A stretch of 64,000 bases of DNA from Nitrososphaerota archaeon (GTDB lineage: Archaea > Thermoproteota > Nitrososphaeria_A > Caldarchaeales > Calditenuaceae). Shown here in pieces: positions 1 to 64,000 of this stretch. The notes under the pieces were generated by a model. The model saw nothing but the letters and a program-made list of their open reading frames with translations. It did no database searches and was not told where the DNA came from. The DNA is taken from NCBI GenBank assembly GCA_038845265.1, contig JAWBQR010000002.1:32001-96000 (forward strand), read 5' to 3'. Both the position numbers and the translations under genes were made by a program. Each line of letters begins with the position of its first letter. Position 1 is the stretch's first letter.

Positions 1-261
1 AGCTATGTATGGAGCAGCTGAGCGCGGAAACGTTGCGGCTATAAAAGAGTAAGATACGAGTGATCCGAGCATCGTGAATAGCCATCCACCGATGATGGCT
101 AGCATTACGTCGCCGCCCTTAACTGCAAAGAAGACCCACCAAGGCGTCAGAACTATCGCTGCTAATGGTACTACGCCGTTCATGTTCGTGATAAGATGGT
201 CGAGAAATCCTATCTCCCTTACAAGGCCAGTTGACTCTCTAACGAAAACTTTACTGGCCAT
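1..261 (-). CDS. APC-family amino acid permease, N-terminal part (runs off window)
   Basis: Manual translation MASKVFVRESTGLVREIGFLDH...FPRSAAPY; the FVRE-S-TGLVRE N-terminus and hydrophobic helices are typical of archaeal APC permeases. Confidence 0.75.
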   Translation of the reverse strand, partial: MASKVFVRESTGLVREIGFLDHLITNMNGVVPLAAIVLTPWWVFFAVKGGDVMLAIIGGWLFTMLGSLVSYSFIAATFPRSAAPYIA

Positions 262-370
262 TTTCACATCAAATTTATCAAATAATGAGTTATATATATG
301 CATTTCCAAACATATAAATTACTGACAAGACGGATAGTATAATAACTATTTATTAAAATTTTCTATAATT

Positions 371-1549
371 TTAGAATGGTTCGACTCTATATTTTTCTAT
401 TGTTCTTTCATTTAGTTTGAACCCTAGTCCTGGTTTTTTTGGCACTTCTATGTATCCGTCTTTTGGCATTGGTGTTGGTTCTATAAGTTCAGATATTAGT
501 GGTGAGTAGGGATGGGGACTAGGCATCTCAATGTATGGCATATTTGGTACAACGGCTGCGAGATGAATCTCAGCAGCTACGCCAATCATCCATGCATATG
601 AATGTGGTATGCAGAGTTTTCCTTTCTCATACGCCATTGAGGCAATTCTAAGCATTTCAGTAATTCCACCCGTTCTAACTGCGCTTGGTTGAACTACATC
701 GACTTTTCCCTTTTCAATTAATTCTTTAAATTCAAACCGTGTTGTGAAGCCCCCGTCCCCGCAGGCTATACGTGTCTCGACTGAGTCTGCCAGCATTGCG
801 TATGCCTCTAATGAATCTGGTGGAAGCGGTGCCTCGACGAAGTAGACATTAAATGGCTCGATTGCTTTTATACTGGATAATGCCCTTGTATAATCATTCC
901 AGATATATTGAACATCTATCATGAGGTCTCGATTGCTGCCAATGGCTTCTCTCGCTGCCTGAACCAACTCAACATCATGCTTTACATCTTTTCTACCGAA
1001 TCCATCCTGACTTTCCTCCATTTTAACTGCTTCGAAACCTGCACCAATTGCGAGTGATAAGTTTCTCTTTACTTCTTCGGGGCTGCTTCCTGAAGGATAA
1101 ACCGTTGCATAGGGCTTTACGCGAAGCTTAGGCCCCATAATGTCTTGGTCCATGCGTGCAACATTACAAGCGCTCCAGATTAGTTCGAAGACGGGTTTTC
1201 CCAAAATTTTTCCTTTAATATCCCATAGCGCTGTGTCGATAGCAGTCATGACAGCTATTCCCGCTCCTCTACGCCCGTATAGCCACATGCTTGCATACAT
1301 TTTATGCCATAGTCTCTCTATATTCATTGGATCTTCACCAAGAAGTACTCTTTCTAATCCACCTTGATAATATCCAGTAATTTCCCATTCTCTTGTCTTT
1401 ATGAACGCCGAGGCAATCATTGCAGGAATTTCTACCTGCCCTATTCCTTCAACTCCTTCGTCAGTATGTACACGTATTATGCATGCACTCTTAACGACCT
1501 CTGCTTCAGGAGCATAGAGAGGTATAACTTCAACCTCAGTTATCTTCAC
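371..1549 (-). CDS. Mandelate racemase/muconate lactonizing enzyme family (enolase superfamily) protein
   Basis: IDTALWDIKGK, G.DPMNIERLW and KPGLG motifs; acidic metal-ligand pattern; GTG start. Confidence 0.85.
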   Translation of the reverse strand: MKITEVEVIPLYAPEAEVVKSACIIRVHTDEGVEGIGQVEIPAMIASAFIKTREWEITGYYQGGLERVLLGEDPMNIERLWHKMYASMWLYGRRGAGIAVMTAIDTALWDIKGKILGKPVFELIWSACNVARMDQDIMGPKLRVKPYATVYPSGSSPEEVKRNLSLAIGAGFEAVKMEESQDGFGRKDVKHDVELVQAAREAIGSNRDLMIDVQYIWNDYTRALSSIKAIEPFNVYFVEAPLPPDSLEAYAMLADSVETRIACGDGGFTTRFEFKELIEKGKVDVVQPSAVRTGGITEMLRIASMAYEKGKLCIPHSYAWMIGVAAEIHLAAVVPNMPYIEMPSPHPYSPLISELIEPTPMPKDGYIEVPKKPGLGFKLNERTIEKYRVEPF

Positions 1550-1609
1550 AAATATTATGTTAACTTATTCCTTTTTATAAGCCTTAAACAATTTTAAAAT
1601 GATGAATCA

Positions 1610-2350
1610 ATGGAACTGGCTGAAGTTCTCGAGAGAATCATGAACGGTTTGAGTTCCGGCAAAACATTAATAATTGTAGGTAGGATGTATGCTCATTATT
1701 TGGGGAGGTCAACTAGTTGGCTTACGGAAGGAGATAGGCTGCTTATAATCAAGAGCGATAAATCAATTTTACTTCATAGACCAACGGGATACGAGCCCGT
1801 AAATTGGCAGCCGCCAGGAGTAGTAATAAATGCACAAATAACGGAAGAGGGTCTCATACTAGAGTGCAGCCGCAAATCGCCACCAGAAATTCTGAAGATA
1901 ATAATCACCGAAGTTTACTCCGTGGAGTCTTATAAATTGATTGATAAAGGTGAATTTACTATTCACGCGAGAGAAGAAGACATGAAGATGGCCATAATTG
2001 AGTCACCGAGCATCATTGAGCCTGGGTTAAAGATTATCGAGACTGAAAGGAGGATTGGTAATGAATATATTGATGTACTAGCCGTGGACTCAGCTGGACA
2101 AATAGTTATAATTGAGATAAAACGTAGAAGAGCAACGAAACAAGACATAGAACAGATAGCACACTATGCTAGCCTGCTCGAAGAAGAATTAGGAAGGACC
2201 CCCAGAAAGATTCTAGTAGCTCCCTCAATTTCGAAAGAAGCAGCATCACTAGGCATGATCTTAAGAGTAGAGTATAAGTGTTTTTCGCCCAGACTAGCAT
2301 ATGAGATACTTTCAAAAAAGAAAGGATTAGATAAATTCCTTAAAAATTGA
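1610..2350 (+). CDS. nucS: Mismatch-specific endonuclease NucS/EndoMS
   Basis: Y.GR, DRLLIIK.D.SILLH, P.NWQPPG; nuclease motif IDVL...EIKR...Q...Y. Confidence 0.9.
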   Translation: MELAEVLERIMNGLSSGKTLIIVGRMYAHYLGRSTSWLTEGDRLLIIKSDKSILLHRPTGYEPVNWQPPGVVINAQITEEGLILECSRKSPPEILKIIITEVYSVESYKLIDKGEFTIHAREEDMKMAIIESPSIIEPGLKIIETERRIGNEYIDVLAVDSAGQIVIIEIKRRRATKQDIEQIAHYASLLEEELGRTPRKILVAPSISKEAASLGMILRVEYKCFSPRLAYEILSKKKGLDKFLKN

Positions 2351-2394
2351 TAATAAAGCTTAATTTAAGCTAACTATCTACTAATGATGGGGGT

Positions 2395-3873
2395 TTGTCC
2401 CATAACTCATCTTCAATCGGGTTTAATCTGATTCAGCAACTAGTCCTAGGGCCTAGGCAGCGTCTCATATTAAGGCTAGGCTTCTTGAGGTGCAGTAAAT
2501 GTAAATCCAGGCCAATAGACATTCTTTTTGATGAGTATTTAGGAAAGCAACATAAGGAATGCATAAAATGCAAATCAGTAGTCTCAATTCTACGTTTTTT
2601 CATTGATTTTTCATTAAAAGTTATGCATATACCAAGTGAGTCTCTTCACAGAGTATTAGATATACCATATTGGAGAAAAGGAATAGTAGCGACAATAAAG
2701 GGACTAGCATACTTCGGTGCAAATAAACCAATCACTACTGGTGCCCCTCTCTTTGTGGTATGGAACTTTACAAATAAATGTAATTTGAGATGTAAGCACT
2801 GCTATCAAAATGCTGGTCACTCTCTCTCAAACGAATTAAATACTAATGAGGCACTAGGAGTGGTGAAGGACCTCTCGAATTCAGACGTTTCATCGATAGC
2901 CTTCTCTGGTGGTGAACCATTACTAAGACTTGACTTCTTTAAAGTTGCTAACTACGCAAAAGATTGCGGAATGTATGTAGCCGTAGCTACAAATGGAACC
3001 TTAATAACTAGCGATATTGCAAAAAAGCTTTCAAAAACGGTCCACTATGTCGAGATAAGTTTAGACGGTGCTACGCCTAGGGTGCATGATGATTTTAGAG
3101 GCGTTTCTGGTAGTTGGGAGAGAGCAATTACCGGAATTAAATACCTCATAAACGAGGGAGTTACCGTTGGAATAGCAACTACTGCGACTAAAAACAACGT
3201 CGACGAAATGCATAGAATAATTGACTTAGCCGAACAGTTAGATGCAGATTACTTCATATGCTTTAATTTTATCCCCACAGGTAGGGGTCAAAAAATAATA
3301 CATTCAGATCTTTCTCCCCTCGAACGTGAGGAACTGCTTCGAAGTCTTTATAGACGACTAATTCTTAACATGATAAACAAGAAGAAGACTCAGATCTATA
3401 GTACGGCTCCCCAATTTGCTAGGGTTGGATTAGAGATGCAAAGACAAATTATAAATGAATTATGTCTGGGTCTTTCTGGATTTCAGCCGATTATACCTGC
3501 ATCACATTATGCCAATCTTCCTGGATTGACCCCTGCTTTAGCTGAATTCATAGGTGGATGTGGTGCAGGGCGTGTCTATGCTGCCATAAGTCCTGAGGGA
3601 GACGTATATCCCTGTGTATTCATGCCTATAAAGCTAGGCAGCCTCAGAAAACATAGATTTGAGCACATCTGGTTATACTCACCAGTTCTAAACGAGTTAA
3701 GGGATAGGAATAATTTGAAGGGTGGTTGTAGTATTTGTCCATACAAGTATGTATGTGGAGGCTGCAGGGCAAGGGCTTATGGATATTTCGGAGACTACCT
3801 CATGCATGATCCAGGATGCATCAGGAGAATAATCGCGGATAAATTCCAACAACTGCAAATGATAAAATCATGA
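2395..3873 (+). CDS. Radical SAM/SPASM protein with N-terminal CxxC...CxxC extension
   Basis: CNLRCKHC, SGGEP, SPASM CGAG...PC...CSIC...CGGCR...C. Confidence 0.85.
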   Translation: MSHNSSSIGFNLIQQLVLGPRQRLILRLGFLRCSKCKSRPIDILFDEYLGKQHKECIKCKSVVSILRFFIDFSLKVMHIPSESLHRVLDIPYWRKGIVATIKGLAYFGANKPITTGAPLFVVWNFTNKCNLRCKHCYQNAGHSLSNELNTNEALGVVKDLSNSDVSSIAFSGGEPLLRLDFFKVANYAKDCGMYVAVATNGTLITSDIAKKLSKTVHYVEISLDGATPRVHDDFRGVSGSWERAITGIKYLINEGVTVGIATTATKNNVDEMHRIIDLAEQLDADYFICFNFIPTGRGQKIIHSDLSPLEREELLRSLYRRLILNMINKKKTQIYSTAPQFARVGLEMQRQIINELCLGLSGFQPIIPASHYANLPGLTPALAEFIGGCGAGRVYAAISPEGDVYPCVFMPIKLGSLRKHRFEHIWLYSPVLNELRDRNNLKGGCSICPYKYVCGGCRARAYGYFGDYLMHDPGCIRRIIADKFQQLQMIKS

Positions 3874-3889
3874 ATAAATTAAGGACCAA

Positions 3890-5122
3890 TTAGAATAGCA
3901 TGGCCTTCCCTTCCAATATTATGTCAGTTATCCTTGTTATGTTCTTTAACTCAGTAAGCAATATTTCAGAAACCTCATATTTTATTGCTGAGTTGATCTG
4001 TCGAGATGGGATATACTGTATTGAAATTGAGAGAGGTCGGTCAATTCTTCTTCCAATCTGTGAGAGTAGCCTCACGTAGATCTCTTCAAATGCTCCGGTC
4101 TCTCTATAGATTTTATCAGCTATCCTGAATGCTATAACATTGTATATCTTTCCGACATGCGATATTGCGTTTTTACCCGCTGTAGCCTCTAGTGACATTT
4201 GTCTATTCGGAGTTATTAGTCCGGACGCCCTATTACCCCTGCCGGTATTCCCATCGTCTCCATGCTCGGCAGATGTTCCAGTAACAGTAAGATATATCGA
4301 ACTATTCTCTGGGTCTCCTTCCACAATCTTGTCTGCAGTGTTAACATACACATCGACCGGGCAATTTTCAACGAGTTTAGCGGCTAAATCTGAGACTCTA
4401 TCAGCTATCTCCTCTTTTACAGATATGTAGTGGTCAAGGTCTGGTGTCAGGTGTGAGACTATTCCGTCAGCGATAGTCAGTACAATCTTGTCTTTCATTC
4501 TTATGCCCATGACTTTACAGTCTTCTCCGCTTTCTTGAATAATGCTTTTGAATCTCTGCGAGTTGATTAGTCGTTCTGTCTCTAGGACTAGCTTCTCTAG
4601 TGGAGTAAATGGTGCATATCCTACGCCGAATGAGGTATCATTAGATAATGGTATTTCTGTCTCGGCCTCTACCACGTTAATTAAGTCTTCACTTCCTTGT
4701 CTAATTTTATAATCAATGACGACATGCCTATCCGGGTCTAAGAACCTGAAGTTTTTCCTTATGAAGTTTTTCACGGCTTCTTGAACTATTCTTCCTATAG
4801 GGACTTCGTGTTTTTCACCATGTGCATTTACATGAAGAGTCGCGCGTCCGGCAATTAGTATGTATATTGGCTCGTCAACAGTCCCTCCACCCAATCTCGG
4901 CGTAGCTTTTCCACCCACCAAGAGTCCTTTGTCGAGGTTGTGATGAAGAATTCTGCCAAATTTCTCGATGTAGTATTTTGATAGTGCAACGCTTGATGCT
5001 TCACAGGCTGCATCGATCATGTAGTCTGGATGACCGAGACCCTTTCTCTCGACTATCTCAACTGCATGTTTATAGACTGGAACCCCTCTTATTCGCTCGA
5101 ATATTATCTTCGTTTTCTGCAT
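3890..5122 (-). CDS. mat: Archaeal S-adenosylmethionine synthetase
   Basis: EIVERKGLGHPD, NDTSFGVG, GRGNR..GLITP, GKN..SHVGKIY. Confidence 0.95.
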   Translation of the reverse strand: MQKTKIIFERIRGVPVYKHAVEIVERKGLGHPDYMIDAACEASSVALSKYYIEKFGRILHHNLDKGLLVGGKATPRLGGGTVDEPIYILIAGRATLHVNAHGEKHEVPIGRIVQEAVKNFIRKNFRFLDPDRHVVIDYKIRQGSEDLINVVEAETEIPLSNDTSFGVGYAPFTPLEKLVLETERLINSQRFKSIIQESGEDCKVMGIRMKDKIVLTIADGIVSHLTPDLDHYISVKEEIADRVSDLAAKLVENCPVDVYVNTADKIVEGDPENSSIYLTVTGTSAEHGDDGNTGRGNRASGLITPNRQMSLEATAGKNAISHVGKIYNVIAFRIADKIYRETGAFEEIYVRLLSQIGRRIDRPLSISIQYIPSRQINSAIKYEVSEILLTELKNITRITDIILEGKAMLF

Positions 5123-5193
5123 ATCTTATCCTTCAGTGGGCATATCAAGGCAGTATTTAAGAGCATTTCAAATTTTAACACTCTGAAAAGGTG

Positions 5194-5436
5194 TTACTCC
5201 GAGTACTCGAGCTGTATGTACATTATGTTGTTTCCTCTTATGAGTATATAGGGATAGTTTGCTCTTCTGTCATTGTTGTAAAATTCCGTCGCCTTCTCGA
5301 GCACTAAATTCATGTAGTTATCAGTCTCGAGCATGACGCCACTATATGCCACCTCATTCTTCAAAGTGACCTTTATGGGCTTATCGATGTATTTCTTAAT
5401 CAATGTAAGAGGCTTTACTCCGAATTCATTGCTCAA
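5194..5436 (-). CDS. Sm/Lsm-like RNA-binding protein
   Basis: Sm1 motif V.LKN...Y.G.....D.YMNLVL and Sm2 motif IRGNN. Confidence 0.9.
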   Translation of the reverse strand: MSNEFGVKPLTLIKKYIDKPIKVTLKNEVAYSGVMLETDNYMNLVLEKATEFYNNDRRANYPYILIRGNNIMYIQLEYSE

Positions 5437-5479
5437 CTTGTTATTCAGATATTGCTCTGAATAACGCTAATTTAAGCAT

Positions 5480-6070
5480 TTACTTGAAGATCCTAGAGGC
5501 TAGGTCTGGAGATACTTCAAGCTCGCTGAAGCATAGTCCGCAGATATATATGTTATCGCCCAGCTTTGCCGCCTTAGCTAGATTGCCTCCACATACAGGA
5601 CAGGCTTTTTCAGGATTGCTTTCTATCTCAAGCCTGGCTCCACACTTAGTACAATTTGTTGATCCTAGGGGTAGCGTCTCTCCGCAAGAAAGACAAATAA
5701 TCGTCGTTCCTGCGGTTTTAACCTTGATTAGAGAAGCTTCTTTCTTAACACCCTGCTCCTGTAATTCTCTTTTATTTTGAGGCGTTCTGGCTGGGCTCTC
5801 GGATTCTACACCTAAACTTCTAGATAATTCTTCTTCAACTTCATGGTTGTCGACTCCAGTAATTTCGAGTTCTCTCATTTGTGTCTGTAATTCTGCCTGC
5901 CTAATCATCTCCTTAACGCCATCTCTGAAGACCATAAGCCCACTAATAGTTACGGGAGCACCACAGATGGCAAGCAGTAGATAGAGAGGAATCTCTGGAA
6001 AAATTTCTTGGCTAAGAATAGGGCCTATTCCTTGCTCAGCTACGGCCATGTATATAAGTGTAGGGATCAA
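5480..6070 (-). CDS. Membrane protein with C-terminal double zinc ribbon (true start possibly CTG at 6124 or 6127)
   Basis: Hydrophobic N-terminus and four CxxC pairs; the frame stays open to 6133 with GGTGA upstream. Confidence 0.65.
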   Translation of the reverse strand: MIPTLIYMAVAEQGIGPILSQEIFPEIPLYLLLAICGAPVTISGLMVFRDGVKEMIRQAELQTQMRELEITGVDNHEVEEELSRSLGVESESPARTPQNKRELQEQGVKKEASLIKVKTAGTTIICLSCGETLPLGSTNCTKCGARLEIESNPEKACPVCGGNLAKAAKLGDNIYICGLCFSELEVSPDLASRIFK

Positions 6071-6212
6071 CGTAATACCTAGCCCTAATCCAGAAATTAA
6101 GAGTCCAAGCGTGGTCTTAGCCAGCAGTCTTCTTCACCCTCTTAATTCCAGTATTAGTAAATATTAAAGTATATTTCATAATTCATCTAGCCTTGAAAAT
6201 CGCTTCAGAAAT

Positions 6213-7103
6213 TCATCGCTTCCTGTACTCTCTAAGCTTGTTAGTAAGCACTTCAAAATATTTGTCTCTATTAATAATTAAGTGATGTCTTTTCACGAAG
6301 AAGTCAATTATATTTGATAAATCGCGCACTAAATATCTCTCAGCCATTCTATGTGTAGGTCTCACCCATTGCGGCCAATCAATTATAACTATCTCATCAT
6401 TATTCTTTAGCAAGACGTTGTAAGCGCTTAGATCGCAATGTATTACCCCAGCCTCTAATGCCATCTCAATCGAATTTATTATGGACTCGAAAATTCTCAT
6501 CGGCCTTTCTAATTTTTTAATCTTAGGTAATGGGTCACCTTCAATCAGAGACGTAACGATTACGTGTCTATTCCTAGATATTGGCAGCGGAGAAGGAACG
6601 TTGTTTAAAGATAAAATCTTGAGAGCTTCTATCTCTTTTGCAGCCGTTCTTTTTGATGCTTCTAGATAACTCGGATGAGTAATTACCTCATCCCTAAACC
6701 GCACATACTTCTTCATGCTCGGACTCCCAATTCGATAAAACTTCACAGCAACTACATTCTTCTCAGAGGTCATACCGACGTAGATCTCTGCCTCTTTCCC
6801 AATTCCTATCTTTGAGCCGATGAAGCTCAAGATTCCTCTTCTTGATAAGGCGATAAGAGCGAGCGTATCTAACCCATTAAAATTTAACGTGAAACCCTTT
6901 TCTCTCCCTTTGGGTGCCCATATAAGATGCTTAGAGTGTAGTTCGTCAATAAGCTTACTAATATATTCCCTAGACTTATTAGTCTTTCTTGCTATTTGCT
7001 CTATGGAGACGATATATTTTGAACGCATAAAGTCCTCTATAGTCCTTAGTATCATTACGTGGTCATCAGTCATCTCTGCGACAAAGCTAGCAATCTCTCT
7101 CAA
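6213..7103 (-). CDS. rio2: RIO2-family serine/threonine kinase
   Basis: N-terminal wHTH, GIGKEA, HCDLSAYN, IIDWPQ. Confidence 0.9.
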   Translation of the reverse strand: MREIASFVAEMTDDHVMILRTIEDFMRSKYIVSIEQIARKTNKSREYISKLIDELHSKHLIWAPKGREKGFTLNFNGLDTLALIALSRRGILSFIGSKIGIGKEAEIYVGMTSEKNVVAVKFYRIGSPSMKKYVRFRDEVITHPSYLEASKRTAAKEIEALKILSLNNVPSPLPISRNRHVIVTSLIEGDPLPKIKKLERPMRIFESIINSIEMALEAGVIHCDLSAYNVLLKNNDEIVIIDWPQWVRPTHRMAERYLVRDLSNIIDFFVKRHHLIINRDKYFEVLTNKLREYRKR

Positions 7104-7149
7104 GAACGTAATCTATTAATAAGTGAGGCATTTATTATTATTTTTTGGT

Positions 7150-10100
7150 TTATTTTGCAAGACAAATTATTGCATAATTATCATTAATTTTCCATTCTTT
7201 AATGTATCCCATGTCTGGACTAGGGGGCTCTCTTAAGAAAGTAAGTCTCGTCCTAGTTTCTTCCTCTATGTAGTCTGTCATCTGCCTGATATAGTCACTA
7301 ACTGTTGGTGAGTCAAGATAAATCATGCATTGAGCCTCCTGTGTTATTTCGAGTTTTAGCTCTTTCCTCATTACCTGTATACGTCTTATTAATTCATTGG
7401 ATATTGATACAGCTCTCAACCTTTGATCTTCTCTTAGATCGATGTATACCTTTCCAAACTTTCCCTCTCCCATTACTAAATATTCAGGAAGACTCTCAGT
7501 AAACACTACGTCACCTTCTTCTAATTCAAAGACCGACTTATCAGGTAAGACTAGCTCATACTTCTTGCCCGACTCAAATGTGTCTGAAACTTCTCGAGGC
7601 TTTAAATTCTTTAGAGCCTCAATTACTAGTGGCAAACGTTTACCAGCCTTAGGGCCAAGTCTTGAAAGAACAGGCTCAACCTTAATGACTGTCTCCACTG
7701 GTATCTTAGATGGCTCTAATATTTCTAAAGAAAAGCAGTTTATTTGTCGCATTAGGTAATTCCTGAACTTCTCGCAAGCCTCCTTAACCCTATACGTGTT
7801 AGGAGAAATTATCACTCTTAATACTGGCCACCTTAATTTTCTTTTGCCACGCTGCCTAGCATTTAGCGATGCCGTTATGATATCTTCTACTATCTGCATC
7901 GCGTCCTCCAGTTCCTGGTCAATTAACCTATCGTCTGGCCTAGGCCATTTGTTAAAATTAACGCTTTCAGGAAGACTCTTTGACCTGAGAAGTTGATAAA
8001 GATATTCAGAGATGTATGGAGCGAATATTGAAAGTACAATTAAGTAACGTATAATAACGTAATATAGCGCAGCATATGATGCTAACTTCTGAAACGTTCG
8101 CTCCTCGGCCCAGAATCTTCTCCTCACAGCTCTTACATATGTTCTGCTAAGATCTTCCGATGCGAATTTCAAAATCGCCCTTGCAGCTTCATGAAACTCA
8201 AATCTTTCGATAGCCCCTGTTATGTATCTTATAAGTGAATTTATACGAGAAACAAGCCATCTATCTTCAGGCTCAGCATAAGGAAGCATCGCTTCTAGTC
8301 CTTCTCTCTCCGGATCATATCTGTCCAGATCGAAGTAAGTCTTGGCAAATGATACAACGTTCCAGAGTATGTTGAGTGTTGACTCTACCTGCCTGACTTC
8401 CTCAGGATCAAAGTTAATTGAGTCCCAAGGCTGAGCCTTGGAGAGTATGTAGAGCCTAAGATTATCTACACCCCACCTCTCAAAGGCCTCTGAAGCCCAT
8501 ATGACGTTTCCTCTGCTCTTTGACATCTTTTTTCCCTCCTTATCAAGAACATGTCCCTGATTAAGCACAACCTTATACGGTGCCTTCTCAAACATCAATG
8601 CAGACGTAAAAAGTAAAGTGTAAAACCAACCACGGGTCTGGTCTATCGCCTCAGTGATGAAGTCATAGGGAAAGAGACGCTCAAAGAGCTTCTTGTCAGA
8701 TAAATAATCAATACTGGCGAAATGTGCCACACCTGAGTCAAGCCAAGTATCTAGGACGAAGGGCTCTCGCTTCATCTCTCCGCCGCACTCTTTGCATCTA
8801 AAGATGAATTGATCTATCCAAGGCCTATGAAGCCTAATTACGGGTGGCTTGACGTCAGCTTGCAATAACTCTTCTTTTGAACCTACAACCTTGATGGCCC
8901 CGCACTTCTCACATGTCCAGACGTTGAGAGGTGTCCCCCAAATTTTTGTCCTAGAAATGCACCAGTCCTCAGCATTCTGCAGCCACTCCCCAAATCTACT
9001 CTCGCCGGCCCAAGGAGGATACCACTTCACCTTCGAGTTCTCTTCTATCATTATCTTCTTGATTCTATCAACTTTGAGAAACCACTGCCTACTGGATAGG
9101 TAGATGAGTGGCGTGCCGCATCTCCAGCAGTGGGGATAGCTATGTATGATTCTATCCTCATGAAATAGTAGTCCTTTACTTCTCAAGATATCGAGTATGA
9201 TTATTGATGCTTCTTTGTGGTATAGATCCTTAAGGTTGCCTGCCTCTTGCGTGAAGTATCCTGACTGATTTATTGGGCATAGGACTGGAAGTCCATATAT
9301 CCGGCCAAGCTCGAAGTCCTCGGGCCCATGTCCAGGCGCTATATGTACTAGCCCAGTCCCTTCTTCCATCGATACGAATTCTGCCGGAAGAACAGTGTGT
9401 GCTGGCTCGAGATGTGTACCATGTATTGATACCTCCTCAGCGAGTGGATGAATATATCTTAGGCCGACCAGTTCATCTCCTGAAAGTCTTCTAACTATTT
9501 GGTAATTCTTCCCAGTTATTGTAGTAACTTTTTCGAGGAGCTTTGCAGCTACGATTAGCCGCTCTCCATCGATGAGGACTTCAAGGTATTCTTCGTCTGG
9601 GTGGACGGCGACAGCTTCATTTGCGGGTAGGGTCCATGGAGTTGTTGTCCAGACAAGTAGGCTTGCATCACGGTCAGCCAGCTTGAACTTAACGTATATG
9701 GAGTAGTCTTCGATTTCTTCGTATCCTTGGGCGAGTTCGTGGGATGATAGTGGTGTCTCGCAGCGTGGGCATACCGGTACTACCTTGTAGCTTAGGGTTA
9801 GGTCGCCTTCTTGGTATGCTTTTTTGAGGAGGTGCCAGACGTGTTCCATGTATCTTTCTTTTCTTGTTTCGTAGGCGTTGTCGTAGTCTAGCCATAGGGC
9901 GAGTCTTTCTGAGTCTTTTCTCCATTTCTCGATGTAGTAATCGACGAGTTTGTTTGCTTCTTCGACGAATTTTTCGAGTCCTATTTTTTCTTCTATGTCT
10001 CGTTTTGTGAGTTTTTGGGTGCCGAGTTGTTCCATTAGTCTTTTTTCTACTTCTATCTCTGTTGGGAGTCCTTGGCAGTCCCATCCTGCTCTTCTCCAGA

Positions 10101-10332
10101 CGTTCATTCCTTTGAGGGTTTGGTATCTGAGTACGAGGTCTTTGTAGATTCGTCCTCGGGCGTGTCCTATGTGCATGTAGCCGTTTACTGTTGGTGGGCC
10201 TTCTAGGAATGCGTATGTTGGTCCGTTGGGGTTCATTTGGCGGAATCGTTCTGGTATTTTGTTTTCTTTCCAGAATTTTTCTACTTCTGTTTCTACGTGT
10301 TTGTGGTTGTATGTTGGTGGTAGGGCGTACAT
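7150..10332 (-). CDS. ileS: Isoleucine--tRNA ligase
   Basis: EGPP, HIGH, GWDCQGLP, WTTTPWTLP, GTGLVH, DQTRGWF, KMSKS. Confidence 0.97.
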   Translation of the reverse strand: MYALPPTYNHKHVETEVEKFWKENKIPERFRQMNPNGPTYAFLEGPPTVNGYMHIGHARGRIYKDLVLRYQTLKGMNVWRRAGWDCQGLPTEIEVEKRLMEQLGTQKLTKRDIEEKIGLEKFVEEANKLVDYYIEKWRKDSERLALWLDYDNAYETRKERYMEHVWHLLKKAYQEGDLTLSYKVVPVCPRCETPLSSHELAQGYEEIEDYSIYVKFKLADRDASLLVWTTTPWTLPANEAVAVHPDEEYLEVLIDGERLIVAAKLLEKVTTITGKNYQIVRRLSGDELVGLRYIHPLAEEVSIHGTHLEPAHTVLPAEFVSMEEGTGLVHIAPGHGPEDFELGRIYGLPVLCPINQSGYFTQEAGNLKDLYHKEASIIILDILRSKGLLFHEDRIIHSYPHCWRCGTPLIYLSSRQWFLKVDRIKKIMIEENSKVKWYPPWAGESRFGEWLQNAEDWCISRTKIWGTPLNVWTCEKCGAIKVVGSKEELLQADVKPPVIRLHRPWIDQFIFRCKECGGEMKREPFVLDTWLDSGVAHFASIDYLSDKKLFERLFPYDFITEAIDQTRGWFYTLLFTSALMFEKAPYKVVLNQGHVLDKEGKKMSKSRGNVIWASEAFERWGVDNLRLYILSKAQPWDSINFDPEEVRQVESTLNILWNVVSFAKTYFDLDRYDPEREGLEAMLPYAEPEDRWLVSRINSLIRYITGAIERFEFHEAARAILKFASEDLSRTYVRAVRRRFWAEERTFQKLASYAALYYVIIRYLIVLSIFAPYISEYLYQLLRSKSLPESVNFNKWPRPDDRLIDQELEDAMQIVEDIITASLNARQRGKRKLRWPVLRVIISPNTYRVKEACEKFRNYLMRQINCFSLEILEPSKIPVETVIKVEPVLSRLGPKAGKRLPLVIEALKNLKPREVSDTFESGKKYELVLPDKSVFELEEGDVVFTESLPEYLVMGEGKFGKVYIDLREDQRLRAVSISNELIRRIQVMRKELKLEITQEAQCMIYLDSPTVSDYIRQMTDYIEEETRTRLTFLREPPSPDMGYIKEWKINDNYAIICLAK

Positions 10333-10434
10333 TTTTTGCTATTTTTCTTTTTATGGTCTGCGTATTTTAGGGTTTTTTGTGGTTTAGGAGGTGGGTGCTA
10401 GAGGGTTAAATGTGGGGTTTGTTTGGTTTTGTTT

Positions 10435-11220
10435 ATGGTTGTTGTGGGGGTTATTGGGGGTTCTGGTGTTTATAGTGTTGATATGCTGAGCGGTGTGCGG
10501 CAGGAGAAGGTTTTTACGCCTTTTGGTGCTCCGAGCTCTTTGTTGACGGTGGGTGAGTTTGGTGGTCGTCGTGTTGTTTTTCTTCCTCGGCATGGTGTTG
10601 GGCATTCTGTTCCGCCTCATATGATTAATTATCGGGCGAATGTCTGGGCTCTTCGTGAGCTTGGGGTCGAGCGTGTCTTGGCGCCTAGTGCTGTTGGTAG
10701 TCTGAGGGACGAGTTTAGGCCGGGTGAGCTTGTATTGCCTGACCAGTTTATTGACCGGACTTGGGGTAGGCCTGGTACGTTTTATGATGGTGGCCGTGTG
10801 GCGCATATCTCGATGGCTGATCCATTTTGTCCTGAGTTGATGGATGTTGTTTATGACGTGGCTGTGGGTCTTGGATTACCTATTCATCGTGGTGGGACTT
10901 ATGTCTGTATTCAGGGGCCGAGGTTTTCGACGAGGGCTGAGTCAAAGATGTTCCGGATGTGGGGTGGCGACATTATTGGTATGACGCTTGTGCCTGAGGT
11001 GAATCTTGCGAGGGAGGCCGGGATGTGTTACTTGACTATCGCGATGGTTACGGATTATGACTGCTGGAAGGAGGGTTGGAGAGTGACTGCTGAGGAGGTT
11101 GTGAGGACGATGGCAAGTAATGTCGAGAAAGTGCAGAAGCTTTTAGCGAAGGTGATTCCGTCTATTCCTGAGAAGCGTGGGTGTAGGTGTGGTGAATACA
11201 TTAATGAGGCTCTTCTCTGA
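10435..11220 (+). CDS. mtnP: S-methyl-5'-thioadenosine phosphorylase
   Basis: GVIGGSG, RHG..H..PP..INYRAN, GPRFSTRAES, GMT..PE..LARE, VTDYD; ATG at 10435 preferred to TTG at 10423. Confidence 0.93.
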   Translation: MVVVGVIGGSGVYSVDMLSGVRQEKVFTPFGAPSSLLTVGEFGGRRVVFLPRHGVGHSVPPHMINYRANVWALRELGVERVLAPSAVGSLRDEFRPGELVLPDQFIDRTWGRPGTFYDGGRVAHISMADPFCPELMDVVYDVAVGLGLPIHRGGTYVCIQGPRFSTRAESKMFRMWGGDIIGMTLVPEVNLAREAGMCYLTIAMVTDYDCWKEGWRVTAEEVVRTMASNVEKVQKLLAKVIPSIPEKRGCRCGEYINEALL

Positions 11221-11397
11221 GGAGTGTTAAGAATCTGGGATTTTCTGCAAAATTGCTTAACAATCTGGGTTCTATTCTTTATGGATTCAGCTAGGTTTTC
11301 TGCCTTGTCTTTTATGTGGGTGGACTTTTCATAACTATGGTTTTTCTTATTCCTCACCGACATAATATTATTCCAAATTGATGAATATAATCTTGCT

Positions 11398-11415
11398 GAC
11401 ATAATTAATTATGTC
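11398..11415. repeat. Perfect 18-bp palindrome GACATAATTAATTATGTC in the largest intergenic gap
   Basis: Read directly; a related half-site GACATAATATTAT lies at about 11359. Confidence 0.6.
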
Positions 11416-11638
11416 TCAGACGATTTTTATCTGGTCTCATTGTATCTTTGAATGAAGCTAATCTATAGAGTCTTCAAAGAGTATTTATTATGTCTTTAGC
11501 TTTCTGCAAGTTGAGAGGCATAATAATCGATATAGCATATTGTTCCGAATGCCACTAACTAGCGCGTAATTAAACCATTTTTAGATATACTGAAAGTTTT
11601 TATATAATTATTGATTGAAAAAACTACTATTTACGGAA

Positions 11639-12601
11639 TCATCGTGTTACATGCGTTCCTGCTTTTCCATTTATGGCATCTATTAATTGGTTTAGGTCCG
11701 CTATTATGGCTTCTTCTCCACCATTCTCGATGAATCTTACTGCCGCTATTATTTTTGGCAACATGCTTCCTTCAGCGAAGTGTCCTTCTTTAATGTATTG
11801 CTTAAGCTCCTCGACGCGTATTTTTTCGATCTTCTTTTGATTTTGCTTCCCGAAGTTGAGGTATGCTGCATCTATATCTGTCAGAATAACAAATTTGTCA
11901 GCTCTAACCAGTGAGGCGAGCCTCTCGCCTGCTAGGTCCTTGTCTATTACAGCATCAACACCCTTTAGTCCTTCATCGGTCTCAATGACTGGTATGCCGC
12001 CGCCTCCACACGCCACTACTACAAATCCAGTCTCTACTAGTCTCTTTATTGCGTCTCCCTCAATTATCTCTTTCGGGTCGGGTGATGGAACGACTCTTCT
12101 CCATCCACCTCTCGCCTTATCTTCCTTAAACACGTATTCTGGATGCTCCTTTTTTATCTCCTCCATCTCTTCTTTAGCGTAGAATGGGCCGACTGGCTTC
12201 GTTGGGTTCTTGAATGCTGGGTCTTCGCGATCTACTAGAACTCTTGTAACTACGGATACTACGCCCTTATTTATTGCTCTCTTTCTAAACTCATTTCCCA
12301 ATGCTTGTTGGATCATGTATCCAATGAATCCTTGAGTCTCAGACCCACAGACGTCCATAGGGAAGGCCGGAATCTCATAGACCTTCTTACCTGCTTCGTG
12401 TCTAAGGATAGTCGCTCCTACTTGAGGACCGTTTCCATGCGTGATAACAATCTTGTAATTCTTCTCGACTAAGTCCGCTAATATTTTTGCGGTTTTCCTG
12501 ACATTTTCATACTGTTCTTCAAAGCTGCCATCTTGTCCCCGTCTAAGAAGAGCATTACCTCCTAAAGCTATAACTACGAGTTTTTCGGTCCCACTTCTCA
12601 T
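11639..12601 (-). CDS. arcC: Carbamate kinase
   Basis: ALGGNA, HGNGPQVG, PTKPVGPFY, RRVVPSP, GGGGIPV, VIDKD, GSMLPK. Confidence 0.95.
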   Translation of the reverse strand: MRSGTEKLVVIALGGNALLRRGQDGSFEEQYENVRKTAKILADLVEKNYKIVITHGNGPQVGATILRHEAGKKVYEIPAFPMDVCGSETQGFIGYMIQQALGNEFRKRAINKGVVSVVTRVLVDREDPAFKNPTKPVGPFYAKEEMEEIKKEHPEYVFKEDKARGGWRRVVPSPDPKEIIEGDAIKRLVETGFVVVACGGGGIPVIETDEGLKGVDAVIDKDLAGERLASLVRADKFVILTDIDAAYLNFGKQNQKKIEKIRVEELKQYIKEGHFAEGSMLPKIIAAVRFIENGGEEAIIADLNQLIDAINGKAGTHVTR

Positions 12602-12715
12602 ATTGTATTACTTAAAAGTGCTGAAATTTATAACTAATGATGTGGTTTAAGTGTTGTTTTTTACTACATTTATTAAAATTTATATTATACATCAGATCAA
12701 TTTAACCGAGGCTTC

Positions 12716-13768
12716 ATGAGTGTTCCATCTTATGTCGGATCTATGAAAGGTAAGGACTTCATTAATACAAATGACTTTACACAGGAGGAGATACATGCAA
12801 TAATTAAGGCTGCCATGGATTTGAGGGAGAAGTATTGGTCAAGAGTCCCGACGAACTATCTGCAAGGAAAAACACTATTTATGCTGTTCTACAATAGGTC
12901 TCTGAGGACTAGGAATTCTTTCGAGGCAGGGATGCATCAGCTTGGAGGACACGCTCACTTCCTCAGCCCACAGGATGTATATACTCCTACCCTTCCAGAA
13001 GACATGATACCTTATCAGACTGAAGCTATAGCAGATGTGGCCCGCGTCCTAAGCAGGTATGGAGACGCCATCGCTATTAGGATTTATGGCGATGCCGCTA
13101 AATGGGTCATAGGCAGGGGAAATAGAGTGATACAGGAGTTTGCTAAGTGGAGCACTATTCCTGTATTAAACATGGAGGATGACATCTACCATCCATTTCA
13201 AGCACTAGCAGACATGATGGCGATTATGCAGGTGGCTCCAAAGCCTAAGGGAAAGAAGTTCGTCGTATCCTATGCTTATTCAGGTGGGCTTAAACCACTT
13301 GCTGTCCCTCAGAGCTGCGTCTTAATAGGGACGCAGTTTGGAATGGACGTAGTGCTGGCACATCCTCCCGGATTTGAGTTAGAAGACCATGTCATAAAGG
13401 CTGCTAAAGAGAACGCCGACAGGTATGGCGGAAGCTTCACGGTAGTAAACGACATGAAGGAGGCTTTCAGGGATGCTGACTTTGTGTATCCAAAGGCATG
13501 GTCTCCGAAGAGGTTCTTCCCACCCTACAACTCCAAGGTGGATAAGGAAGGCGCCATGGAGTATCAGAACAGATTCAAGGACTGGATCTGTACCCAGGAA
13601 TTGATGGATTTAACGAATAAGGGTAAATACATGCATTGCGGGCCTGCTGACAGAGGCCAAGAGGTCGTTGACGAAGTAATAGATAATCCTAACTACTCTC
13701 TTTACTTTGAGCAGGCTGAGAATAGGCTGCACGTCCAGAAGGCCGTAATGAGCATGGTCATGGGGTAG
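12716..13768 (+). CDS. Carbamoyltransferase (ATCase/OTCase superfamily), YgeW/N-acyl-OTC-like
   Basis: SLRTRNSFE, HPFQ, AYSGGLKPLAVPQ loop, HCGP in place of HCLP, QAENRLH. Confidence 0.85.
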   Translation: MSVPSYVGSMKGKDFINTNDFTQEEIHAIIKAAMDLREKYWSRVPTNYLQGKTLFMLFYNRSLRTRNSFEAGMHQLGGHAHFLSPQDVYTPTLPEDMIPYQTEAIADVARVLSRYGDAIAIRIYGDAAKWVIGRGNRVIQEFAKWSTIPVLNMEDDIYHPFQALADMMAIMQVAPKPKGKKFVVSYAYSGGLKPLAVPQSCVLIGTQFGMDVVLAHPPGFELEDHVIKAAKENADRYGGSFTVVNDMKEAFRDADFVYPKAWSPKRFFPPYNSKVDKEGAMEYQNRFKDWICTQELMDLTNKGKYMHCGPADRGQEVVDEVIDNPNYSLYFEQAENRLHVQKAVMSMVMG

Positions 13769-13780
13769 AGAGGTTCGGAA

Positions 13781-14827
13781 TTGCCGAGAGTAGTTGTGCC
13801 ACCTGCTGCAAAATCGATACTTGACGCGATCGGAAACACGCCGCTGGTAAGGCTCAGCAGAATACCCAGCAGTGAGGGAATCAAGAGTAACATCTGGTGC
13901 AAGCTTGAGTACTTCAACCCAAGTGGGAGTCTTAAGGACAGACCATATCGAGAGATGATACTGAACGCGATCAAGAGAGGCGACCTAAAGCCGGGAATGG
14001 AGATAATCGAAGTATCGACAGGGAACGCGGGAATAGCATGCACATTCATCGGGACCCTACTCGGCTACAAGGTGACCATAGTCATGCCTGAGGGAATGAG
14101 TGAGGAGAGGAAAAAGCTTATCAGGGGTCTCGGCGGAGAAATAATATTCACGCCTGGAGCAGAGAGCGACGTAGACCTAAGCATAGAGAAGGCTAAGAAA
14201 CTCATAGAAGAGAACCCGGGAAAATACTGGATGCCTAATCAATACGACAACCCAGACAACATTGCGGCTCACTACAGGACCACCGGGCCAGAAATCTGGA
14301 GACAGCTTAAGGGAAAGGTAGATGCATTCGTAGCCACCCAGGGAACTGGGGGAACCATAAGTGGTGTTGGGAGATACTTAAAAAAGATGAGAAAAGGTGT
14401 CAAGATTTATGCAGGCGAGCCGACCGAGGCCCCGATGCTCGCTTATGGCAAGTGGGGCTCCCATAGAATCGAGGGCATAGGAGACGGATTCGTCCCTAAA
14501 AACCTAGACCTAAGCATACTCACTGGAGTAATATTGGTAAGGTCCGACGAGGCAATAGAGATGACGAAGAGGCTGATAAGAGAGGAAGGAATATTCTGCG
14601 GAATCTCCTCCGGAGCAAACGTCGTCATGGCAATAAAGCTCGCAAAGAAGCATCCAGAACTAAAAAACATCGTAGCAATGATCAATGATAATGGATATAG
14701 ATACTTCTCTACCGCGGTCTTCGGCGTCGAGAAGGAGATCAGCATACCTGAGCGCGAACACCCAATGGACGAATACACCCGAAAACAGCTCGAGATCCAT
14801 CAGCCCAGATGGGAGATAATCGAGTAG
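13781..14827 (+). CDS. Cysteine synthase-family PLP enzyme
   Basis: IGNTPLV, NPSGSLKDR, STGNAG, GTGGT, IEGIG, GISSGA. Confidence 0.85.
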   Translation: MPRVVVPPAAKSILDAIGNTPLVRLSRIPSSEGIKSNIWCKLEYFNPSGSLKDRPYREMILNAIKRGDLKPGMEIIEVSTGNAGIACTFIGTLLGYKVTIVMPEGMSEERKKLIRGLGGEIIFTPGAESDVDLSIEKAKKLIEENPGKYWMPNQYDNPDNIAAHYRTTGPEIWRQLKGKVDAFVATQGTGGTISGVGRYLKKMRKGVKIYAGEPTEAPMLAYGKWGSHRIEGIGDGFVPKNLDLSILTGVILVRSDEAIEMTKRLIREEGIFCGISSGANVVMAIKLAKKHPELKNIVAMINDNGYRYFSTAVFGVEKEISIPEREHPMDEYTRKQLEIHQPRWEIIE

Positions 14828-14870
14828 CAATCATTTTCAACGCTTAAGACAAACCCGAGGGTAATTATTT

Positions 14871-16124
14871 ATGAACAATGAATTTCTCGAGAGGCTTATC
14901 TGCTCTAAGTGCGGAAGGGAATACTCGCCAGAGTCAAATCCACTTATGTGCATCAACAAGGATAAAGGGAGACTGGACATCGTTTACAACTACTCTGCAG
15001 TTTCTCAGAGACTGACAAGGGACGAGCTTGGAAGGAGGGAGACCAGCGGTGTCTGGCGGTACTGGGAGCTCCTACCAGTCAGCAAGGAATACGCGGTATC
15101 CCTCGGCGAAGGCAATACACCACTCATCAAGGCGGAGAGACTCGCAGAGAAGCTCAGAACCAAGAAGCTATACCTAAAAGACGAGACAAGAAACCCCTCC
15201 TCCTCATTCAAGGACAGAGCCATGACCATAGGCGTGAGCAAGGCGGTCGAGATGAGGGCAGACACCGTGGTAACCGCGTCGAGCGGAAACGCAGCCGCAG
15301 CCCTCGCTGCCTACGCTGCGAGAAGTGGATTAAGATGCGTCGCATTTGTCCCCGAAGATGTTGCCGCCGGAAAAGTATCGCAGCTACTTCTTTACGGCGC
15401 AAGGGTCTTCAGGGTCAAGCAGGTCGAGGAGGGAGTGGACCCAACTGTCCAACTAATGATCCTTACTCACGAGAAGCTAAACTGGTATACTTGCCCAAGC
15501 TTCGGGCCATTCAATCCCTACCAAGTAGAGGGACCGAAGACGATGCTATACGAGATAGTCGAGCAGCTGGGCTGGAGAATACCAGACTTCATCTTCGTAC
15601 CAACAGGGTCAGGATGCCTAATCACGGGGCTATGGAAGGCATGCATGGACCTGAAGAATATTGGACTCATGGATGAGTATCCTAGGCTAGTCTTGGTTCA
15701 GCCGACTGGAAACATGCCTCTTGTCGATGCGCTTAAGCGAGGACTCTCCTTCTCAGAGATAAGGCCCACGCCATATCCACACTCAGTTGCTTCGGGTCTC
15801 CTCGACCCCTACCCATGGGACGGAGACCTAGCCCTCGAGGCTGTTAGGAAGACTGGTGGTGCAGGCGTAGCAGTATCTGACGAGGAGATAATGAATGCCG
15901 TCAAGATGCTCGCGGGACTCGAGGGAGTCTTCGCCGAGCCCTCAGGCGCAGCGGGGCTTGCAGCCCTATTAAGGCTGCTCGACGAGGGAGTAGTTTCACC
16001 TAGTGATGAATCAGTCGTCCTAGTGACTGGGTCGGGCTTGAAGGAGCCGGAGAAGATCGTAAGGCTGTATCCTGAGACCCCGCTGATTGAGCCTAGCCTT
16101 GAGGAGGTCCTTAAGCGTATATAG
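14871..16124 (+). CDS. Threonine synthase-family PLP enzyme
   Basis: N-terminal CxxC, GEGNTPL, NPSSSFKDR, SSGNA, PTGSG, EPSGAA, TGSGLK. Confidence 0.85.
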   Translation: MNNEFLERLICSKCGREYSPESNPLMCINKDKGRLDIVYNYSAVSQRLTRDELGRRETSGVWRYWELLPVSKEYAVSLGEGNTPLIKAERLAEKLRTKKLYLKDETRNPSSSFKDRAMTIGVSKAVEMRADTVVTASSGNAAAALAAYAARSGLRCVAFVPEDVAAGKVSQLLLYGARVFRVKQVEEGVDPTVQLMILTHEKLNWYTCPSFGPFNPYQVEGPKTMLYEIVEQLGWRIPDFIFVPTGSGCLITGLWKACMDLKNIGLMDEYPRLVLVQPTGNMPLVDALKRGLSFSEIRPTPYPHSVASGLLDPYPWDGDLALEAVRKTGGAGVAVSDEEIMNAVKMLAGLEGVFAEPSGAAGLAALLRLLDEGVVSPSDESVVLVTGSGLKEPEKIVRLYPETPLIEPSLEEVLKRI

Positions 16125-16829
16125 TTACCACTCGCTGTGGACGAGTTTGCTGAATAAGCCTACTTTGCTAATGTTTAGTCTCATTGCGAGGATAGTCTCA
16201 GCGAGCTTTACACCGGCCTTGACGGGGTCTATTACTGGCATATCCAATTTTTTTGAAAGCTTTTCATCATAACCGGCTAGGCCAGCGCATCCAAGTATCA
16301 AGACCTCTGCGCCCCTACTTCTTGCTCTCTCTCCTGCCTCCACTAAGGGCTTTAGAACTTCTTCTTCACTCATTCTGTCTACATCGACTACTGATAATTT
16401 CATAGATTCTATTGATGCGAGCCTCTTCTCCAATCCGTACCTAAAGACCATGTTTTCCATCAGTGGGATTGCCTTTTCTGAGACGGCTAGTATCGAGTAC
16501 TTCCAGCCAAGGGCTAATGCCATTAGTATTGAGCTCTCACCTATGCCCAGTACCGGTATGTCTAGAATCTCTCTCAATGCATACATTCCTGGGTCGTCGA
16601 AACATGCTATTACTACGGCGTCAATTTTTCCTAGGCTTGGACGTATGACCTCCCTGATAATATTGATGGTTGAGGTCGCTTCATCCATGAAGGACTCTAT
16701 TGCCTCTGGCCCAGATTCAGGATTCTTCACAATTACTTCAACATCCTTAGATGCTGCCTGTCTTGCACTTTTCTCTATCATATACGTCATGTGTCGCGAT
16801 GTGTTTGGATTTACTAACAAAATTTTCAT
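16125..16829 (-). CDS. Hydantoin racemase (Asp/Glu/hydantoin racemase family)
   Basis: NPNTS..MT, IACFDDPG and LGCAG catalytic cysteines, PVIDPV. Confidence 0.88.
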   Translation of the reverse strand: MKILLVNPNTSRHMTYMIEKSARQAASKDVEVIVKNPESGPEAIESFMDEATSTINIIREVIRPSLGKIDAVVIACFDDPGMYALREILDIPVLGIGESSILMALALGWKYSILAVSEKAIPLMENMVFRYGLEKRLASIESMKLSVVDVDRMSEEEVLKPLVEAGERARSRGAEVLILGCAGLAGYDEKLSKKLDMPVIDPVKAGVKLAETILAMRLNISKVGLFSKLVHSEW

Positions 16830-16888
16830 ATAAAAAAATTTATATCTTAGGTAAATAAATCTTTTTCGAGAATAATCAATTATGGTGA

Positions 16889-18244
16889 ATGTCTATGTCT
16901 TTAACATACATAAAGAATGGTAATGTTATAACAAGGTACGGATTGATTAAGGGTGGAAGCATTCTTATTTCTGATGAGAGGATAGCGGCAATAGTCAAAG
17001 GCGAAATCCCAGTTCAGGCAGACATAGTCATAGACGCGGACTCAAAGCTAATCTTACCAGGAGCCATAGATGTGCATCCCCATATAGATGATCCAAACTT
17101 CTTTGAGGGCAGAGAAGATTTCGAGACTGGTACGAGATCTGCGATAGTGGGTGGAGTTACCTCAATGGTTGAAATGCCCACTTGGAATCCAGTCCTAGAA
17201 AAATCAGTCATAGAGAATAAGATTGATAGAGGGAAGAGAATGAGCTATATTGACTTTAAGCTTCATGCTGGAAATGTCCGAGAAATATTAGACGAATCTG
17301 TCGTTAATGAACTCGAGAAGCTTGGAGTAATGTCTTATAAGACATTCACCTGCGATCCATACCTCTGTACAGACTATGTGATTCATGAAAACTTTAGAAA
17401 GTATGCTGATAGTGGGATAATATTCATGTTTCATGCAGAGAATAATGAGATTTTGAATGGTGTTAAGAAGGAGTTTGATGATAAAAAGATGAAGTCAGCG
17501 CGCTATCATCACTTGACTAGGCCATCGATCGCCGAGGTAGAGGCTGTAAATAGGATTCTCTTATTGGCCGAAAAGACTAATGCACAGATATATTTCGTTC
17601 ATATTAGTCTAGGCGAGTCTGTAAGGCTGATTAATGAGGCCAAGACGAGGAATGTTAAGGTCAAACTAGAGACGTGCCCCCACTATCTCTACTTTACTGA
17701 TAAGGACATGGAGAGGCTAGGGCCATACCTCAAGGTGAACCCCCCGGTCAGGACCGAAGATGATAGGAAAGCATTGATCAACTATCTAAATGCCGGCGTA
17801 GTAGACATAATTGCTAGTGATCATTATCCCACCTTCAAAGATGAGAGAGAGCCAGGATGGGAAGATATGGATAGAGTGAGGTCGGGGCTTCCTGGAATAG
17901 GAACGCTTTATCAATCAATAATCAACCTAATGCTAAATAATATTCTTAAGCCTGAGGTAGTTGTTAAAGTCCTTTCTGAGAATCCTGCTGAGATATTTAA
18001 GATCTCTGACAGAAAGGGCGGAATAGCTGTTGGAAAGGACGCGGACCTAGTTATACTTGATCCTAAAAGAGAGGTTCGAGTTACTCCGGAGAAATTCTTA
18101 ATCCATAGTGGCTGGACTCCCCTTGATGGAAGAGTATTCAAAGGCTATATAGAGAAGGTCATACTTAGGGGAGAAGTCGTAGTAGAAGACTATGAAATCA
18201 AAGCGAGAAAACCTGCAAAATATATAGGGACAGCCTTGTCTTAG
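16889..18244 (+). CDS. Cyclic amidohydrolase, L-hydantoinase/allantoinase-like
   Basis: PG.IDVHPH, GGVT..VEMP, HAEN, ETCPHYL, GPYLKVNPP, SDH, GKDADLV; lacks the HxHxR arginine of dihydroorotases. Confidence 0.8.
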   Translation: MSMSLTYIKNGNVITRYGLIKGGSILISDERIAAIVKGEIPVQADIVIDADSKLILPGAIDVHPHIDDPNFFEGREDFETGTRSAIVGGVTSMVEMPTWNPVLEKSVIENKIDRGKRMSYIDFKLHAGNVREILDESVVNELEKLGVMSYKTFTCDPYLCTDYVIHENFRKYADSGIIFMFHAENNEILNGVKKEFDDKKMKSARYHHLTRPSIAEVEAVNRILLLAEKTNAQIYFVHISLGESVRLINEAKTRNVKVKLETCPHYLYFTDKDMERLGPYLKVNPPVRTEDDRKALINYLNAGVVDIIASDHYPTFKDEREPGWEDMDRVRSGLPGIGTLYQSIINLMLNNILKPEVVVKVLSENPAEIFKISDRKGGIAVGKDADLVILDPKREVRVTPEKFLIHSGWTPLDGRVFKGYIEKVILRGEVVVEDYEIKARKPAKYIGTALS

Positions 18245-19980
18245 GATACTTCGATACTATTCATGAATTCATCGACAGTTAAGATATCGCCCGGCATGCC
18301 ATACTCGCGTAGAGATTGCGACAAAAGTGTTACCTGAGTCGGTCTGACAAAGGTCTTTTTGAGTACCTCAGTATTGCTGAGCACCTCGTTTGTCGGGCCA
18401 TCTAGTAAGATCTTCCCCTCGGCCAATGCGATTGTCCTCCTAGCCCACCTAGCGACAATCCACATCTCATGAGTAATGATTATAATCGTATGTCCCATCT
18501 CGTTCAGCCTTTGTAGGAAGTTCATCACGTCTATGCTTTGAGGCGTGTCCTGACCTGTGGTCGGCTCATCAACGATAAGTACGTCGGGCTTCATGGCTAA
18601 AACCGATGCTACGGCAATCCTCTGCCTCATGCCCTTACTCATTAGGAATGGATGCTCGTCTAAGATGTCTTCCGGAACCCCAGTTATCTTTATACTTTCA
18701 CGGATCCTTTGCTCTATCTCTTCTTCCTTAACTAGTCCAAATGACAACAAGTTCCTTAGGCCGAACTCAAGCTCCTTTCTGATCGTATCATTAAAGATCT
18801 GATGGTCAGGGTTCTGGAACACGTATCCAACCTTGGATATTAGCCTCGGCGTCGGAGTTACCCTAGTATCCATGCCAAAAATCTTAACCGACCCAGACGT
18901 AGGTTTATAAATTCCAGCTATGAGCTTCGAGAGTGTCGTCTTCCCAGAACCATTTTGACCAATTAGCGCTATGAACTCTCCCTTCCTAATCTTAAGGTCT
19001 AATCCTCTCAGAGCAACTGTTCCATCTGGATAGACATAATGTAAATTATCAACTTCTACTGCAGTTTCATCTCCTAAATGAGCCGGAGGCATCCGAGTGT
19101 CCGTCCGCTTCTTATTAGGCATTATCCTTCTCTCACTGAATAATCTCGCTAAGGACTCTACTGCCTCCTCGAGGCTCAGCGTTATATTTCCAAGTAGGTT
19201 ACGCTTCTTTAGGTATCCCGAAATAGCGCAGACATCCGGCACCCTCACTCCATTCTCGATCAAGAAGTCAGGGTCTGAGAAGAACTTCTCAGTCGGAGCA
19301 TCTAGAAGGATCTCGCCATCCTTTAAAAGAATGAATCTATCCGCAATTCTAGCAAGCTCCTCCAAATGATGCTCAACGACAATAATTGTCTCTACGAGTC
19401 TCTGCCTCTTCATGGATGTGATAATTTCCATGATCTCGTCCTTTCCTATCGGATCGAGCATAGAGGTGGGCTCGTCAAGCACCATAACTTTCGGACTCAT
19501 AGCCAAGGTAGCGGCCAATGCAGTTCTCTGTTTTTGGCCCCCTGAGAGCTCGACAGGGTCCTTCATCCTGAATTCCGATAGGCGCGTCATCTCCAACGCC
19601 CATGAAACCTTGTCCCTCACCTCTTCAGGCCGGTATCCTAAGTTCTGAGGACCAAAAGCAACCTCTTCATCGACTCTCGAAAGAAGGAACTGAGTCTCAG
19701 GATCCTGGAAGGTCATGCCGACAAATGCGCAGAGCGCCGCCACCTCAGTCGACGCAGTATCTTGGCCTAGAACCCTGACTCTTCCCTTCATTGCGCCCCT
19801 TTGTGAATGAGGAATAAGACCATTAAACGTAGATACTAATGATGATTTTCCCGAATCATTAGGCCCGGTTATTACTACGAACTCCTCGGGATTTATCTTG
19901 AGATTTATTCCTTTTAGGACCCAGTCCTTAGAATACTCGTATCTCCACCATAAATCCTCAATCTCTATGACGGGCTCCAT
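18241..19980 (-). CDS. ECF transporter fused double ATPase (EcfA-A')
   Basis: Two ABC domains (GPNDSGKS/LSGGQ and GQNGSGKT/MSKGM) with FQDPE and FQNPD Q-helices. Confidence 0.9.
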   Translation of the reverse strand: MEPVIEIEDLWWRYEYSKDWVLKGINLKINPEEFVVITGPNDSGKSSLVSTFNGLIPHSQRGAMKGRVRVLGQDTASTEVAALCAFVGMTFQDPETQFLLSRVDEEVAFGPQNLGYRPEEVRDKVSWALEMTRLSEFRMKDPVELSGGQKQRTALAATLAMSPKVMVLDEPTSMLDPIGKDEIMEIITSMKRQRLVETIIVVEHHLEELARIADRFILLKDGEILLDAPTEKFFSDPDFLIENGVRVPDVCAISGYLKKRNLLGNITLSLEEAVESLARLFSERRIMPNKKRTDTRMPPAHLGDETAVEVDNLHYVYPDGTVALRGLDLKIRKGEFIALIGQNGSGKTTLSKLIAGIYKPTSGSVKIFGMDTRVTPTPRLISKVGYVFQNPDHQIFNDTIRKELEFGLRNLLSFGLVKEEEIEQRIRESIKITGVPEDILDEHPFLMSKGMRQRIAVASVLAMKPDVLIVDEPTTGQDTPQSIDVMNFLQRLNEMGHTIIIITHEMWIVARWARRTIALAEGKILLDGPTNEVLSNTEVLKKTFVRPTQVTLLSQSLREYGMPGDILTVDEFMNSIEVS

Positions 19981-19997
19981 TCAGACACCTCTCCCCC

Positions 19998-20870
19998 CTA
20001 CATGAACGGATTTGCAACTAAGCCATAAAACCTGGCGACTAATAAGCCTATAAACGCCAATACGAGCGTGACTATTATCACAGTGTCCGAGCCAGAGTAT
20101 CTCCAATAATACTTACCAACGTAGCTTTCTTTAAGCATCGCCTTCTCCTCGAGCAACTTTATCTTGAGTGGAGCCTTAAACGCCCTAGACTCCATCGTAA
20201 CTCCAGCATCAATCGCCTTCTTTATAGTAATAGCCACGAGAGGTATTAAGTAGTATCCGAATACGAATGGTCTCCTCCAGAGTGGCTGGGACTTAATATC
20301 TAGGCCTCTTGCCTTTTGAGCATCTTGAATCGTATTGAAGTCCGAGTCAAACATCCCTATGAACCTGAACGCCATCGTGAGATAGGTCCTAGCTACGTAC
20401 GATATATTCATCTTCTCAAAGGCACTCATAAGGTCCGACGTCGTTGTTATCGAGAGCCACAACAGCATGGCACTGACCAGGGCAAACATTCTGACATAAA
20501 CCATGACGCCGAATCCAAGCGCCTGACTATAAACCTCGACGGGACCTATAGTGGCTATGACGGTCGGAGACGGACCTGCTACCGACCTCCCAAAAAAGAT
20601 CACCGAGACAAATATGAAGAGTGCCAGAGTCATGAGGACCTTAAAGTATTTCTCGACATGCATAAGAGTTGCTTTAAATATCTTCATCAAAATTATATTG
20701 AAGAAGCCGAATAATGCATTATAAATTGGATTATCAATTATTATTGGATAGGCATTAAAAAATAAGAGGATTAAGATCTTAGTGATAGGGCTCATCCTAT
20801 TGGCGATAGACCTTGCATCAACGTATGAAAAAAAGGTTCTATATCTAGTAGCTATCTGCTGAGCACTCAC
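19998..20870 (-). CDS. ECF transporter T component
   Basis: Membrane helices plus ARG and ESR(A) coupling motifs. Confidence 0.88.
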   Translation of the reverse strand: MSAQQIATRYRTFFSYVDARSIANRMSPITKILILLFFNAYPIIIDNPIYNALFGFFNIILMKIFKATLMHVEKYFKVLMTLALFIFVSVIFFGRSVAGPSPTVIATIGPVEVYSQALGFGVMVYVRMFALVSAMLLWLSITTTSDLMSAFEKMNISYVARTYLTMAFRFIGMFDSDFNTIQDAQKARGLDIKSQPLWRRPFVFGYYLIPLVAITIKKAIDAGVTMESRAFKAPLKIKLLEEKAMLKESYVGKYYWRYSGSDTVIIVTLVLAFIGLLVARFYGLVANPFM

Positions 20871-20874
20871 CTGG

Positions 20875-21462
20875 TTACCACCAATCTGGGAATACGTAGA
20901 CCCGTGTCCTCTTGACGTATGGAGTAGCGATCTTCAGTATTAGACTCCCAAAGACTATCGCGGGCCAAGTGTTACCGATGAACCAGCCTGCCCAGAAGAG
21001 TGGCTGTGCCTCCCAGGTAAATAGTCCCCATAGTACAAAAGCAGTGGTTCCGAGAGTTGCACCAATTGCGTTCTGCAGGACACAACCTATCAATATCCAT
21101 GCGAGCCAGTCCTTCCTAGTCTTTAGCTCTGGGTTAAGCTTGAACCTTCTGAATACCCATGCCACGGTCCATGCTTGGAAGAAGTTTGCAGGGATCAGTG
21201 TGGCTGCTACATACATGGGGATTGCCTCCCCGATGGCGTCAGATATTATCGGGAAGAGAAACGCGACGATGACCCCCCACATACCGAACCATATTCCACC
21301 TATAGCCTGTAGAGCCATGGCGGGCCAGAACCCTGAGACGTAACCTCCTATCGGTAGCGACATACTACCATATGCACCAACGACAATGCAGATTCCGGTC
21401 CAAGCAGCTAAGATGCTGCCCATAGTCGCGGCCGTCCTTTTTGGACGATAAACCTCGGTCAT
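20875..21462 (-). CDS. Putative ECF S component (substrate-binding membrane protein)
   Basis: About 195 aa, highly hydrophobic, co-oriented directly upstream of ecfT; GAGGTGA RBS before ATG 21462. Confidence 0.65.
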   Translation of the reverse strand: MTEVYRPKRTAATMGSILAAWTGICIVVGAYGSMSLPIGGYVSGFWPAMALQAIGGIWFGMWGVIVAFLFPIISDAIGEAIPMYVAATLIPANFFQAWTVAWVFRRFKLNPELKTRKDWLAWILIGCVLQNAIGATLGTTAFVLWGLFTWEAQPLFWAGWFIGNTWPAIVFGSLILKIATPYVKRTRVYVFPDWW

Positions 21463-21472
21463 GTCATTCACC

Positions 21473-21592
21473 TCATATCTTTCCATAGTAGATAAATATT
21501 AGTATTATGCCTACTATCAAGATAATCAGCGAGATCGCCAGCAATGCAGAATCGCTTAATCCAATTTTCTTTTTTTCTATTATTTTTTTCAT
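21473..21592 (-). CDS. 39-aa single-TM micro-protein MKKIIEKKKIGLSDSALLAISLIILIVGIILIFIYYGKI
   Basis: Manual translation; GAGGCGA RBS; TTTATATA box about 30 nt upstream; stop overlaps the RBS of the next gene. Confidence 0.65.
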   Translation of the reverse strand: MKKIIEKKKIGLSDSALLAISLIILIVGIILIFIYYGKI

Positions 21593-21687
21593 ATCGCCTC
21601 GAAAAATACAAGTTAGGGATATATATAAACATTATGTTAAAAAATTAATTAATTGTAGATAATTCTTCTCTCAATCTTTGTTAGTAT

Positions 21688-22725
21688 CTACCTGTATAGT
21701 TGTTCACTCATGGTGACTGCCATAACTGCTGATTTAACGTACAGGCCGTTCTCGGCTTGTTCATATATGACTGAGCGGGGGCCATCCATTACTTCGTCTG
21801 TCGCCTCCTGTCCGCGAAGAACTGGAAGCACATGAGTCACTATGCCTTTCTTATCCATTAGGTCCGTGAGTTCTTGGGTTAAGATCCAATTTTTGTATTG
21901 ATTGTGAATTTGTATCTCCTTCTCGACTCCGAATTTTGATGCTCCGACTTTTAGGAGTTCCCAGCTAGCCCAGCTTCTCGGGAAGACTACATGAGCTCCC
22001 TCAATTGCGGATTTGAGGTCTGTTGTTTCCTCAAAGGCTCCGCCACTTCTATCTGCATTTTCTTTTGCTATCTTGGCTATTTCAGGATCTATGTTAAATC
22101 CAGGTGGATGAGCTACTACGACATCCATTCCGAACCTCGTCATAATGAGCGCCTCTTCCTGTATGCTGCATAGTCCTCTGAGTTTTGAGGCATATCCCCA
22201 CATGATTACGTACTTCTTTCTCTTAATGTCTCCAAGTTTTTCACGTACGGTCATGAGGTCCTGCATGCCTTGAGTTGGATGAAATGAGCAGCAACCCATG
22301 TCAATTACTGGAATCTCTGCATGTTTTGCATATTCCATTACTGTTGCTCTTCCGAGACCATATTTATAATCTATCGCGTCGTCTAAACATCTGACACCCA
22401 TGCCATGTCCATATCTTTCATACATCTTAGCGACGTCTTTAACAGCCTCTCCGAAGCCGACTCTCAGCGTCGAGACATCTATATATGTTCCATGTCCTCC
22501 GAGCAAGCTTGCTCCAGACTCGAATGCCGCCCTAGTCCTAGTTGATGGCGCATAAAATATGGCGAAGAAGCTTTTTCCTTCAAGTAGTTTTGGAAGAGGT
22601 TCTCTTTTACGATATTTTTCTTTAAGTTCTTTTGCTAGTTTTAATGTCTCTTCTATCTCCTCTATACTCCAATCTTGAGTAGATATCAGGTCTCGGCCGT
22701 ATAAATTAACGCTTATGCTGACCAT
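21688..22725 (-). CDS. Second atypical carbamoyltransferase (ATCase/OTCase superfamily)
   Basis: STRTRAAFE, HPTQ, HVLP in place of HCLP, QAENG. Confidence 0.85.
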   Translation of the reverse strand: MVSISVNLYGRDLISTQDWSIEEIEETLKLAKELKEKYRKREPLPKLLEGKSFFAIFYAPSTRTRAAFESGASLLGGHGTYIDVSTLRVGFGEAVKDVAKMYERYGHGMGVRCLDDAIDYKYGLGRATVMEYAKHAEIPVIDMGCCSFHPTQGMQDLMTVREKLGDIKRKKYVIMWGYASKLRGLCSIQEEALIMTRFGMDVVVAHPPGFNIDPEIAKIAKENADRSGGAFEETTDLKSAIEGAHVVFPRSWASWELLKVGASKFGVEKEIQIHNQYKNWILTQELTDLMDKKGIVTHVLPVLRGQEATDEVMDGPRSVIYEQAENGLYVKSAVMAVTMSEQLYR

Positions 22726-22750
22726 GTTAAAGCGCTATCTTAAGATTTAT

Positions 22751-23536
22751 TTAAAGATTTCTAATGACAATATTTAGTTGTTTTTTCTTTATTCCGCTTG
22801 GTGGGTTATTGTTTGTTGTGGCGTCTATGAATTCTATTTCCGGCCTGATTGTTGTGAGCCATGAGAGAAGTTTTTGAGCATAGCTTAGTTTTTTCTTCTT
22901 TGCTTTTAGCCATTCTTGAGTTATGTTTTTTGATTTTTTTGAGCGTTGCCCTATTCTGCACGTTAGGCACATCCCAATTGTTATTATCTTTGTTGCTCCT
23001 AAGCCTGCTGCTATGAATACTGCTCTGTCACCGTCTGTGAATCCACCGAAGTTGTGGATGTGTCCCTTTGGCTCGGATTGGCATGTGGCTTCGATTCGCT
23101 CGTTGAAGAGCTTTCCTATATCGGCGACTTTTGGAATATTGTCGCCATGTGCATGGATGATTAGTACAGCCCCTCTGCTCCATGCATCGAGTAATTCTTC
23201 CATCTTACCGTCCATATCTGTCACTACTATGTCTGGAGTTAGTCCAGCCTCAAGTAGGGCTCCTGTGGCGCTGTCAGCAGAGAAAATGACATATTTATCT
23301 CTATGACCGAGCTCTAAGAGTTGTTTTGCCTCCTCGTCTATGGAATCCGATGCGCCTGCGACGACTACAGTGCCCCGACCCGAGACTAATCTCCTCAGTG
23401 ATGGTATAAGGCACGGCCTATCATTCATCTGGCTCGCAAGTATCGAGGATGCCTCGGAATCCTTCTCAACGCTATATCCGAAGTCTTCTACGATTATTCT
23501 GTACCACTCGTACCAGCCACTCGGCGTCTCAGCCAT
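22751..23536 (-). CDS. mptE: 6-hydroxymethyl-7,8-dihydropterin pyrophosphokinase MptE-like (DUF115)
   Basis: VVTDMDG, HAHGDN, NFGGFTDGDRA. Confidence 0.85.
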   Translation of the reverse strand: MAETPSGWYEWYRIIVEDFGYSVEKDSEASSILASQMNDRPCLIPSLRRLVSGRGTVVVAGASDSIDEEAKQLLELGHRDKYVIFSADSATGALLEAGLTPDIVVTDMDGKMEELLDAWSRGAVLIIHAHGDNIPKVADIGKLFNERIEATCQSEPKGHIHNFGGFTDGDRAVFIAAGLGATKIITIGMCLTCRIGQRSKKSKNITQEWLKAKKKKLSYAQKLLSWLTTIRPEIEFIDATTNNNPPSGIKKKQLNIVIRNL

Positions 23537-24434
23537 GATTTTTCCTGATTTCTCCGAGCGTTGTTTTTAGTGTAGCGGCAAAGTCATGATTATGAATGCT
23601 CTCGATGCTTTTTACGACGATTTTTACCTCGGTGTTTGGGCTCAGGTTTGGGAAGCTCTCAGCGATTCTCTGGGCTATTATTCTGACTGCGTCCTCTACG
23701 AAGACGGGATTCCTAACCGCGTCTAGGACTAGATATGCCTCATCGGCGCGCTTCAGTAGCTCGTAGGTAGGCGCGCTTAGAGATGCTCTGACAATGTCGC
23801 CAAGGCCGATTAGGCAGGCCGACTCGTCACCGACGAGTTTCAGGTCTACGGAGGCATATGTCCGCTGCATATGAGTCGCGATTGGGGTGTCCCTCGGTGC
23901 CTGCTTTTCTTGGCTCCATATCTTTCTTATCATCTCCTGTGCGCATGGGCATGCAGTAATGCCTGAGACTGTTACGCCTATATGTCTGCGGGATGATATT
24001 GTGCCGTCTTTTCTCCAGCCGGTTGCTCCGGCCCTAATCTTGAATCTTTCCAGCGAGTCTTTCTTCGTAATTGGTGATTTCACTGTCCTGTAGAGGTCGG
24101 CCTTGAAGTTTCCTTCAGCCCAGTCTGAGTATTGATGCTTCTCCAGAAGCTTCTCAACTATGTATTTTGAGAGGTCTTCGAGCCTTGCTGTTTTCCATGC
24201 AGCGGTCGATAAAACTTCATAGATTGATTCGTAGCTTCTGCTTGCATGTATGCCACGTTGGTCCGCTGGTAGGTTAACGAAGACGCTGAAGACAGAGTTT
24301 TGCAATACATAGCCATCTAGCCTACCCACAACTCCGAGCGGTATCCTAACGTTTATCAATCCAACCCTGTTTATTCCCAGCCTTATTCTGGGACGCTCTG
24401 ACTGGACGTCCGGCAGATCAATAAACATATCCAT
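23529..24434 (-). CDS. mptA: GTP cyclohydrolase MptA/FolE2
   Basis: PDVQ, RGIHASR, TACPCAQ, THMQR, LLKR.DE, FVED, ESIHNH. Confidence 0.9.
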   Translation of the reverse strand: MDMFIDLPDVQSERPRIRLGINRVGLINVRIPLGVVGRLDGYVLQNSVFSVFVNLPADQRGIHASRSYESIYEVLSTAAWKTARLEDLSKYIVEKLLEKHQYSDWAEGNFKADLYRTVKSPITKKDSLERFKIRAGATGWRKDGTISSRRHIGVTVSGITACPCAQEMIRKIWSQEKQAPRDTPIATHMQRTYASVDLKLVGDESACLIGLGDIVRASLSAPTYELLKRADEAYLVLDAVRNPVFVEDAVRIIAQRIAESFPNLSPNTEVKIVVKSIESIHNHDFAATLKTTLGEIRKNHG

Positions 24435-24491
24435 CTGTTATTCAGATATCTCGTTCTAATAAATTGCTTTGACTTTCTCAGAAAGCGGAGT

Positions 24492-25784
24492 CTATGGATA
24501 GATCCTCGTCGTTGTCCTGGGGAATAGACATGCGGCCCTGACATGCGGAAGATCCAGTATCCATTTTAGTATTCTTTCGATCCCCATTCCGAATCCAACA
24601 TGAGGCACTGAGCCAAACTTCCTAAGGTCTATGTACCATCCATAGTCATCGGGGTTGAGCTGGAACTCGCGTATCCTCTGGATGAGCTCATCATAGTCAT
24701 GTATCCTGACTCCTCCGCCGACTATCTCTCCGTTTCCACGAGGCGCAAGCAAGTCAGCGCTCAGCGTAACCCTCGGGTCCGAGGGATCCAATCGGTGATA
24801 GAATGCCTTTACTTCTCTTGGAAAATGCGTGAGGAAGACCGGTCTATCGAACTGTGAAGAGATTATCCGCTCCTCATCGGCGCCTATGTCGATTCCCCAG
24901 TCAGCGTCTAGGCCGTGTTCCCTCAGGATCCCCAGTGCTTCCTCATACCTTATCCTGTAGAAAGGCTTCTCCACCTCCTCTGTCCTGATCTTCTTTCCAA
25001 GCACCCTGAGCTCTTTCTCTGAGACCTCCGCCGTCCTGAGCACGACATAGCTGACTAGGTCCTCAATCACATTCATTAATGTCTCTATGTCTGCAAAGGC
25101 GATCTCTGCCTCGACGTGCCAGAACTCTGTGAGGTGCCTCGTCGTCCTGCTCTTCTCGGCCCTGAAGCTCGGCTGGACACTGTAGACCTTCTCGAGACTA
25201 TAGATGGCTGCCTCCTGATAGAACTGGACACTCTGGGTCAAGTATGCCTTCGACCCAAAGTAGTTAACCTCGAAGAGCGTAGCGCCCCCCTCGACCGCCG
25301 CGGTAATAATTGTTGGGCAATCAACCTCGTAGAAGCCCCTAGACCTGAAATACTCATGGACAGCGCCGATTAGGTTAGAGCGGATCCTCAGGAGAGCGGT
25401 AACCTTGGGGCTCCGGATATACAGATGCCTATAGTCATAGAGAGTCTTTGTGCCTACGCCCTTCCTGAGCGGATAGTCCTCGAGAGACTCGCCGACGACG
25501 TCCAGCCTCTTGCATCTAACCTCGACTCCGCCCGGCGCCCTCGGGTCATGAACCACAACTCCCCAGACCTTGACTGCAGACTCCTTCTTTATGCTCGAGG
25601 CCTTTCTGAGCGAGTCTTCATCAGCTACGCCGCCCTTGACCGCTACTTGGACTACGCCGCTCGAGTCCCTGAGGTCGATGAAGACGAGCTTGCCATGGCT
25701 CCTCCTATTCCTGACCCAGCCCCAGACCTCCACCTCTTCACCATCACTGCACTTATGGAGCTCCTCGGCCCTCCTCCTCATCAC
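24492..25784 (-). CDS. asnS: Asparagine--tRNA ligase
   Basis: OB fold, EGGATLF, YLTQS.Q.Y.E, FRAEKSRTTRHLTEFWH, GSVPH.GFG.G.ER; AsnRS-type rather than AspRS-type motifs. Confidence 0.8.
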   Translation of the reverse strand: MMRRRAEELHKCSDGEEVEVWGWVRNRRSHGKLVFIDLRDSSGVVQVAVKGGVADEDSLRKASSIKKESAVKVWGVVVHDPRAPGGVEVRCKRLDVVGESLEDYPLRKGVGTKTLYDYRHLYIRSPKVTALLRIRSNLIGAVHEYFRSRGFYEVDCPTIITAAVEGGATLFEVNYFGSKAYLTQSVQFYQEAAIYSLEKVYSVQPSFRAEKSRTTRHLTEFWHVEAEIAFADIETLMNVIEDLVSYVVLRTAEVSEKELRVLGKKIRTEEVEKPFYRIRYEEALGILREHGLDADWGIDIGADEERIISSQFDRPVFLTHFPREVKAFYHRLDPSDPRVTLSADLLAPRGNGEIVGGGVRIHDYDELIQRIREFQLNPDDYGWYIDLRKFGSVPHVGFGMGIERILKWILDLPHVRAACLFPRTTTRIYP

Positions 25785-25853
25785 AATGAATGAAATACAC
25801 GCCTATATATTAGGAAGGAGCCATGTGTCCATAATCACAATAATTGACTCCGA

Positions 25854-27539
25854 CTATGGGAGCCCCGCCCCAAGCGAGGCTGAGAGTGCGTATCTAGAGT
25901 ATCTTGCAAGTATTCCAGACGTGTACCGTGGGCTTGGGGGAGCCCAGCTCTTCAGTCTCTTTTGAAGTTCCTCCACTGATACCTCGGCTTCGAGCCTGCC
26001 ATTAACTGCATCTATCAATATTGTGTCGCCATTCCTTAGCGCTGCGATAGGTCCTCCTACAGCCGCCTCTGGAGAGACATGTCCAACCATAAGTCCACGC
26101 GTCGCTCCAGAGAACCTGCCATCAGTTATGAGTGCCACGCTCTCTCCAAGTCCCTGACCGACTATGGCGGCCGTGACTGCAAGCATCTCTCTCATTCCCG
26201 GCCCGCCCCTGGGCCCCTCATACCGAATGACAACTACGTCTCCAGCCTCAATCTCCCTGTTCATCACGGCCCGGAACGCTTCCTCCTCAGATTCATAAAT
26301 CTTTGCGGGGCCCTTATGGATGAGGTTCTTCACTCCGCTTATCTTTGTGACAGCTCCTTCAGGCGCAATATTTCCCCTCAAGACAACTATTGAGCCTCGC
26401 CTCGATATTGGGTCGGCCGGGTCTTTGACGACCTGGCTCATCCTAGGCGTGGGTGGTTCATAGTTCCTCAAGTTCTCACCGACGGTCTTCCCAGTCACAG
26501 TCAATGCCTCTCCATACATGAGTCCCATCTCGAGTAGCTTCTTCATCACGAGCGGAACGCCGCCAGCCCTGTCTAGGTCCTCTACAGCATATCTGCCGCC
26601 GGGAATGAGGTCAACAAAGTAGGGCGTCTTCTTGCTGACCCTATCAAAGTCGTCAAGCGTGAGCTTAACCCCTGCCTCTCTCGCAATCGCCAATAGATGT
26701 AAAACGGCGTTGGTTGAGCCGCCCATCGCGGCGTCGACAGCTATGGCATTCATGAATGCCTCATAACTCATGATTTCTCTTGCCTTCAGCCCAGTCTCTA
26801 CTAGCTCCATGAGTGTCAGTCCAGTCCTATAGGCCGCGTCCAGCCTCTTCGAGTCTACTGCAGGTATTGTTGAGGCTCCAGGAATCGTTAATCCAAGAGC
26901 TTCTGCAACTATCGCCATCGTGTTGGCCGTGTAGAGTCCTGCGCATGACCCTGGCCCGGGACATGCATACATCTCAACCATTCTAAGCTCCTCGAATGTT
27001 ATTTTACCCGCCGAGTATTGCCCAACCGCCTCGAACACATCTCCAGTGCTTAGTCTCTTATCCCCTAGCCTGCCTATGCACATCGGGCCACCGTTCAGGA
27101 ATATTGATGGTAAATTGAGCCTCGCCATTGCCATGAGCATTCCGGGCTCAATCTTGTCGCAACTTGCCAGTCCTACAAATGCATCGAAGCAGTGAGCCTG
27201 CATCATCGTTTCTATACTGTCGGCAACTATTTCTCGACTGGCTAAGCTGAATTTCATCCCTTCATGCCCCATGGCTAAGCCGTCACATACAGCAATTGTG
27301 TTGAACTCTAGTGGTACTCCATCTCGGGTCCTTATACCTTCTTTAATCTTCTTTGCAACTCTATCCAGATGCATGTGTCCTGGCACGACTTCGTTCCACG
27401 AATTCGCTATAGCCACTATTGGCTTGCCAAAATCATGATCTGTCAGCCCGATTGCCCTCAGTAGTGCTCTGTGAGGAGCGCGTTCCACTCCCTCAGTAAT
27501 TACGGAGCTTCTACGCCTTAACTTTCCTGTCCCAGGCAT
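25854..27539 (-). CDS. ilvD: Dihydroxy-acid dehydratase
   Basis: [53 protein letters not shown]. Confidence 0.95.
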
Positions 27540-27636
27540 TTCTTGATACTCTCGATTAGCGGCGCAAATTAAGCCTTTCGATCAGATTAGACTAATGAGA
27601 TGTCGACGCTGTTTTAATAACTCCATGGTCCGACGC

Positions 27637-29070
27637 TCAGCTCATTAGCTGAACAATTCTTATTGTGTGAATTGGCTTGTCAAGAAGTCCATACGTCAGA
27701 ATCAATGTATCTCCCCTTATTACGAGGTTCTGTTCTTTAAGTCTCTGCTCAAGTTCTTTGAGTCCGTCTTCGTATTCTTTTGATTCTACATGTATTGGCT
27801 CAACCCCCCAAAGCAATAACAGTCTACGAATGGTTCTAGGATCATTGCTGGCTGCGAATACTTGGACTCGTGGCTTGAACCTTGAGATTCTCCTAGCAGT
27901 GTTGCCTTTCTTTGTATATATCCCGATCTTTGCATTAAGTGTCTCTGATAGTTCTACCACTCCTAAGGCAAATCTATCCACTACCTGTCCTTCTGAGAGC
28001 TCGCGTTTAACATTTACATTCTTCTCATAAGTCTCTATGATTCTTTTAAGCCATTTTACGGACTCTACTGGATAGTCACCAATGGCTGTTTCACCTGTCA
28101 ACATCAGTACGTCTACTCCGTCGATTACACAATTCATAACGTCCACAATCTCGCTTCGAGAAGGCACAGGCTCAGAGACCATTGAGCCTAGCAACTGTGT
28201 TGCAACAATAACTGGTCTGCCAGTATTCGTTACAGTTTTGACTATCTTCTCCTGTAGCAGTGGTACCTCCTCGAGGGGGAACTGCATCCCTAGGTCTCCA
28301 CGGGCTACAAGCACTGCGTCTGATGCTTTAGCTATCTCCTCAACATTAGCTACGGCTGAGACCGTCTCTATCTTCGCTATTAGTCCCATCTCTGAGCCAT
28401 TCTTCTCGAGAAATTCCCTTACAGCAATTACGTCGAGCGGGGAGGTTACGAAGCTCAGTCCTAAAAAATCAGCACCTAGTCTAATCGCATCTATTATTTG
28501 TTCTCTACAATGATGGAGATAGTTCGATATGAGTATCTCCTTCTCTCTAATGACGAGTGATTTTCCCTTCGTGATAATTAATTTGTTCAATGCTTGAACC
28601 AATATTCTCTCATCGTCCTTCTTCAGAACTTTCATCAAGCCGCGCCCATCATCAGTAACAAGTATGTCATTTTCTGAAATCTTTTCAAAGAATTCAGAGC
28701 TATCGATTGATGGTTCTTCATTTCCTGAATTATTATGCTTCACTATATGAAAGGTTTGTCCCGCTAAGTATGTCTTTGCTTTATCGGGTGATGCGAAGCG
28801 AATTGAGAGTCCTCGGAGGTCTGCAATTAATACGCAGTCAACTCCGATGTTATTTGAGACGTCTCTGAGATTCTCAGCCCATATCTTCCAGAGCTTAAAT
28901 TCTCCATGACTAAAATTAATTCTGAAAATCCTGCAACCTAACTTAACTAGTTGATTGACTGTATCCCAATCTCCTGATGATGGTCCAAGCGTACAGGCAA
29001 TCTTTGTCCTCAAGCCATTGAAAAATACCTTATACTGCCAATTAGCCCTTTCCCTAGTATAGATAAGCAA
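27637..29070 (-). CDS. pyk: Pyruvate kinase (true start probably TTG near 29015)
   Basis: TKI.CTLGPS, RINFSHG, AKIET, VARGDLG, ATQ, D..MLTGETA.G.YP. Confidence 0.93.
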   Translation of the reverse strand: MLIYTRERANWQYKVFFNGLRTKIACTLGPSSGDWDTVNQLVKLGCRIFRINFSHGEFKLWKIWAENLRDVSNNIGVDCVLIADLRGLSIRFASPDKAKTYLAGQTFHIVKHNNSGNEEPSIDSSEFFEKISENDILVTDDGRGLMKVLKKDDERILVQALNKLIITKGKSLVIREKEILISNYLHHCREQIIDAIRLGADFLGLSFVTSPLDVIAVREFLEKNGSEMGLIAKIETVSAVANVEEIAKASDAVLVARGDLGMQFPLEEVPLLQEKIVKTVTNTGRPVIVATQLLGSMVSEPVPSRSEIVDVMNCVIDGVDVLMLTGETAIGDYPVESVKWLKRIIETYEKNVNVKRELSEGQVVDRFALGVVELSETLNAKIGIYTKKGNTARRISRFKPRVQVFAASNDPRTIRRLLLLWGVEPIHVESKEYEDGLKELEQRLKEQNLVIRGDTLILTYGLLDKPIHTIRIVQLMS

Positions 29071-29097
29071 GTTGTATGTTAATCTTGGGAATTTTTG

Positions 29098-29448
29098 CTA
29101 GCTTACTGGTGAGCCTACATCGATTGGTGTTTCAGGCGCTATCGGCACTATCTTTTCATCACTAGCGACTGCGGCAAGAATCATGCAGTCAGACAGCAGC
29201 CCCCTCATCTTCCTAGGCTTAAGATTCACGACGAAGACATACTCCTTGTCCAGAAAATGTTCAGGACTATATAAATGTCCAAGCCCAGTAATGGCTTGTT
29301 TCTTAAAATCTTTGAAATCTACTTCGAGTCTGATTAGCCTATCAGTTCCTGGAACTCTTTCCGCCCTCACAACCTTGCCTATACGCATGTCTATTCGCTT
29401 AAACTCCGAGATATCTATCTCTGAGAACTCGACCACCCCACTAAACAA
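29098..29448 (-). CDS. tRNA-binding OB-fold protein (Trbp111/CsaA/MetRS C-terminal-like)
   Basis: F...DMRIGKV, VNLKPRKMRG..S..MILA. Confidence 0.85.
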   Translation of the reverse strand: MFSGVVEFSEIDISEFKRIDMRIGKVVRAERVPGTDRLIRLEVDFKDFKKQAITGLGHLYSPEHFLDKEYVFVVNLKPRKMRGLLSDCMILAAVASDEKIVPIAPETPIDVGSPVS

Positions 29449-29558
29449 TGAATCATGCAGTATTTGTAATTAACGTTACGCTATTCTCGAAAGAATTAGA
29501 ACAGTTCTAGAATCAATAAGTATAAACTCTGCTAATTACATTAAATTATTGAAGAAAT

Positions 29559-29633
29559 ATGGCGGCAAAGAAGTCAAAGAAATCGAAGGCAAAAAAGAAG
29601 TCTAAGAGTAAGTCAAGTAAACGCGCATGTTAG
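29559..29633 (+). CDS. 24-aa Lys/Ser-rich peptide MAAKKSKKSKAKKKSKSKSSKRAC
   Basis: Manual translation from ATG 29559 to TAG 29631-33; varied synonymous codons; TATAAA at 29521; fills an otherwise empty gap. Confidence 0.6.
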   Translation: MAAKKSKKSKAKKKSKSKSSKRAC

Positions 29634-29637
29634 GAGC

Positions 29638-30198
29638 CTAGCTCCTCCAAGAAAAGAGCGGTTCATGCCTTCTAGCTGATTGTGCTTTTTCTTCCTCAGT
29701 AAAAATACTAATAGCTATAGATGAAATTATTGGAAAACCGAAGAGGGCAGGTATCTCAAGCGGCCTCAAGTAGAGCATCATTGTATAGATCCTGTCAAGC
29801 TCGAGCATCCATGCATGATTCGGAGAGAGAACTGGGATTAACTGAAGCCCAATCAGTTGCCAACCGACAAATATGAAGGATGAACCGATGAAGGATGCCG
29901 CAATAGCTCCCCCCATGCTCCTAGCGAGGAGCCCGGCGACTGCTCCACCTAGAACCAAAATCAGTATGGGCCAGAAGCCCGCTCCAGATGAGATTGTAAA
30001 CGTACCACCATTAATGACTATCTGTTCGCCCATAAGACTAGAGACAGGAGAGATAAAGTACGTCAAGGCCTTGTAAATCTCACCTATTACTGCGAGCTGT
30101 ACATTCCTCACTGGCAACTGAGTACCAGCAGAAAGATATGAACCTGCACCAATAATTATTGCTATGAATGTAGCTGCTCCCCTAACGGTTCCGCTCAT
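29638..30198 (-). CDS. Hypothetical multi-pass membrane protein
   Basis: Several hydrophobic segments; no family recognised. Confidence 0.65.
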   Translation of the reverse strand: MSGTVRGAATFIAIIIGAGSYLSAGTQLPVRNVQLAVIGEIYKALTYFISPVSSLMGEQIVINGGTFTISSGAGFWPILILVLGGAVAGLLARSMGGAIAASFIGSSFIFVGWQLIGLQLIPVLSPNHAWMLELDRIYTMMLYLRPLEIPALFGFPIISSIAISIFTEEEKAQSARRHEPLFSWRS

Positions 30199-30314
30199 TT
30201 ATAAATTGCAGGCTTTTCTTCCTAATATCTCTAATAATGTCTCGATACTTTCTGAATTCTCTTAGAATTTCCTACGTATAGCTATGGATAATACAGAAAA
30301 GTATCGATTTCTCG

Positions 30315-30512
30315 CTAGATTATTGCGGGCTTGACGTATTTTGTCGGGTCGACTGGCTTCTTCTTCCTCGGAGAGTTCCTTAGAAGTATACCACAGTAAG
30401 GACATCTGACACTGTCAGTCAGGTGGTATGTCCGGCATCTGCTGCAATACTTATAGCCAGCGGCATAACTCCTCCTTGCAGATATCTTCTGAACAAGTAC
30501 CTGCTTTGACAT
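30315..30512 (-). CDS. Small basic zinc-finger protein (CSRC...CPYC)
   Basis: Y..G.KYC..C...CP.CG..LR..PR pattern; GAGGTGA RBS. Confidence 0.75.
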   Translation of the reverse strand: MSKQVLVQKISARRSYAAGYKYCSRCRTYHLTDSVRCPYCGILLRNSPRKKKPVDPTKYVKPAII

Positions 30513-30611
30513 TCATTAATTCACCTCTTTGCATTTAATAGATGCTTCACAGCTGATATAAGCATTATGCATAAATAGTATATACGTGACATATATTTAC
30601 AGAACTAAGAA

Positions 30612-31652
30612 ATGCATGTAAGGAAGCTTCAAAAACTAGGGACGACGACGATAGTCGTCTCTCTACCTAGGAGATGGGTCAAGGAGAAGGGCCTAAAACA
30701 GGGAGACGTAGTCTACATCGAGGAGGGAATAGACAGCATTACACTCCACACCACCAATAGGGCACAACAAACATTCAAAGTAACAATAAACGCCGAGATA
30801 GAGCCAAACCCTGAGTCCTTGGCCAGACTAGTGACAGCCAGCTATCTCCAGGGATATGACGAGGTAAGAATCATCTCGCAGTCAGGTCTCCTCCAGGAAC
30901 AGATAGATGAGATACTGGCCGCGTTAGAGCGACTTCCAGGCTTCGAGGTCCTAGAACAGACGCCCAACCGCCTAACGATACAGAGCATAGTTGACCCTGC
31001 AAGATTTACGGTTGACTCAATAATGAAGAGAATGCAAGTCATGATCTCCTCGATGATTAACTCTTCTATAGACGCGGTAATTGAGGGTATGCCGGAGAAG
31101 GCCGCAGAGGTCTCAAGGGTCGAAAACAAAGTAGACGAGCTCTACTTCCTCGTCGTTAGACAGCTCCTCCTAGCAATGAGAAATCCAAGCCTGGCCAAGA
31201 TAATAGGTATAGACTCCGTGCCAGCTGTGACTGGATACAGACTGGTCTCAAAAGCACTCGAGGAGATAGGAGACTACGCATTAGCAATCTCGAAGGAGAG
31301 CCTAAACATCAAGCGGCGGGGAAGAACCATAGACAAAGAAATACTCACACAGATAATGACGATAGGCGAAGAAGTCTCAACAATATTCGGAATTGCAGTG
31401 AATGCATTCCTGACACTTGACTTCAAGTTGATCAACTCTGTCTTCCAAGAGTTGCCGCCACTATCTGAGAAGATAGTCAGACTTGAATCCGAATTGCTGG
31501 ATAAAATCAAGGACCCACAGACAGTGATTTCATTTAGGCTAGTTATGAGGTACATATCTGAGATGCTTGACCAGTGTAGAATCATTGCTGAAGTCTCGGT
31601 CAATAAGTTCGTCAGGATTAACTCAAGGATCTGCGTGACTGAGGTTTCGTAG
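30612..31652 (+). CDS. AbrB-PhoU phosphate uptake regulator
   Basis: RKLQ.LG...VSLP..WV AbrB domain, YL.GYD, E..VD..YFL.VRQL, LE.IGD. Confidence 0.9.
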   Translation: MHVRKLQKLGTTTIVVSLPRRWVKEKGLKQGDVVYIEEGIDSITLHTTNRAQQTFKVTINAEIEPNPESLARLVTASYLQGYDEVRIISQSGLLQEQIDEILAALERLPGFEVLEQTPNRLTIQSIVDPARFTVDSIMKRMQVMISSMINSSIDAVIEGMPEKAAEVSRVENKVDELYFLVVRQLLLAMRNPSLAKIIGIDSVPAVTGYRLVSKALEEIGDYALAISKESLNIKRRGRTIDKEILTQIMTIGEEVSTIFGIAVNAFLTLDFKLINSVFQELPPLSEKIVRLESELLDKIKDPQTVISFRLVMRYISEMLDQCRIIAEVSVNKFVRINSRICVTEVS

Positions 31653-32766
31653 ACAACATGATTAGTCCCGACACTATGCATAGCATCATTGATAAGGTAA
31701 TCATTCCTGAGGCTCCGTAATTATCTGCAACTACTCCCGCAACTACCGGCGCTATTAGGAAGCCGGTTCCTATGTAGAATTCGTATCTGCTTATGAGTAG
31801 GACCGTGTCTCCGCCGATGCTGTTAGTCATGTAGAGGTACGTCAGAGAGTTGAATAGGCTTACCAGCATACCAAGCATGAGGAGCGAGAGGGGCAGCAAT
31901 GCCTGTATCTCCAACCTAACCAGCATCATGAGTGGCAAAACAGAGCAGAACGTCGTTACAGAAATATTGCCTAGCGTAGGCTGTATCTTAGCCCTGCTTA
32001 CTGATAGAAACCCTACCAGCCTAGATAAGGAGAATAGGGAGTACGAGTATCCAATGAGTGATGCTTCATAGCCTAATCCCTTCACAATGCCTGGAAGAAC
32101 CGAGACGACGACCGCGGTCATTCCGGAAAATATCGACGTCGCGGCGAAAAATGGGCGGAGCATCTTGGGCTTCCCCATCTTGGGGCTTTCATTATTCGTA
32201 CTCAGCCTTATCCTAAACAAAAGAAGCGAAAGAAACGATGACAACGATAATAAGAGTAGAGTGATGAGTGTAGTTTGAATATCTGTTATTTCCAGTAGTA
32301 CGCCTGAGAGGGATGGTCCTATTAGGTATCCGATCGACCAGGAAGCGCCGAAGAGTCCATATATCTTCGCCCTTTCTTCCGGTGGATAGAGCTTCGTAAT
32401 GATAATTTCAGCAACAGGATAGTAGATCGCCAGTGATGCTCCTATGATTATCTGTGCTAGATATATAGCGAATAATGCGTTTGTGAAGAGTAGTAGCAGC
32501 GTAGCGCCGCTGATGAGAAGCGCTGAGAGAGAGTATAGGCGGCTATCTTTAAAGACTGAGTACACTGGATATAACAGAAGTGTAATTAAGACGTACGGAA
32601 CAGACATTAATGTCCCCCCTAGTCCTATCTCTGCTCCTCCGTATCCAATTATCTTGAGATAGATCGGTATCAAGCAGATAAGCCCAGAGACAACAATTCC
32701 CCCCATAACTACGCCTATGTAGAAAGGTACGATGAACACGCGCCGCCTCTCGTCATGCTTCTCCAA
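31618..32766 (-). CDS. MFS transporter
   Basis: About 12 TM segments; ERAKIYG and G..IGP.L.G motifs. Confidence 0.75.
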   Translation of the reverse strand: MEKHDERRRVFIVPFYIGVVMGGIVVSGLICLIPIYLKIIGYGGAEIGLGGTLMSVPYVLITLLLYPVYSVFKDSRLYSLSALLISGATLLLLFTNALFAIYLAQIIIGASLAIYYPVAEIIITKLYPPEERAKIYGLFGASWSIGYLIGPSLSGVLLEITDIQTTLITLLLLSLSSFLSLLLFRIRLSTNNESPKMGKPKMLRPFFAATSIFSGMTAVVVSVLPGIVKGLGYEASLIGYSYSLFSLSRLVGFLSVSRAKIQPTLGNISVTTFCSVLPLMMLVRLEIQALLPLSLLMLGMLVSLFNSLTYLYMTNSIGGDTVLLISRYEFYIGTGFLIAPVVAGVVADNYGASGMITLSMMLCIVSGLIMLSTKPQSRRSLS

Positions 32767-32802
32767 TTATATTCAACTACGTCTCGAATGGAGGCATAAT
32801 AT

Positions 32803-33513
32803 TTACTCTTTAGTGGATAGACTTAATGCCTTTTTGAATATTCGGTTAATCATTGATTGAGTTAGTCTCCCTGTCTGTGTATTCTGTCGACTTGGATGAT
32901 AGGAGCAGATTAGATGTATTATGCTGGATGCGTCATTTTTCTTGAAGGTATAATACGCACCATGCCTAAACTCAAGGCGCTTCTTTTTACAAGCATAGCC
33001 ATGGTCCCTCAGTAGCCTTACAGATGTCTTGAAGGCCAGCATGCCGAGGGCGACTACTACTCTTACAATTTTGAGGAGCCTAAACTCTTCAAAGAGATAT
33101 TGATAACAATTTTCAAACTCGCTCCTCATAGGCTTATTTCCGGGAGGAGCGCACCTCACCGCTGCTGTTAAGTAGCAGTTAAATAATCTAAGACCATCGT
33201 CGATGCTGATTGATTGCGGCTGGTTTGCCAATCCTGCCGAGTGGAGAGCATGCATAAGTGTCTCCCCGGAACCATCGCCGGTAAACATTCTGCCAGTTCT
33301 ATTTCCACCATGAGCGGCGGGAGCGAGTCCAATGACTAATATCTGGGCTTTAGGATCGCCGAAGCCTGGGAGAGGCCTGGCCCAGTATCTCTGTCCTAAG
33401 TATCTCTTAGGCGGATTCTTAGCGACCCTAGTTCTATGCTCGACGAGGCGTGGACAGCGGGAACAATTAATGAGGCTTGAGTTTAACTCTTCGAGAGTAT
33501 TAAACCTACTCAT
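32803..33513 (-). CDS. Uracil-DNA glycosylase family 5 (UdgB-type)
   Basis: C..CPRL Fe-S motif, GLAPAAHGGNRTGRMFTGD, HPSRQN. Confidence 0.92.
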   Translation of the reverse strand: MSRFNTLEELNSSLINCSRCPRLVEHRTRVAKNPPKRYLGQRYWARPLPGFGDPKAQILVIGLAPAAHGGNRTGRMFTGDGSGETLMHALHSAGLANQPQSISIDDGLRLFNCYLTAAVRCAPPGNKPMRSEFENCYQYLFEEFRLLKIVRVVVALGMLAFKTSVRLLRDHGYACKKKRLEFRHGAYYTFKKNDASSIIHLICSYHPSRQNTQTGRLTQSMINRIFKKALSLSTKE

Positions 33514-33515
33514 GT

Positions 33516-34145
33516 CTAGGGGGATGCCTTAACAAATGGGTTATAGAGTTTTTCGATTCCCAACCTTGTCGTCTCGCCGTGCCCAGGCATAACCCTGACA
33601 TCGTCATCCAAGACGTATATCTTCTCCCTGATAGAAACTATGAGTTGGTTAAAGTCTCCTCCTAAGAAGTCGGTCCTGCCGACAGATCCTGCAAAGAGCG
33701 TATCGCCAGAAAATAAGACGTCATTTACGAGTAGACAAATGCTTCCAGGACTGTGCCCTGGAGTATGAAGAATCTTAACTCTATAGTCACCGAGACTTAG
33801 TTCGTCGCCTTCACCGATGAAATCGTCGGGATTGGGTGCATCGAATTTTATGCCAAGCCATCTTAGCGCTTGTCTCGGCGCCTCTTCAAGTATTGGGAGG
33901 TCATCCTTATGGATGAGAAACTTTGCACCAATAGCCTCTCTCACATCATCAACAGCTAGTATATGGTCAAAATGACAGTGAGTAGCTATTATTGCTTTAA
34001 CATTCAATCCGGGTTCAAGCATTCTAAGAATCTTAGCCGGCTCATCTCCAGGATCTATTATTATTGTCTCGTTAGTGTTCGTATCCATTAAGAGGTATGA
34101 ATTTGTCGATAGTTCTCCTACGATGCTTCGCTTTACTCGTATCAT
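33516..34145 (-). CDS. MBL-fold metallo-hydrolase (glyoxalase II-like)
   Basis: THCHFDH, HTPGHSPG, SGDTLF, PGHG. Confidence 0.9.
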   Translation of the reverse strand: MIRVKRSIVGELSTNSYLLMDTNTNETIIIDPGDEPAKILRMLEPGLNVKAIIATHCHFDHILAVDDVREAIGAKFLIHKDDLPILEEAPRQALRWLGIKFDAPNPDDFIGEGDELSLGDYRVKILHTPGHSPGSICLLVNDVLFSGDTLFAGSVGRTDFLGGDFNQLIVSIREKIYVLDDDVRVMPGHGETTRLGIEKLYNPFVKASP

Positions 34146-34201
34146 TCAGAAACCTACCTCTCACGATGCAATAATAATATGTCTGGACTCCTCATAAATG
34201 A

Positions 34202-35068
34202 TTATTCAGCGAGTCTCTTTACTATCTCTTTTATTCTCTTCTCAGCCTCATGGACAAAGGTTAGGGGCTTTAATGCACCAATCTCTGAGACATACTCTGA
34301 GATGAGTGCAGGAGGCGTAGCCTCAAAGAGCCTATACCTCAGCTCGAAATCGCCTTGAAGATAAGTTGTAAATTCAGGTCTCCAGGCTCCGATATGGTCA
34401 AGCTTGAATACATCGACAATACTTATAACTGGCTTTTTATCCTCGGCGACCTTCGAGGCAAGAAATGTGCCAGACCTATTCACGAGCGAGCCATCTCTTA
34501 GAACAGCGTCGCATCCAATTAGGACGACGTCTGACACCTCAACCGCCTCAGCCAAAGCTGCATCTGGATAAACATTGACATTTATCCCAATACTTCTAAG
34601 CCTCTTCGCCATCAGTAGGCCATCAAATAAAGGCCAACCAGCGTTCACAATAACTGATACGTCCTTGAGGCTTAAGAGAACCCTAAATACCTGAGAGCTA
34701 TAACTTAGCGTGAAGATTCTTCTCATACCACGTATTCTCTCAACAGCTTTGGAGACAGCATTAGAGAGCGACTCGCTATAAATCTCCAGTAACCTCTCTG
34801 TCAAGTCTTTGAGTCTAGCTTTTGATCGTGGAGCAATCTGCAAGGCATCCCGGATCGTAGTGAGGAGATTGACTGGAAGTATTAATGATGGTCTCTCAAG
34901 GGCAATATTGATCATCGTTTCTAATAGCTTTACCTCGTGTTGGTATGTCGTGGGCTCTGCCTCCTTGGATAGAAGTTTGAGAACCCCTATGGCTATCTCT
35001 GAGGAGCCTGACTCGCTGTCAAATATTATTTCTCTAAGCCTCGATAATAATGTAGTTTCACTGACCAT
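34202..35068 (-). CDS. eIF-2B alpha/beta/delta-family protein
   Basis: TLSYSS.V, G.DAV..DG..VN.SGT, FE.TP..LI. Confidence 0.75.
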   Translation of the reverse strand: MVSETTLLSRLREIIFDSESGSSEIAIGVLKLLSKEAEPTTYQHEVKLLETMINIALERPSLILPVNLLTTIRDALQIAPRSKARLKDLTERLLEIYSESLSNAVSKAVERIRGMRRIFTLSYSSQVFRVLLSLKDVSVIVNAGWPLFDGLLMAKRLRSIGINVNVYPDAALAEAVEVSDVVLIGCDAVLRDGSLVNRSGTFLASKVAEDKKPVISIVDVFKLDHIGAWRPEFTTYLQGDFELRYRLFEATPPALISEYVSEIGALKPLTFVHEAEKRIKEIVKRLAE

Positions 35069-36083
35069 CTGGTATCAACAGAATCTTTCCGAAGTGCTTA
35101 TTCGACTCTAGCCTGCGGTGAGCCTCTGCCGCCTGGCTCAGCTTGAATACGCTGTCGATGATTACTCTTAGCCTATGCTTAGATACCAGTTCAAGCAGCT
35201 TCATGAGTTCTGCCTTGGTGCCAAGTCCGGAGCCTACTATTTTCTGCCTCTTCCTGTATAGTTCCCTCACGTTTATGGCGACGTCCTGACCCGTCGTCGC
35301 GCCCACAGTCACAAGCGTCCCGCCCGGTGCTAGAACCTTTAATGCCGTCGGCCAGAATGATGCTCCAGCATGTTCAAGAACAATGTCCACGCCCTTATTG
35401 TCAGTAGCTCTCATTACACCTTCGACCACATCCTCCCTTAATCGGTTTATCACTAGGTCAGCTCCAAGCTGGTAGGCCTTTTCAACTTTTGAGTCATCGC
35501 TTACAGTCGTCACTACGTATGCGCCGCTCAGCTTCGCTATCTGTATCGCGGCATAGCCCACACCGCTTCCTCCCCCAACTATCAGCACCGACATGCCGGG
35601 GCCAATGCCCGCCGAAGAGACGAGGGCTCCCCAAGCAGTCGTAAAGTTTACTGGGATCGCAGCGGCCTCCTGAAGCGTCATCGAGTCTGGGATCTTCAGC
35701 AGGCTCTTAGATGGGACTACGGCTTTCTCCGCGTATCCGCCCCAGATGTTCTGCCCAATCCTCTTCATGTTTTGGCATAAGTTCTCTCTTCCTGATACGC
35801 AGTAGATGCATCTGCCGCATCCGACTTCTGGATATACAACAACTCTGTCACCGACTGAAAATGATGGATCGCCGGGCTTCTCCACTATGCCTGCTATGTC
35901 GCATCCAATCACTGCTGGAAGTGGCACCTTGTATAGGCCGGTCCTAATCCAGACGTCTATCCTGTTGACGCCGGCAGCCTCGACGCGTATAACAGAGTCT
36001 CCGGGACCAGGCACCGGCTCTGTAACCTCCTTATAAATAAGGGCTTCAGGACCACCTACATTCTCAATAACCGCCGCCTTCAT
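35058..36083 (-). CDS. Zinc-binding MDR dehydrogenase / quinone oxidoreductase
   Basis: CGRCIYC...ENLC structural Zn site, GGYAE, GGGSGVG. Confidence 0.85.
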   Translation of the reverse strand: MKAAVIENVGGPEALIYKEVTEPVPGPGDSVIRVEAAGVNRIDVWIRTGLYKVPLPAVIGCDIAGIVEKPGDPSFSVGDRVVVYPEVGCGRCIYCVSGRENLCQNMKRIGQNIWGGYAEKAVVPSKSLLKIPDSMTLQEAAAIPVNFTTAWGALVSSAGIGPGMSVLIVGGGSGVGYAAIQIAKLSGAYVVTTVSDDSKVEKAYQLGADLVINRLREDVVEGVMRATDNKGVDIVLEHAGASFWPTALKVLAPGGTLVTVGATTGQDVAINVRELYRKRQKIVGSGLGTKAELMKLLELVSKHRLRVIIDSVFKLSQAAEAHRRLESNKHFGKILLIPDGQ

Positions 36084-36194
36084 GGATTAGGAATGCATAC
36101 CTATTGATTATAAATTTTCAGGTAGAACTTGCTGTATATCTACTTAGTAATTTATGATAAGAAAATAGTTAAATTCAATGACTCCCAGTAAAAC

Positions 36195-37331
36195 ATGAGG
36201 GTGTATAAGAATTTGAAGACAACAGTATCCGTAATTAAGGCCGACGTCGGAAGTGTTGCTGGTCACTATAAGCCGCATGAGGAGATGCTGCGCCTAGCAA
36301 GGAGGAGGCTATGCGAGGCAAAAGAATCAGGCGTCATAAACAGTGGATACGTACAGTCAATAGGAGACGACATATTGCTAATAATGACACACTCTAGGGG
36401 AGAGAATAACCCAGACATACATCAACTCGCATGGAACATATTCAAGGAAGTAACGGAAAAAATAGCCAAGCCCCTTAAGCTATATGCTGCAGGACAAGAC
36501 CTACTCAGCGATGCATTCAGCGGCACCGTCAAGGGACTGGGTCCGGGAGTAGCTGAACTAGAATTTGAGGAGAGACGCTCAGACCCAGTCATTGTCTTCG
36601 CAGCCGACAAGACAGAGCCCGGGGCCTGGAACCTGCCGCTCTACAGAATCTTTGCATCCCCAGAGAACACGGCCGGCCTAGTGATAGACCCAATACTTCA
36701 TAAGGGCTTCATCTTCCAAGTACTAGACCTCCATGAAAACAAGGCCGTCGACCTAAAGATGCCTGACGAACTCTACAAACTGCTGGGACTAATAGGTACG
36801 CCCGGCCGCTACGTAATCAACAGGATATGGAGAGTACATGACGGAGAGCCAGCAGCAGCTACAAGCACGACACGTCTAAGCCTGATAGCTGGAAAATATG
36901 TCGGTAAGGACGACCCAGTCATGATTGTTAGGGCACAGGCGGGTTTCCCGGCCGTAGGCGAGATACTGAGTGCATTCGTTCCTCCAATAATTGTCAGCGG
37001 CTGGATGAGGGGCTCGCATAGGGGACCACTGATGCCAGTCTCCTTTAAGGCCGGACAGAACGTTGTATCATACTTCGATGGCCCCCCGAGAGTAATAGCG
37101 ATGGGATGGCAGATAAGTAATGGCAAACTCATAGGTGTAGACGGCGAAGAGCCGGCAGACCTCTTCGCTGATCCTTTCTGGGAATACACAAGAATGAAGT
37201 GCGCCGAGATTGCGGTCTTCCTAAGAACCATGGGCGAATTCGAGCCAGCCCGCCTCGGAGAAGAAGAAATGGAATACACGACGCTCCCATCAATAATAGA
37301 GTCGCTAAAGGACAGATTCAAGAAAATATAG
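36195..37331 (+). CDS. fbp: Fructose-1,6-bisphosphate aldolase/phosphatase
   Basis: KADVGS..GH, GQDLLSDAFSG, DKTEPGAWN, YVGKDDP, GWMRGSH.GPLMP, MEYTTLP. Confidence 0.95.
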   Translation: MRVYKNLKTTVSVIKADVGSVAGHYKPHEEMLRLARRRLCEAKESGVINSGYVQSIGDDILLIMTHSRGENNPDIHQLAWNIFKEVTEKIAKPLKLYAAGQDLLSDAFSGTVKGLGPGVAELEFEERRSDPVIVFAADKTEPGAWNLPLYRIFASPENTAGLVIDPILHKGFIFQVLDLHENKAVDLKMPDELYKLLGLIGTPGRYVINRIWRVHDGEPAAATSTTRLSLIAGKYVGKDDPVMIVRAQAGFPAVGEILSAFVPPIIVSGWMRGSHRGPLMPVSFKAGQNVVSYFDGPPRVIAMGWQISNGKLIGVDGEEPADLFADPFWEYTRMKCAEIAVFLRTMGEFEPARLGEEEMEYTTLPSIIESLKDRFKKI

Positions 37332-37433
37332 AGATAACAGAACAAACTTTACTTGCTAGTACAGCCTTTTTTCTCAAAAATTGAAATTGATATTTACCGA
37401 TCAGGCGTCGGGCTGAGCGTAGTCTCGATCTCG

Positions 37434-37610
37434 TTAGAAGTCTTCCTTGATTATTGTCTTTCTATTATTTGCCTTGCATCGCTCGACTGCTTTCTCGATG
37501 GCCTGCCTAACGAGTGCATCGAGTCCTTGTAGTGCATCGCTGCTGAGCCTTATGCCCTCTGGAAGCAGTTCCCTAACCTTTGACTCCACTATAACTAATT
37601 CTCTCGGCAT
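37434..37610 (-). CDS. Histone-fold protein, 58 aa, HTkC-like face-to-face type
   Basis: Manual translation MPRELVIVESKVRELLPEGIRLSSDALQGLDALVRQAIEKAVERCKANNRKTIIKEDF; R.S.DA and RKT....D histone motifs; GGAGTGA RBS. Confidence 0.85.
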   Translation of the reverse strand: MPRELVIVESKVRELLPEGIRLSSDALQGLDALVRQAIEKAVERCKANNRKTIIKEDF

Positions 37611-37714
37611 TTCTTATCACTCCTACCTAATAAGTAGGGGTTTTTTAGGTTTTCTAGGGCATTTTTTCCCATTATGGCGAGGTATTACCCACATATTTCC
37701 CTACTCTTAAAGAG

Positions 37715-39145
37715 CTATAAATCAAGCGTGTTAAGCAATGATGCCTGGACTAGCCTACAATTTATGCCAGCATCCCTTATCAATTCATCGAATAATGAGG
37801 GCTTCTCAGAATGTATTGGTATTAATCTTTTTGGAGAGGCATTTCTAAGGATCTCTATGAGCTCTGACCTGCCAGCATGTCCAGATGCATGCACCTGCAA
37901 GCTCTTCATGCCAAGTATCTTTAACCAATTCTCTACACGCTGCCTATCTATTTCCTGCTCCTCATTATGCGGCTCACTGGAGGAATATACAAAGATTGAC
38001 CCCTCTACTGGTCTCACAAAGACGAGGTCAATAACGTCGTCAGGAGCATTTATCACCATTACGTATCTGCTCTGCTCCCTCGATAGATCGACATCAAAGA
38101 TAGGCTCGCATCTCCTTTCACGCAGCTGATCTATATAGCTTCGTTCCCACCTGTCGTAGTCCTTCTCTAAATCTATGCTGCCGCTTCCCTTTCTCTCAAC
38201 ATATGCAACGACGTTTCCGCATCCCGGTAATAATTCATTTGGAAGCATCCCAACCTCATGAAAGACCTCAAGCATAGCAGCCATCCTCAGCGAGACTGCA
38301 GTAATCCTAGAGTTTTCTATCGCCGCCCTCGCTATTGAGATGAACCTGTCATAATCAGTTATTCCAGTCAGAATCACTATCAATCCATGCCTAGCCTCCC
38401 TGAATGTATCGACAAGTCTTAAATAGACATCATGCTCAGTTATGTCTTCTTTCTCGTCTATTCTTGTACCCTCGAGCATCAATGTATCCACGCCTTCACG
38501 TTGGATTGCCTCGGTGAATTCGTATGTAAACTGACTCTTAGGCCCATGAAGTCTCAGGTCTCCTGAATATGCGATGCTCCCCTCGGATGTATGGATTACG
38601 AAGCCATAAGAGCCAGGAACAGAATGGTCAACGTGTATAGGGATAATTCTAATCGAACCAATAATGATGGTCGAGCCGGTCCTGAAAGTCTCTATTCTCC
38701 TATCCCTGTCTAAAAATACGCGTTCCTCAACTGTTCTAGCAGACTTGGTTTTCTCACGTGTTTCTGCAATTTTAAGCGAACTCTCACCAATGTATATCGG
38801 TAAGTCATTCCGTATTAGGGATAAGTGTCCATAATGATCTATATGTGGATGGCTAATAACTATTCCGAGGACATTAAGAGCAGGCGAATGCCTGAGTTTT
38901 TCCTCCACGAGTCCTAAAGGATCGAAGAGGCTCGTGTCGTAGATGTTTGAAACAGCAGGAATAGCACCGCATCTTAGCAACGATGCCAGGACTGAATATC
39001 TTTTTGGACGAAGATATCCGCCAAAATATTCGCGTCTTGCGGTAAAGCTTACGCCGAAGTCAATTAAGATTCCCTCTCCTCTCGCCTCGATGTAAAACTT
39101 ATTTCCACCTATCTCGTTAACGCCGCCCAGCGGTATCAGTCTCAA
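37715..39145 (-). CDS. RNase J-like / beta-CASP MBL-fold hydrolase
   Basis: GG.NEIGGN, SHPHIDH, VDHS, SGDLRLHG, EGT, HASGH, PIHSE. Confidence 0.85.
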   Translation of the reverse strand: MRLIPLGGVNEIGGNKFYIEARGEGILIDFGVSFTARREYFGGYLRPKRYSVLASLLRCGAIPAVSNIYDTSLFDPLGLVEEKLRHSPALNVLGIVISHPHIDHYGHLSLIRNDLPIYIGESSLKIAETREKTKSARTVEERVFLDRDRRIETFRTGSTIIIGSIRIIPIHVDHSVPGSYGFVIHTSEGSIAYSGDLRLHGPKSQFTYEFTEAIQREGVDTLMLEGTRIDEKEDITEHDVYLRLVDTFREARHGLIVILTGITDYDRFISIARAAIENSRITAVSLRMAAMLEVFHEVGMLPNELLPGCGNVVAYVERKGSGSIDLEKDYDRWERSYIDQLRERRCEPIFDVDLSREQSRYVMVINAPDDVIDLVFVRPVEGSIFVYSSSEPHNEEQEIDRQRVENWLKILGMKSLQVHASGHAGRSELIEILRNASPKRLIPIHSEKPSLFDELIRDAGINCRLVQASLLNTLDL

Positions 39146-39740
39146 AAATTCCCGCCCTCAACAACGCATCTATCGTTACTTTCTTTATATTTTCTTGTAC
39201 TTCTTCGACGGTCTGCTCACCGTCAATGCTGATCAATAATCCCTCCATACACATTTTTTGATACAGCTCTCTTACCCTAGCTAATGTTTCAATTCTTTCG
39301 TATTTTGTTTTTCTTGTCATTTTTCTGCCGCTTAGACGCCTAAGTCCTACCTCCGGTGAGACATCTACGTAGATAGCTATGTCTGGAGGTGGCACCCACT
39401 TATTTATGGCCTTGACCCAATCGATTTCCCCGGTCAGTGCTCCCTGATAAGCTATTGATGAGTAGACATATCTATCCGTCACTACTACGTATCCTCTGTC
39501 CAGCCTAGGCTTGATGTATCTATAGTAATGTTCAATCCTGTCAGCAGCGAATAACAGTGCGTCAACCCTGTGGTCTGAGTCTCCTGTTCTTAATCTCTTC
39601 TTTATCAGTCTTCCAAAAGGGCTATTTGTAGGCTCAGAGGTATAACATGCATTAATGCCGTTAGTCATAAGCCATCTTACTAGTTTCTTGGCCTGTGTTG
39701 TCTTTCCGGCACCATCAATTCCCTCAATCGCTATCAGCAA
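39117..39740 (-). CDS. tmk: Thymidylate kinase
   Basis: EGIDGAGKTT, EP, LLFAADR, DRY..SS.AYQG. Confidence 0.95.
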   Translation of the reverse strand: MLIAIEGIDGAGKTTQAKKLVRWLMTNGINACYTSEPTNSPFGRLIKKRLRTGDSDHRVDALLFAADRIEHYYRYIKPRLDRGYVVVTDRYVYSSIAYQGALTGEIDWVKAINKWVPPPDIAIYVDVSPEVGLRRLSGRKMTRKTKYERIETLARVRELYQKMCMEGLLISIDGEQTVEEVQENIKKVTIDALLRAGIFETDTAGRR

Positions 39741-39856
39741 TCCATTAACTTCTCATAACAACTGAAATAATAGACTTCCTCTCCGCGTCGGTCTAGTTCA
39801 TTCAAGAATAGATGCTTCTTTATAAATCGCCCCTAAGCAATAATTATAAGAAACAG

Positions 39857-40456
39857 ATGAGTGGCCCAGAGAATCGAAGGAGACTCGTCCTGCCGGGAGA
39901 CAGGCTATGCGTGATAGAGGAATTCCTACCGAAGAGTGGAACAAGGGTGCTACCGACAGGAGACGTAATATCAACTACAATAGGACAGCCAGAGTATAAC
40001 CATAAAAAACATGAGGTATCAGTCAAGAGCGTAAAAAACATCGAGAAGCTAAAGATAGGCGATATAGTATTGTGCGAGGTCCAGGATGCTCAGGAAAAAT
40101 TGGCGGGATGCCTCATACTTGCTAAGAATGGCAAGAAATTAAAGAATGAGTGGAGTTGCGTAATTATTCAGGCACCCCCAACACTCACGGTCGGCGACCT
40201 AGTGCTTGCAAGGATAATAGAAGAAGTGTCTGGAACATATACAGTAACTATAAACGAGCGTGGATTAGGTGTTGTATTGGCCTTTTGCGACAAGTGCGGC
40301 TCACAGCTCAGACATGGAAGATCAGGACTCTTCTGTAGCCGATGCAGAAAGACATATAGGAAAAAGGTGGTGCCCTACTATGGAAACATAAATAAGATCG
40401 TAGATATCTTAGGGCTACAATCAATACCCACATCGGTGAGCAGTAATGGAGGTTAA
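39857..40456 (+). CDS. csl4: Exosome subunit Csl4
   Basis: VLPGD....EEF.P..G, S1 domain, LGVV.A.C..CG...C..C....RK zinc ribbon; adjacent to rpo11. Confidence 0.85.
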   Translation: MSGPENRRRLVLPGDRLCVIEEFLPKSGTRVLPTGDVISTTIGQPEYNHKKHEVSVKSVKNIEKLKIGDIVLCEVQDAQEKLAGCLILAKNGKKLKNEWSCVIIQAPPTLTVGDLVLARIIEEVSGTYTVTINERGLGVVLAFCDKCGSQLRHGRSGLFCSRCRKTYRKKVVPYYGNINKIVDILGLQSIPTSVSSNGG

Positions 40457-40730
40457 ACTGGCAGCAAGGGGTCCAAACTACATCGAGCTCGAGATCACTG
40501 GCGTAGACTTCGGCATCATTAGTAGCCTACAAGAAATACTAAACAATTACGCCGACGTTGAGTATGCGGGCGCAAACCTTACACATCCCTTAATAGGCAA
40601 GATACGCTTCGTCCTCAGAACGAAGAACGAGACAAGCCCAGAAGACGTATTAACAAGAGGTTTATCCGAACTTTCCCAGACAGCTAAAAATCTCAGAACA
40701 GTCATAAGTGAACTACTAAAATTAACCTAA
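40446..40730 (+). CDS. rpo11: RNA polymerase subunit Rpo11 (RpoL)
   Basis: V.YAG....HPL motif, size, and csl4-rpo11-tfs context. Confidence 0.8.
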   Translation: MEVKLAARGPNYIELEITGVDFGIISSLQEILNNYADVEYAGANLTHPLIGKIRFVLRTKNETSPEDVLTRGLSELSQTAKNLRTVISELLKLT

Positions 40731-40812
40731 ACGCTAATAAGTGTAATACTTCTCCATAATTCAAAAAAAGGTTTAATTCTGGGTGAATACCTAGCCAGCC
40801 AGAGAAGAAGGC

Positions 40813-41148
40813 TTGACGATGGAGTTCTGTCCCAACTGCGGAAGCATACTAACATTAGCGAAGAAATCGAAAAGAACAATACTAATATGTAAGAAATGCG
40901 GATACACAAAACAGACAGCAGAATTAGTCATAACTGTTAAGCAAAATAGAAAGGAGAAAAAATCTGTCGTAATGGTTGAAGAGGGTGAGGAATCAAATAT
41001 ACATCCCAAGACTACTGATGTTCAATGCCCCTCATGCGGAAATAGAGAGGCTTATTGGTGGAGCGTACAGACAAGGTCTGCAGACGAGCCGATGACACAG
41101 TTCTTCAGATGTACAAAGTGCGGATATACTTGGAGAGAATATGCGTAG
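40813..41148 (+). CDS. tfs: Transcript cleavage factor TFS
   Basis: FCP.CG N-terminal ribbon; C-terminal ribbon with QTRSADEP.T.FF.C..CG..WREY. Confidence 0.93.
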   Translation: MTMEFCPNCGSILTLAKKSKRTILICKKCGYTKQTAELVITVKQNRKEKKSVVMVEEGEESNIHPKTTDVQCPSCGNREAYWWSVQTRSADEPMTQFFRCTKCGYTWREYA

Positions 41149-41149
41149 A

Positions 41150-41881
41150 CTACTCAGATTTATCATAGATAATTATAGCAACTCTTTTACATCCTGGCGT
41201 CACGGATAGTCTCTCCCATGTTTCTTTTAAAGCAACGAGCGTGAATAGTCCTGCAACATGAGTCTTATGCCGCTCAAGAACCTTGAGGACCTCCCTCACA
41301 GGACTCAGGTTTAGAATAAACGAAGTAAAAATAACGATGCTGAGGTTCCTCTTGACCGTATCTGAGGGAAACCAAAGCCTCTCAGTTCTACTTGCCCCAA
41401 CAGCTCTGTATGAGACCTCTAAGTATTCACCATCATGCCAGATAGGCTTATCAAGAGCAAAGAAAAGCATACCCCCGATAAGGGAGGAAAAACAGGCAGC
41501 AAGAGGAATGCTAGGAATATCGAGCGCAAATGACGAATTAACACGCGTACCCATAAAGGTATTCAGCGCATATGAAGCCAGTATCTTGAGGGTCTGGACG
41601 TCATGCGAGATGTGAACTCCCCCCTCAATATCTAAATCATTACCAAAATACTCCTCAACAATCCTCTTTGGGTCAACTATTTCTAAGCTCTTCTCAAGAA
41701 TCTTCCTAGCATTTTTAGCCCGGGGAAGAGTCTTGCCAGTAACATACCTCGAAAGCGTCGATGCAGAGATAGAAGTAATTGATGATAATCTTCGATAATC
41801 ATAATGATTCTTCAAAAATCTCAAAATATCAACTGCCGCTTGACTTAAACCAAGGTTGAGGCTCTCTGCCCGTTTACTCAT
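41150..41881 (-). CDS. HTH plus degenerate phosphoribosyltransferase-fold regulator
   Basis: N-terminal Y..LS..T.I..STLSRYV.G..LP HTH; PRT-like C-terminus lacks the DD PRPP loop. Confidence 0.7.
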   Translation of the reverse strand: MSKRAESLNLGLSQAAVDILRFLKNHYDYRRLSSITSISASTLSRYVTGKTLPRAKNARKILEKSLEIVDPKRIVEEYFGNDLDIEGGVHISHDVQTLKILASYALNTFMGTRVNSSFALDIPSIPLAACFSSLIGGMLFFALDKPIWHDGEYLEVSYRAVGASRTERLWFPSDTVKRNLSIVIFTSFILNLSPVREVLKVLERHKTHVAGLFTLVALKETWERLSVTPGCKRVAIIIYDKSE

Positions 41882-42009
41882 CTAGTCACCTCACTGTTAA
41901 TAATTATCCATGATAACGGCTCAGCAGCAGTATAAAGATTTTATCCATAAAAAAGAGAAAAATAATACCCGAAGGAATGTCTTAATAATAATTGAGTAGA
42001 AATATTAGT

Positions 42010-42084
42010 GGGCCCGTGGCCTAGCTTGGATAAGGCGCCGGCCTCCGGAGCCGGAGAACGCGGGTTCAAGTCCCGCCGGGCCCG
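42010..42084 (+). tRNA. tRNA-Arg(CCG), no intron, CCA not encoded
   Basis: GGGCCCG/CGGGCCC acceptor stem; CCGGC-CTCCGGA-GCCGG anticodon arm; GGTTCAAGTCC T-arm. Confidence 0.95.
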
Positions 42085-42155
42085 GACAATAGAAATTGTA
42101 TATTTGCCTATCAACATAATTTATTTAGAATTAAAAAATAAAATAATCATTTTTA

Positions 42156-43289
42156 TCAAAGACATAATTCTTTTATAAATTTATCATAGATTTTTACTGC
42201 ATCGTGTATCTGCTTTATTTCTATAAACTCGTTTGGACCGTGGATGTTGTTTTCTACTTTTCCTGGTCCTAGAATGATTGTTGGTATATTTATTGATTGA
42301 TAGATTGGTCCCTCGGTTCCATAAGGTGCTACGATTGATTTTTCACCAACAATTTTTTCAGCCAGGACTACTAATGGATGATCCTTAGGAATACTTAATG
42401 CATCATAGTTAAACTTAGTATTTATTGTTGCATTAAAATCTGGTATTGTCATCTTGATCTTATTCACTATTTTCTCCAGCTCAGATTTGATGTATAAATC
42501 GCTATGGATTGGTATTCTGCGACAATCAACAATTATCTGACAATTTTCTGGAATTACATTTTCCTTTGTTCCTCCGCTGATCATTGTTGTAGATATAACT
42601 GATGGTCCTAAATCTGGGTCTAGTATTTCTCCAAGTCTTTTTCTTAACTCAGCTACTTCAAGTATGAATCTAGATGCATTTTCTATCGCGTTTACTCCTA
42701 GTTCTGGGCGGCTTGAATGTGCACTCTTGCCGTGAAAAGTAATTCTGAAGACGGTTCCTCCTTTATGCGCCCTGACGACTTTTAGGTCTGTCGGCTCACC
42801 TATAATTCCATATTGGGCATCTCGTTTCTTTATCTTTCCATCACTTATCAGGGCTTGTAGTCCGTCGCATCCAATTTCTTCACCTGCCGTTGCAGCAAAA
42901 ATTATGCCTCTCTTAAGCCTAGTATTCTTGTAGTTCTCGATCGCCTTCACGATTGCCGCTACTGCAGACTTCATGTCAGAGGCTCCGCGACCATATAGCT
43001 TGCCATCATGTATCTTTGGTTCAAAGGGCGGTGATTCCCATAGTGACGGGTCGCCCGCTGGGACAACATCTATATGTCCCGAGAGCAGCAATCCTGCCTG
43101 TCCCTGAGGCCCAATCCTAACTAATAGATTAGCACGATTCTCAGCGAACCTGTGGAGATATACTTCGCACTGCTCTATTTTTAGGTCCAAGAAATAATCT
43201 CGTAGAAAGGCAGCACAAGACTCCTCATTACCAGGTGGGACCTCAGTGTTGAACTTGATAAGTTCAGCTGCAAGTTCTTCGACTTTCAT
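42156..43289 (-). CDS. M20-family metallohydrolase (ArgE/DapE-like)
   Basis: GHIDVVP, YGRGASDMK, GEE, GEPT, AHSS.P..GVNA, H...E. Confidence 0.9.
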   Translation of the reverse strand: MKVEELAAELIKFNTEVPPGNEESCAAFLRDYFLDLKIEQCEVYLHRFAENRANLLVRIGPQGQAGLLLSGHIDVVPAGDPSLWESPPFEPKIHDGKLYGRGASDMKSAVAAIVKAIENYKNTRLKRGIIFAATAGEEIGCDGLQALISDGKIKKRDAQYGIIGEPTDLKVVRAHKGGTVFRITFHGKSAHSSRPELGVNAIENASRFILEVAELRKRLGEILDPDLGPSVISTTMISGGTKENVIPENCQIIVDCRRIPIHSDLYIKSELEKIVNKIKMTIPDFNATINTKFNYDALSIPKDHPLVVLAEKIVGEKSIVAPYGTEGPIYQSINIPTIILGPGKVENNIHGPNEFIEIKQIHDAVKIYDKFIKELCL

Positions 43290-43382
43290 AATTTAAATAA
43301 ATGATTAATTATATTTATAGATGATTTTTAGTGTGTTATTTTTTCAAAAAATTTTTTAAACACCATCAACTAACTATTCTCT

Positions 43383-44708
43383 ATGAGTATTTCTAGGTTT
43401 TCGAGGTCTATGAAGCTTTTCGATGTTGCTAATGAGTATGTTGTCGGAGGTGTTCATTCAAATTTTAGGTATAGAGAGCCTCATCCGATATATTTTAGTA
43501 GGGCTAAGGGATCAAGGCTCTGGGACGCAGATGGGAATGAATATATTGATTGCGTGATAAACATGGGGGCATGTATTCTTGGGCATGGTCATCCCAGAGT
43601 TGTAGAGGCTGTTAAGAGTGCGCTTGATGACGGACTTACGGTCGGTCTCGAGCCAGAAATCAGTGTGGAGGTCTCAAGGATGCTCACAAGAATGGTGCCA
43701 TCAGCAGAATCTGTCAGATTCTCAAATACCGGTACCGAGGCCGTTATGCATGCTATACACATTGCGCGTGGATTTACAGGTAGGTACAAGATAGCAAAGC
43801 TTGAAGGAGGATACAATGGTTGGTACGACTATGTATCGGTTAGTGGCCATCCACCGCTAGACAAGGCGGGTCCTCCTGAGGAGCCTGTACCAATCCTTAG
43901 CAGTGCAGGACTCGCCAAAGACGTGGCCGAAAGCACAGTAATTATTCCATTCAACAATATTGAGGCGACCGAGAGAATAATATCTAAACATAGGGAAGAT
44001 TTAGCAGCAGTCATCATCGAACCTGTAATGTTTAATGTCGGCTGCGCCTTACCAAAGAAGGGCTATCTAGAAGCTCTGCGCAATCTAACAGAGGAGTATG
44101 GCATTGTGCTGATTTTCGACGAGGTCATAACTGGATTCAGGAGCGCGCCTGGGGGTGCTCAAGAATATTTCGGCGTAACTCCCGACATGTCTGTCTTTGG
44201 AAAAGCCATTGCAAATGGCTTTGCGCTTAGTGCAGTTGTAGGCAAGAGGGAAATCATGGAGACCATTCATCCGAGAAGGGGAAAGGTGGCCTATGCAGGC
44301 ACCTATAACTCTAACTATATCTCATTGGCAGCAGCTAGAGTCGTACTGAGCGAGCTGAGTGATGGAAGAGTACAGAAATATTTACATGAGGCTGGTGCAA
44401 AGCTTGCTAAGAGGTTCAACGAGATGGCTGAGGAGATTGGCGTTAAGGCAAGGCTACAACATTTCGCAGGCAAGTTTCAAGTATACTTTACTGATAGAGA
44501 GGTCATTGATTATAGATCAGCCGTCAGCTGCGACGCAAAGAAGTATACAGTCTTCTATGAATCAATGTTGAACTCAGGCATATTCATGCTTCCATCACAT
44601 ACTATTCATCATGGAGTAACCGCGGCACATATGGACGGTGACATAGAAGCAATTCTCTCATCTATGAGAAAAGCACTCATGGAAGTCAAGAAGCATTCTC
44701 CAGATTAA
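43383..44708 (+). CDS. Class III aminotransferase (GSA aminomutase-like)
   Basis: GGVHS..R, D.DGNEYID, N.GTEA, FDEVITGFR, FGKAIANG, AGTY; differs from HemL motifs GGVNSPVR and YHG. Confidence 0.85.
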   Translation: MSISRFSRSMKLFDVANEYVVGGVHSNFRYREPHPIYFSRAKGSRLWDADGNEYIDCVINMGACILGHGHPRVVEAVKSALDDGLTVGLEPEISVEVSRMLTRMVPSAESVRFSNTGTEAVMHAIHIARGFTGRYKIAKLEGGYNGWYDYVSVSGHPPLDKAGPPEEPVPILSSAGLAKDVAESTVIIPFNNIEATERIISKHREDLAAVIIEPVMFNVGCALPKKGYLEALRNLTEEYGIVLIFDEVITGFRSAPGGAQEYFGVTPDMSVFGKAIANGFALSAVVGKREIMETIHPRRGKVAYAGTYNSNYISLAAARVVLSELSDGRVQKYLHEAGAKLAKRFNEMAEEIGVKARLQHFAGKFQVYFTDREVIDYRSAVSCDAKKYTVFYESMLNSGIFMLPSHTIHHGVTAAHMDGDIEAILSSMRKALMEVKKHSPD

Positions 44709-46219
44709 TTTTTAACTAATGGTTTCCAGGAAAACTCTTCATCAAGTGGATAAAGAGGCCTAGGCGCCTTGACGTAATTCAGTGATTTAAGTCTATGGGT
44801 CGTAGCCCCTGTAGTATCGGCATGAATTATCTTCTTTGCAAATGGTTCATAGTTGGCCTTGAAGCCCGTTATAGACTTGACAAACACTGCTTTTGCCCTC
44901 ATTGGTTCTAAGCCAACGCATCTATACTGATCTGGCTCGAATGGATTTCCTGGGAGCTCGCTTATGAGTATCCTCAAGTCGTCGACTGCTAGGACGACCG
45001 CTCTGCCCAAATTCACGCTTAATCCCTTGCCCACATCGCCCATAGCGATGTATCTTGCATCTCCCCTCCATAGCACTCTGCCTGATACTCTTACAGGCTT
45101 ACTGAAGGGATCAAGTTTTCCTCCTAACTCTAATTCAACCACATCGTTTATCGATGCGGACCACGCGGCTTCGACAGCCCACGGATCAACAATATTCAAT
45201 AAAACTTCGCCTCCAAGATTCTTGCCTAATAGATTGCTGAGAACGAACGTGCTATCTCCAGGAGCACCTCCAGTAGTCGCGTCACCGCCGTCCGAGACAA
45301 CTACAGGGCCCTGACGAGTATTTCTTATAATCTCGATCACCTCACTGATCGGCGTCTTTTCCACCATGAATTCTCGTCTCATCTCCCAGCATTTAGAAGA
45401 TATTTTCCTCGCTGCCTCAGCAGCCTTCTCGGGATCGCCGTCGCTTATCGCAACTACGCTCCATCCAAGTTCCTCGACATCCAACCAAGGCTGGACAGGA
45501 AAGATCGAGACTTCAAGGATTCCTAATTCTTCCGCTATCTTTTTTGCATTTTCGAGAAGCGTCTTCATCGGATGAAATCTATGGTCATGCTTCTCGGCGG
45601 GAGTTATCATCGGTATCTTGACCCACTTAATGAGTGGGTTAATCAATCCTCTAGCGGCTTGAAACGTAAGCTCAGCCGCCCTGAATCCTGTCTGATACAT
45701 ATCGATGTGGGGCTCTGTCTTATACCCCACAATTATGCTGCTCTCCGAGACCTTTCTCTCCGTAATGTTCGCATGCATGTCAAACGATACTCCGAGTGGG
45801 ACATCGTATCCGATAATGCGTCTTACCCTGCTTAGAATATATCCATCAGCATCATCGATTCCCTCAGCTGCCATGGCTCCATGAAGAGATAAAAGAACAG
45901 CATCAAATCCATTCGCAGCCTCCTTCTCAACCATCTGTAGCAACTCATTCAATATTCTCTCCAGACTTTCTCTGAGAATTATTCCTAATGGTGGCGCTCC
46001 AGTCCAGATTAATGGCACTAGCTCAACATTGTTTTTTGATGCGGCATCAATGACTCCGCCTGCCTCGCTTAGACTGCCCTTAAACCTCTCAATTATTTCT
46101 TCACCTTTGTAGAGACCATGAGCCTTTAAGAAATATTCAAAAGTAGTATTAACAGGCGTAAATGTGTTTGTCTCCTGCATTATTAAGCCATAGAGAACCC
46201 TTAACTTTTTTCCTGACAT
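44705..46219 (-). CDS. MlrC/M81-family metallopeptidase
   Basis: QETNTF, LHGAM, D.DG, DMHAN, Y...PHID, PWLDV, GGAPGD. Confidence 0.88.
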   Translation of the reverse strand: MSGKKLRVLYGLIMQETNTFTPVNTTFEYFLKAHGLYKGEEIIERFKGSLSEAGGVIDAASKNNVELVPLIWTGAPPLGIILRESLERILNELLQMVEKEAANGFDAVLLSLHGAMAAEGIDDADGYILSRVRRIIGYDVPLGVSFDMHANITERKVSESSIIVGYKTEPHIDMYQTGFRAAELTFQAARGLINPLIKWVKIPMITPAEKHDHRFHPMKTLLENAKKIAEELGILEVSIFPVQPWLDVEELGWSVVAISDGDPEKAAEAARKISSKCWEMRREFMVEKTPISEVIEIIRNTRQGPVVVSDGGDATTGGAPGDSTFVLSNLLGKNLGGEVLLNIVDPWAVEAAWSASINDVVELELGGKLDPFSKPVRVSGRVLWRGDARYIAMGDVGKGLSVNLGRAVVLAVDDLRILISELPGNPFEPDQYRCVGLEPMRAKAVFVKSITGFKANYEPFAKKIIHADTTGATTHRLKSLNYVKAPRPLYPLDEEFSWKPLVKN

Positions 46220-46261
46220 AAATCATCCCGTTCATTGACGTATTTAAGCGTAGTAGGATTT

Positions 46262-46945
46262 CTATGGCAATAACCTCAATGGCCAGTTTTCCTTTACGTA
46301 AGCTCTATCCCAGAAGAGATATTCATATAGTGTCGAAGTCCTGAATGCTTTTCTGGCTCTAAGAATTTCTACAGCGTCAAGCTTCTCAAATGCCTGCTCG
46401 GCAATATTTAATACTTCATTGACGGCTCGTCCGTAGTCCTCTGAGCTATAGGTATCTATCCACCTTTGATAAGCCGGGACTGGTGATCCATTTCTAAGCA
46501 TTTCTAATCCAACTTCTCTGTATACCCAGAAGCATGGAAGTAATGCTGCAAGGCCTTCCTCGAAAGGCTTCGTCGTAGAAGTAGCGAGAAGATAGCTTGT
46601 GTATGCCAAGTTAACTGGCGTCATTGATATTCGTGAAAGCTCCTCTGGCTTTATGCCCCACTCAGATAAGAGATATTCATGGAGCCAGCGTCTCTCAATT
46701 GTCATTGCTGCTCCAGCATCGTTGAATAGGACTGCTGCCCAGTCATCATCAGGCGCCTTAGCTCCTACAATCGCGACTGCCCTAGCAAACTCACCTAGGT
46801 AAAGATAGTCTTGAAACACGTAGTGCTTGAATATGTCTATCGGGAGGGTGCCGTCAAGCATATGTCTGATAAATTCATGATTAATTATCGCTTCATAGAT
46901 ATCTGAAATATCCGCCCAGAATTTATCAATAATTCTTTTAGACAT
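46262..46945 (-). CDS. tenA: Thiaminase II / TenA (Cys-type)
   Basis: H.F......GTL....F..Y..QDY.YL, LLPCFWVY, Y..WI.TYS, E..FW. Confidence 0.9.
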   Translation of the reverse strand: MSKRIIDKFWADISDIYEAIINHEFIRHMLDGTLPIDIFKHYVFQDYLYLGEFARAVAIVGAKAPDDDWAAVLFNDAGAAMTIERRWLHEYLLSEWGIKPEELSRISMTPVNLAYTSYLLATSTTKPFEEGLAALLPCFWVYREVGLEMLRNGSPVPAYQRWIDTYSSEDYGRAVNEVLNIAEQAFEKLDAVEILRARKAFRTSTLYEYLFWDRAYVKENWPLRLLP

Positions 46946-47013
46946 ACATATCTCCGTATAAGTCGCTAATTAATTAGCTTATATAATTCTTTTCCTGCTA
47001 ACAATAAGAAGAA

Positions 47014-48333
47014 TTGAGAAGCTACACAGAGGTCCTAGATAACTCTGCATGGACCCGCAGCCACTGGAACATCTTTACAATCATTTCTCTAAACTATCTA
47101 TTAGATGGAGTCATGTTCTCGATTGCTCCACTCATAGCTGGGCTCCTTGCACCTGAGCACTACTCACTGATATTTGCAGCGAACCTGCTCTCAGAGACAG
47201 TGGGGGCCATTGTTTTTGGAGCCCTTGCAGACAGGGTTGGAAGACGAAGAATGTTCCTCATATCGCTTACAATCGAGGGTATATCCCTCATATTATTCCT
47301 ATTCACCTACAGGAATATTTTGGCGCTTGCAGCACTGACATCTGCAATGACGTTTGGAATAGGCGGAGAGTTTGGCTCATCCTACTCGGCCTTGGCGGAG
47401 CTAATGCCGAAGAGGCATAGGGGTAAAGCAATAACGCTCTCAACAAACTTCTGGAACATAGGCTCAGCCATAATAGCTGGCCTAGCCCTCATCTTTAAGT
47501 CAATATATGGCGACCCAGAGACTCAGCTCCAATACTTACTATTCTCCGCAGTTTCGATGCTCATTATAGCTGGACTCGGACGCTTTTCTCTCCCTGAATC
47601 ACCAAGATGGCTCGCGGCCAAGAATAGAGTAAGAGAAGCAGAGCTAGTAGTAAGCAGTATTACTGGATTCAAGGAGAATTTCTCAGTTCAGACAGACGTT
47701 ATAGAGGAGCACTCCTTCTTCATTACGCTTCCGCGATACGTTTTTAGACTCATCATCCTTGGAGTCGTGACTATAGTGCAGTACGTAACATATAGCATGA
47801 TGGCTTACTATGCGCCATATGCTCCGGGATTTATATTCGGAGTAGAGTCAGCACCACTAGTAATATTCATCGCCAACCTAGGCGCCTCAATAGGTGGAAT
47901 CCTCCTAATACCAATAATTGATAAGACACGTAGATGGACTACACTGCTCTCATTCCTGGGCGGAACAATTGGAGCATTTTCACTAACAGCTCTGCACTAT
48001 TTTTCCTACTTAGATCTCGGAGGCATGGCAGTCGTTTTCTTCGTGACGTTATTCATCACCCTTATATTCTCTGAATGGGCCTGGGCCTCTCTTAGCACTC
48101 TTCAGAGCGAGCTATTCCCAACCGGAGTTAGAGCCTCAGTAGTCGGATTGCTTACAGGATTAACTGGAATATCATCAGCGATGATAGTGCTAGCGCAGCC
48201 ATCGATCTCAGCCTTCCTCTTTCTCTTAACATCTTCCATGCTTTGGCTAATAGGTTTCATCGCGGCTCTAGCTTGGTATCTGAAGGGAGTCGAGAGTGCT
48301 GATAAGTCTGTGGAGGAGCTGGCTCATCCATAG
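47014..48333 (+). CDS. MFS transporter (sugar-porter/SV2-like)
   Basis: G.LADRVGRR, GGE, E..P...RG, PESPRWL, ELFPT.VRA. Confidence 0.88.
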   Translation: MRSYTEVLDNSAWTRSHWNIFTIISLNYLLDGVMFSIAPLIAGLLAPEHYSLIFAANLLSETVGAIVFGALADRVGRRRMFLISLTIEGISLILFLFTYRNILALAALTSAMTFGIGGEFGSSYSALAELMPKRHRGKAITLSTNFWNIGSAIIAGLALIFKSIYGDPETQLQYLLFSAVSMLIIAGLGRFSLPESPRWLAAKNRVREAELVVSSITGFKENFSVQTDVIEEHSFFITLPRYVFRLIILGVVTIVQYVTYSMMAYYAPYAPGFIFGVESAPLVIFIANLGASIGGILLIPIIDKTRRWTTLLSFLGGTIGAFSLTALHYFSYLDLGGMAVVFFVTLFITLIFSEWAWASLSTLQSELFPTGVRASVVGLLTGLTGISSAMIVLAQPSISAFLFLLTSSMLWLIGFIAALAWYLKGVESADKSVEELAHP

Positions 48334-48385
48334 CATCATTTAAGTTATGGCAACTAGGTAAAAAGCCTAGGGGGCAAGGAGGAAC

Positions 48386-49228
48386 TTGGCTAGGAAACCA
48401 TCCATCTTCGAGATAATCGTAATAGGTAATGAAATACTAAGTGGCGCTGTCCTAGACACTAACAGTAACTGGCTGGCAGATAGGCTATACAAGCTTGGAG
48501 TGCACTTAAGAAGAATAACAATCGTAAGAGATGACTTGAAGGAAATTTCGTCAGCAATTAGGGACGCCGTAAAGAGAGGAGCAGAGTGGATAATTACGAG
48601 CGGTGGTCTGGGCCCAACATTTGATGACAAAACCCTTCAGGGCGTATCAATAGCAACTAAGAAGCCTATAGCTCTGAACAAGGAAGCAGTCGAGATGCTA
48701 AAAGAGAGATATGAGAAGTTAAAAGAGATGGGCGTCATCGAGAGTGCTGAGCTTACAGAGGCGAGACTTAAAATGGCTAGGCTACCAAGAGGCGCTAAGC
48801 CCCTAAGAAATAGGGAGGGCTCAGCACCTGGCGTTATTTTAAAATATAGAAAGACATGGATTGCTTGTCTTCCTGGTGTTCCAAGAGAGCTTAAAGACAT
48901 ATTCATGAATGAGCTTGAACCATTAATCCGGGACAGAGTCACCGCATTAAAGCGTCGTCGTCTCTGGATTACTGTAAGAGGGGTTCCTGAATCTACTCTC
49001 TCGCCATATATAGACGAGGTTCTGTCAAAGCACCAGAAGGTCTATATCAAGTCGCATCCTCAAGGAATTGAGGATGGGATATCAAAGGTTGTGCTTGAAA
49101 TCCTAAGCGAGGATGTCTCTGAACAGAATGCAGATGAAGCGGTGAAAAAGGCAGGCATAGATCTCATAGATATACTAAAGAGTCTCGGGGCCAAAGAGAT
49201 AACTAGAAGCGAGGAGAAACCCCTATGA
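48386..49228 (+). CDS. CinA N-terminal-like molybdopterin-binding-fold protein
   Basis: IGNEILSG...DTN, SGGLGPT.DD.T, N..G.APG, LPGVP.E. Confidence 0.85.
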   Translation: MARKPSIFEIIVIGNEILSGAVLDTNSNWLADRLYKLGVHLRRITIVRDDLKEISSAIRDAVKRGAEWIITSGGLGPTFDDKTLQGVSIATKKPIALNKEAVEMLKERYEKLKEMGVIESAELTEARLKMARLPRGAKPLRNREGSAPGVILKYRKTWIACLPGVPRELKDIFMNELEPLIRDRVTALKRRRLWITVRGVPESTLSPYIDEVLSKHQKVYIKSHPQGIEDGISKVVLEILSEDVSEQNADEAVKKAGIDLIDILKSLGAKEITRSEEKPL

Positions 49229-50277
49229 CGAACGACCCATTATCATACGAGAAGATCTACTCTCTGCCTAAATATTCAGATATGATAAGAATGATAGACG
49301 AGCAGCCAGCATACTATAAGAAGGGGTTAGAGCTTGGGCAAAAAATAAAGAAGGAAGAATTAGCAAACCCAAGGACCGTATTTTTCTATGGAATCGGCGG
49401 TTCAGGAATTGTTGGACTACTGGTCTCCGGAATCTTTTCATCATTTACTCGAATACCAATTCTTGCATCAAATGCCGTGAGAATTCCGGACTGGCTTTCT
49501 CAAGATGACTTGCTCATAGTTGTCAGCTACTCAGGAGAGACTTATGAGGCTCTAAGAGCATTCAACGAAGCCATAAAAAGAAGGATAAGATTATTGGCAA
49601 TGACTTCTGGCGGAAGCCTCGCCGAAATAGCCAATAGGAATAATATACAACTGATAGAGCTTAGCAAAGGTTTTCCACCTAGAATGTCGCTGCCGGAAAT
49701 GGTCGGTGCAGCCATCTCAACGCTTGATAATACAGACATAACGAAAAATGCAAGTGAGACCTTACTACAGGCGGTAGATATGCTCACTGAAATAGCAGAG
49801 AAAAATGGTCCAAGCAGTCCATATCAAAATAATACGGCAAAAAAGGCTGCTCTTCATTTTTATAACGGTTTTCCAAGTGTTTTTTGCTCTGGTCACTTAT
49901 ACTTCACTGGACTGAGATTAAAAAACCAGCTAAACGAGAACGCGAAATACCCTTGTGTTGTCCATGAGATACCCGAATCTATGCATAACACTTTAGAAGC
50001 ACTACCATACTCGGACATGGATAAATATTTACTTCTTAGGAGCAGTAGCGAACCAAAAGATGTCTCGGCACAGATGAGATTTATTTCATCTTCTTTTAGT
50101 CATAAGGTAATGGAGGTTTGGTTTAAGGGCAATGAGGTCTACGAGTCAATAGCTTCAATAATGTGGGCAGATTATGTCAGCACCTACCTCGCAGCCTTAA
50201 GGGAAGTAGACCCAATAACAGTGGCACGTATCGCGGCACTGAGAAAGGAAGTGGAGAAATCACTTAAAAATACATAA
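49225..50277 (+). CDS. Bifunctional phosphoglucose/phosphomannose isomerase
   Basis: G.GGSG, SYSG.T.E, TSGG, PR, R.KNQLNENAK, PE..HN. Confidence 0.88.
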   Translation: MTNDPLSYEKIYSLPKYSDMIRMIDEQPAYYKKGLELGQKIKKEELANPRTVFFYGIGGSGIVGLLVSGIFSSFTRIPILASNAVRIPDWLSQDDLLIVVSYSGETYEALRAFNEAIKRRIRLLAMTSGGSLAEIANRNNIQLIELSKGFPPRMSLPEMVGAAISTLDNTDITKNASETLLQAVDMLTEIAEKNGPSSPYQNNTAKKAALHFYNGFPSVFCSGHLYFTGLRLKNQLNENAKYPCVVHEIPESMHNTLEALPYSDMDKYLLLRSSSEPKDVSAQMRFISSSFSHKVMEVWFKGNEVYESIASIMWADYVSTYLAALREVDPITVARIAALRKEVEKSLKNT

Positions 50278-50307
50278 ATTAGCCTGAGACCAATACATTT
50301 TAGCAAA

Positions 50308-50841
50308 ATGAAGTCTACTTACTCTTTAAAGACGAGGATCATTATAGCGCTGATCTGTACAGTGGCTTTATACGCCGTGTTCGTAGCAGGCTCCTTAACC
50401 CCGGTTGAGCCCGATAAGGCACAGGAAATGGTAGAGGAGTTCAGAGACCTTGTTGCCGGAATAAACTCTGCCTTCGATATTTTCTTGAATAATTTTGTAA
50501 TATCATTGATCATGATTGTTCCAGCTCTGGGTGTCATTATTGGGGGATGGATAGTTTATAATACAGGATTAATAATCTCTTCCTTCGCTAGCCTAGAAGG
50601 AATTAGCGTAGTTCTATTCTTGATGCTGCCAATCATAACTATCTATGGAGTATTGGAGTTCGTTGGTTACGGGACAATGATGTCGGAAGGAATCTTGCTA
50701 ATGTATGCTATCCGTAAGAAAAGCATAAAATCTGAACTAAAAATTTTACCGGTAGTAATAGCTATTGGCGCAGGATTTATAGGATTAGGAGCATTAATAG
50801 AATTTTCTCTTTTAACCCTTACGCAAACAATTAGCATTTAG
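50308..50841 (+). CDS. SpoIIM-family membrane protein
   Basis: IF.NN, NTG, G.LE and A.IE motifs within hydrophobic helices. Confidence 0.7.
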   Translation: MKSTYSLKTRIIIALICTVALYAVFVAGSLTPVEPDKAQEMVEEFRDLVAGINSAFDIFLNNFVISLIMIVPALGVIIGGWIVYNTGLIISSFASLEGISVVLFLMLPIITIYGVLEFVGYGTMMSEGILLMYAIRKKSIKSELKILPVVIAIGAGFIGLGALIEFSLLTLTQTISI

Positions 50842-50931
50842 CAGAATTTTTAATTTATTTTTTTATTAATTTTGAAAAAATGAGATATAAGATTTATATA
50901 TAACTAAAATTAAGTATAATTAGTGAATTAG

Positions 50932-51264
50932 ATGGCAAGAATGCCTAAAGGCTATTCAGAGCCACTAATCTTAAAGTCTCTTCTAAATGCAGCCTTAACG
51001 GTTTCACAGATAGAACGAAAAACTAGAATTAAGAAACCAACAATATATCTTTCAGTAAATAGATTAAGACGAAAAGGATTAGTAAAGTCTGGGAGAGAAA
51101 AAAGAAACAAGAAATGGATGTTAACACAAAAAGGAAGAATTGTGGCTAAAAATCGGATTGAAGGTGAACGAATAATTAAGAGAATCATCAATTCGCTTCG
51201 TAAATGCATATCGCTGGGGATTAGTATAAGAGAAGTAGAAAGAATGGTGTTGTCTAAGAGGTAA
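50932..51264 (+). CDS. Winged-helix DNA-binding protein
   Basis: T.SQI...T....TIY..V.RL..KGLV and W.LT.KG; TTTATATA upstream. Confidence 0.7.
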   Translation: MARMPKGYSEPLILKSLLNAALTVSQIERKTRIKKPTIYLSVNRLRRKGLVKSGREKRNKKWMLTQKGRIVAKNRIEGERIIKRIINSLRKCISLGISIREVERMVLSKR

Positions 51265-51976
51265 AAAGATAAACTAAATGAGAAAAGATATCACCTAATA
51301 TTAGATCGATGATAAACCCGGCGGTAATAAAAACGACTAGGGGAATGGAGGGTGTTGCCCATTCTCCGCTTGATAGTGGAGCCCAGAAACTCTCAAATGA
51401 TGGTGAGAAGTTAAATTTTCGTCTCCCATCTTTTGTTTGTATCTCCATGGGTCCCCAAAACTTGTGCCTGTCGGGATTCTTTATCTTTGTTCCTAAAAAC
51501 AATGCAATGGCTTTTCGTACAGGATGATCATCAATATTCTCAAAGAGATTCTCTTTTTTTATTAATAATTTATAGAGATTTAAAGGAAGCATGACTAGTG
51601 GGATCGAGAGTGAAGATATGAGTCCATTAAGTAGTGTAGAGATGGGTAAGAATGGATGAATTCTGACACCATTATGCATGAGAGGCAACACAAGTGAAAT
51701 GGTTATCAGTGCTTTTGCATCAGCTCCTCCATAGAATCCTGCCTTATAAAACCCAATTCCTAGAACAATAGTAAGAGCTATCGATACTATAACTAAAATA
51801 ATGTTATGTGCCTCTTGGATAATTAATTGGTCATACAGCATTATTGGAAATCCAATAACTACCGAGGCAATCCATACCCAATCATCTATCTCGCGTTTTT
51901 TCAAATCAAGATAAGAAGCATACAGTAACGCTAAGAGAACAATTATTACATTAACTAAGAAGGGTGTTGTCTGCAT
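51254..51976 (-). CDS. A24 prepilin/prearchaellin peptidase (FlaK/PibD-like)
   Basis: AS..DL..REI.D, GGADAK, W.TP.IP. Confidence 0.88.
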   Translation of the reverse strand: MQTTPFLVNVIIVLLALLYASYLDLKKREIDDWVWIASVVIGFPIMLYDQLIIQEAHNIILVIVSIALTIVLGIGFYKAGFYGGADAKALITISLVLPLMHNGVRIHPFLPISTLLNGLISSLSIPLVMLPLNLYKLLIKKENLFENIDDHPVRKAIALFLGTKIKNPDRHKFWGPMEIQTKDGRRKFNFSPSFESFWAPLSSGEWATPSIPLVVFITAGFIIDLILGDIFSHLVYLFTS

Positions 51977-52012
51977 AATAATTTTAAAAAAACACCTGTT
52001 AATTAGGCTAGT

Positions 52013-53293
52013 TTAGGGCCAGACTCCAAGCGTCTTAAGAGCGAGTCCAACTCTATCTACGGCGAGACATAGTGCCGCATAACGCATATCGACTTCAAAT
52101 CGCTTAGTATATGAAAGCGTATCCTTGAAAGCAGCTACTAATTTATTCTCGAGTTTAGTCAATACTTCATCTTTGCTCCACTTCTCTCTCTTCAAGTTCT
52201 GCACCCACTCAAAGTAGCTCGTAGTTACGCCACCAGCATTAGCCAATACGTCAGGAACAATGAAGACCTCCTTTTCTCTGAGGATTCTATCTGCCTCTGG
52301 AGTAGTTGGGCCATTAGCTCCTTCAGATATAATTTTCGCATTTATCGATTCTGCATTATCCTTATTGATCGCTCTCTCAAGAGCGGCAGGAATAAGAATA
52401 TCAACTTTGAGTGCTAGTAGTTCTTCATTTGTTATGGTCTTAGATCCTGGGAAGCCCACTACGCTTCCGGTCTTCTTTTTGTGTTCTAGGAGCGCTGGGA
52501 CGTTTATGCCGTCAGGCTTATAGATTCCTCCCTTAGAATCACTCGCAGCAACTATTTTTGCTCCCCACTCAGCTAGGTATTTCGCAGCATAGTAGCCCAC
52601 GTTTCCATAACCCTGAATAGCGACTGTGAGGTTGGACATGTTTAATCCGAGGTGCTTGACTGCCTCCCTAGCGCCTAGCGCTGTTCCGAACCCAGTGGCT
52701 TCTTCTCTACCCTCGCTTCCCCCCAGGTATACAGGCTTTCCTGTCACAACTTCAGGCGTTAGGTATCCTCTAATCTGGCTATACGTATCCATTATCCAAG
52801 CCATCGTCTGCGCATCGGTGTAGACGTCTGGTGCGGGGATATCAACATATGGACCTATAATATCATAAATCATGTATGTATATCTACGTGTCAGTCGTTC
52901 GAGTTCATTTTTTGAGAGGACCTTAGGGTTGCATGCTACGCCGCCTTTAGCTCCTCCATATGGAAGATCAACGACAGCGCATTTATAGGTCATCAGCATG
53001 GCCAATGCTACGACCTCGTCTAGATCGACGTTTGGGTGATATCTGATTCCACCCTTATATGGTCCCCGAGCATTGTTGTGCTGAACCCTATATCCTACGA
53101 AGACCTTAACATCTCCGTTATCCATCTTAATAGGAATCGAGACTGTTAATGTTCTCTTAGGCACCCTGAGAACTTCATATACATCGTCTCCAACGTTAGT
53201 TATCTCGACTGCCTCTTTTACTTGCCTCAGAACCATGTCAAGGAAGGCAGCTCCTCCCTTAGACTCGCTCGCAACAGAAGATGTTTGGGACAT
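52013..53293 (-). CDS. gdhA: Glutamate dehydrogenase
   Basis: RGPYKGGIR, LPYGGAKGG, DIPAPD, TGKP...GGS.GR..ATG, QG.GNVG, EGANGP, SYFEW. Confidence 0.95.
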   Translation of the reverse strand: MSQTSSVASESKGGAAFLDMVLRQVKEAVEITNVGDDVYEVLRVPKRTLTVSIPIKMDNGDVKVFVGYRVQHNNARGPYKGGIRYHPNVDLDEVVALAMLMTYKCAVVDLPYGGAKGGVACNPKVLSKNELERLTRRYTYMIYDIIGPYVDIPAPDVYTDAQTMAWIMDTYSQIRGYLTPEVVTGKPVYLGGSEGREEATGFGTALGAREAVKHLGLNMSNLTVAIQGYGNVGYYAAKYLAEWGAKIVAASDSKGGIYKPDGINVPALLEHKKKTGSVVGFPGSKTITNEELLALKVDILIPAALERAINKDNAESINAKIISEGANGPTTPEADRILREKEVFIVPDVLANAGGVTTSYFEWVQNLKREKWSKDEVLTKLENKLVAAFKDTLSYTKRFEVDMRYAALCLAVDRVGLALKTLGVWP

Positions 53294-53488
53294 ATCTGAG
53301 CAATCACTAAATATTTAAACAACAATATAAAGGATATCTTGCCAGAAAAAAGGTAATTTGAATGACCGTAGTATTACGGGCGGTTAGAAAAAAAGTATAC
53401 AATTAAATTTAAATTTACACAAATATTTATTGCGTTCATGAAAGATATTTAGATAAGATGAGATAAGCTCTGAGTAGCAATTAGCCCG

Positions 53489-54100
53489 GTGGAGCATTTG
53501 GGCAGAGAAGTCGAGTTTGAGGGAAACAAATTCCTCGTACTTACTTGGGAAGACATCATGAGCCATGTGGAGAGCCTCGCAGAAAAAATAAAGGAAAGTT
53601 ACGCCTTCGACGCCATAATAGGCATACTTAGGGGTGGATTATTCGTGGCTAACTTGCTCTCTGACATACTAGGCATAGATGAGGTCCACCCACTCGGAAT
53701 AAGAAGCTATACAGACATAGAACACAGAGGAGAAGTAAAAATCTATCACTGGCCCAGTCTCCCACTAATGACAGGTAAAAAGTTACTTATCGTTGATGAT
53801 GTCTCAGATGAGGGCAAAACGCTTAGAGCTGCAGTTGAGAAGGTCGTTAAGCCTCTTGGAGCATTGACGATTAAGACAGCAGTACTCCACGTTAAGCCTT
53901 GGACTAGCTTCATGCCAGATTACCACGTAGTAACAACGTCTTGCTGGATACTATATCCCTGGAGTAGATATGAAAGCGTTAGACATCTTGGCAAAAGATT
54001 AGTAAATAAAATGGGTATTGATGGAGCTTCACGGGCGTTATCAACACTACTTAGCCTTGACTATGAAAGGGTAATTAACACCCTTAAAGAATCTTCTTAA
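53489..54100 (+). CDS. Purine phosphoribosyltransferase (archaeal HGXPRT-like)
   Basis: I.RGG, LIVDDVSD.GKTL, WI.YPW. Confidence 0.85.
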   Translation: MEHLGREVEFEGNKFLVLTWEDIMSHVESLAEKIKESYAFDAIIGILRGGLFVANLLSDILGIDEVHPLGIRSYTDIEHRGEVKIYHWPSLPLMTGKKLLIVDDVSDEGKTLRAAVEKVVKPLGALTIKTAVLHVKPWTSFMPDYHVVTTSCWILYPWSRYESVRHLGKRLVNKMGIDGASRALSTLLSLDYERVINTLKESS

Positions 54101-54162
54101 AACTCAAATCCGCAATACAATATCATGTTAATATCAAGCCGAGGAATTACTATGAAAAGAGG

Positions 54163-55461
54163 ATGCCAAGAATCTATATTGAGAGCTATGGATGCTCGGC
54201 GAATCTTCAGGATTCACAGATAATGATGGGTCTCTTGCTAAAGGCAGGATATGAATTAGCATCAACTCCTATTGATGCAGATGCCTTAATAATCAATACA
54301 TGCATTGTGAAGACACCAACAGAGCATAGAATGATTCATAGGATTAGACAACTTAGCAGCACTCACAAACCTCTCATAGTTGCGGGATGTATGACTAAGA
54401 CAGAGCCAGAAGTCGTCAGAAGAATAAATCCAACAGCAAGCCTAATTGGCCCAAACTCGATTGATCAAGTAGTAGATGTCGTGAATCAGGCAATCAGAGG
54501 AATAACAGTTGAAGCTCTCATGGATTCATTAACAGAAAAATCTGGGTTACCTCACGTTAGGCTTAACCCAGTCATAGACATAGTCGAGATAAGCTCTGGC
54601 TGTCTACTGAATTGTTCTTTCTGTCAAACAAAACTAGCTAGAGGAAATCTTCGGAGCTACAGGCCAGAATCAATAAGGAAACAGATAGAGACAGCTGTGA
54701 GGGATGGATGTCGAGAGATTTGGCTCACTTCTCAGGACAACTCCGCATATGGGCTAGATATAGGAACAAATATTGCAGAGCTTTTATCAGATATATGCAA
54801 AAATATTGATGGAGATTTTTTAATCAGGGTCGGAATGATGAATCCCTTACACCTTATAAAAGGGCTACTTAGAGAACTGATAAATGCGTATAATGATCGA
54901 CGCATATTTAAGTTTCTACATCTATGCATACAGAGCGGAAGTGACAAGGTTCTAAGGGATATGAGGAGGGGGTATACAGTGAGTAATTTTTATGAATGCG
55001 TAAAGATGTTTAGAGAAACATACCCAGACCTAACATTAATGACTGACATAATAGTTGGGTATCCGACTGAGGACGAGCAAGACTTCGAGGCATCCATAAA
55101 GCTGTTAACAGAGGTAAAGCCAGACTTCGTTAACATATCAAGATTCTATCCACGTCCAGGAACTCCTGCTGCTAAGCTTAAGCCTCTGCCAGTTAAAACT
55201 CTCAATGAGAGAAGCAAGTTACTTACAGAATTATGCAGGGAAATAGCCCTCAAGAAGAATGAGAAGTGGATAGGATGGGAGGGACCGGCGCTAATAGATG
55301 AATTAGGAGAACATGGCGAACTAATCGGGAGGAACATTAATTACCGTCCAATAGTCATTAACAATGCGGAAAAATCATTACTTGGCAGGCTCGTCAACGT
55401 CCACGTTACCGAAGCCAGACCATACTGTCTATTAGGAAAGATTAAATCAATTATCAATTAA
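54163..55461 (+). CDS. tRNA t6A37 methylthiotransferase (archaeal/eukaryotic MtaB type)
   Basis: YGC..N..D, NTC.VK, VAGC, GC...CSFC.TK.ARG, RVGMMNP, TRAM domain. Confidence 0.88.
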   Translation: MPRIYIESYGCSANLQDSQIMMGLLLKAGYELASTPIDADALIINTCIVKTPTEHRMIHRIRQLSSTHKPLIVAGCMTKTEPEVVRRINPTASLIGPNSIDQVVDVVNQAIRGITVEALMDSLTEKSGLPHVRLNPVIDIVEISSGCLLNCSFCQTKLARGNLRSYRPESIRKQIETAVRDGCREIWLTSQDNSAYGLDIGTNIAELLSDICKNIDGDFLIRVGMMNPLHLIKGLLRELINAYNDRRIFKFLHLCIQSGSDKVLRDMRRGYTVSNFYECVKMFRETYPDLTLMTDIIVGYPTEDEQDFEASIKLLTEVKPDFVNISRFYPRPGTPAAKLKPLPVKTLNERSKLLTELCREIALKKNEKWIGWEGPALIDELGEHGELIGRNINYRPIVINNAEKSLLGRLVNVHVTEARPYCLLGKIKSIIN

Positions 55462-55954
55462 TATAAGTAACACTATCAGAATCAAATTCCTTAACAATCT
55501 CGAAGTTATTGTCCAGCTCCGTGGAGTTAATAGTCGCTATCTCTGGAAAGGCTTTGAGTATATCTTCGTTTGCGACATAATATGCGGGATGATTAGTTCC
55601 TAAAATTTCCCTCGTTAGGCTTTTGACTATTATCCTGACAGTTCTTTCTTCTAAAAATCCTAAAGTGTGAAGATATTCATGCAGCAACACCGTGAATATG
55701 TATCCATTTATTTCTCTCTTCGATCTATTAAGACTTTGAAGCGCTCTTAATACTCGTCTATTAAGAACAATACTATTGGAACCCACCTCATGATATGCAA
55801 GTATGAATGACGGTATTTCGCCCAGTATAAGCATAAGACCAGCGCGTCTCAGGCCTAGTTTTGTCTCAACAACTCGTTTAACGAGTCTGAATAGTTCATC
55901 AAATCCATCAGCCTCGTCAAGCTTCTTCACAAAATCAGGAATATTCATGTTCAT
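55454..55954 (-). CDS. Hypothetical protein with HExxH zinc motif
   Basis: LLHEYLH.LG. Confidence 0.65.
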   Translation of the reverse strand: MNMNIPDFVKKLDEADGFDELFRLVKRVVETKLGLRRAGLMLILGEIPSFILAYHEVGSNSIVLNRRVLRALQSLNRSKREINGYIFTVLLHEYLHTLGFLEERTVRIIVKSLTREILGTNHPAYYVANEDILKAFPEIATINSTELDNNFEIVKEFDSDSVTYIN

Positions 55955-56050
55955 GATCTAATATGCTCATTGAGTATAAAAACTAGAATCAAATAACCAA
56001 TTAGTAGTAGTTACGGGCTCAGAGAATATATATTAGAGATTCATACATTT

Positions 56051-56365
56051 TTGGAAGGGACGGGTAGGAACCCTGAAGGTGATAATAGGTTGTCAGCAAG
56101 TGGTTGGGAGCAAAAAAGACAGCAGATCGTCCAGATACTTGAAACAATATCGAATGATACGAGTACTCCGAGAAACGTTAGGAGAGTGGCCAAATCTGCA
56201 GCAGATGAGCTCTTTAATGAGAAGTATTCACCCCCCGTTCGAGCAGCTAATGCGATAGAAATGATAGAGGAAATCATTTCTGATACTAACATTCCGACGT
56301 TTACACGGACTCAACTGTGGCTGGCTATCTCTCTACTAGAAACCATTAAGTCTGGACAAGTATGA
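56051..56365 (+). CDS. UPF0147-family protein
   Basis: D...PRNVRR.A, RAA.AI...EI..D.N.P...RT..W. Confidence 0.85.
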   Translation: MEGTGRNPEGDNRLSASGWEQKRQQIVQILETISNDTSTPRNVRRVAKSAADELFNEKYSPPVRAANAIEMIEEIISDTNIPTFTRTQLWLAISLLETIKSGQV

Positions 56366-56443
56366 AAAAGGCGCAACTTGAGAGAAATGGTAAGACCGGA
56401 CATGCACCCATTATTGTGAATTATCTATATCAAAATTTGATTT

Positions 56444-57214
56444 CTACGTGGCTTTTTCTTCACTTGTCCTTGTCTCCTTCTCATATTCCTCAATAAATAC
56501 GACTCTATCGACGCCGGGTATGAGTTCCATTATCTCGCGTGAAACGACTTGCTTAACCATCTGGAGCCCTGATAATAGGTGCAGTTCCTTCGAGAGTTTT
56601 ATCGTGACTGTTGGTTTTTCAAGCGTTATGAAGGTATTCTCCCTACTACTTTCGGGTATCCTTGAATGGAGAAGAGAATAGATCTTCTCTAACTCATCAG
56701 TAATTATCTTCCTTATCCATACATCGCATAGTAGTGTTTTACCAGCTAAGTAATGATTAAAATCTACCTGCACCCTGCCAGACCCTATGCTTCTTATGTA
56801 TCCTTCCCGACCATTTATGATGACCTTTGAACCTACGCCAATTGGTTGGTCAAGATCTTTGAACTTTCTTAGAGGTATCACTTTTACCTTGGAGGGATCG
56901 CGCTCACCAAACGCCTTTTCAGGAGGTATCTCAAAAGACTTGTATCCACCGACAGGCATACCTACTAACTCATCCTCAATGGCTTTCAGTATGAATCCTC
57001 TGCCCACTATGGATAATTTTGGCTCATAGATCCTTGCAGTATCGGTTACTCCGGCCTTTTTTGCTTCTTCCTCCAATGATGTATCCACAAGCTCGCCCGA
57101 CTCTTTGGTTTTGATTACATAGTCAATAAGGACGAAGCTACCTGAACTGACCGTTTCGGCCGCGGTCTTTTCAGAACTATTTTTTCCCTCTTCTCTCCCC
57201 TCTTCTGCAACCAT
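56444..57214 (-). CDS. Long FKBP-type peptidyl-prolyl isomerase (SlyD-like)
   Basis: G...DTS, PEKAFGERD, VDFNH.LAGK.L. Confidence 0.9.
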   Translation of the reverse strand: MVAEEGREEGKNSSEKTAAETVSSGSFVLIDYVIKTKESGELVDTSLEEEAKKAGVTDTARIYEPKLSIVGRGFILKAIEDELVGMPVGGYKSFEIPPEKAFGERDPSKVKVIPLRKFKDLDQPIGVGSKVIINGREGYIRSIGSGRVQVDFNHYLAGKTLLCDVWIRKIITDELEKIYSLLHSRIPESSRENTFITLEKPTVTIKLSKELHLLSGLQMVKQVVSREIMELIPGVDRVVFIEEYEKETRTSEEKAT

Positions 57215-57392
57215 GAGTATTGAACTGATAATCGATGCTTTAAATATTAATTGGCAAGCTTAGGACCAATACATAACATCAAATCCGCTGCGAAGCCTTT
57301 ATCCTTATCGAGACGAGATAGCTCTTAGCAGCTCAAAAAAATACTAACGTGGATAAAAATTTATTACTCAAATATGGCGGTAAAGAAGATAG

Positions 57393-57500
57393 AGCCCGGT
57401 CGTCTAGCGGTCAATCCTGGCCAGAAAGGGACTATGGATGCGGGGCTTTGGATCTCTGAGAAGAGACCCCGTGACGCCGGTTCGAATCCGGCCCGGGCTA
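57393..57500 (+). tRNA. tRNA-Gln(TTG) with two introns (57415-57435 in the D-arm; 57452-57465 at 37/38)
   Basis: AGCCCGG/CCGGGCT acceptor stem; CGGGG-CTTTGG^A-CCCCG anticodon arm; both inserts have bulge-helix-bulge ends. Confidence 0.88.
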
Positions 57501-57950
57501 CACCTCATCTTTATCCATATTTTCAAGAAAGGACAGAGCTTCTCTGACATGCATCTCAGGTCGTCTGTCCTTGATAATCTTCCTTATTTTCCCATGCTCA
57601 TCTATTATAAAGGTCATCCTCTTAGACATTCCTAAAAAATCTAGGGCATCATAAGACCTAGAGACTTCTCCATCAACATCGCTAAGAAGAATATGACTCA
57701 ATCTATGCTTTTCAGCAAAGCGTTTATGACTCTCTAAACTATCTCTGCTTATTCCAACTACTAATGCTCCATGTCTCTCAAAATTTGGCAATGTATCTCT
57801 TATCAAACAGTTCTCGGCTGTACATCCAGGGGTTCCATCTTTCGGATAAAAGAAAATTACTATTCTACGTCCAAGAAAATTTGAGAGACGGAATGTCCCA
57901 TTAATTGCTGGTAGCTCAAAGTCGGGAGCAGCATCTCCTTCTTTTGCCAT
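57498..57950 (-). CDS. bcp: Peroxiredoxin, BCP/PrxQ type
   Basis: MAKEGDAAPDF, FYPKDGTPGCT.E.C, R.TFIID; real start ATG 57950 (the longer ORF overlaps the next gene). Confidence 0.9.
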   Translation of the reverse strand: MAKEGDAAPDFELPAINGTFRLSNFLGRRIVIFFYPKDGTPGCTAENCLIRDTLPNFERHGALVVGISRDSLESHKRFAEKHRLSHILLSDVDGEVSRSYDALDFLGMSKRMTFIIDEHGKIRKIIKDRRPEMHVREALSFLENMDKDEV

Positions 57951-58041
57951 ATTAGTAAATGAGTCTTCGTCTTTAATTAAAGTTTCTGAACTACAATATA
58001 AAATTTTAAAAATATTTATAAAAGTTGAGGAGAATAATTTT

Positions 58042-59043
58042 GTGATGAAAAAAGTAGGTTTTGCCGTAATAGGTCTTGGATGGTTCGGTGAGAAGCATGT
58101 ACATGTTTTGTCAGAACTTCCGGGCGTAGAGCTGGTTGCGGTATGCTCTCGAACCGAAGCTAGGGCAAAGGAAGTTGCATCAAAATATGGAGCAAAAAAA
58201 TGGTACACTAACTGGGAGAAGACTGTGAGGGATCCTGAGGTAGAGGCGGTTAGCGTAGTAACTCATGTTCCAGAGCATAGGGATCCTGTAATACTTGCAG
58301 CTGAGGCTGGAAAACACATCTTAGTGGAGAAACCAATTGCTGGTAGCTTAAAGGAGGCAGATGAAATGATTGCTGCAACCGAGAAGAACAAGGTCCACTT
58401 CATGGTTGGACATATACTCCGGTTTGAAAGTCGATATGCTCAGGCTAAACAAATTATAGAACGTGGAGATATTGGAAAAATAGTCTCGATATATGCTAGG
58501 AGAAATATTCCTGGAGGATTTGCCGCCCCCCACCTCAGATATGGCTCTCCAATACTCTTAGACGCAATACATGACACTGACATAATTCTTTGGTACCTTA
58601 AAGACAATGTTAAGAGCGTCTACGCGACATGGCTCAATGTTCGAGGCTCACCCAATCCTGAGATCACTTGGACTATTTACAACTTTTCTAAAGGCACAAA
58701 GGGTGTATGCGAGAGTTTGTGGTTCCTACCTGATAATACTGCTTTTGCAATAGACGCTAAAATGGAGGTACTTGGAACTGAAGGTGCGGTATACATAGAT
58801 TGTGGAGACTCCGGGCTAGAGGTCAATGACAAAAAAGGTGTGAAAAGACACGATACAATGCACTGGCCAATGATTCACGGCGAGATTGCGGGTGCCTTGA
58901 AAGATGAGATTAGTTATTTCGTAAAATGTGTTATGAATGACCGGAAACCCAGTATTGTCACACCTATGGAGGCTCGTCACGCATTAGAAGTTGTATTGGC
59001 TGCTGAGGAATCCGCTAAGACAGGTAAAATTATAACTTTATAG
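58042..59043 (+). CDS. Gfo/Idh/MocA oxidoreductase
   Basis: G.GWFG, GKHILVEKP, GH..RF, D.IHD.D. Confidence 0.9.
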   Translation: MMKKVGFAVIGLGWFGEKHVHVLSELPGVELVAVCSRTEARAKEVASKYGAKKWYTNWEKTVRDPEVEAVSVVTHVPEHRDPVILAAEAGKHILVEKPIAGSLKEADEMIAATEKNKVHFMVGHILRFESRYAQAKQIIERGDIGKIVSIYARRNIPGGFAAPHLRYGSPILLDAIHDTDIILWYLKDNVKSVYATWLNVRGSPNPEITWTIYNFSKGTKGVCESLWFLPDNTAFAIDAKMEVLGTEGAVYIDCGDSGLEVNDKKGVKRHDTMHWPMIHGEIAGALKDEISYFVKCVMNDRKPSIVTPMEARHALEVVLAAEESAKTGKIITL

Positions 59044-59067
59044 AAACTCTAGCTAATTTTTATTTAT

Positions 59068-59922
59068 TTAATAAATTAATTGACGCAACTTATCAATGGT
59101 ATTCTTAACATGTGTCAGTACATCTTTGTCATAGAATATTTCTGGTAGTAGGTATCCATTCCATCCTATTTTTCTCAATTTTTTAATAACACTTTCGTAG
59201 TCTATCGTGCCCATGCTAATTGGTAGATGGTTAGGATAGGTTCCGTCATTGTCTGTTGCATGAATACAGTCACAAAGCCTACCTTGAAGTTCATCAATAT
59301 ATATTTCAGGTGATAAATAGACATTGGCGTTTGCTATATCTAGATATGCCTTAACATTTTCAGAGGCCACTTCATCAACAACTAACCGCATCTCGCCAGG
59401 TAGGTTTATGAAGTTACTTACAACTGTATTTTCAATTCCCAATACAACTCCCAAATCCTCAGCATGTTTTGCGCACTCTTTTAGACTCTTAATAAGACTA
59501 GACCAATGTTGACGATAAGAATTGTTTGATTTCATGAAGTTTGGTTCGTCAACTTTTCCAGGTACTACAACAACTACTGATGCTTCTAGCTCTGAGGCTA
59601 AAGTAATATTTGATTTATACCACTTCACTGCTTTACTTCTCAATAATTCAGTTGGAGATGCCAGATTGTATTCAAACTCGAAGGTTTGCCAATCTCTAGA
59701 TATAAAAGGTATGGGACATGTTGATACTGCTTTAACTCCATATGAATCGAGCTTCGACAATATTTCTGATATATCGCTATTACTTATGTTTTCAGGCCAA
59801 AAATGATTTCTATCAATCCATAATTCTATATATTTAACTCCTAATTCATGTGCTAATTTCAAACAATGATCAAGATCATATCCGACCCTTACAAGTGTAC
59901 CCATTTGAAGTGCAACATCCAT
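59068..59922 (-). CDS. Sugar phosphate isomerase/epimerase (xylose-isomerase-like TIM barrel)
   Basis: EN, LD, H.TD, HLP..G.ID and GY...E metal-ligand pattern. Confidence 0.85.
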   Translation of the reverse strand: MDVALQMGTLVRVGYDLDHCLKLAHELGVKYIELWIDRNHFWPENISNSDISEILSKLDSYGVKAVSTCPIPFISRDWQTFEFEYNLASPTELLRSKAVKWYKSNITLASELEASVVVVVPGKVDEPNFMKSNNSYRQHWSSLIKSLKECAKHAEDLGVVLGIENTVVSNFINLPGEMRLVVDEVASENVKAYLDIANANVYLSPEIYIDELQGRLCDCIHATDNDGTYPNHLPISMGTIDYESVIKKLRKIGWNGYLLPEIFYDKDVLTHVKNTIDKLRQLIY

Positions 59923-60044
59923 TATTCTTCACGTAACAAAACAATAGTAAATGCTAAGATAAAATCTTTCCTAAGCAATTAAAATTTTATTTTAGATTTA
60001 TATATGAGTTTCATAAAAACAACTATGAAAAAGGTCAGGAATAT

Positions 60045-61127
60045 ATGGCAAGTAAAGTTAGGATTCGGGACCTGACAAAGCGTTTCGGGAATACAATTGC
60101 TGTTAACAAACTAAATCTCGAGATTAGGGCAGGGGAATTTGTTTGTTTTCTGGGCCCATCAGGGTGCGGCAAGACTACTACTTTACGATGCATCGCGGGA
60201 TTAGAGAGGCAAGACGAAGGAGATATCTACATCGATGATGATCTCGTGAATGATCTCTCGCCAGCAGAAAGAGACATCGCAATGGTCTTTCAGTTTCCAG
60301 TCGTTTATCCTGCTACTACTGTAAAGGATAATTTAGAATTTCCCCTTAAACAAAGAAGACTTCCCAAAGATGAAATTAGGAAAAGAGTTAATGAAATCGC
60401 AAAAGCTTTGAGAATAGAGCATGTATTAAATAGGGTTGCTTCTGATCTAAACATAGGTGAGAAGCAGCGGGTAGCTATTGGGAGAGCAATTATTAGGAGT
60501 CCTAAGGTTTTATTGCTAGATGAAGCTCTTACAAATCTTGATACCGAGATGAAGCTTTCAATGATAGCTGAGTTAAAAAGAATACATGAGGAGTTTAATC
60601 AAACAATTGTTTACGTTACTCATGACCAATCGGAGGCAATGATGATGGCTGATAGAATAGCCGTTATGAATCTTGGGGTTTTACAGCAATATGATACTCC
60701 AGAAGAGCTATACTCCTCGCCTAGAAACCTTTTTGTGGCTGGGTTTATTGGTAGCCCGCCCATGAACCTCATAAATGCAAAATATATCCCTGAGAAATCA
60801 GTCGTACAGATAAATAACTTCTATATAGATGTCTCAAATTACAGAGAAATAATTGATAAAAAGATTTCTTCTAATGAGCTTGTCTTAGGATTTAGACCGG
60901 AATATGCAGTAATTCATAAAGTGTGCCAGAGTAGCGATCATTTGAAGGGTGAAGTTGAGATAGTGGAACTCCTTGAGGACCGTCTATCTCTTGACATAAG
61001 GTTAACTGATCAGATAATCAAAGTATTAGTCCCCGGGACCTATGATATGAGTATCGGTGATCAAGTATGCGTAGAGCTTAATAAGTTCCATTTATTTGAT
61101 GAAAAAACAGGGGAGACTATATTGTAG
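60045..61127 (+). CDS. MalK-type ABC ATPase with degenerate signature
   Basis: GPSGCGKT, MVFQ, LNIGEKQR, LLDE, VTHD. Confidence 0.9.
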   Translation: MASKVRIRDLTKRFGNTIAVNKLNLEIRAGEFVCFLGPSGCGKTTTLRCIAGLERQDEGDIYIDDDLVNDLSPAERDIAMVFQFPVVYPATTVKDNLEFPLKQRRLPKDEIRKRVNEIAKALRIEHVLNRVASDLNIGEKQRVAIGRAIIRSPKVLLLDEALTNLDTEMKLSMIAELKRIHEEFNQTIVYVTHDQSEAMMMADRIAVMNLGVLQQYDTPEELYSSPRNLFVAGFIGSPPMNLINAKYIPEKSVVQINNFYIDVSNYREIIDKKISSNELVLGFRPEYAVIHKVCQSSDHLKGEVEIVELLEDRLSLDIRLTDQIIKVLVPGTYDMSIGDQVCVELNKFHLFDEKTGETIL

Positions 61128-61137
61128 GTGATCGATT

Positions 61138-62220
61138 ATGCCTGAAATTTATCTTGAAAATATTACCAAGCGATATGGAAAGTATGTTGCGATAAATAAT
61201 TTAACATTGAAGATAAATGACAAGGAATTCTTGGGCCTCTTAGGGCCTCCTGGAGCAGGTAAAAGTACACTCCTAAAACTAATTGCCGGGTTAGAGAAGC
61301 CAGATAGCGGGAACATCTACATAGATGGAAAAATTGTAAATGATGTCCCGCCATTAGAGAGAGGTGTCGCTATGATGTTTGAGACACTTGCATTATACCC
61401 ACATATGACGATATATGATAACCTGGCTTTCCCACTTAGAAAAATGAACCTGAGTGAAGAAGAAATAAGAATGAGAGTCCGCGAGACGGCTGAACTATTA
61501 AGAATAGATCATCTACTTGATAGAAAACCTGCGCAGCTCAGCGGGGGAGAGAGGCAGAGAGTAGCACTAGGAAGAGCATTAACCAAAAAGTCAAAAATAT
61601 TATTACTTGATGAGCCTCTAGGACACTTGGACGCCAAGCTCAGGGTATATGCGAGAGTAGAGATCAGAAAGATTCAGAAAATGTTACAACAGACAGCAGT
61701 AATGTCGACATTTAGTGTGTTTGACGCCGCAACAATATCAGATAGGATTGCACTGATGAATAATGGTCAGGTGCTTCAGGTAGATAGTCCAAGAAATATT
61801 TTTGAAAAGCCAAGAAATATATTTGTTGCAAAATGTGTCAGTTCGCTTCCACTAAACCTGATACCATGTAGAGTGGATAAAAAGCAAGATAAAATATTCT
61901 TGTCATCAGGTGGATTTATGCTAGATGTGACAAGAATATCGGATACATTGTTAGATAAAATTGGACAAAAAATAATTTTAGGAATTAGGCCTTCAGTTAT
62001 ATCTATAAAGGACATGCCTCCTGGCATTGAATCGGTAGTAGATACGGTTGAACCAATGGGTTCAGAAAACGTCCTAAAGATAAATGCAAATGGGATCGAC
62101 ATGTTTGTCAAGGCTCCTTCATCTCGAATCTATAGACGTGGAGAAAAAATATGGATGGAGCCTATGCTGGAGAGGATCTATATATTTGATGAAAACGAAG
62201 AATTAATTTATCCTAAATAA
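61138..62220 (+). CDS. MalK-type ABC ATPase with degenerate Q- and H-loops
   Basis: GPPGAGKS, MMFE, LSGGERQR, LLDEP, MSTFS. Confidence 0.9.
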   Translation: MPEIYLENITKRYGKYVAINNLTLKINDKEFLGLLGPPGAGKSTLLKLIAGLEKPDSGNIYIDGKIVNDVPPLERGVAMMFETLALYPHMTIYDNLAFPLRKMNLSEEEIRMRVRETAELLRIDHLLDRKPAQLSGGERQRVALGRALTKKSKILLLDEPLGHLDAKLRVYARVEIRKIQKMLQQTAVMSTFSVFDAATISDRIALMNNGQVLQVDSPRNIFEKPRNIFVAKCVSSLPLNLIPCRVDKKQDKIFLSSGGFMLDVTRISDTLLDKIGQKIILGIRPSVISIKDMPPGIESVVDTVEPMGSENVLKINANGIDMFVKAPSSRIYRRGEKIWMEPMLERIYIFDENEELIYPK

Positions 62221-62227
62221 TTCATCT

Positions 62228-63238
62228 CTACTTTGGTTTTACGGGTTTTCCAGTTTTAGCTGACTCATAACTGGCGACTGTGATAGCTACTCCCTGTCTG
62301 CCATCTATTCCTGAGGCGACCGGTTCTTTATCATTTACTATGCATTCTATGAAGCTTCTAATCATTTCTTGGTCGCAGTCACATCCATAATAATGCCATG
62401 TTAGTTTGTCGTTTGGTTTTTCTGAACCTATGTATGAGATATTCTGCCTGAAGGCGTCAAGTATGAGGACTCCTTCAGTTCCTAATACTTCCATAGTTAC
62501 ATCTCCCCAAGTGTACAGCCCAGCGGCGTATGACCAGCTCCCATCAATATGTCCAATGGCTCCGTTCTCCATTATTAAAGTAGTTAAGAAATTATCCTCA
62601 ACACTGATGTTCATATTGACATTTTTTCCAATCTCTGTATAAACGGTTGCGGCTTCACTCTTAGTATACCACCTAATTAGATCTGCAAGGTGGACAGTAT
62701 GATCCATTACAGCGCCACCTCCAGAGAGTTTTTGGTCAGTAAACCATCGTCTTAATAGTGGTAGGCTAGAATTAAGCTTATTTGTACCGATTAATGCTAC
62801 AACTTTTCCAATTCTCCCTTCATCTATGAGGTTCTTTACCAGAATTGATGTCGAGTGGTATCTCATGACGAAACATGTCTGGAACTTTACTCCTCTTTTC
62901 TCAGCCTTCTTAATCATGTCGTCAGCATCTTCCACAGTGGTTGCTATTGGCTTCTCGCAGAGTATGTGTTTTCCAGCCTCGGCGGCCTTTATAGAGAGAT
63001 CGTGATGCTTAACATTCTCGGCAGTAATGATGACTGCATCAATATCATCCCTCCTCAACAATTGATCTATATTCTTGTAGTAATCTATGTTAAATTTCTT
63101 AGAGAATTCACTTCCTAAGGAATCATCCTCTTCATAAACAGCAATTATTTCGCCGTTTGGCAACTTTTTAATTGCATTGGCATAATTATCGGCGTGGAAA
63201 TGCGCAACACCCAAAAAACCAAATCTGACTTTTTTCAT
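62228..63238 (-). CDS. Gfo/Idh/MocA oxidoreductase
   Basis: GVAHFH, GKHILCEKP, SGGGA..DH.VH..D. Confidence 0.9.
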   Translation of the reverse strand: MKKVRFGFLGVAHFHADNYANAIKKLPNGEIIAVYEEDDSLGSEFSKKFNIDYYKNIDQLLRRDDIDAVIITAENVKHHDLSIKAAEAGKHILCEKPIATTVEDADDMIKKAEKRGVKFQTCFVMRYHSTSILVKNLIDEGRIGKVVALIGTNKLNSSLPLLRRWFTDQKLSGGGAVMDHTVHLADLIRWYTKSEAATVYTEIGKNVNMNISVEDNFLTTLIMENGAIGHIDGSWSYAAGLYTWGDVTMEVLGTEGVLILDAFRQNISYIGSEKPNDKLTWHYYGCDCDQEMIRSFIECIVNDKEPVASGIDGRQGVAITVASYESAKTGKPVKPK

Positions 63239-63241
63239 TTA

Positions 63242-64000
63242 TTACCCCTCCTTTATTGGAAGATAAATCGGCGTATTTAACTCGGACGATTTAAGAGCAG
63301 CAATACAGACCTCTAGGCTCCGACGAGCTACCACTCCATCAGTCATTGGAGTCCTATCTTCTTTAATGCATTCGACGAAGTGCTTCAACTCTCTGTAAAA
63401 CGGATCGACTGGGAATGGATGGACAGCAGGTCTCCACGGAAGTGTCTCTGGAGAGAATCCACTAATCGACTCATTTGTTATAAGTTTGACAGGAACTGGT
63501 GATTGATTATCAAGTGTAATCATTCCTTTTGTACCATCAACCTCAAACTTCATTGTGAATGGGTGCATCTTCGGCAACGCCCAGTTAGCCTCTACTAATG
63601 CAGTACCGCCATCTTCAAATCTCAGATTAATTAGAGCAAAATCCTCTGCAGAAATGTCTTTGTGGACCAGCCTATTAATTATGGCGTAGACTCTTTCAAC
63701 TCTTTTATTAAAGACCCACATCAAATAATCAACATCATGTATAGCTAAGTCAATCGCTACTCCACCGCTTTGTGTCTTGTCTAAGAACCATGGACTCCAC
63801 TCCGGTATTGGTCCTCCCCTAAAAGTCCTAGCAATTACCGGCTCACCGATCATTCCCTGATCAATCAGTTCTTTCGCCTTCATGTATTCGGGGAAAAATC
63901 TTAACACATGTCCAACCATCAATTTGACTTTATTTTTCTTAGCTGTCTCTATTATTGCATCTGCGTCTTTGAGAGATAGCGCTATTGGTTTTTCCAGAAA
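63242..64000 (-). CDS. Gfo/Idh/MocA oxidoreductase (N-terminus outside window)
   Basis: Frame open to the window edge: LEKPIAL...MVGHVLRF, SGG..IDL.IHD.D. Confidence 0.88.
   Translation of the reverse strand, partial: FLEKPIALSLKDADAIIETAKKNKVKLMVGHVLRFFPEYMKAKELIDQGMIGEPVIARTFRGGPIPEWSPWFLDKTQSGGVAIDLAIHDVDYLMWVFNKRVERVYAIINRLVHKDISAEDFALINLRFEDGGTALVEANWALPKMHPFTMKFEVDGTKGMITLDNQSPVPVKLITNESISGFSPETLPWRPAVHPFPVDPFYRELKHFVECIKEDRTPMTDGVVARRSLEVCIAALKSSELNTPIYLPIKEG

What the first reader, a model, noticed from the sequence alone, without database searches (positions are those of the whole stretch)
11639..22725. Candidate ATP-yielding (phosphorolytic) hydantoin/ureide catabolic system
Seen: an 11-kb block with carbamate kinase, two carbamoyltransferases, CysK-like and ThrC-like PLP enzymes, hydantoin racemase, a hydantoinase/allantoinase-like enzyme and an ECF importer. 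It has no arginine/agmatine deiminase and no N-carbamoylase. Known: the bacterial hydantoinase route (racemase, hydantoinase, carbamoylase) hydrolyses the carbamoyl group without conserving energy. The E. coli-type ygeW-ygeX-ygeY-hyuA-yqeA purine/urate pathway converts ureidomethyl-hydantoin through diureidopropionate and albizziin to diaminopropionate and pyruvate, using one carbamoyltransferase plus carbamate kinase. Inference: this archaeon imports a 5-substituted hydantoin or cyclic ureide, racemises and opens it, strips carbamoyl groups to carbamoyl phosphate for ATP, and eliminates the residual amino acid with PLP enzymes. A second carbamoyltransferase in place of the YgeY hydrolase could give two ATP per diureido substrate.
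Basis: partly seen in the sequence, partly recalled or inferred. Interest (0 to 1): 0.88.

Follow-up and report, generated by a model that had tools for sequence, protein, structure and literature searches.

The report
Archaeal ureide-to-ATP hydantoin catabolism cluster
A hot-spring archaeon carries a gene cluster that probably imports a hydantoin-type breakdown product of purines and splits off its carbamoyl groups with phosphate to make ATP, an archaeal variant of a pathway only recently found in gut bacteria.

Summary
Window 11639-22725 encodes ten genes: carbamate kinase, two carbamoyltransferase paralogs (CT1, CT2; 41% identical), CysK-like and ThrC-like PLP enzymes, a two-cysteine hydantoin/allantoin-type racemase, a cyclic amidohydrolase and a three-part ECF importer.

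None of these is the genome's only copy. argF, pyrB, carB, four further ThrC-like genes and one further CysK-like gene lie elsewhere.

The set recurs. CT1 occurs in 19 of 41 related genomes, 18 of them with CT2 and 17 with the kinase. Of 80 CT1 loci from five or more archaeal lineages, 57 carry purine-catabolic neighbours: Xdh subunits, SsnA-like amidohydrolase, PydA-like or F420-type reductase, adenine deaminase, or nucleoside ABC transporter. The figure is 0 of 19 for control argF loci. YgeY-like hydrolases are near 2 of 80 loci and YgeX-like lyases near none.

The importer-racemase-hydantoinase front end is a lineage-specific add-on. It recurs, rearranged, in other metagenome lineages. This genome lacks Xdh and SsnA.

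Best reading: an archaeal, doubly phosphorolytic counterpart of the lower 2,8-dioxopurine pathway that scavenges an imported hydantoin. Substrate, ATP yield and PLP roles are inferred, not shown.

The parts
11639..12601 (-). carbamate kinase (CK)
   Evidence: TIGR00746 arcC 431.8 bits, cut-off 358.25. 45% identical to E. coli YqeA. The genome also has carB.
12716..13768 (+). carbamoyltransferase CT1, knotted AOTCase/YgeW-like type
   Evidence: OTCace_N plus OTCace domains. No equivalog cut-off reached. Motifs SLRT, HPFQ and HCGP; proline-rich loop KPLAVPQ; extended 120's loop. Model pLDDT 96.7, best match AOTCase at TM 0.88-0.93. Clade of 76 sequences, SH-aLRT 94.
13781..14827 (+). CysK-like PLP enzyme (fold type II)
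   Evidence: PALP 259 bits; TIGR01139 365.5 against 350.95. A second CysK/CysM-like gene lies elsewhere in the genome. Next to CT1 in 39 of 80 loci.
14871..16124 (+). ThrC-like PLP enzyme, cluster-specific clade
   Evidence: NF006050 338.5 against 303. One of five ThrC-like genes in the genome. Clade of 44 cluster-linked sequences, SH-aLRT 99. Near CT1 in 44 of 80 loci.
16125..16829 (-). hydantoin/allantoin-type racemase
   Evidence: PF01177 185 bits. Best solved relatives are allantoin racemases 3qvj and 5lfd. Its only two cysteines are at 76 and 181.
16889..18244 (+). cyclic amidohydrolase (hydantoinase-like)
   Evidence: Amidohydro_1. Best solved relative is the L-selective hydantoinase 1gkr, 222.7 bits. 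Metal-site residues HxH, K, H, H and D align with E. coli HyuA. 27% identical to HyuA.
18241..19980 (-). fused ECF ATPase (EcfA-EcfA')
   Evidence: TIGR04520 452.6 and TIGR04521 450.7, both over cut-off.
19998..20870 (-). ECF T component
   Evidence: PF02361 CbiQ 67.6 bits.
20875..21486 (-). ECF S component of no named family (substrate-binding subunit)
   Evidence: No Pfam family. The model's top structural matches are ECF S components. Homologs at 60-100% identity sit beside CT2-type genes in 11 of 14 metagenome loci.
21688..22725 (-). carbamoyltransferase CT2, paralog of CT1
   Evidence: OTCace_N plus OTCace domains. 41% identical to CT1. Motifs STRT, HPTQ and HVLP. Clade of 41 sequences, SH-aLRT 100, sister to E. 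coli YgeW at 88 on a long branch.

Best explanation
The block is one catabolic system made of two modules.

Front end, found in this genus and a few other lineages:
- An ECF transporter with a new S component imports a 5-substituted hydantoin. The most likely substrate is 5-ureidomethylhydantoin or a close cyclic ureide released during anaerobic purine breakdown.
- A two-cysteine racemase interconverts its enantiomers.
- A hydantoinase-like amidohydrolase opens the ring to an N-carbamoyl (diureido) amino acid.

Back end, conserved across many archaea:
- Two knotted-type carbamoyltransferase paralogs run in reverse. Each transfers one carbamoyl group to phosphate.
- Carbamate kinase turns each carbamoyl phosphate into ATP, CO2 and NH3.
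- The freed diamino acid, probably 2,3-diaminopropionate, is taken to pyruvate and ammonia, or to another amino acid, by the ThrC-like and CysK-like PLP enzymes.

Shown: gene content, family membership, intact catalytic motifs, paralogy, co-occurrence and synteny.

Inferred: direction of flux, substrate identity, two ATP per molecule, and which PLP enzyme does what.
For: 1. All parts are present with intact motifs.

2. The parts are surplus to biosynthesis. The genome also has argF with DxxxSMG, pyrB and carB, four other ThrC-like genes and one other CysK-like gene.

3. Co-occurrence in 41 related genomes:
- CT1 is in 19.
- CT2 is in 18 of those 19 and in 0 of the other 22.
- CK is in 17 of the 19.
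- One same-genus genome seems to lack CT1 and CT2 only because its contig ends right after CK.

4. All 8 loci fetched from the sister family have CT1-CysK-ThrC-CK with CT2 adjacent. These are followed by XdhL/S/M-like genes and an SsnA-like gene whose best NCBIfam model is SsnA, 364 against 444.

5. In 80 CT1 loci, genes within about 10 kb:
- CT2 41, ThrC-like 44, CysK-like 39, CK 34.
- XdhL 29, SsnA-like 26, adenine deaminase 17.
- PydA-like 9, luciferase-like 8, Bmp binding protein 8.
- 57 of 80 have at least one purine front-end gene, against 0 of 19 argF control loci.

6. PydA-like and F420-luciferase-type reductases are the known YgfK substitutes in C. difficile and Chloroflexota (Li et al., 10.1101/2025.05.19.654654, Results section read).

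7. YgeW plus YqeA make ATP from 2,3-diureidopropionate in E. coli (Liu et al., 10.1101/2025.04.24.650524, passages read).

8. EcfS homologs in 14 metagenome loci: 11 have a CT2-type gene and 8 have racemase plus hydantoinase. Gene order differs in diverged loci L130 and L134. One locus (L131) has importer, racemase, hydantoinase and an M20 peptidase but no transferase, that is, a hydrolytic twin.

9. CT1, CT2 and YgeW group apart from OTCases, SH-aLRT 95. CT1 keeps residues aligned with AOTCase E144 and K252, the pair the review assigns to second-substrate binding in AOTCase/SOTCase and to the substrate carboxylate in YgeW (PMC4581275 passages).

10. Weak: contigs from two metatranscriptome libraries of one study cover CT1 through CT2 at 95-99% identity.
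Against: - No enzyme of this cluster has been assayed.
- This genome has no Xdh match and no SsnA ortholog. The purine link therefore rests on relatives.
- The window's hydantoinase is only 27% identical to HyuA and 34% to the hydantoinase-like genes in SsnA-containing clusters.
- The racemase's best solved relatives are allantoin racemases. The amidohydrolase's best NCBIfam model is an allantoinase. Allantoin is therefore not excluded.
- CysK-like and ThrC-like pass the curated cut-offs for true cysteine synthase and threonine synthase. One pathway needs only one diaminopropionate lyase.
- CT1 nearly reaches the AOTCase cut-off, 281.1 against 288.
- Some Bathyarchaeia loci put CT2-CK-CT1 beside unrelated genes: glycerate kinase, enolase, aminotransferase and a diaminopentanoate-dehydrogenase-like gene.
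- 23 of 80 CT1 loci show no purine gene within reach.
- No CK lies within reach in 0 of 10 Nitrososphaerales loci.
- Related genomes are not independent samples.
- RNA-library contigs do not prove transcription.
Confidence: 0.6

Rival explanations
1. Same architecture, but the imported substrate is allantoin (5-ureidohydantoin). Allantoin racemase and allantoinase would give allantoate. That is then phosphorolysed to ureidoglycine and carbamoyl phosphate, as in the Rubrobacter xylanophilus UGTCase plus carbamate kinase route. The second transferase would act on a later ureide.
For: - The racemase's best solved relatives are allantoin racemases, 125 and 117 bits.
- The amidohydrolase's best NCBIfam model is an allantoinase.
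- A phosphorolytic allantoate route with an adjacent carbamate kinase has been shown in vitro (PMC4016543, passages read).
- One Bathyarchaeia locus with the same importer type has glycerate kinase, enolase and GlcD/GlcF next to CT1. This would suit glyoxylate-derived carbon.
Against: - The allantoinase model scores 306 against a cut-off of 631.
- The best solved relative of the amidohydrolase is an L-selective hydantoinase (222.7 bits), ahead of allantoinases (about 167).
- Neither transferase has the H(T/S)LP motif given for UGTCase (PMC4581275).
- ThrC-like and CysK-like enzymes have no obvious substrate in allantoate breakdown, yet ThrC-like travels with the importer-racemase-hydantoinase set in diverged loci.
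- Orthologs of CT1, CT2, ThrC-like and CysK-like in relatives sit with reductases and SsnA-like genes, which point to the reductive rather than the allantoin route.
Confidence: 0.15
2. The system degrades another cyclic ureide unrelated to purines. Candidates are a dihydropyrimidine, dihydroorotate or carboxymethylhydantoin, hydantoin-5-propionate, or a C4 diureido compound. The transferases would cleave the resulting N-carbamoyl amino acid.
For: - The amidohydrolase scores about equally against allantoinase, dihydroorotase, hydantoin-5-propionate amidohydrolase and dihydropyrimidinase models, 280-306 bits.
- This genome lacks Xdh and SsnA.
- ThrC chemistry (gamma-elimination) would suit a four-carbon diamino acid; this is my inference.
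- The transcarbamylase review raises catabolic carbamoyl-aspartate or carbamoyl-beta-alanine transferases as open possibilities (PMC4581275).
Against: - Neither transferase has the ATCase RxQxER-type region or the OTCase DxxxSMG motif.
- The strongest recurrent neighbours of the orthologous back end are purine genes, including adenine deaminase and Xdh.
- Two transferases suggest a substrate with two ureido groups.
Confidence: 0.15
3. The block is a chance juxtaposition or an anabolic set. Carbamate kinase would supply carbamoyl phosphate, the transferases would be unusual arginine-pathway enzymes (for example AOTCase), and cysK and thrC would be ordinary biosynthetic genes.
For: - CT1 scores 281.1 against the AOTCase cut-off of 288, and its model superposes on AOTCase at TM 0.88-0.93.
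- CysK-like and ThrC-like pass the curated cysK and thrC cut-offs.
- Flanking genes are housekeeping: IleRS, MTAP, MptE, MptA and AspRS.
Against: - The genome has its own carB, argF and pyrB and further ThrC/CysK paralogs.
- 22 of 41 relatives manage without CT1 and CT2.
- The set is conserved with catabolic and transport genes across lineages, against 0 of 19 control loci.
- No arginine-biosynthesis genes are adjacent.
- CT1 has SLRT rather than the AOTCase SMRT, and Tyr where AOTCase has Trp77.
Confidence: 0.07

Closest known systems
Bacterial 2,8-dioxopurine (reductive uric acid) pathway cluster: xdhD-ygfM, ygfK or UacX, ssnA, hyuA, ygeW, yqeA, ygeY, ygeX in E. coli, C. sporogenes and C. 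difficile
   Same: - Hydantoinase-type ring opening, then carbamoyltransferase plus carbamate kinase giving ATP, then a PLP enzyme on the amino acid left over.
- In related archaea the same back end lies beside Xdh-type, SsnA-like and PydA-like or F420-luciferase-type genes.
- CK is 45% identical to YqeA.
   Different: - Two transferase paralogs instead of one. Neither is a YgeW ortholog by score: 164 and 140 bits against 500.
- A YgeY-type hydrolase is near only 2 of 80 loci, and a YgeX-type lyase near none. ThrC-like and CysK-like enzymes stand in their place.
- This genome lacks the Xdh, reductase and SsnA steps. It has an ECF importer and a racemase, which the passages and sections I read of the two bacterial papers do not mention.
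Classical hydantoin-utilisation (Hyu) system: hydantoin racemase, hydantoinase, N-carbamoyl-amino-acid amidohydrolase
   Same: - Racemase with two cysteines at 76 and 181.
- Hydantoinase-like enzyme whose closest solved relative is the Arthrobacter L-hydantoinase.
- A transporter is encoded alongside.
   Different: - There is no carbamoylase in the block. Carbamoyltransferases plus carbamate kinase take that place.
- A diverged metagenome locus (L131) with the same importer type does carry an M20 peptidase and no transferase.
Rubrobacter xylanophilus allantoinase, ureidoglycine carbamoyltransferase and carbamate kinase route (Barba et al. 2013, PMC4016543)
   Same: A cyclic amidohydrolase followed by phosphorolysis of a diureido acid, with an adjacent carbamate kinase.
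   Different: [quoted passage not shown] CT1 and CT2 are of the knotted AOTCase/YgeW type with HCGP and HVLP.
- That cluster contains uricase-pathway genes. This one has none.
N-acetylornithine transcarbamylase (AOTCase, Xanthomonas campestris; PDB 3kzk and others)
   Same: - Closest solved structure to CT1: 36% identity, TM 0.88-0.93, rmsd 1.7-1.9 A.
- Shared Glu and Lys aligned with E144 and K252, shared HPxQ and AENRLHVQKA.
   Different: - Below the NCBIfam cut-off, 281.1 against 288.
- SLRT rather than SMRT, Tyr for Trp77, HCGP for HCLP.
- A nine-residue insert relative to YgeW and OTCase in the 80's loop.
- Catabolic rather than arginine-biosynthetic gene context.
Arginine deiminase and agmatine deiminase pathways (OTCase or PTCase plus carbamate kinase)
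   Same: ATP by phosphorolysis of a ureido group followed by carbamate kinase.
   Different: - ADI was not found in the genome.
- The agmatine-deiminase-family gene is 47 kb away. It occurs in 8 of 8 genus-g4 genomes without CT1 and CT2, and in 0 of 9 f4 genomes that have them.
- The OTCase DxxxSMG motif is absent. The PTCase model scores 213 and 183 against 500.

Membership tests
Bacterial 2,8-dioxopurine / reductive urate cluster | Molybdenum hydroxylase (XdhD or XdhA type) | tested here: not met
   No match in the own genome, which is 93% complete, using a relative's XdhL protein as query. XdhL is present near CT1 in 29 of 80 loci of other archaea.
Bacterial 2,8-dioxopurine / reductive urate cluster | SsnA ring-opening amidohydrolase | tested here: not met
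   The own genome's only hit is 31% identical. It scores best as a chlorohydrolase/deaminase family member (283 bits) and reaches SsnA at 162 against 444. SsnA-like genes lie near CT1 in 26 of 80 other loci.
Bacterial 2,8-dioxopurine / reductive urate cluster | HyuA-type hydantoinase | tested here: inconclusive
   Same superfamily with the metal-site residues aligned, but only 27% identical to E. coli HyuA. The D-hydantoinase model scores 279.8 against 393.
Bacterial 2,8-dioxopurine / reductive urate cluster | YgeW carbamoyltransferase | tested here: not met
   TIGR03316 scores 163.9 for CT1 and 139.9 for CT2 against 500. Identity to E. coli YgeW is 34% and 29%. CT1, CT2 and YgeW still form one group apart from OTCases, SH-aLRT 95.
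Bacterial 2,8-dioxopurine / reductive urate cluster | Carbamate kinase next to the transferase | tested here: met
   TIGR00746 431.8 against 358. The gene is divergent from CT1 across a 114-bp gap.
Bacterial 2,8-dioxopurine / reductive urate cluster | YgeY M20 hydrolase and YgeX diaminopropionate ammonia-lyase | tested here: not met
   Neither lies in the block. The window's M20 gene at 42156-43289 is of ArgE/DapE type; the YgeY model scores 161 against 321. YgeX has only a 21% hit to a threonine-dehydratase-like gene.
Knotted transcarbamylases (AOTCase, SOTCase, YgeW type) | Proline-rich loop and extended 120's loop (signatures given in PMC4581275) | tested here: met
   CT1 has KPLAVPQ aligned with YgeW KPLSVPQ. 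CT1 and CT2 both have the longer 120's loop. The CT1 model matches AOTCase best. The knot itself was not computed. The CT2 loop is less proline-rich.
AOTCase | Curated score, SMRT motif, Trp77 of the 80's loop, arginine-biosynthesis context | tested here: not met
   281.1 against 288. SLRT motif, and Tyr aligned with the Trp. No arg genes are adjacent.
OTCase (anabolic or catabolic) | DxxxSMG loop and curated score | tested here: not met
   The motif is absent in CT1 and CT2. TIGR00658 scores 228.6 and 207.7 against 280.85. A separate gene with DVFVSMG lies elsewhere in the genome.
Hydantoin/allantoin racemase | Asp/Glu/hydantoin racemase fold with two catalytic cysteines | tested here: met
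   PF01177 185 bits. Cysteines occur only at 76 and 181. That these numbers match the catalytic pair of a characterised hydantoin racemase is recalled, not taken from a call. Best solved relatives are 3qvj and 5lfd.
ECF transporter | EcfA/A' ATPases, T component and S component | tested here: met
   A/A' and T are supported by curated models. The S component is supported only by fold-level matches at weak E-values and by gene position.
Classical Hyu system | N-carbamoyl-amino-acid amidohydrolase | tested here: not met
   No M20 or CN-hydrolase gene lies in the block.

The most novel reading that the evidence does not exclude
A widespread, undescribed archaeal energy metabolism. Caldarchaeales, non-ammonia-oxidising Nitrososphaerales, Bathyarchaeia, Hadarchaeia and Desulfurococcales would ferment purines by a reductive route. 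Both ureido groups of 2,3-diureidopropionate would be removed by phosphorolysis, using two dedicated transferase paralogs. That gives two ATP per purine from carbamoyl phosphate, with a new ThrC-like clade replacing diaminopropionate ammonia-lyase. The window's organism would be a cross-feeder. It has lost or never had the ring-opening steps, and it takes up the hydantoin intermediate leaked by neighbours through a new ECF S-component family.
Probability: 0.3. Interest if true: 0.8.

Novelty: new variant of a known kind. Interest (0 to 1): 0.62.

Why it matters
Substrate-level phosphorylation through carbamoyl phosphate is known for arginine, agmatine, allantoin-derived oxalurate and, since 2025, bacterial urate breakdown.

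If the archaeal back end works as proposed, three things follow:
- It would add an ATP-yielding use of purine-derived ureides to the physiology of several abundant, mostly uncultured archaeal groups in hot springs, soils and sediments.
- It would double the ATP gained per molecule compared with the E. coli scheme.
- It would name substrates that could help bring these organisms into culture.

It would also assign functions to three unassigned protein clades (CT1, CT2 and the cluster ThrC-like enzymes) and to a new ECF S component.

I found no description of an archaeal version. Five full-text searches addressed this. One search returned one paper holding both 'dioxopurine' and 'archaea', a gut-ammonia review by its title and abstract; I did not open it. 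One search was swamped by its two 'archaea' terms and says little. I read passages of one candidate paper on soil nitrifiers, which concerns allFGH and allK, not this cluster.

Tried and rejected

- Agmatine deiminase pathway: rejected. The one PAD_porph gene follows taxonomy, not CT1/CT2.

- Anabolic carbamate kinase: rejected as the main role, because carB is present.

- Rooted placement of CT1 relative to AOTCase and SOTCase: not done. No AOTCase, SOTCase, PTCase or UGTCase sequence was available to the script box. I relied on HMM scores, PDB ranking and one printed alignment. The trees are quick LG+G4 searches with SH-aLRT only. The YgeW-CT2 pairing (88) joins long branches and is unsure.

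- From the transferase tree I left out community members under 300 aa (3 of 122). From the ThrC tree I left out members under 350 aa.

- RNA evidence: two metatranscriptome runs of one study and two 'probably DNA' runs were laid. These are assembled contigs. They cannot show strand, level or transcript ends, and DNA carry-over is possible. Some bins had no cover. I draw nothing from uncovered parts or from depth.

- Lineage labels for the 80 loci were assigned by me from record titles, not from a taxonomy tool. One title, Methylomirabilota, may be a binning error.

- Literature search was badly posed and swamped by 'archaea'/'archaeal'. It was replaced.

- Supplementary files of the two pathway preprints were closed. 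The stereochemistry of intermediates and cluster tables there could bear on which ureido group YgeW attacks; the two papers differ on this.

- Complex prediction, the search of protein representatives and two further homolog searches were not used.

Full report
**1. What is in the window**

Between 11639 and 22725 there are ten ORFs with short gaps.
- Carbamate kinase (minus strand) is divergent from an apparent operon: carbamoyltransferase CT1, a CysK-like gene and a ThrC-like gene, separated by gaps of 12 and 43 bp.
- A racemase gene (minus) and a cyclic amidohydrolase gene (plus) follow.
- Then on the minus strand come a fused ECF ATPase, an ECF T component and a 203-aa membrane protein. 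After a 201-bp gap comes a second carbamoyltransferase, CT2.
- Pfam and NCBIfam confirm these families.
- The membrane protein has no family. Its AlphaFold model (pLDDT 74.8) finds ECF S components as its best structural matches: BioY, RibU, ThiT, TM 0.55-0.69, but Foldseek E only 7e-3. Its nearest ESM Atlas clusters are auto-named ECF S component.
- The flanks are housekeeping: IleRS and MTAP on one side; MptE, MptA, AspRS and IlvD on the other.
- Related records are titled Caldarchaeum, Calditenuis, Pelearchaeum and similar. One 98%-identical CT1 protein is labelled Nezhaarchaeales.
- The runs that hold the DNA are labelled hot springs metagenome.

**2. The parts look functional and are surplus to biosynthesis**

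Catalytic features:
- The racemase has cysteines only at 76 and 181.
- The amidohydrolase aligns HxH, Lys, His, His and Asp with E. coli HyuA.
- CT1 has SLRT, HPFQ and HCGP. CT2 has STRT, HPTQ and HVLP.

Other copies in the 1.37-Mb genome (93% complete):
- Four OTCace_N genes in all. The other two carry STRTR, HPCQ, DVFVSMG and HCMP (OTCase type), and HPTQ and HPLPR (ATCase type).
- carB is present.
- There are eleven PALP genes, including four more ThrC-like and one more CysK/CysM-like.

The kinase is not needed to make carbamoyl phosphate.

**3. Co-occurrence in relatives**

Among 41 genomes of the same order:
- CT1 orthologs (E below 1e-100) occur in 19.
- A CT2-type gene occurs in 18 of these 19. 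The exception is a 66%-complete genome. It occurs in 0 of the 22 without CT1.
- Carbamate kinase occurs in 21 genomes: 17 of the 19 with CT1 and 4 without.
- One of those 4, of the same genus, has its contig end immediately after the kinase gene.

In all 8 loci fetched from the sister family the order is CT1, CysK-like, ThrC-like, CK, with CT2 convergent. In most of them a small V4R-domain gene sits between CysK-like and ThrC-like. Racemase, hydantoinase and ECF genes are absent from these loci. The full ten-gene arrangement appears only in the same-genus genome.

**4. What the conserved back end travels with**

Next to CT2 in the sister family lie the following:
- A molybdenum hydroxylase large subunit; its best model is XdhA, 509 bits, below cut-off.
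- Its 2Fe-2S and FAD subunits.
- An amidohydrolase whose best model is SsnA, 364 against 444.

A scan of one genome per species returned 80 CT1 loci. By their titles these are 25 Caldarchaeales-type, 10 Nitrososphaerales, 23 Desulfurococcales, 11 Bathyarchaeia, 4 Hadarchaeia and 7 others.

By tblastn with fixed criteria, genes within about 10 kb of CT1:

| Gene | Loci of 80 |
|---|---|
| CT2 | 41 |
| ThrC-like | 44 |
| CysK-like | 39 |
| CK | 34 |
| XdhL | 29 |
| XdhS | 30 |
| XdhM | 27 |
| SsnA-like | 26 |
| Adenine deaminase | 17 |
| PydA-like DHO_dh plus 4Fe-4S | 9 |
| Luciferase-like | 8 |
| Bmp nucleoside-binding protein | 8 |

Families were identified. Fifty-seven of 80 loci have at least one of the purine-type genes. 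Among loci of 12 kb or more the figure is 51 of 61. The same test on argF neighbourhoods of 19 CT1-bearing relatives gave 0 of 19.

Single loci show nearly the whole set. L063 reads: hydantoinase-like, adenine deaminase, SsnA-like, CT2, CT1, CK, SsnA-like, PydA-like, CysK-like, ThrC-like, M20 peptidase.

**5. Comparison with the known bacterial pathway**

Two 2025 studies reconstituted the E. coli and Clostridium pathway. I read passages of the first, and the outline and Results section of the second.
- Urate is reduced by XdhD to 2,8-dioxopurine.
- That is dearomatised by YgfK, or by PydA-like UacX in C. difficile. A luciferase-family F420 enzyme is suggested for Chloroflexota.
- SsnA opens it to ureidomethylhydantoin, and HyuA opens that to 2,3-diureidopropionate.
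- One ureido group is removed by YgeW with phosphate, and YqeA makes ATP. The other is removed hydrolytically by YgeY.
- YgeX converts diaminopropionate to pyruvate.
- The papers disagree on which ureido group YgeW attacks.

The archaeal loci contain counterparts of every step except YgeY and YgeX. Using E. coli proteins as queries, YgeY-like genes appear in 2 of 80 loci. YgeX-like genes appear in none; there is one 20% hit to a ThrC-like gene.

In their place stand a second transferase and the ThrC-like and CysK-like enzymes. The cluster-linked ThrC-like proteins form one clade of 44 (SH-aLRT 99), apart from the four other ThrC-like genes of this genome, to which they are 31-42% identical.

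**6. The two transferases**

- CT1 (76 sequences) and CT2 (41) are each one clade, SH-aLRT 94 and 100. Together with E. coli YgeW they separate from OTCases at 95. YgeW pairs with CT2 at 88, on a long branch.
- No AOTCase or SOTCase sequence could be put in the tree.
- By score neither is YgeW, OTCase, PTCase or ATCase. CT1 just misses AOTCase.
[quoted passage not shown] The transcarbamylase review gives these as marks of the knotted group.
- The CT1 model (pLDDT 96.7) superposes best on AOTCase: TM 0.88-0.93, 36% identity.
- In the printed alignment CT1 keeps the Glu and Lys aligned with AOTCase E144 and K252. The review implicates this pair in second-substrate binding in AOTCase and SOTCase, and says the YgeW equivalents (Q160, K270) anchor the substrate carboxylate. 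CT1 has Tyr for Trp77 and Gly for the Leu of HCLP.
- My inference only: a pocket built for an N-alpha-acylated amino acid with a distal amine would also suit 3-amino-2-ureidopropionate, because an N-carbamoyl group is isosteric with N-acetyl.

**7. The window-specific front end**

This genome has no Xdh match. Its only SsnA-like hit is a chlorohydrolase/deaminase-type enzyme. It cannot open purines by the known route.

What it has instead is an importer, a racemase and a hydantoinase.
- The amidohydrolase's closest solved relative is the L-selective hydantoinase of Arthrobacter (222.7 bits), ahead of D-hydantoinases, dihydroorotases and allantoinases.
- The racemase's closest solved relatives are allantoin racemases.

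A metagenome scan with the S component gave 14 loci.
- Eight are 89-100% identical in the S component. All but L130 have the window's gene order wherever the contig reaches; three of them are short fragments.
- L130 has the S component at 89% but the other genes at 50-66%. It carries CT1, CT2, ThrC-like, EcfT, EcfA, racemase, hydantoinase, EcfS and CK in a different order.
- L134 (69%) carries CT2, ECF, racemase, hydantoinase, a CT1-like gene and ThrC-like.
- L132, L133 and L135 carry CT2 beside the ECF genes.
- L131 (68%) carries ECF, a second racemase-like gene, an M20 peptidase, a hydantoinase-like gene and the racemase, with no transferase.

In total 11 of 14 loci have a CT2-type gene and 8 of 14 have racemase plus hydantoinase. 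The importer family is therefore tied to hydantoin opening and to removal of a carbamoyl group, either by hydrolysis (L131) or through transferases.

**8. Reading**

The simplest account is a scavenger version of the lower reductive purine pathway: import of a hydantoin intermediate, racemisation so that both enantiomers can be used, ring opening, two phosphorolytic decarbamoylations coupled to carbamate kinase, and PLP-dependent disposal of the diamino acid.

Ureidomethylhydantoin is favoured for two reasons:
- The back-end orthologs (CT1 about 85%, CT2 57%, ThrC-like 62%, CysK-like 65% identical) sit with SsnA and reductase genes in relatives.
- A beta-substituted alanine gives fold-type-II PLP enzymes something to do.

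Allantoin and other cyclic ureides remain possible (see rivals). Why there are two PLP enzymes is unexplained.

Contigs from two RNA libraries of one study cover CT1 through CT2 at 95-99% identity. Single contigs bridge CT1 to CysK-like and CysK-like to ThrC-like. This is compatible with expression and co-transcription but does not prove either.

**9. Novelty**

- Phosphorolytic ureide catabolism is known: YgeW/YqeA; UGTCase plus CK; OXTCase plus AllK (listing). The principle is not new.
- New elements are the archaeal setting, the pair of dedicated transferase clades with no hydrolase, the ThrC-like and CysK-like replacement of YgeX, and the ECF-racemase-hydantoinase front end.
- I found no paper describing this in the searched library. 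One search's single hit, a gut-ammonia review, was not opened; one search was poorly posed and adds little. The SsnA network analysis I read was restricted to bacteria.
- Rating: a new variant of a known kind, of moderate to high interest and directly testable.

Noticed in passing
G000:C2:100911-101912 (about 5 kb beyond the window's right end): An agmatine-deiminase-family (PAD_porph) gene, 346 bits. It is present in 15 of 18 genomes of the same taxonomic family (besides G000 itself), including all 8 of a genus lacking CT1/CT2, and in none of 9 sister-family genomes that have them.
   Followed up: yes
own genome: G000 C10, C4, C11, C6 and window 14871-16124: Five ThrC-like genes in a 1.37-Mb genome. 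Three of the other four also pass a threonine-synthase cut-off. Which one is the real threonine synthase is unclear.
   Followed up: partly
L103 4752-14436 (same contig as L133): A Bathyarchaeia locus with the same ECF type has CT2-CK-CT1 directly followed by glycerate kinase (DUF4147/MOFRL), enolase and GlcD/GlcF-like oxidase genes. No ThrC-like or CysK-like gene is in reach.
   Followed up: partly
L131 18-9818: A metagenome locus with a 68%-identical S component. It has ECF genes, an arylmalonate-decarboxylase-like racemase homolog, an M20 peptidase, a hydantoinase-like gene and a hydantoin racemase, but no transferase. An MtmB-family gene lies next to it.
   Followed up: partly
window about 21572-21575: Contigs from two RNA libraries of one study both end here, about 90 nt upstream of the S-component start codon at 21486 on the minus strand. 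This could be a transcript 5' end, but contigs cannot show that.
   Followed up: no
L015 10259-10687 and 12 other Caldarchaeum-type loci: A small V4R-domain protein (possible ligand-sensing regulator) sits between CysK-like and ThrC-like in sister-family clusters. It is missing from the window.
   Followed up: no
L015 5061-8047 and 16-17 of the 80 CT1 loci, all Caldarchaeales-type by the clustering: An MFS transporter, a PNPOx-like flavoprotein and a UbiA-family prenyltransferase are conserved directly upstream of CT1 on the same strand. Whether they belong to the pathway is unknown.
   Followed up: no
L070: A record titled Methylomirabilota bacterium carries archaeal-type CT2-CK-CT1 with CT1 75% identical to the window's. 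This could be a binning error or a transfer.
   Followed up: no
G000:C6:77355-79738: A Bmp-type nucleoside-binding protein gene (60% identical to the one in relatives' clusters) lies beside the chlorohydrolase/deaminase-type amidohydrolase. This may be a nucleoside salvage or deamination unit.
   Followed up: no
A 98%-identical CT1 protein is labelled Candidatus Nezhaarchaeales by NCBI. The nearest genome records are titled Caldarchaeum, Calditenuis, Pelearchaeum or Benthortus. The taxonomic labels for this lineage conflict.
   Followed up: no
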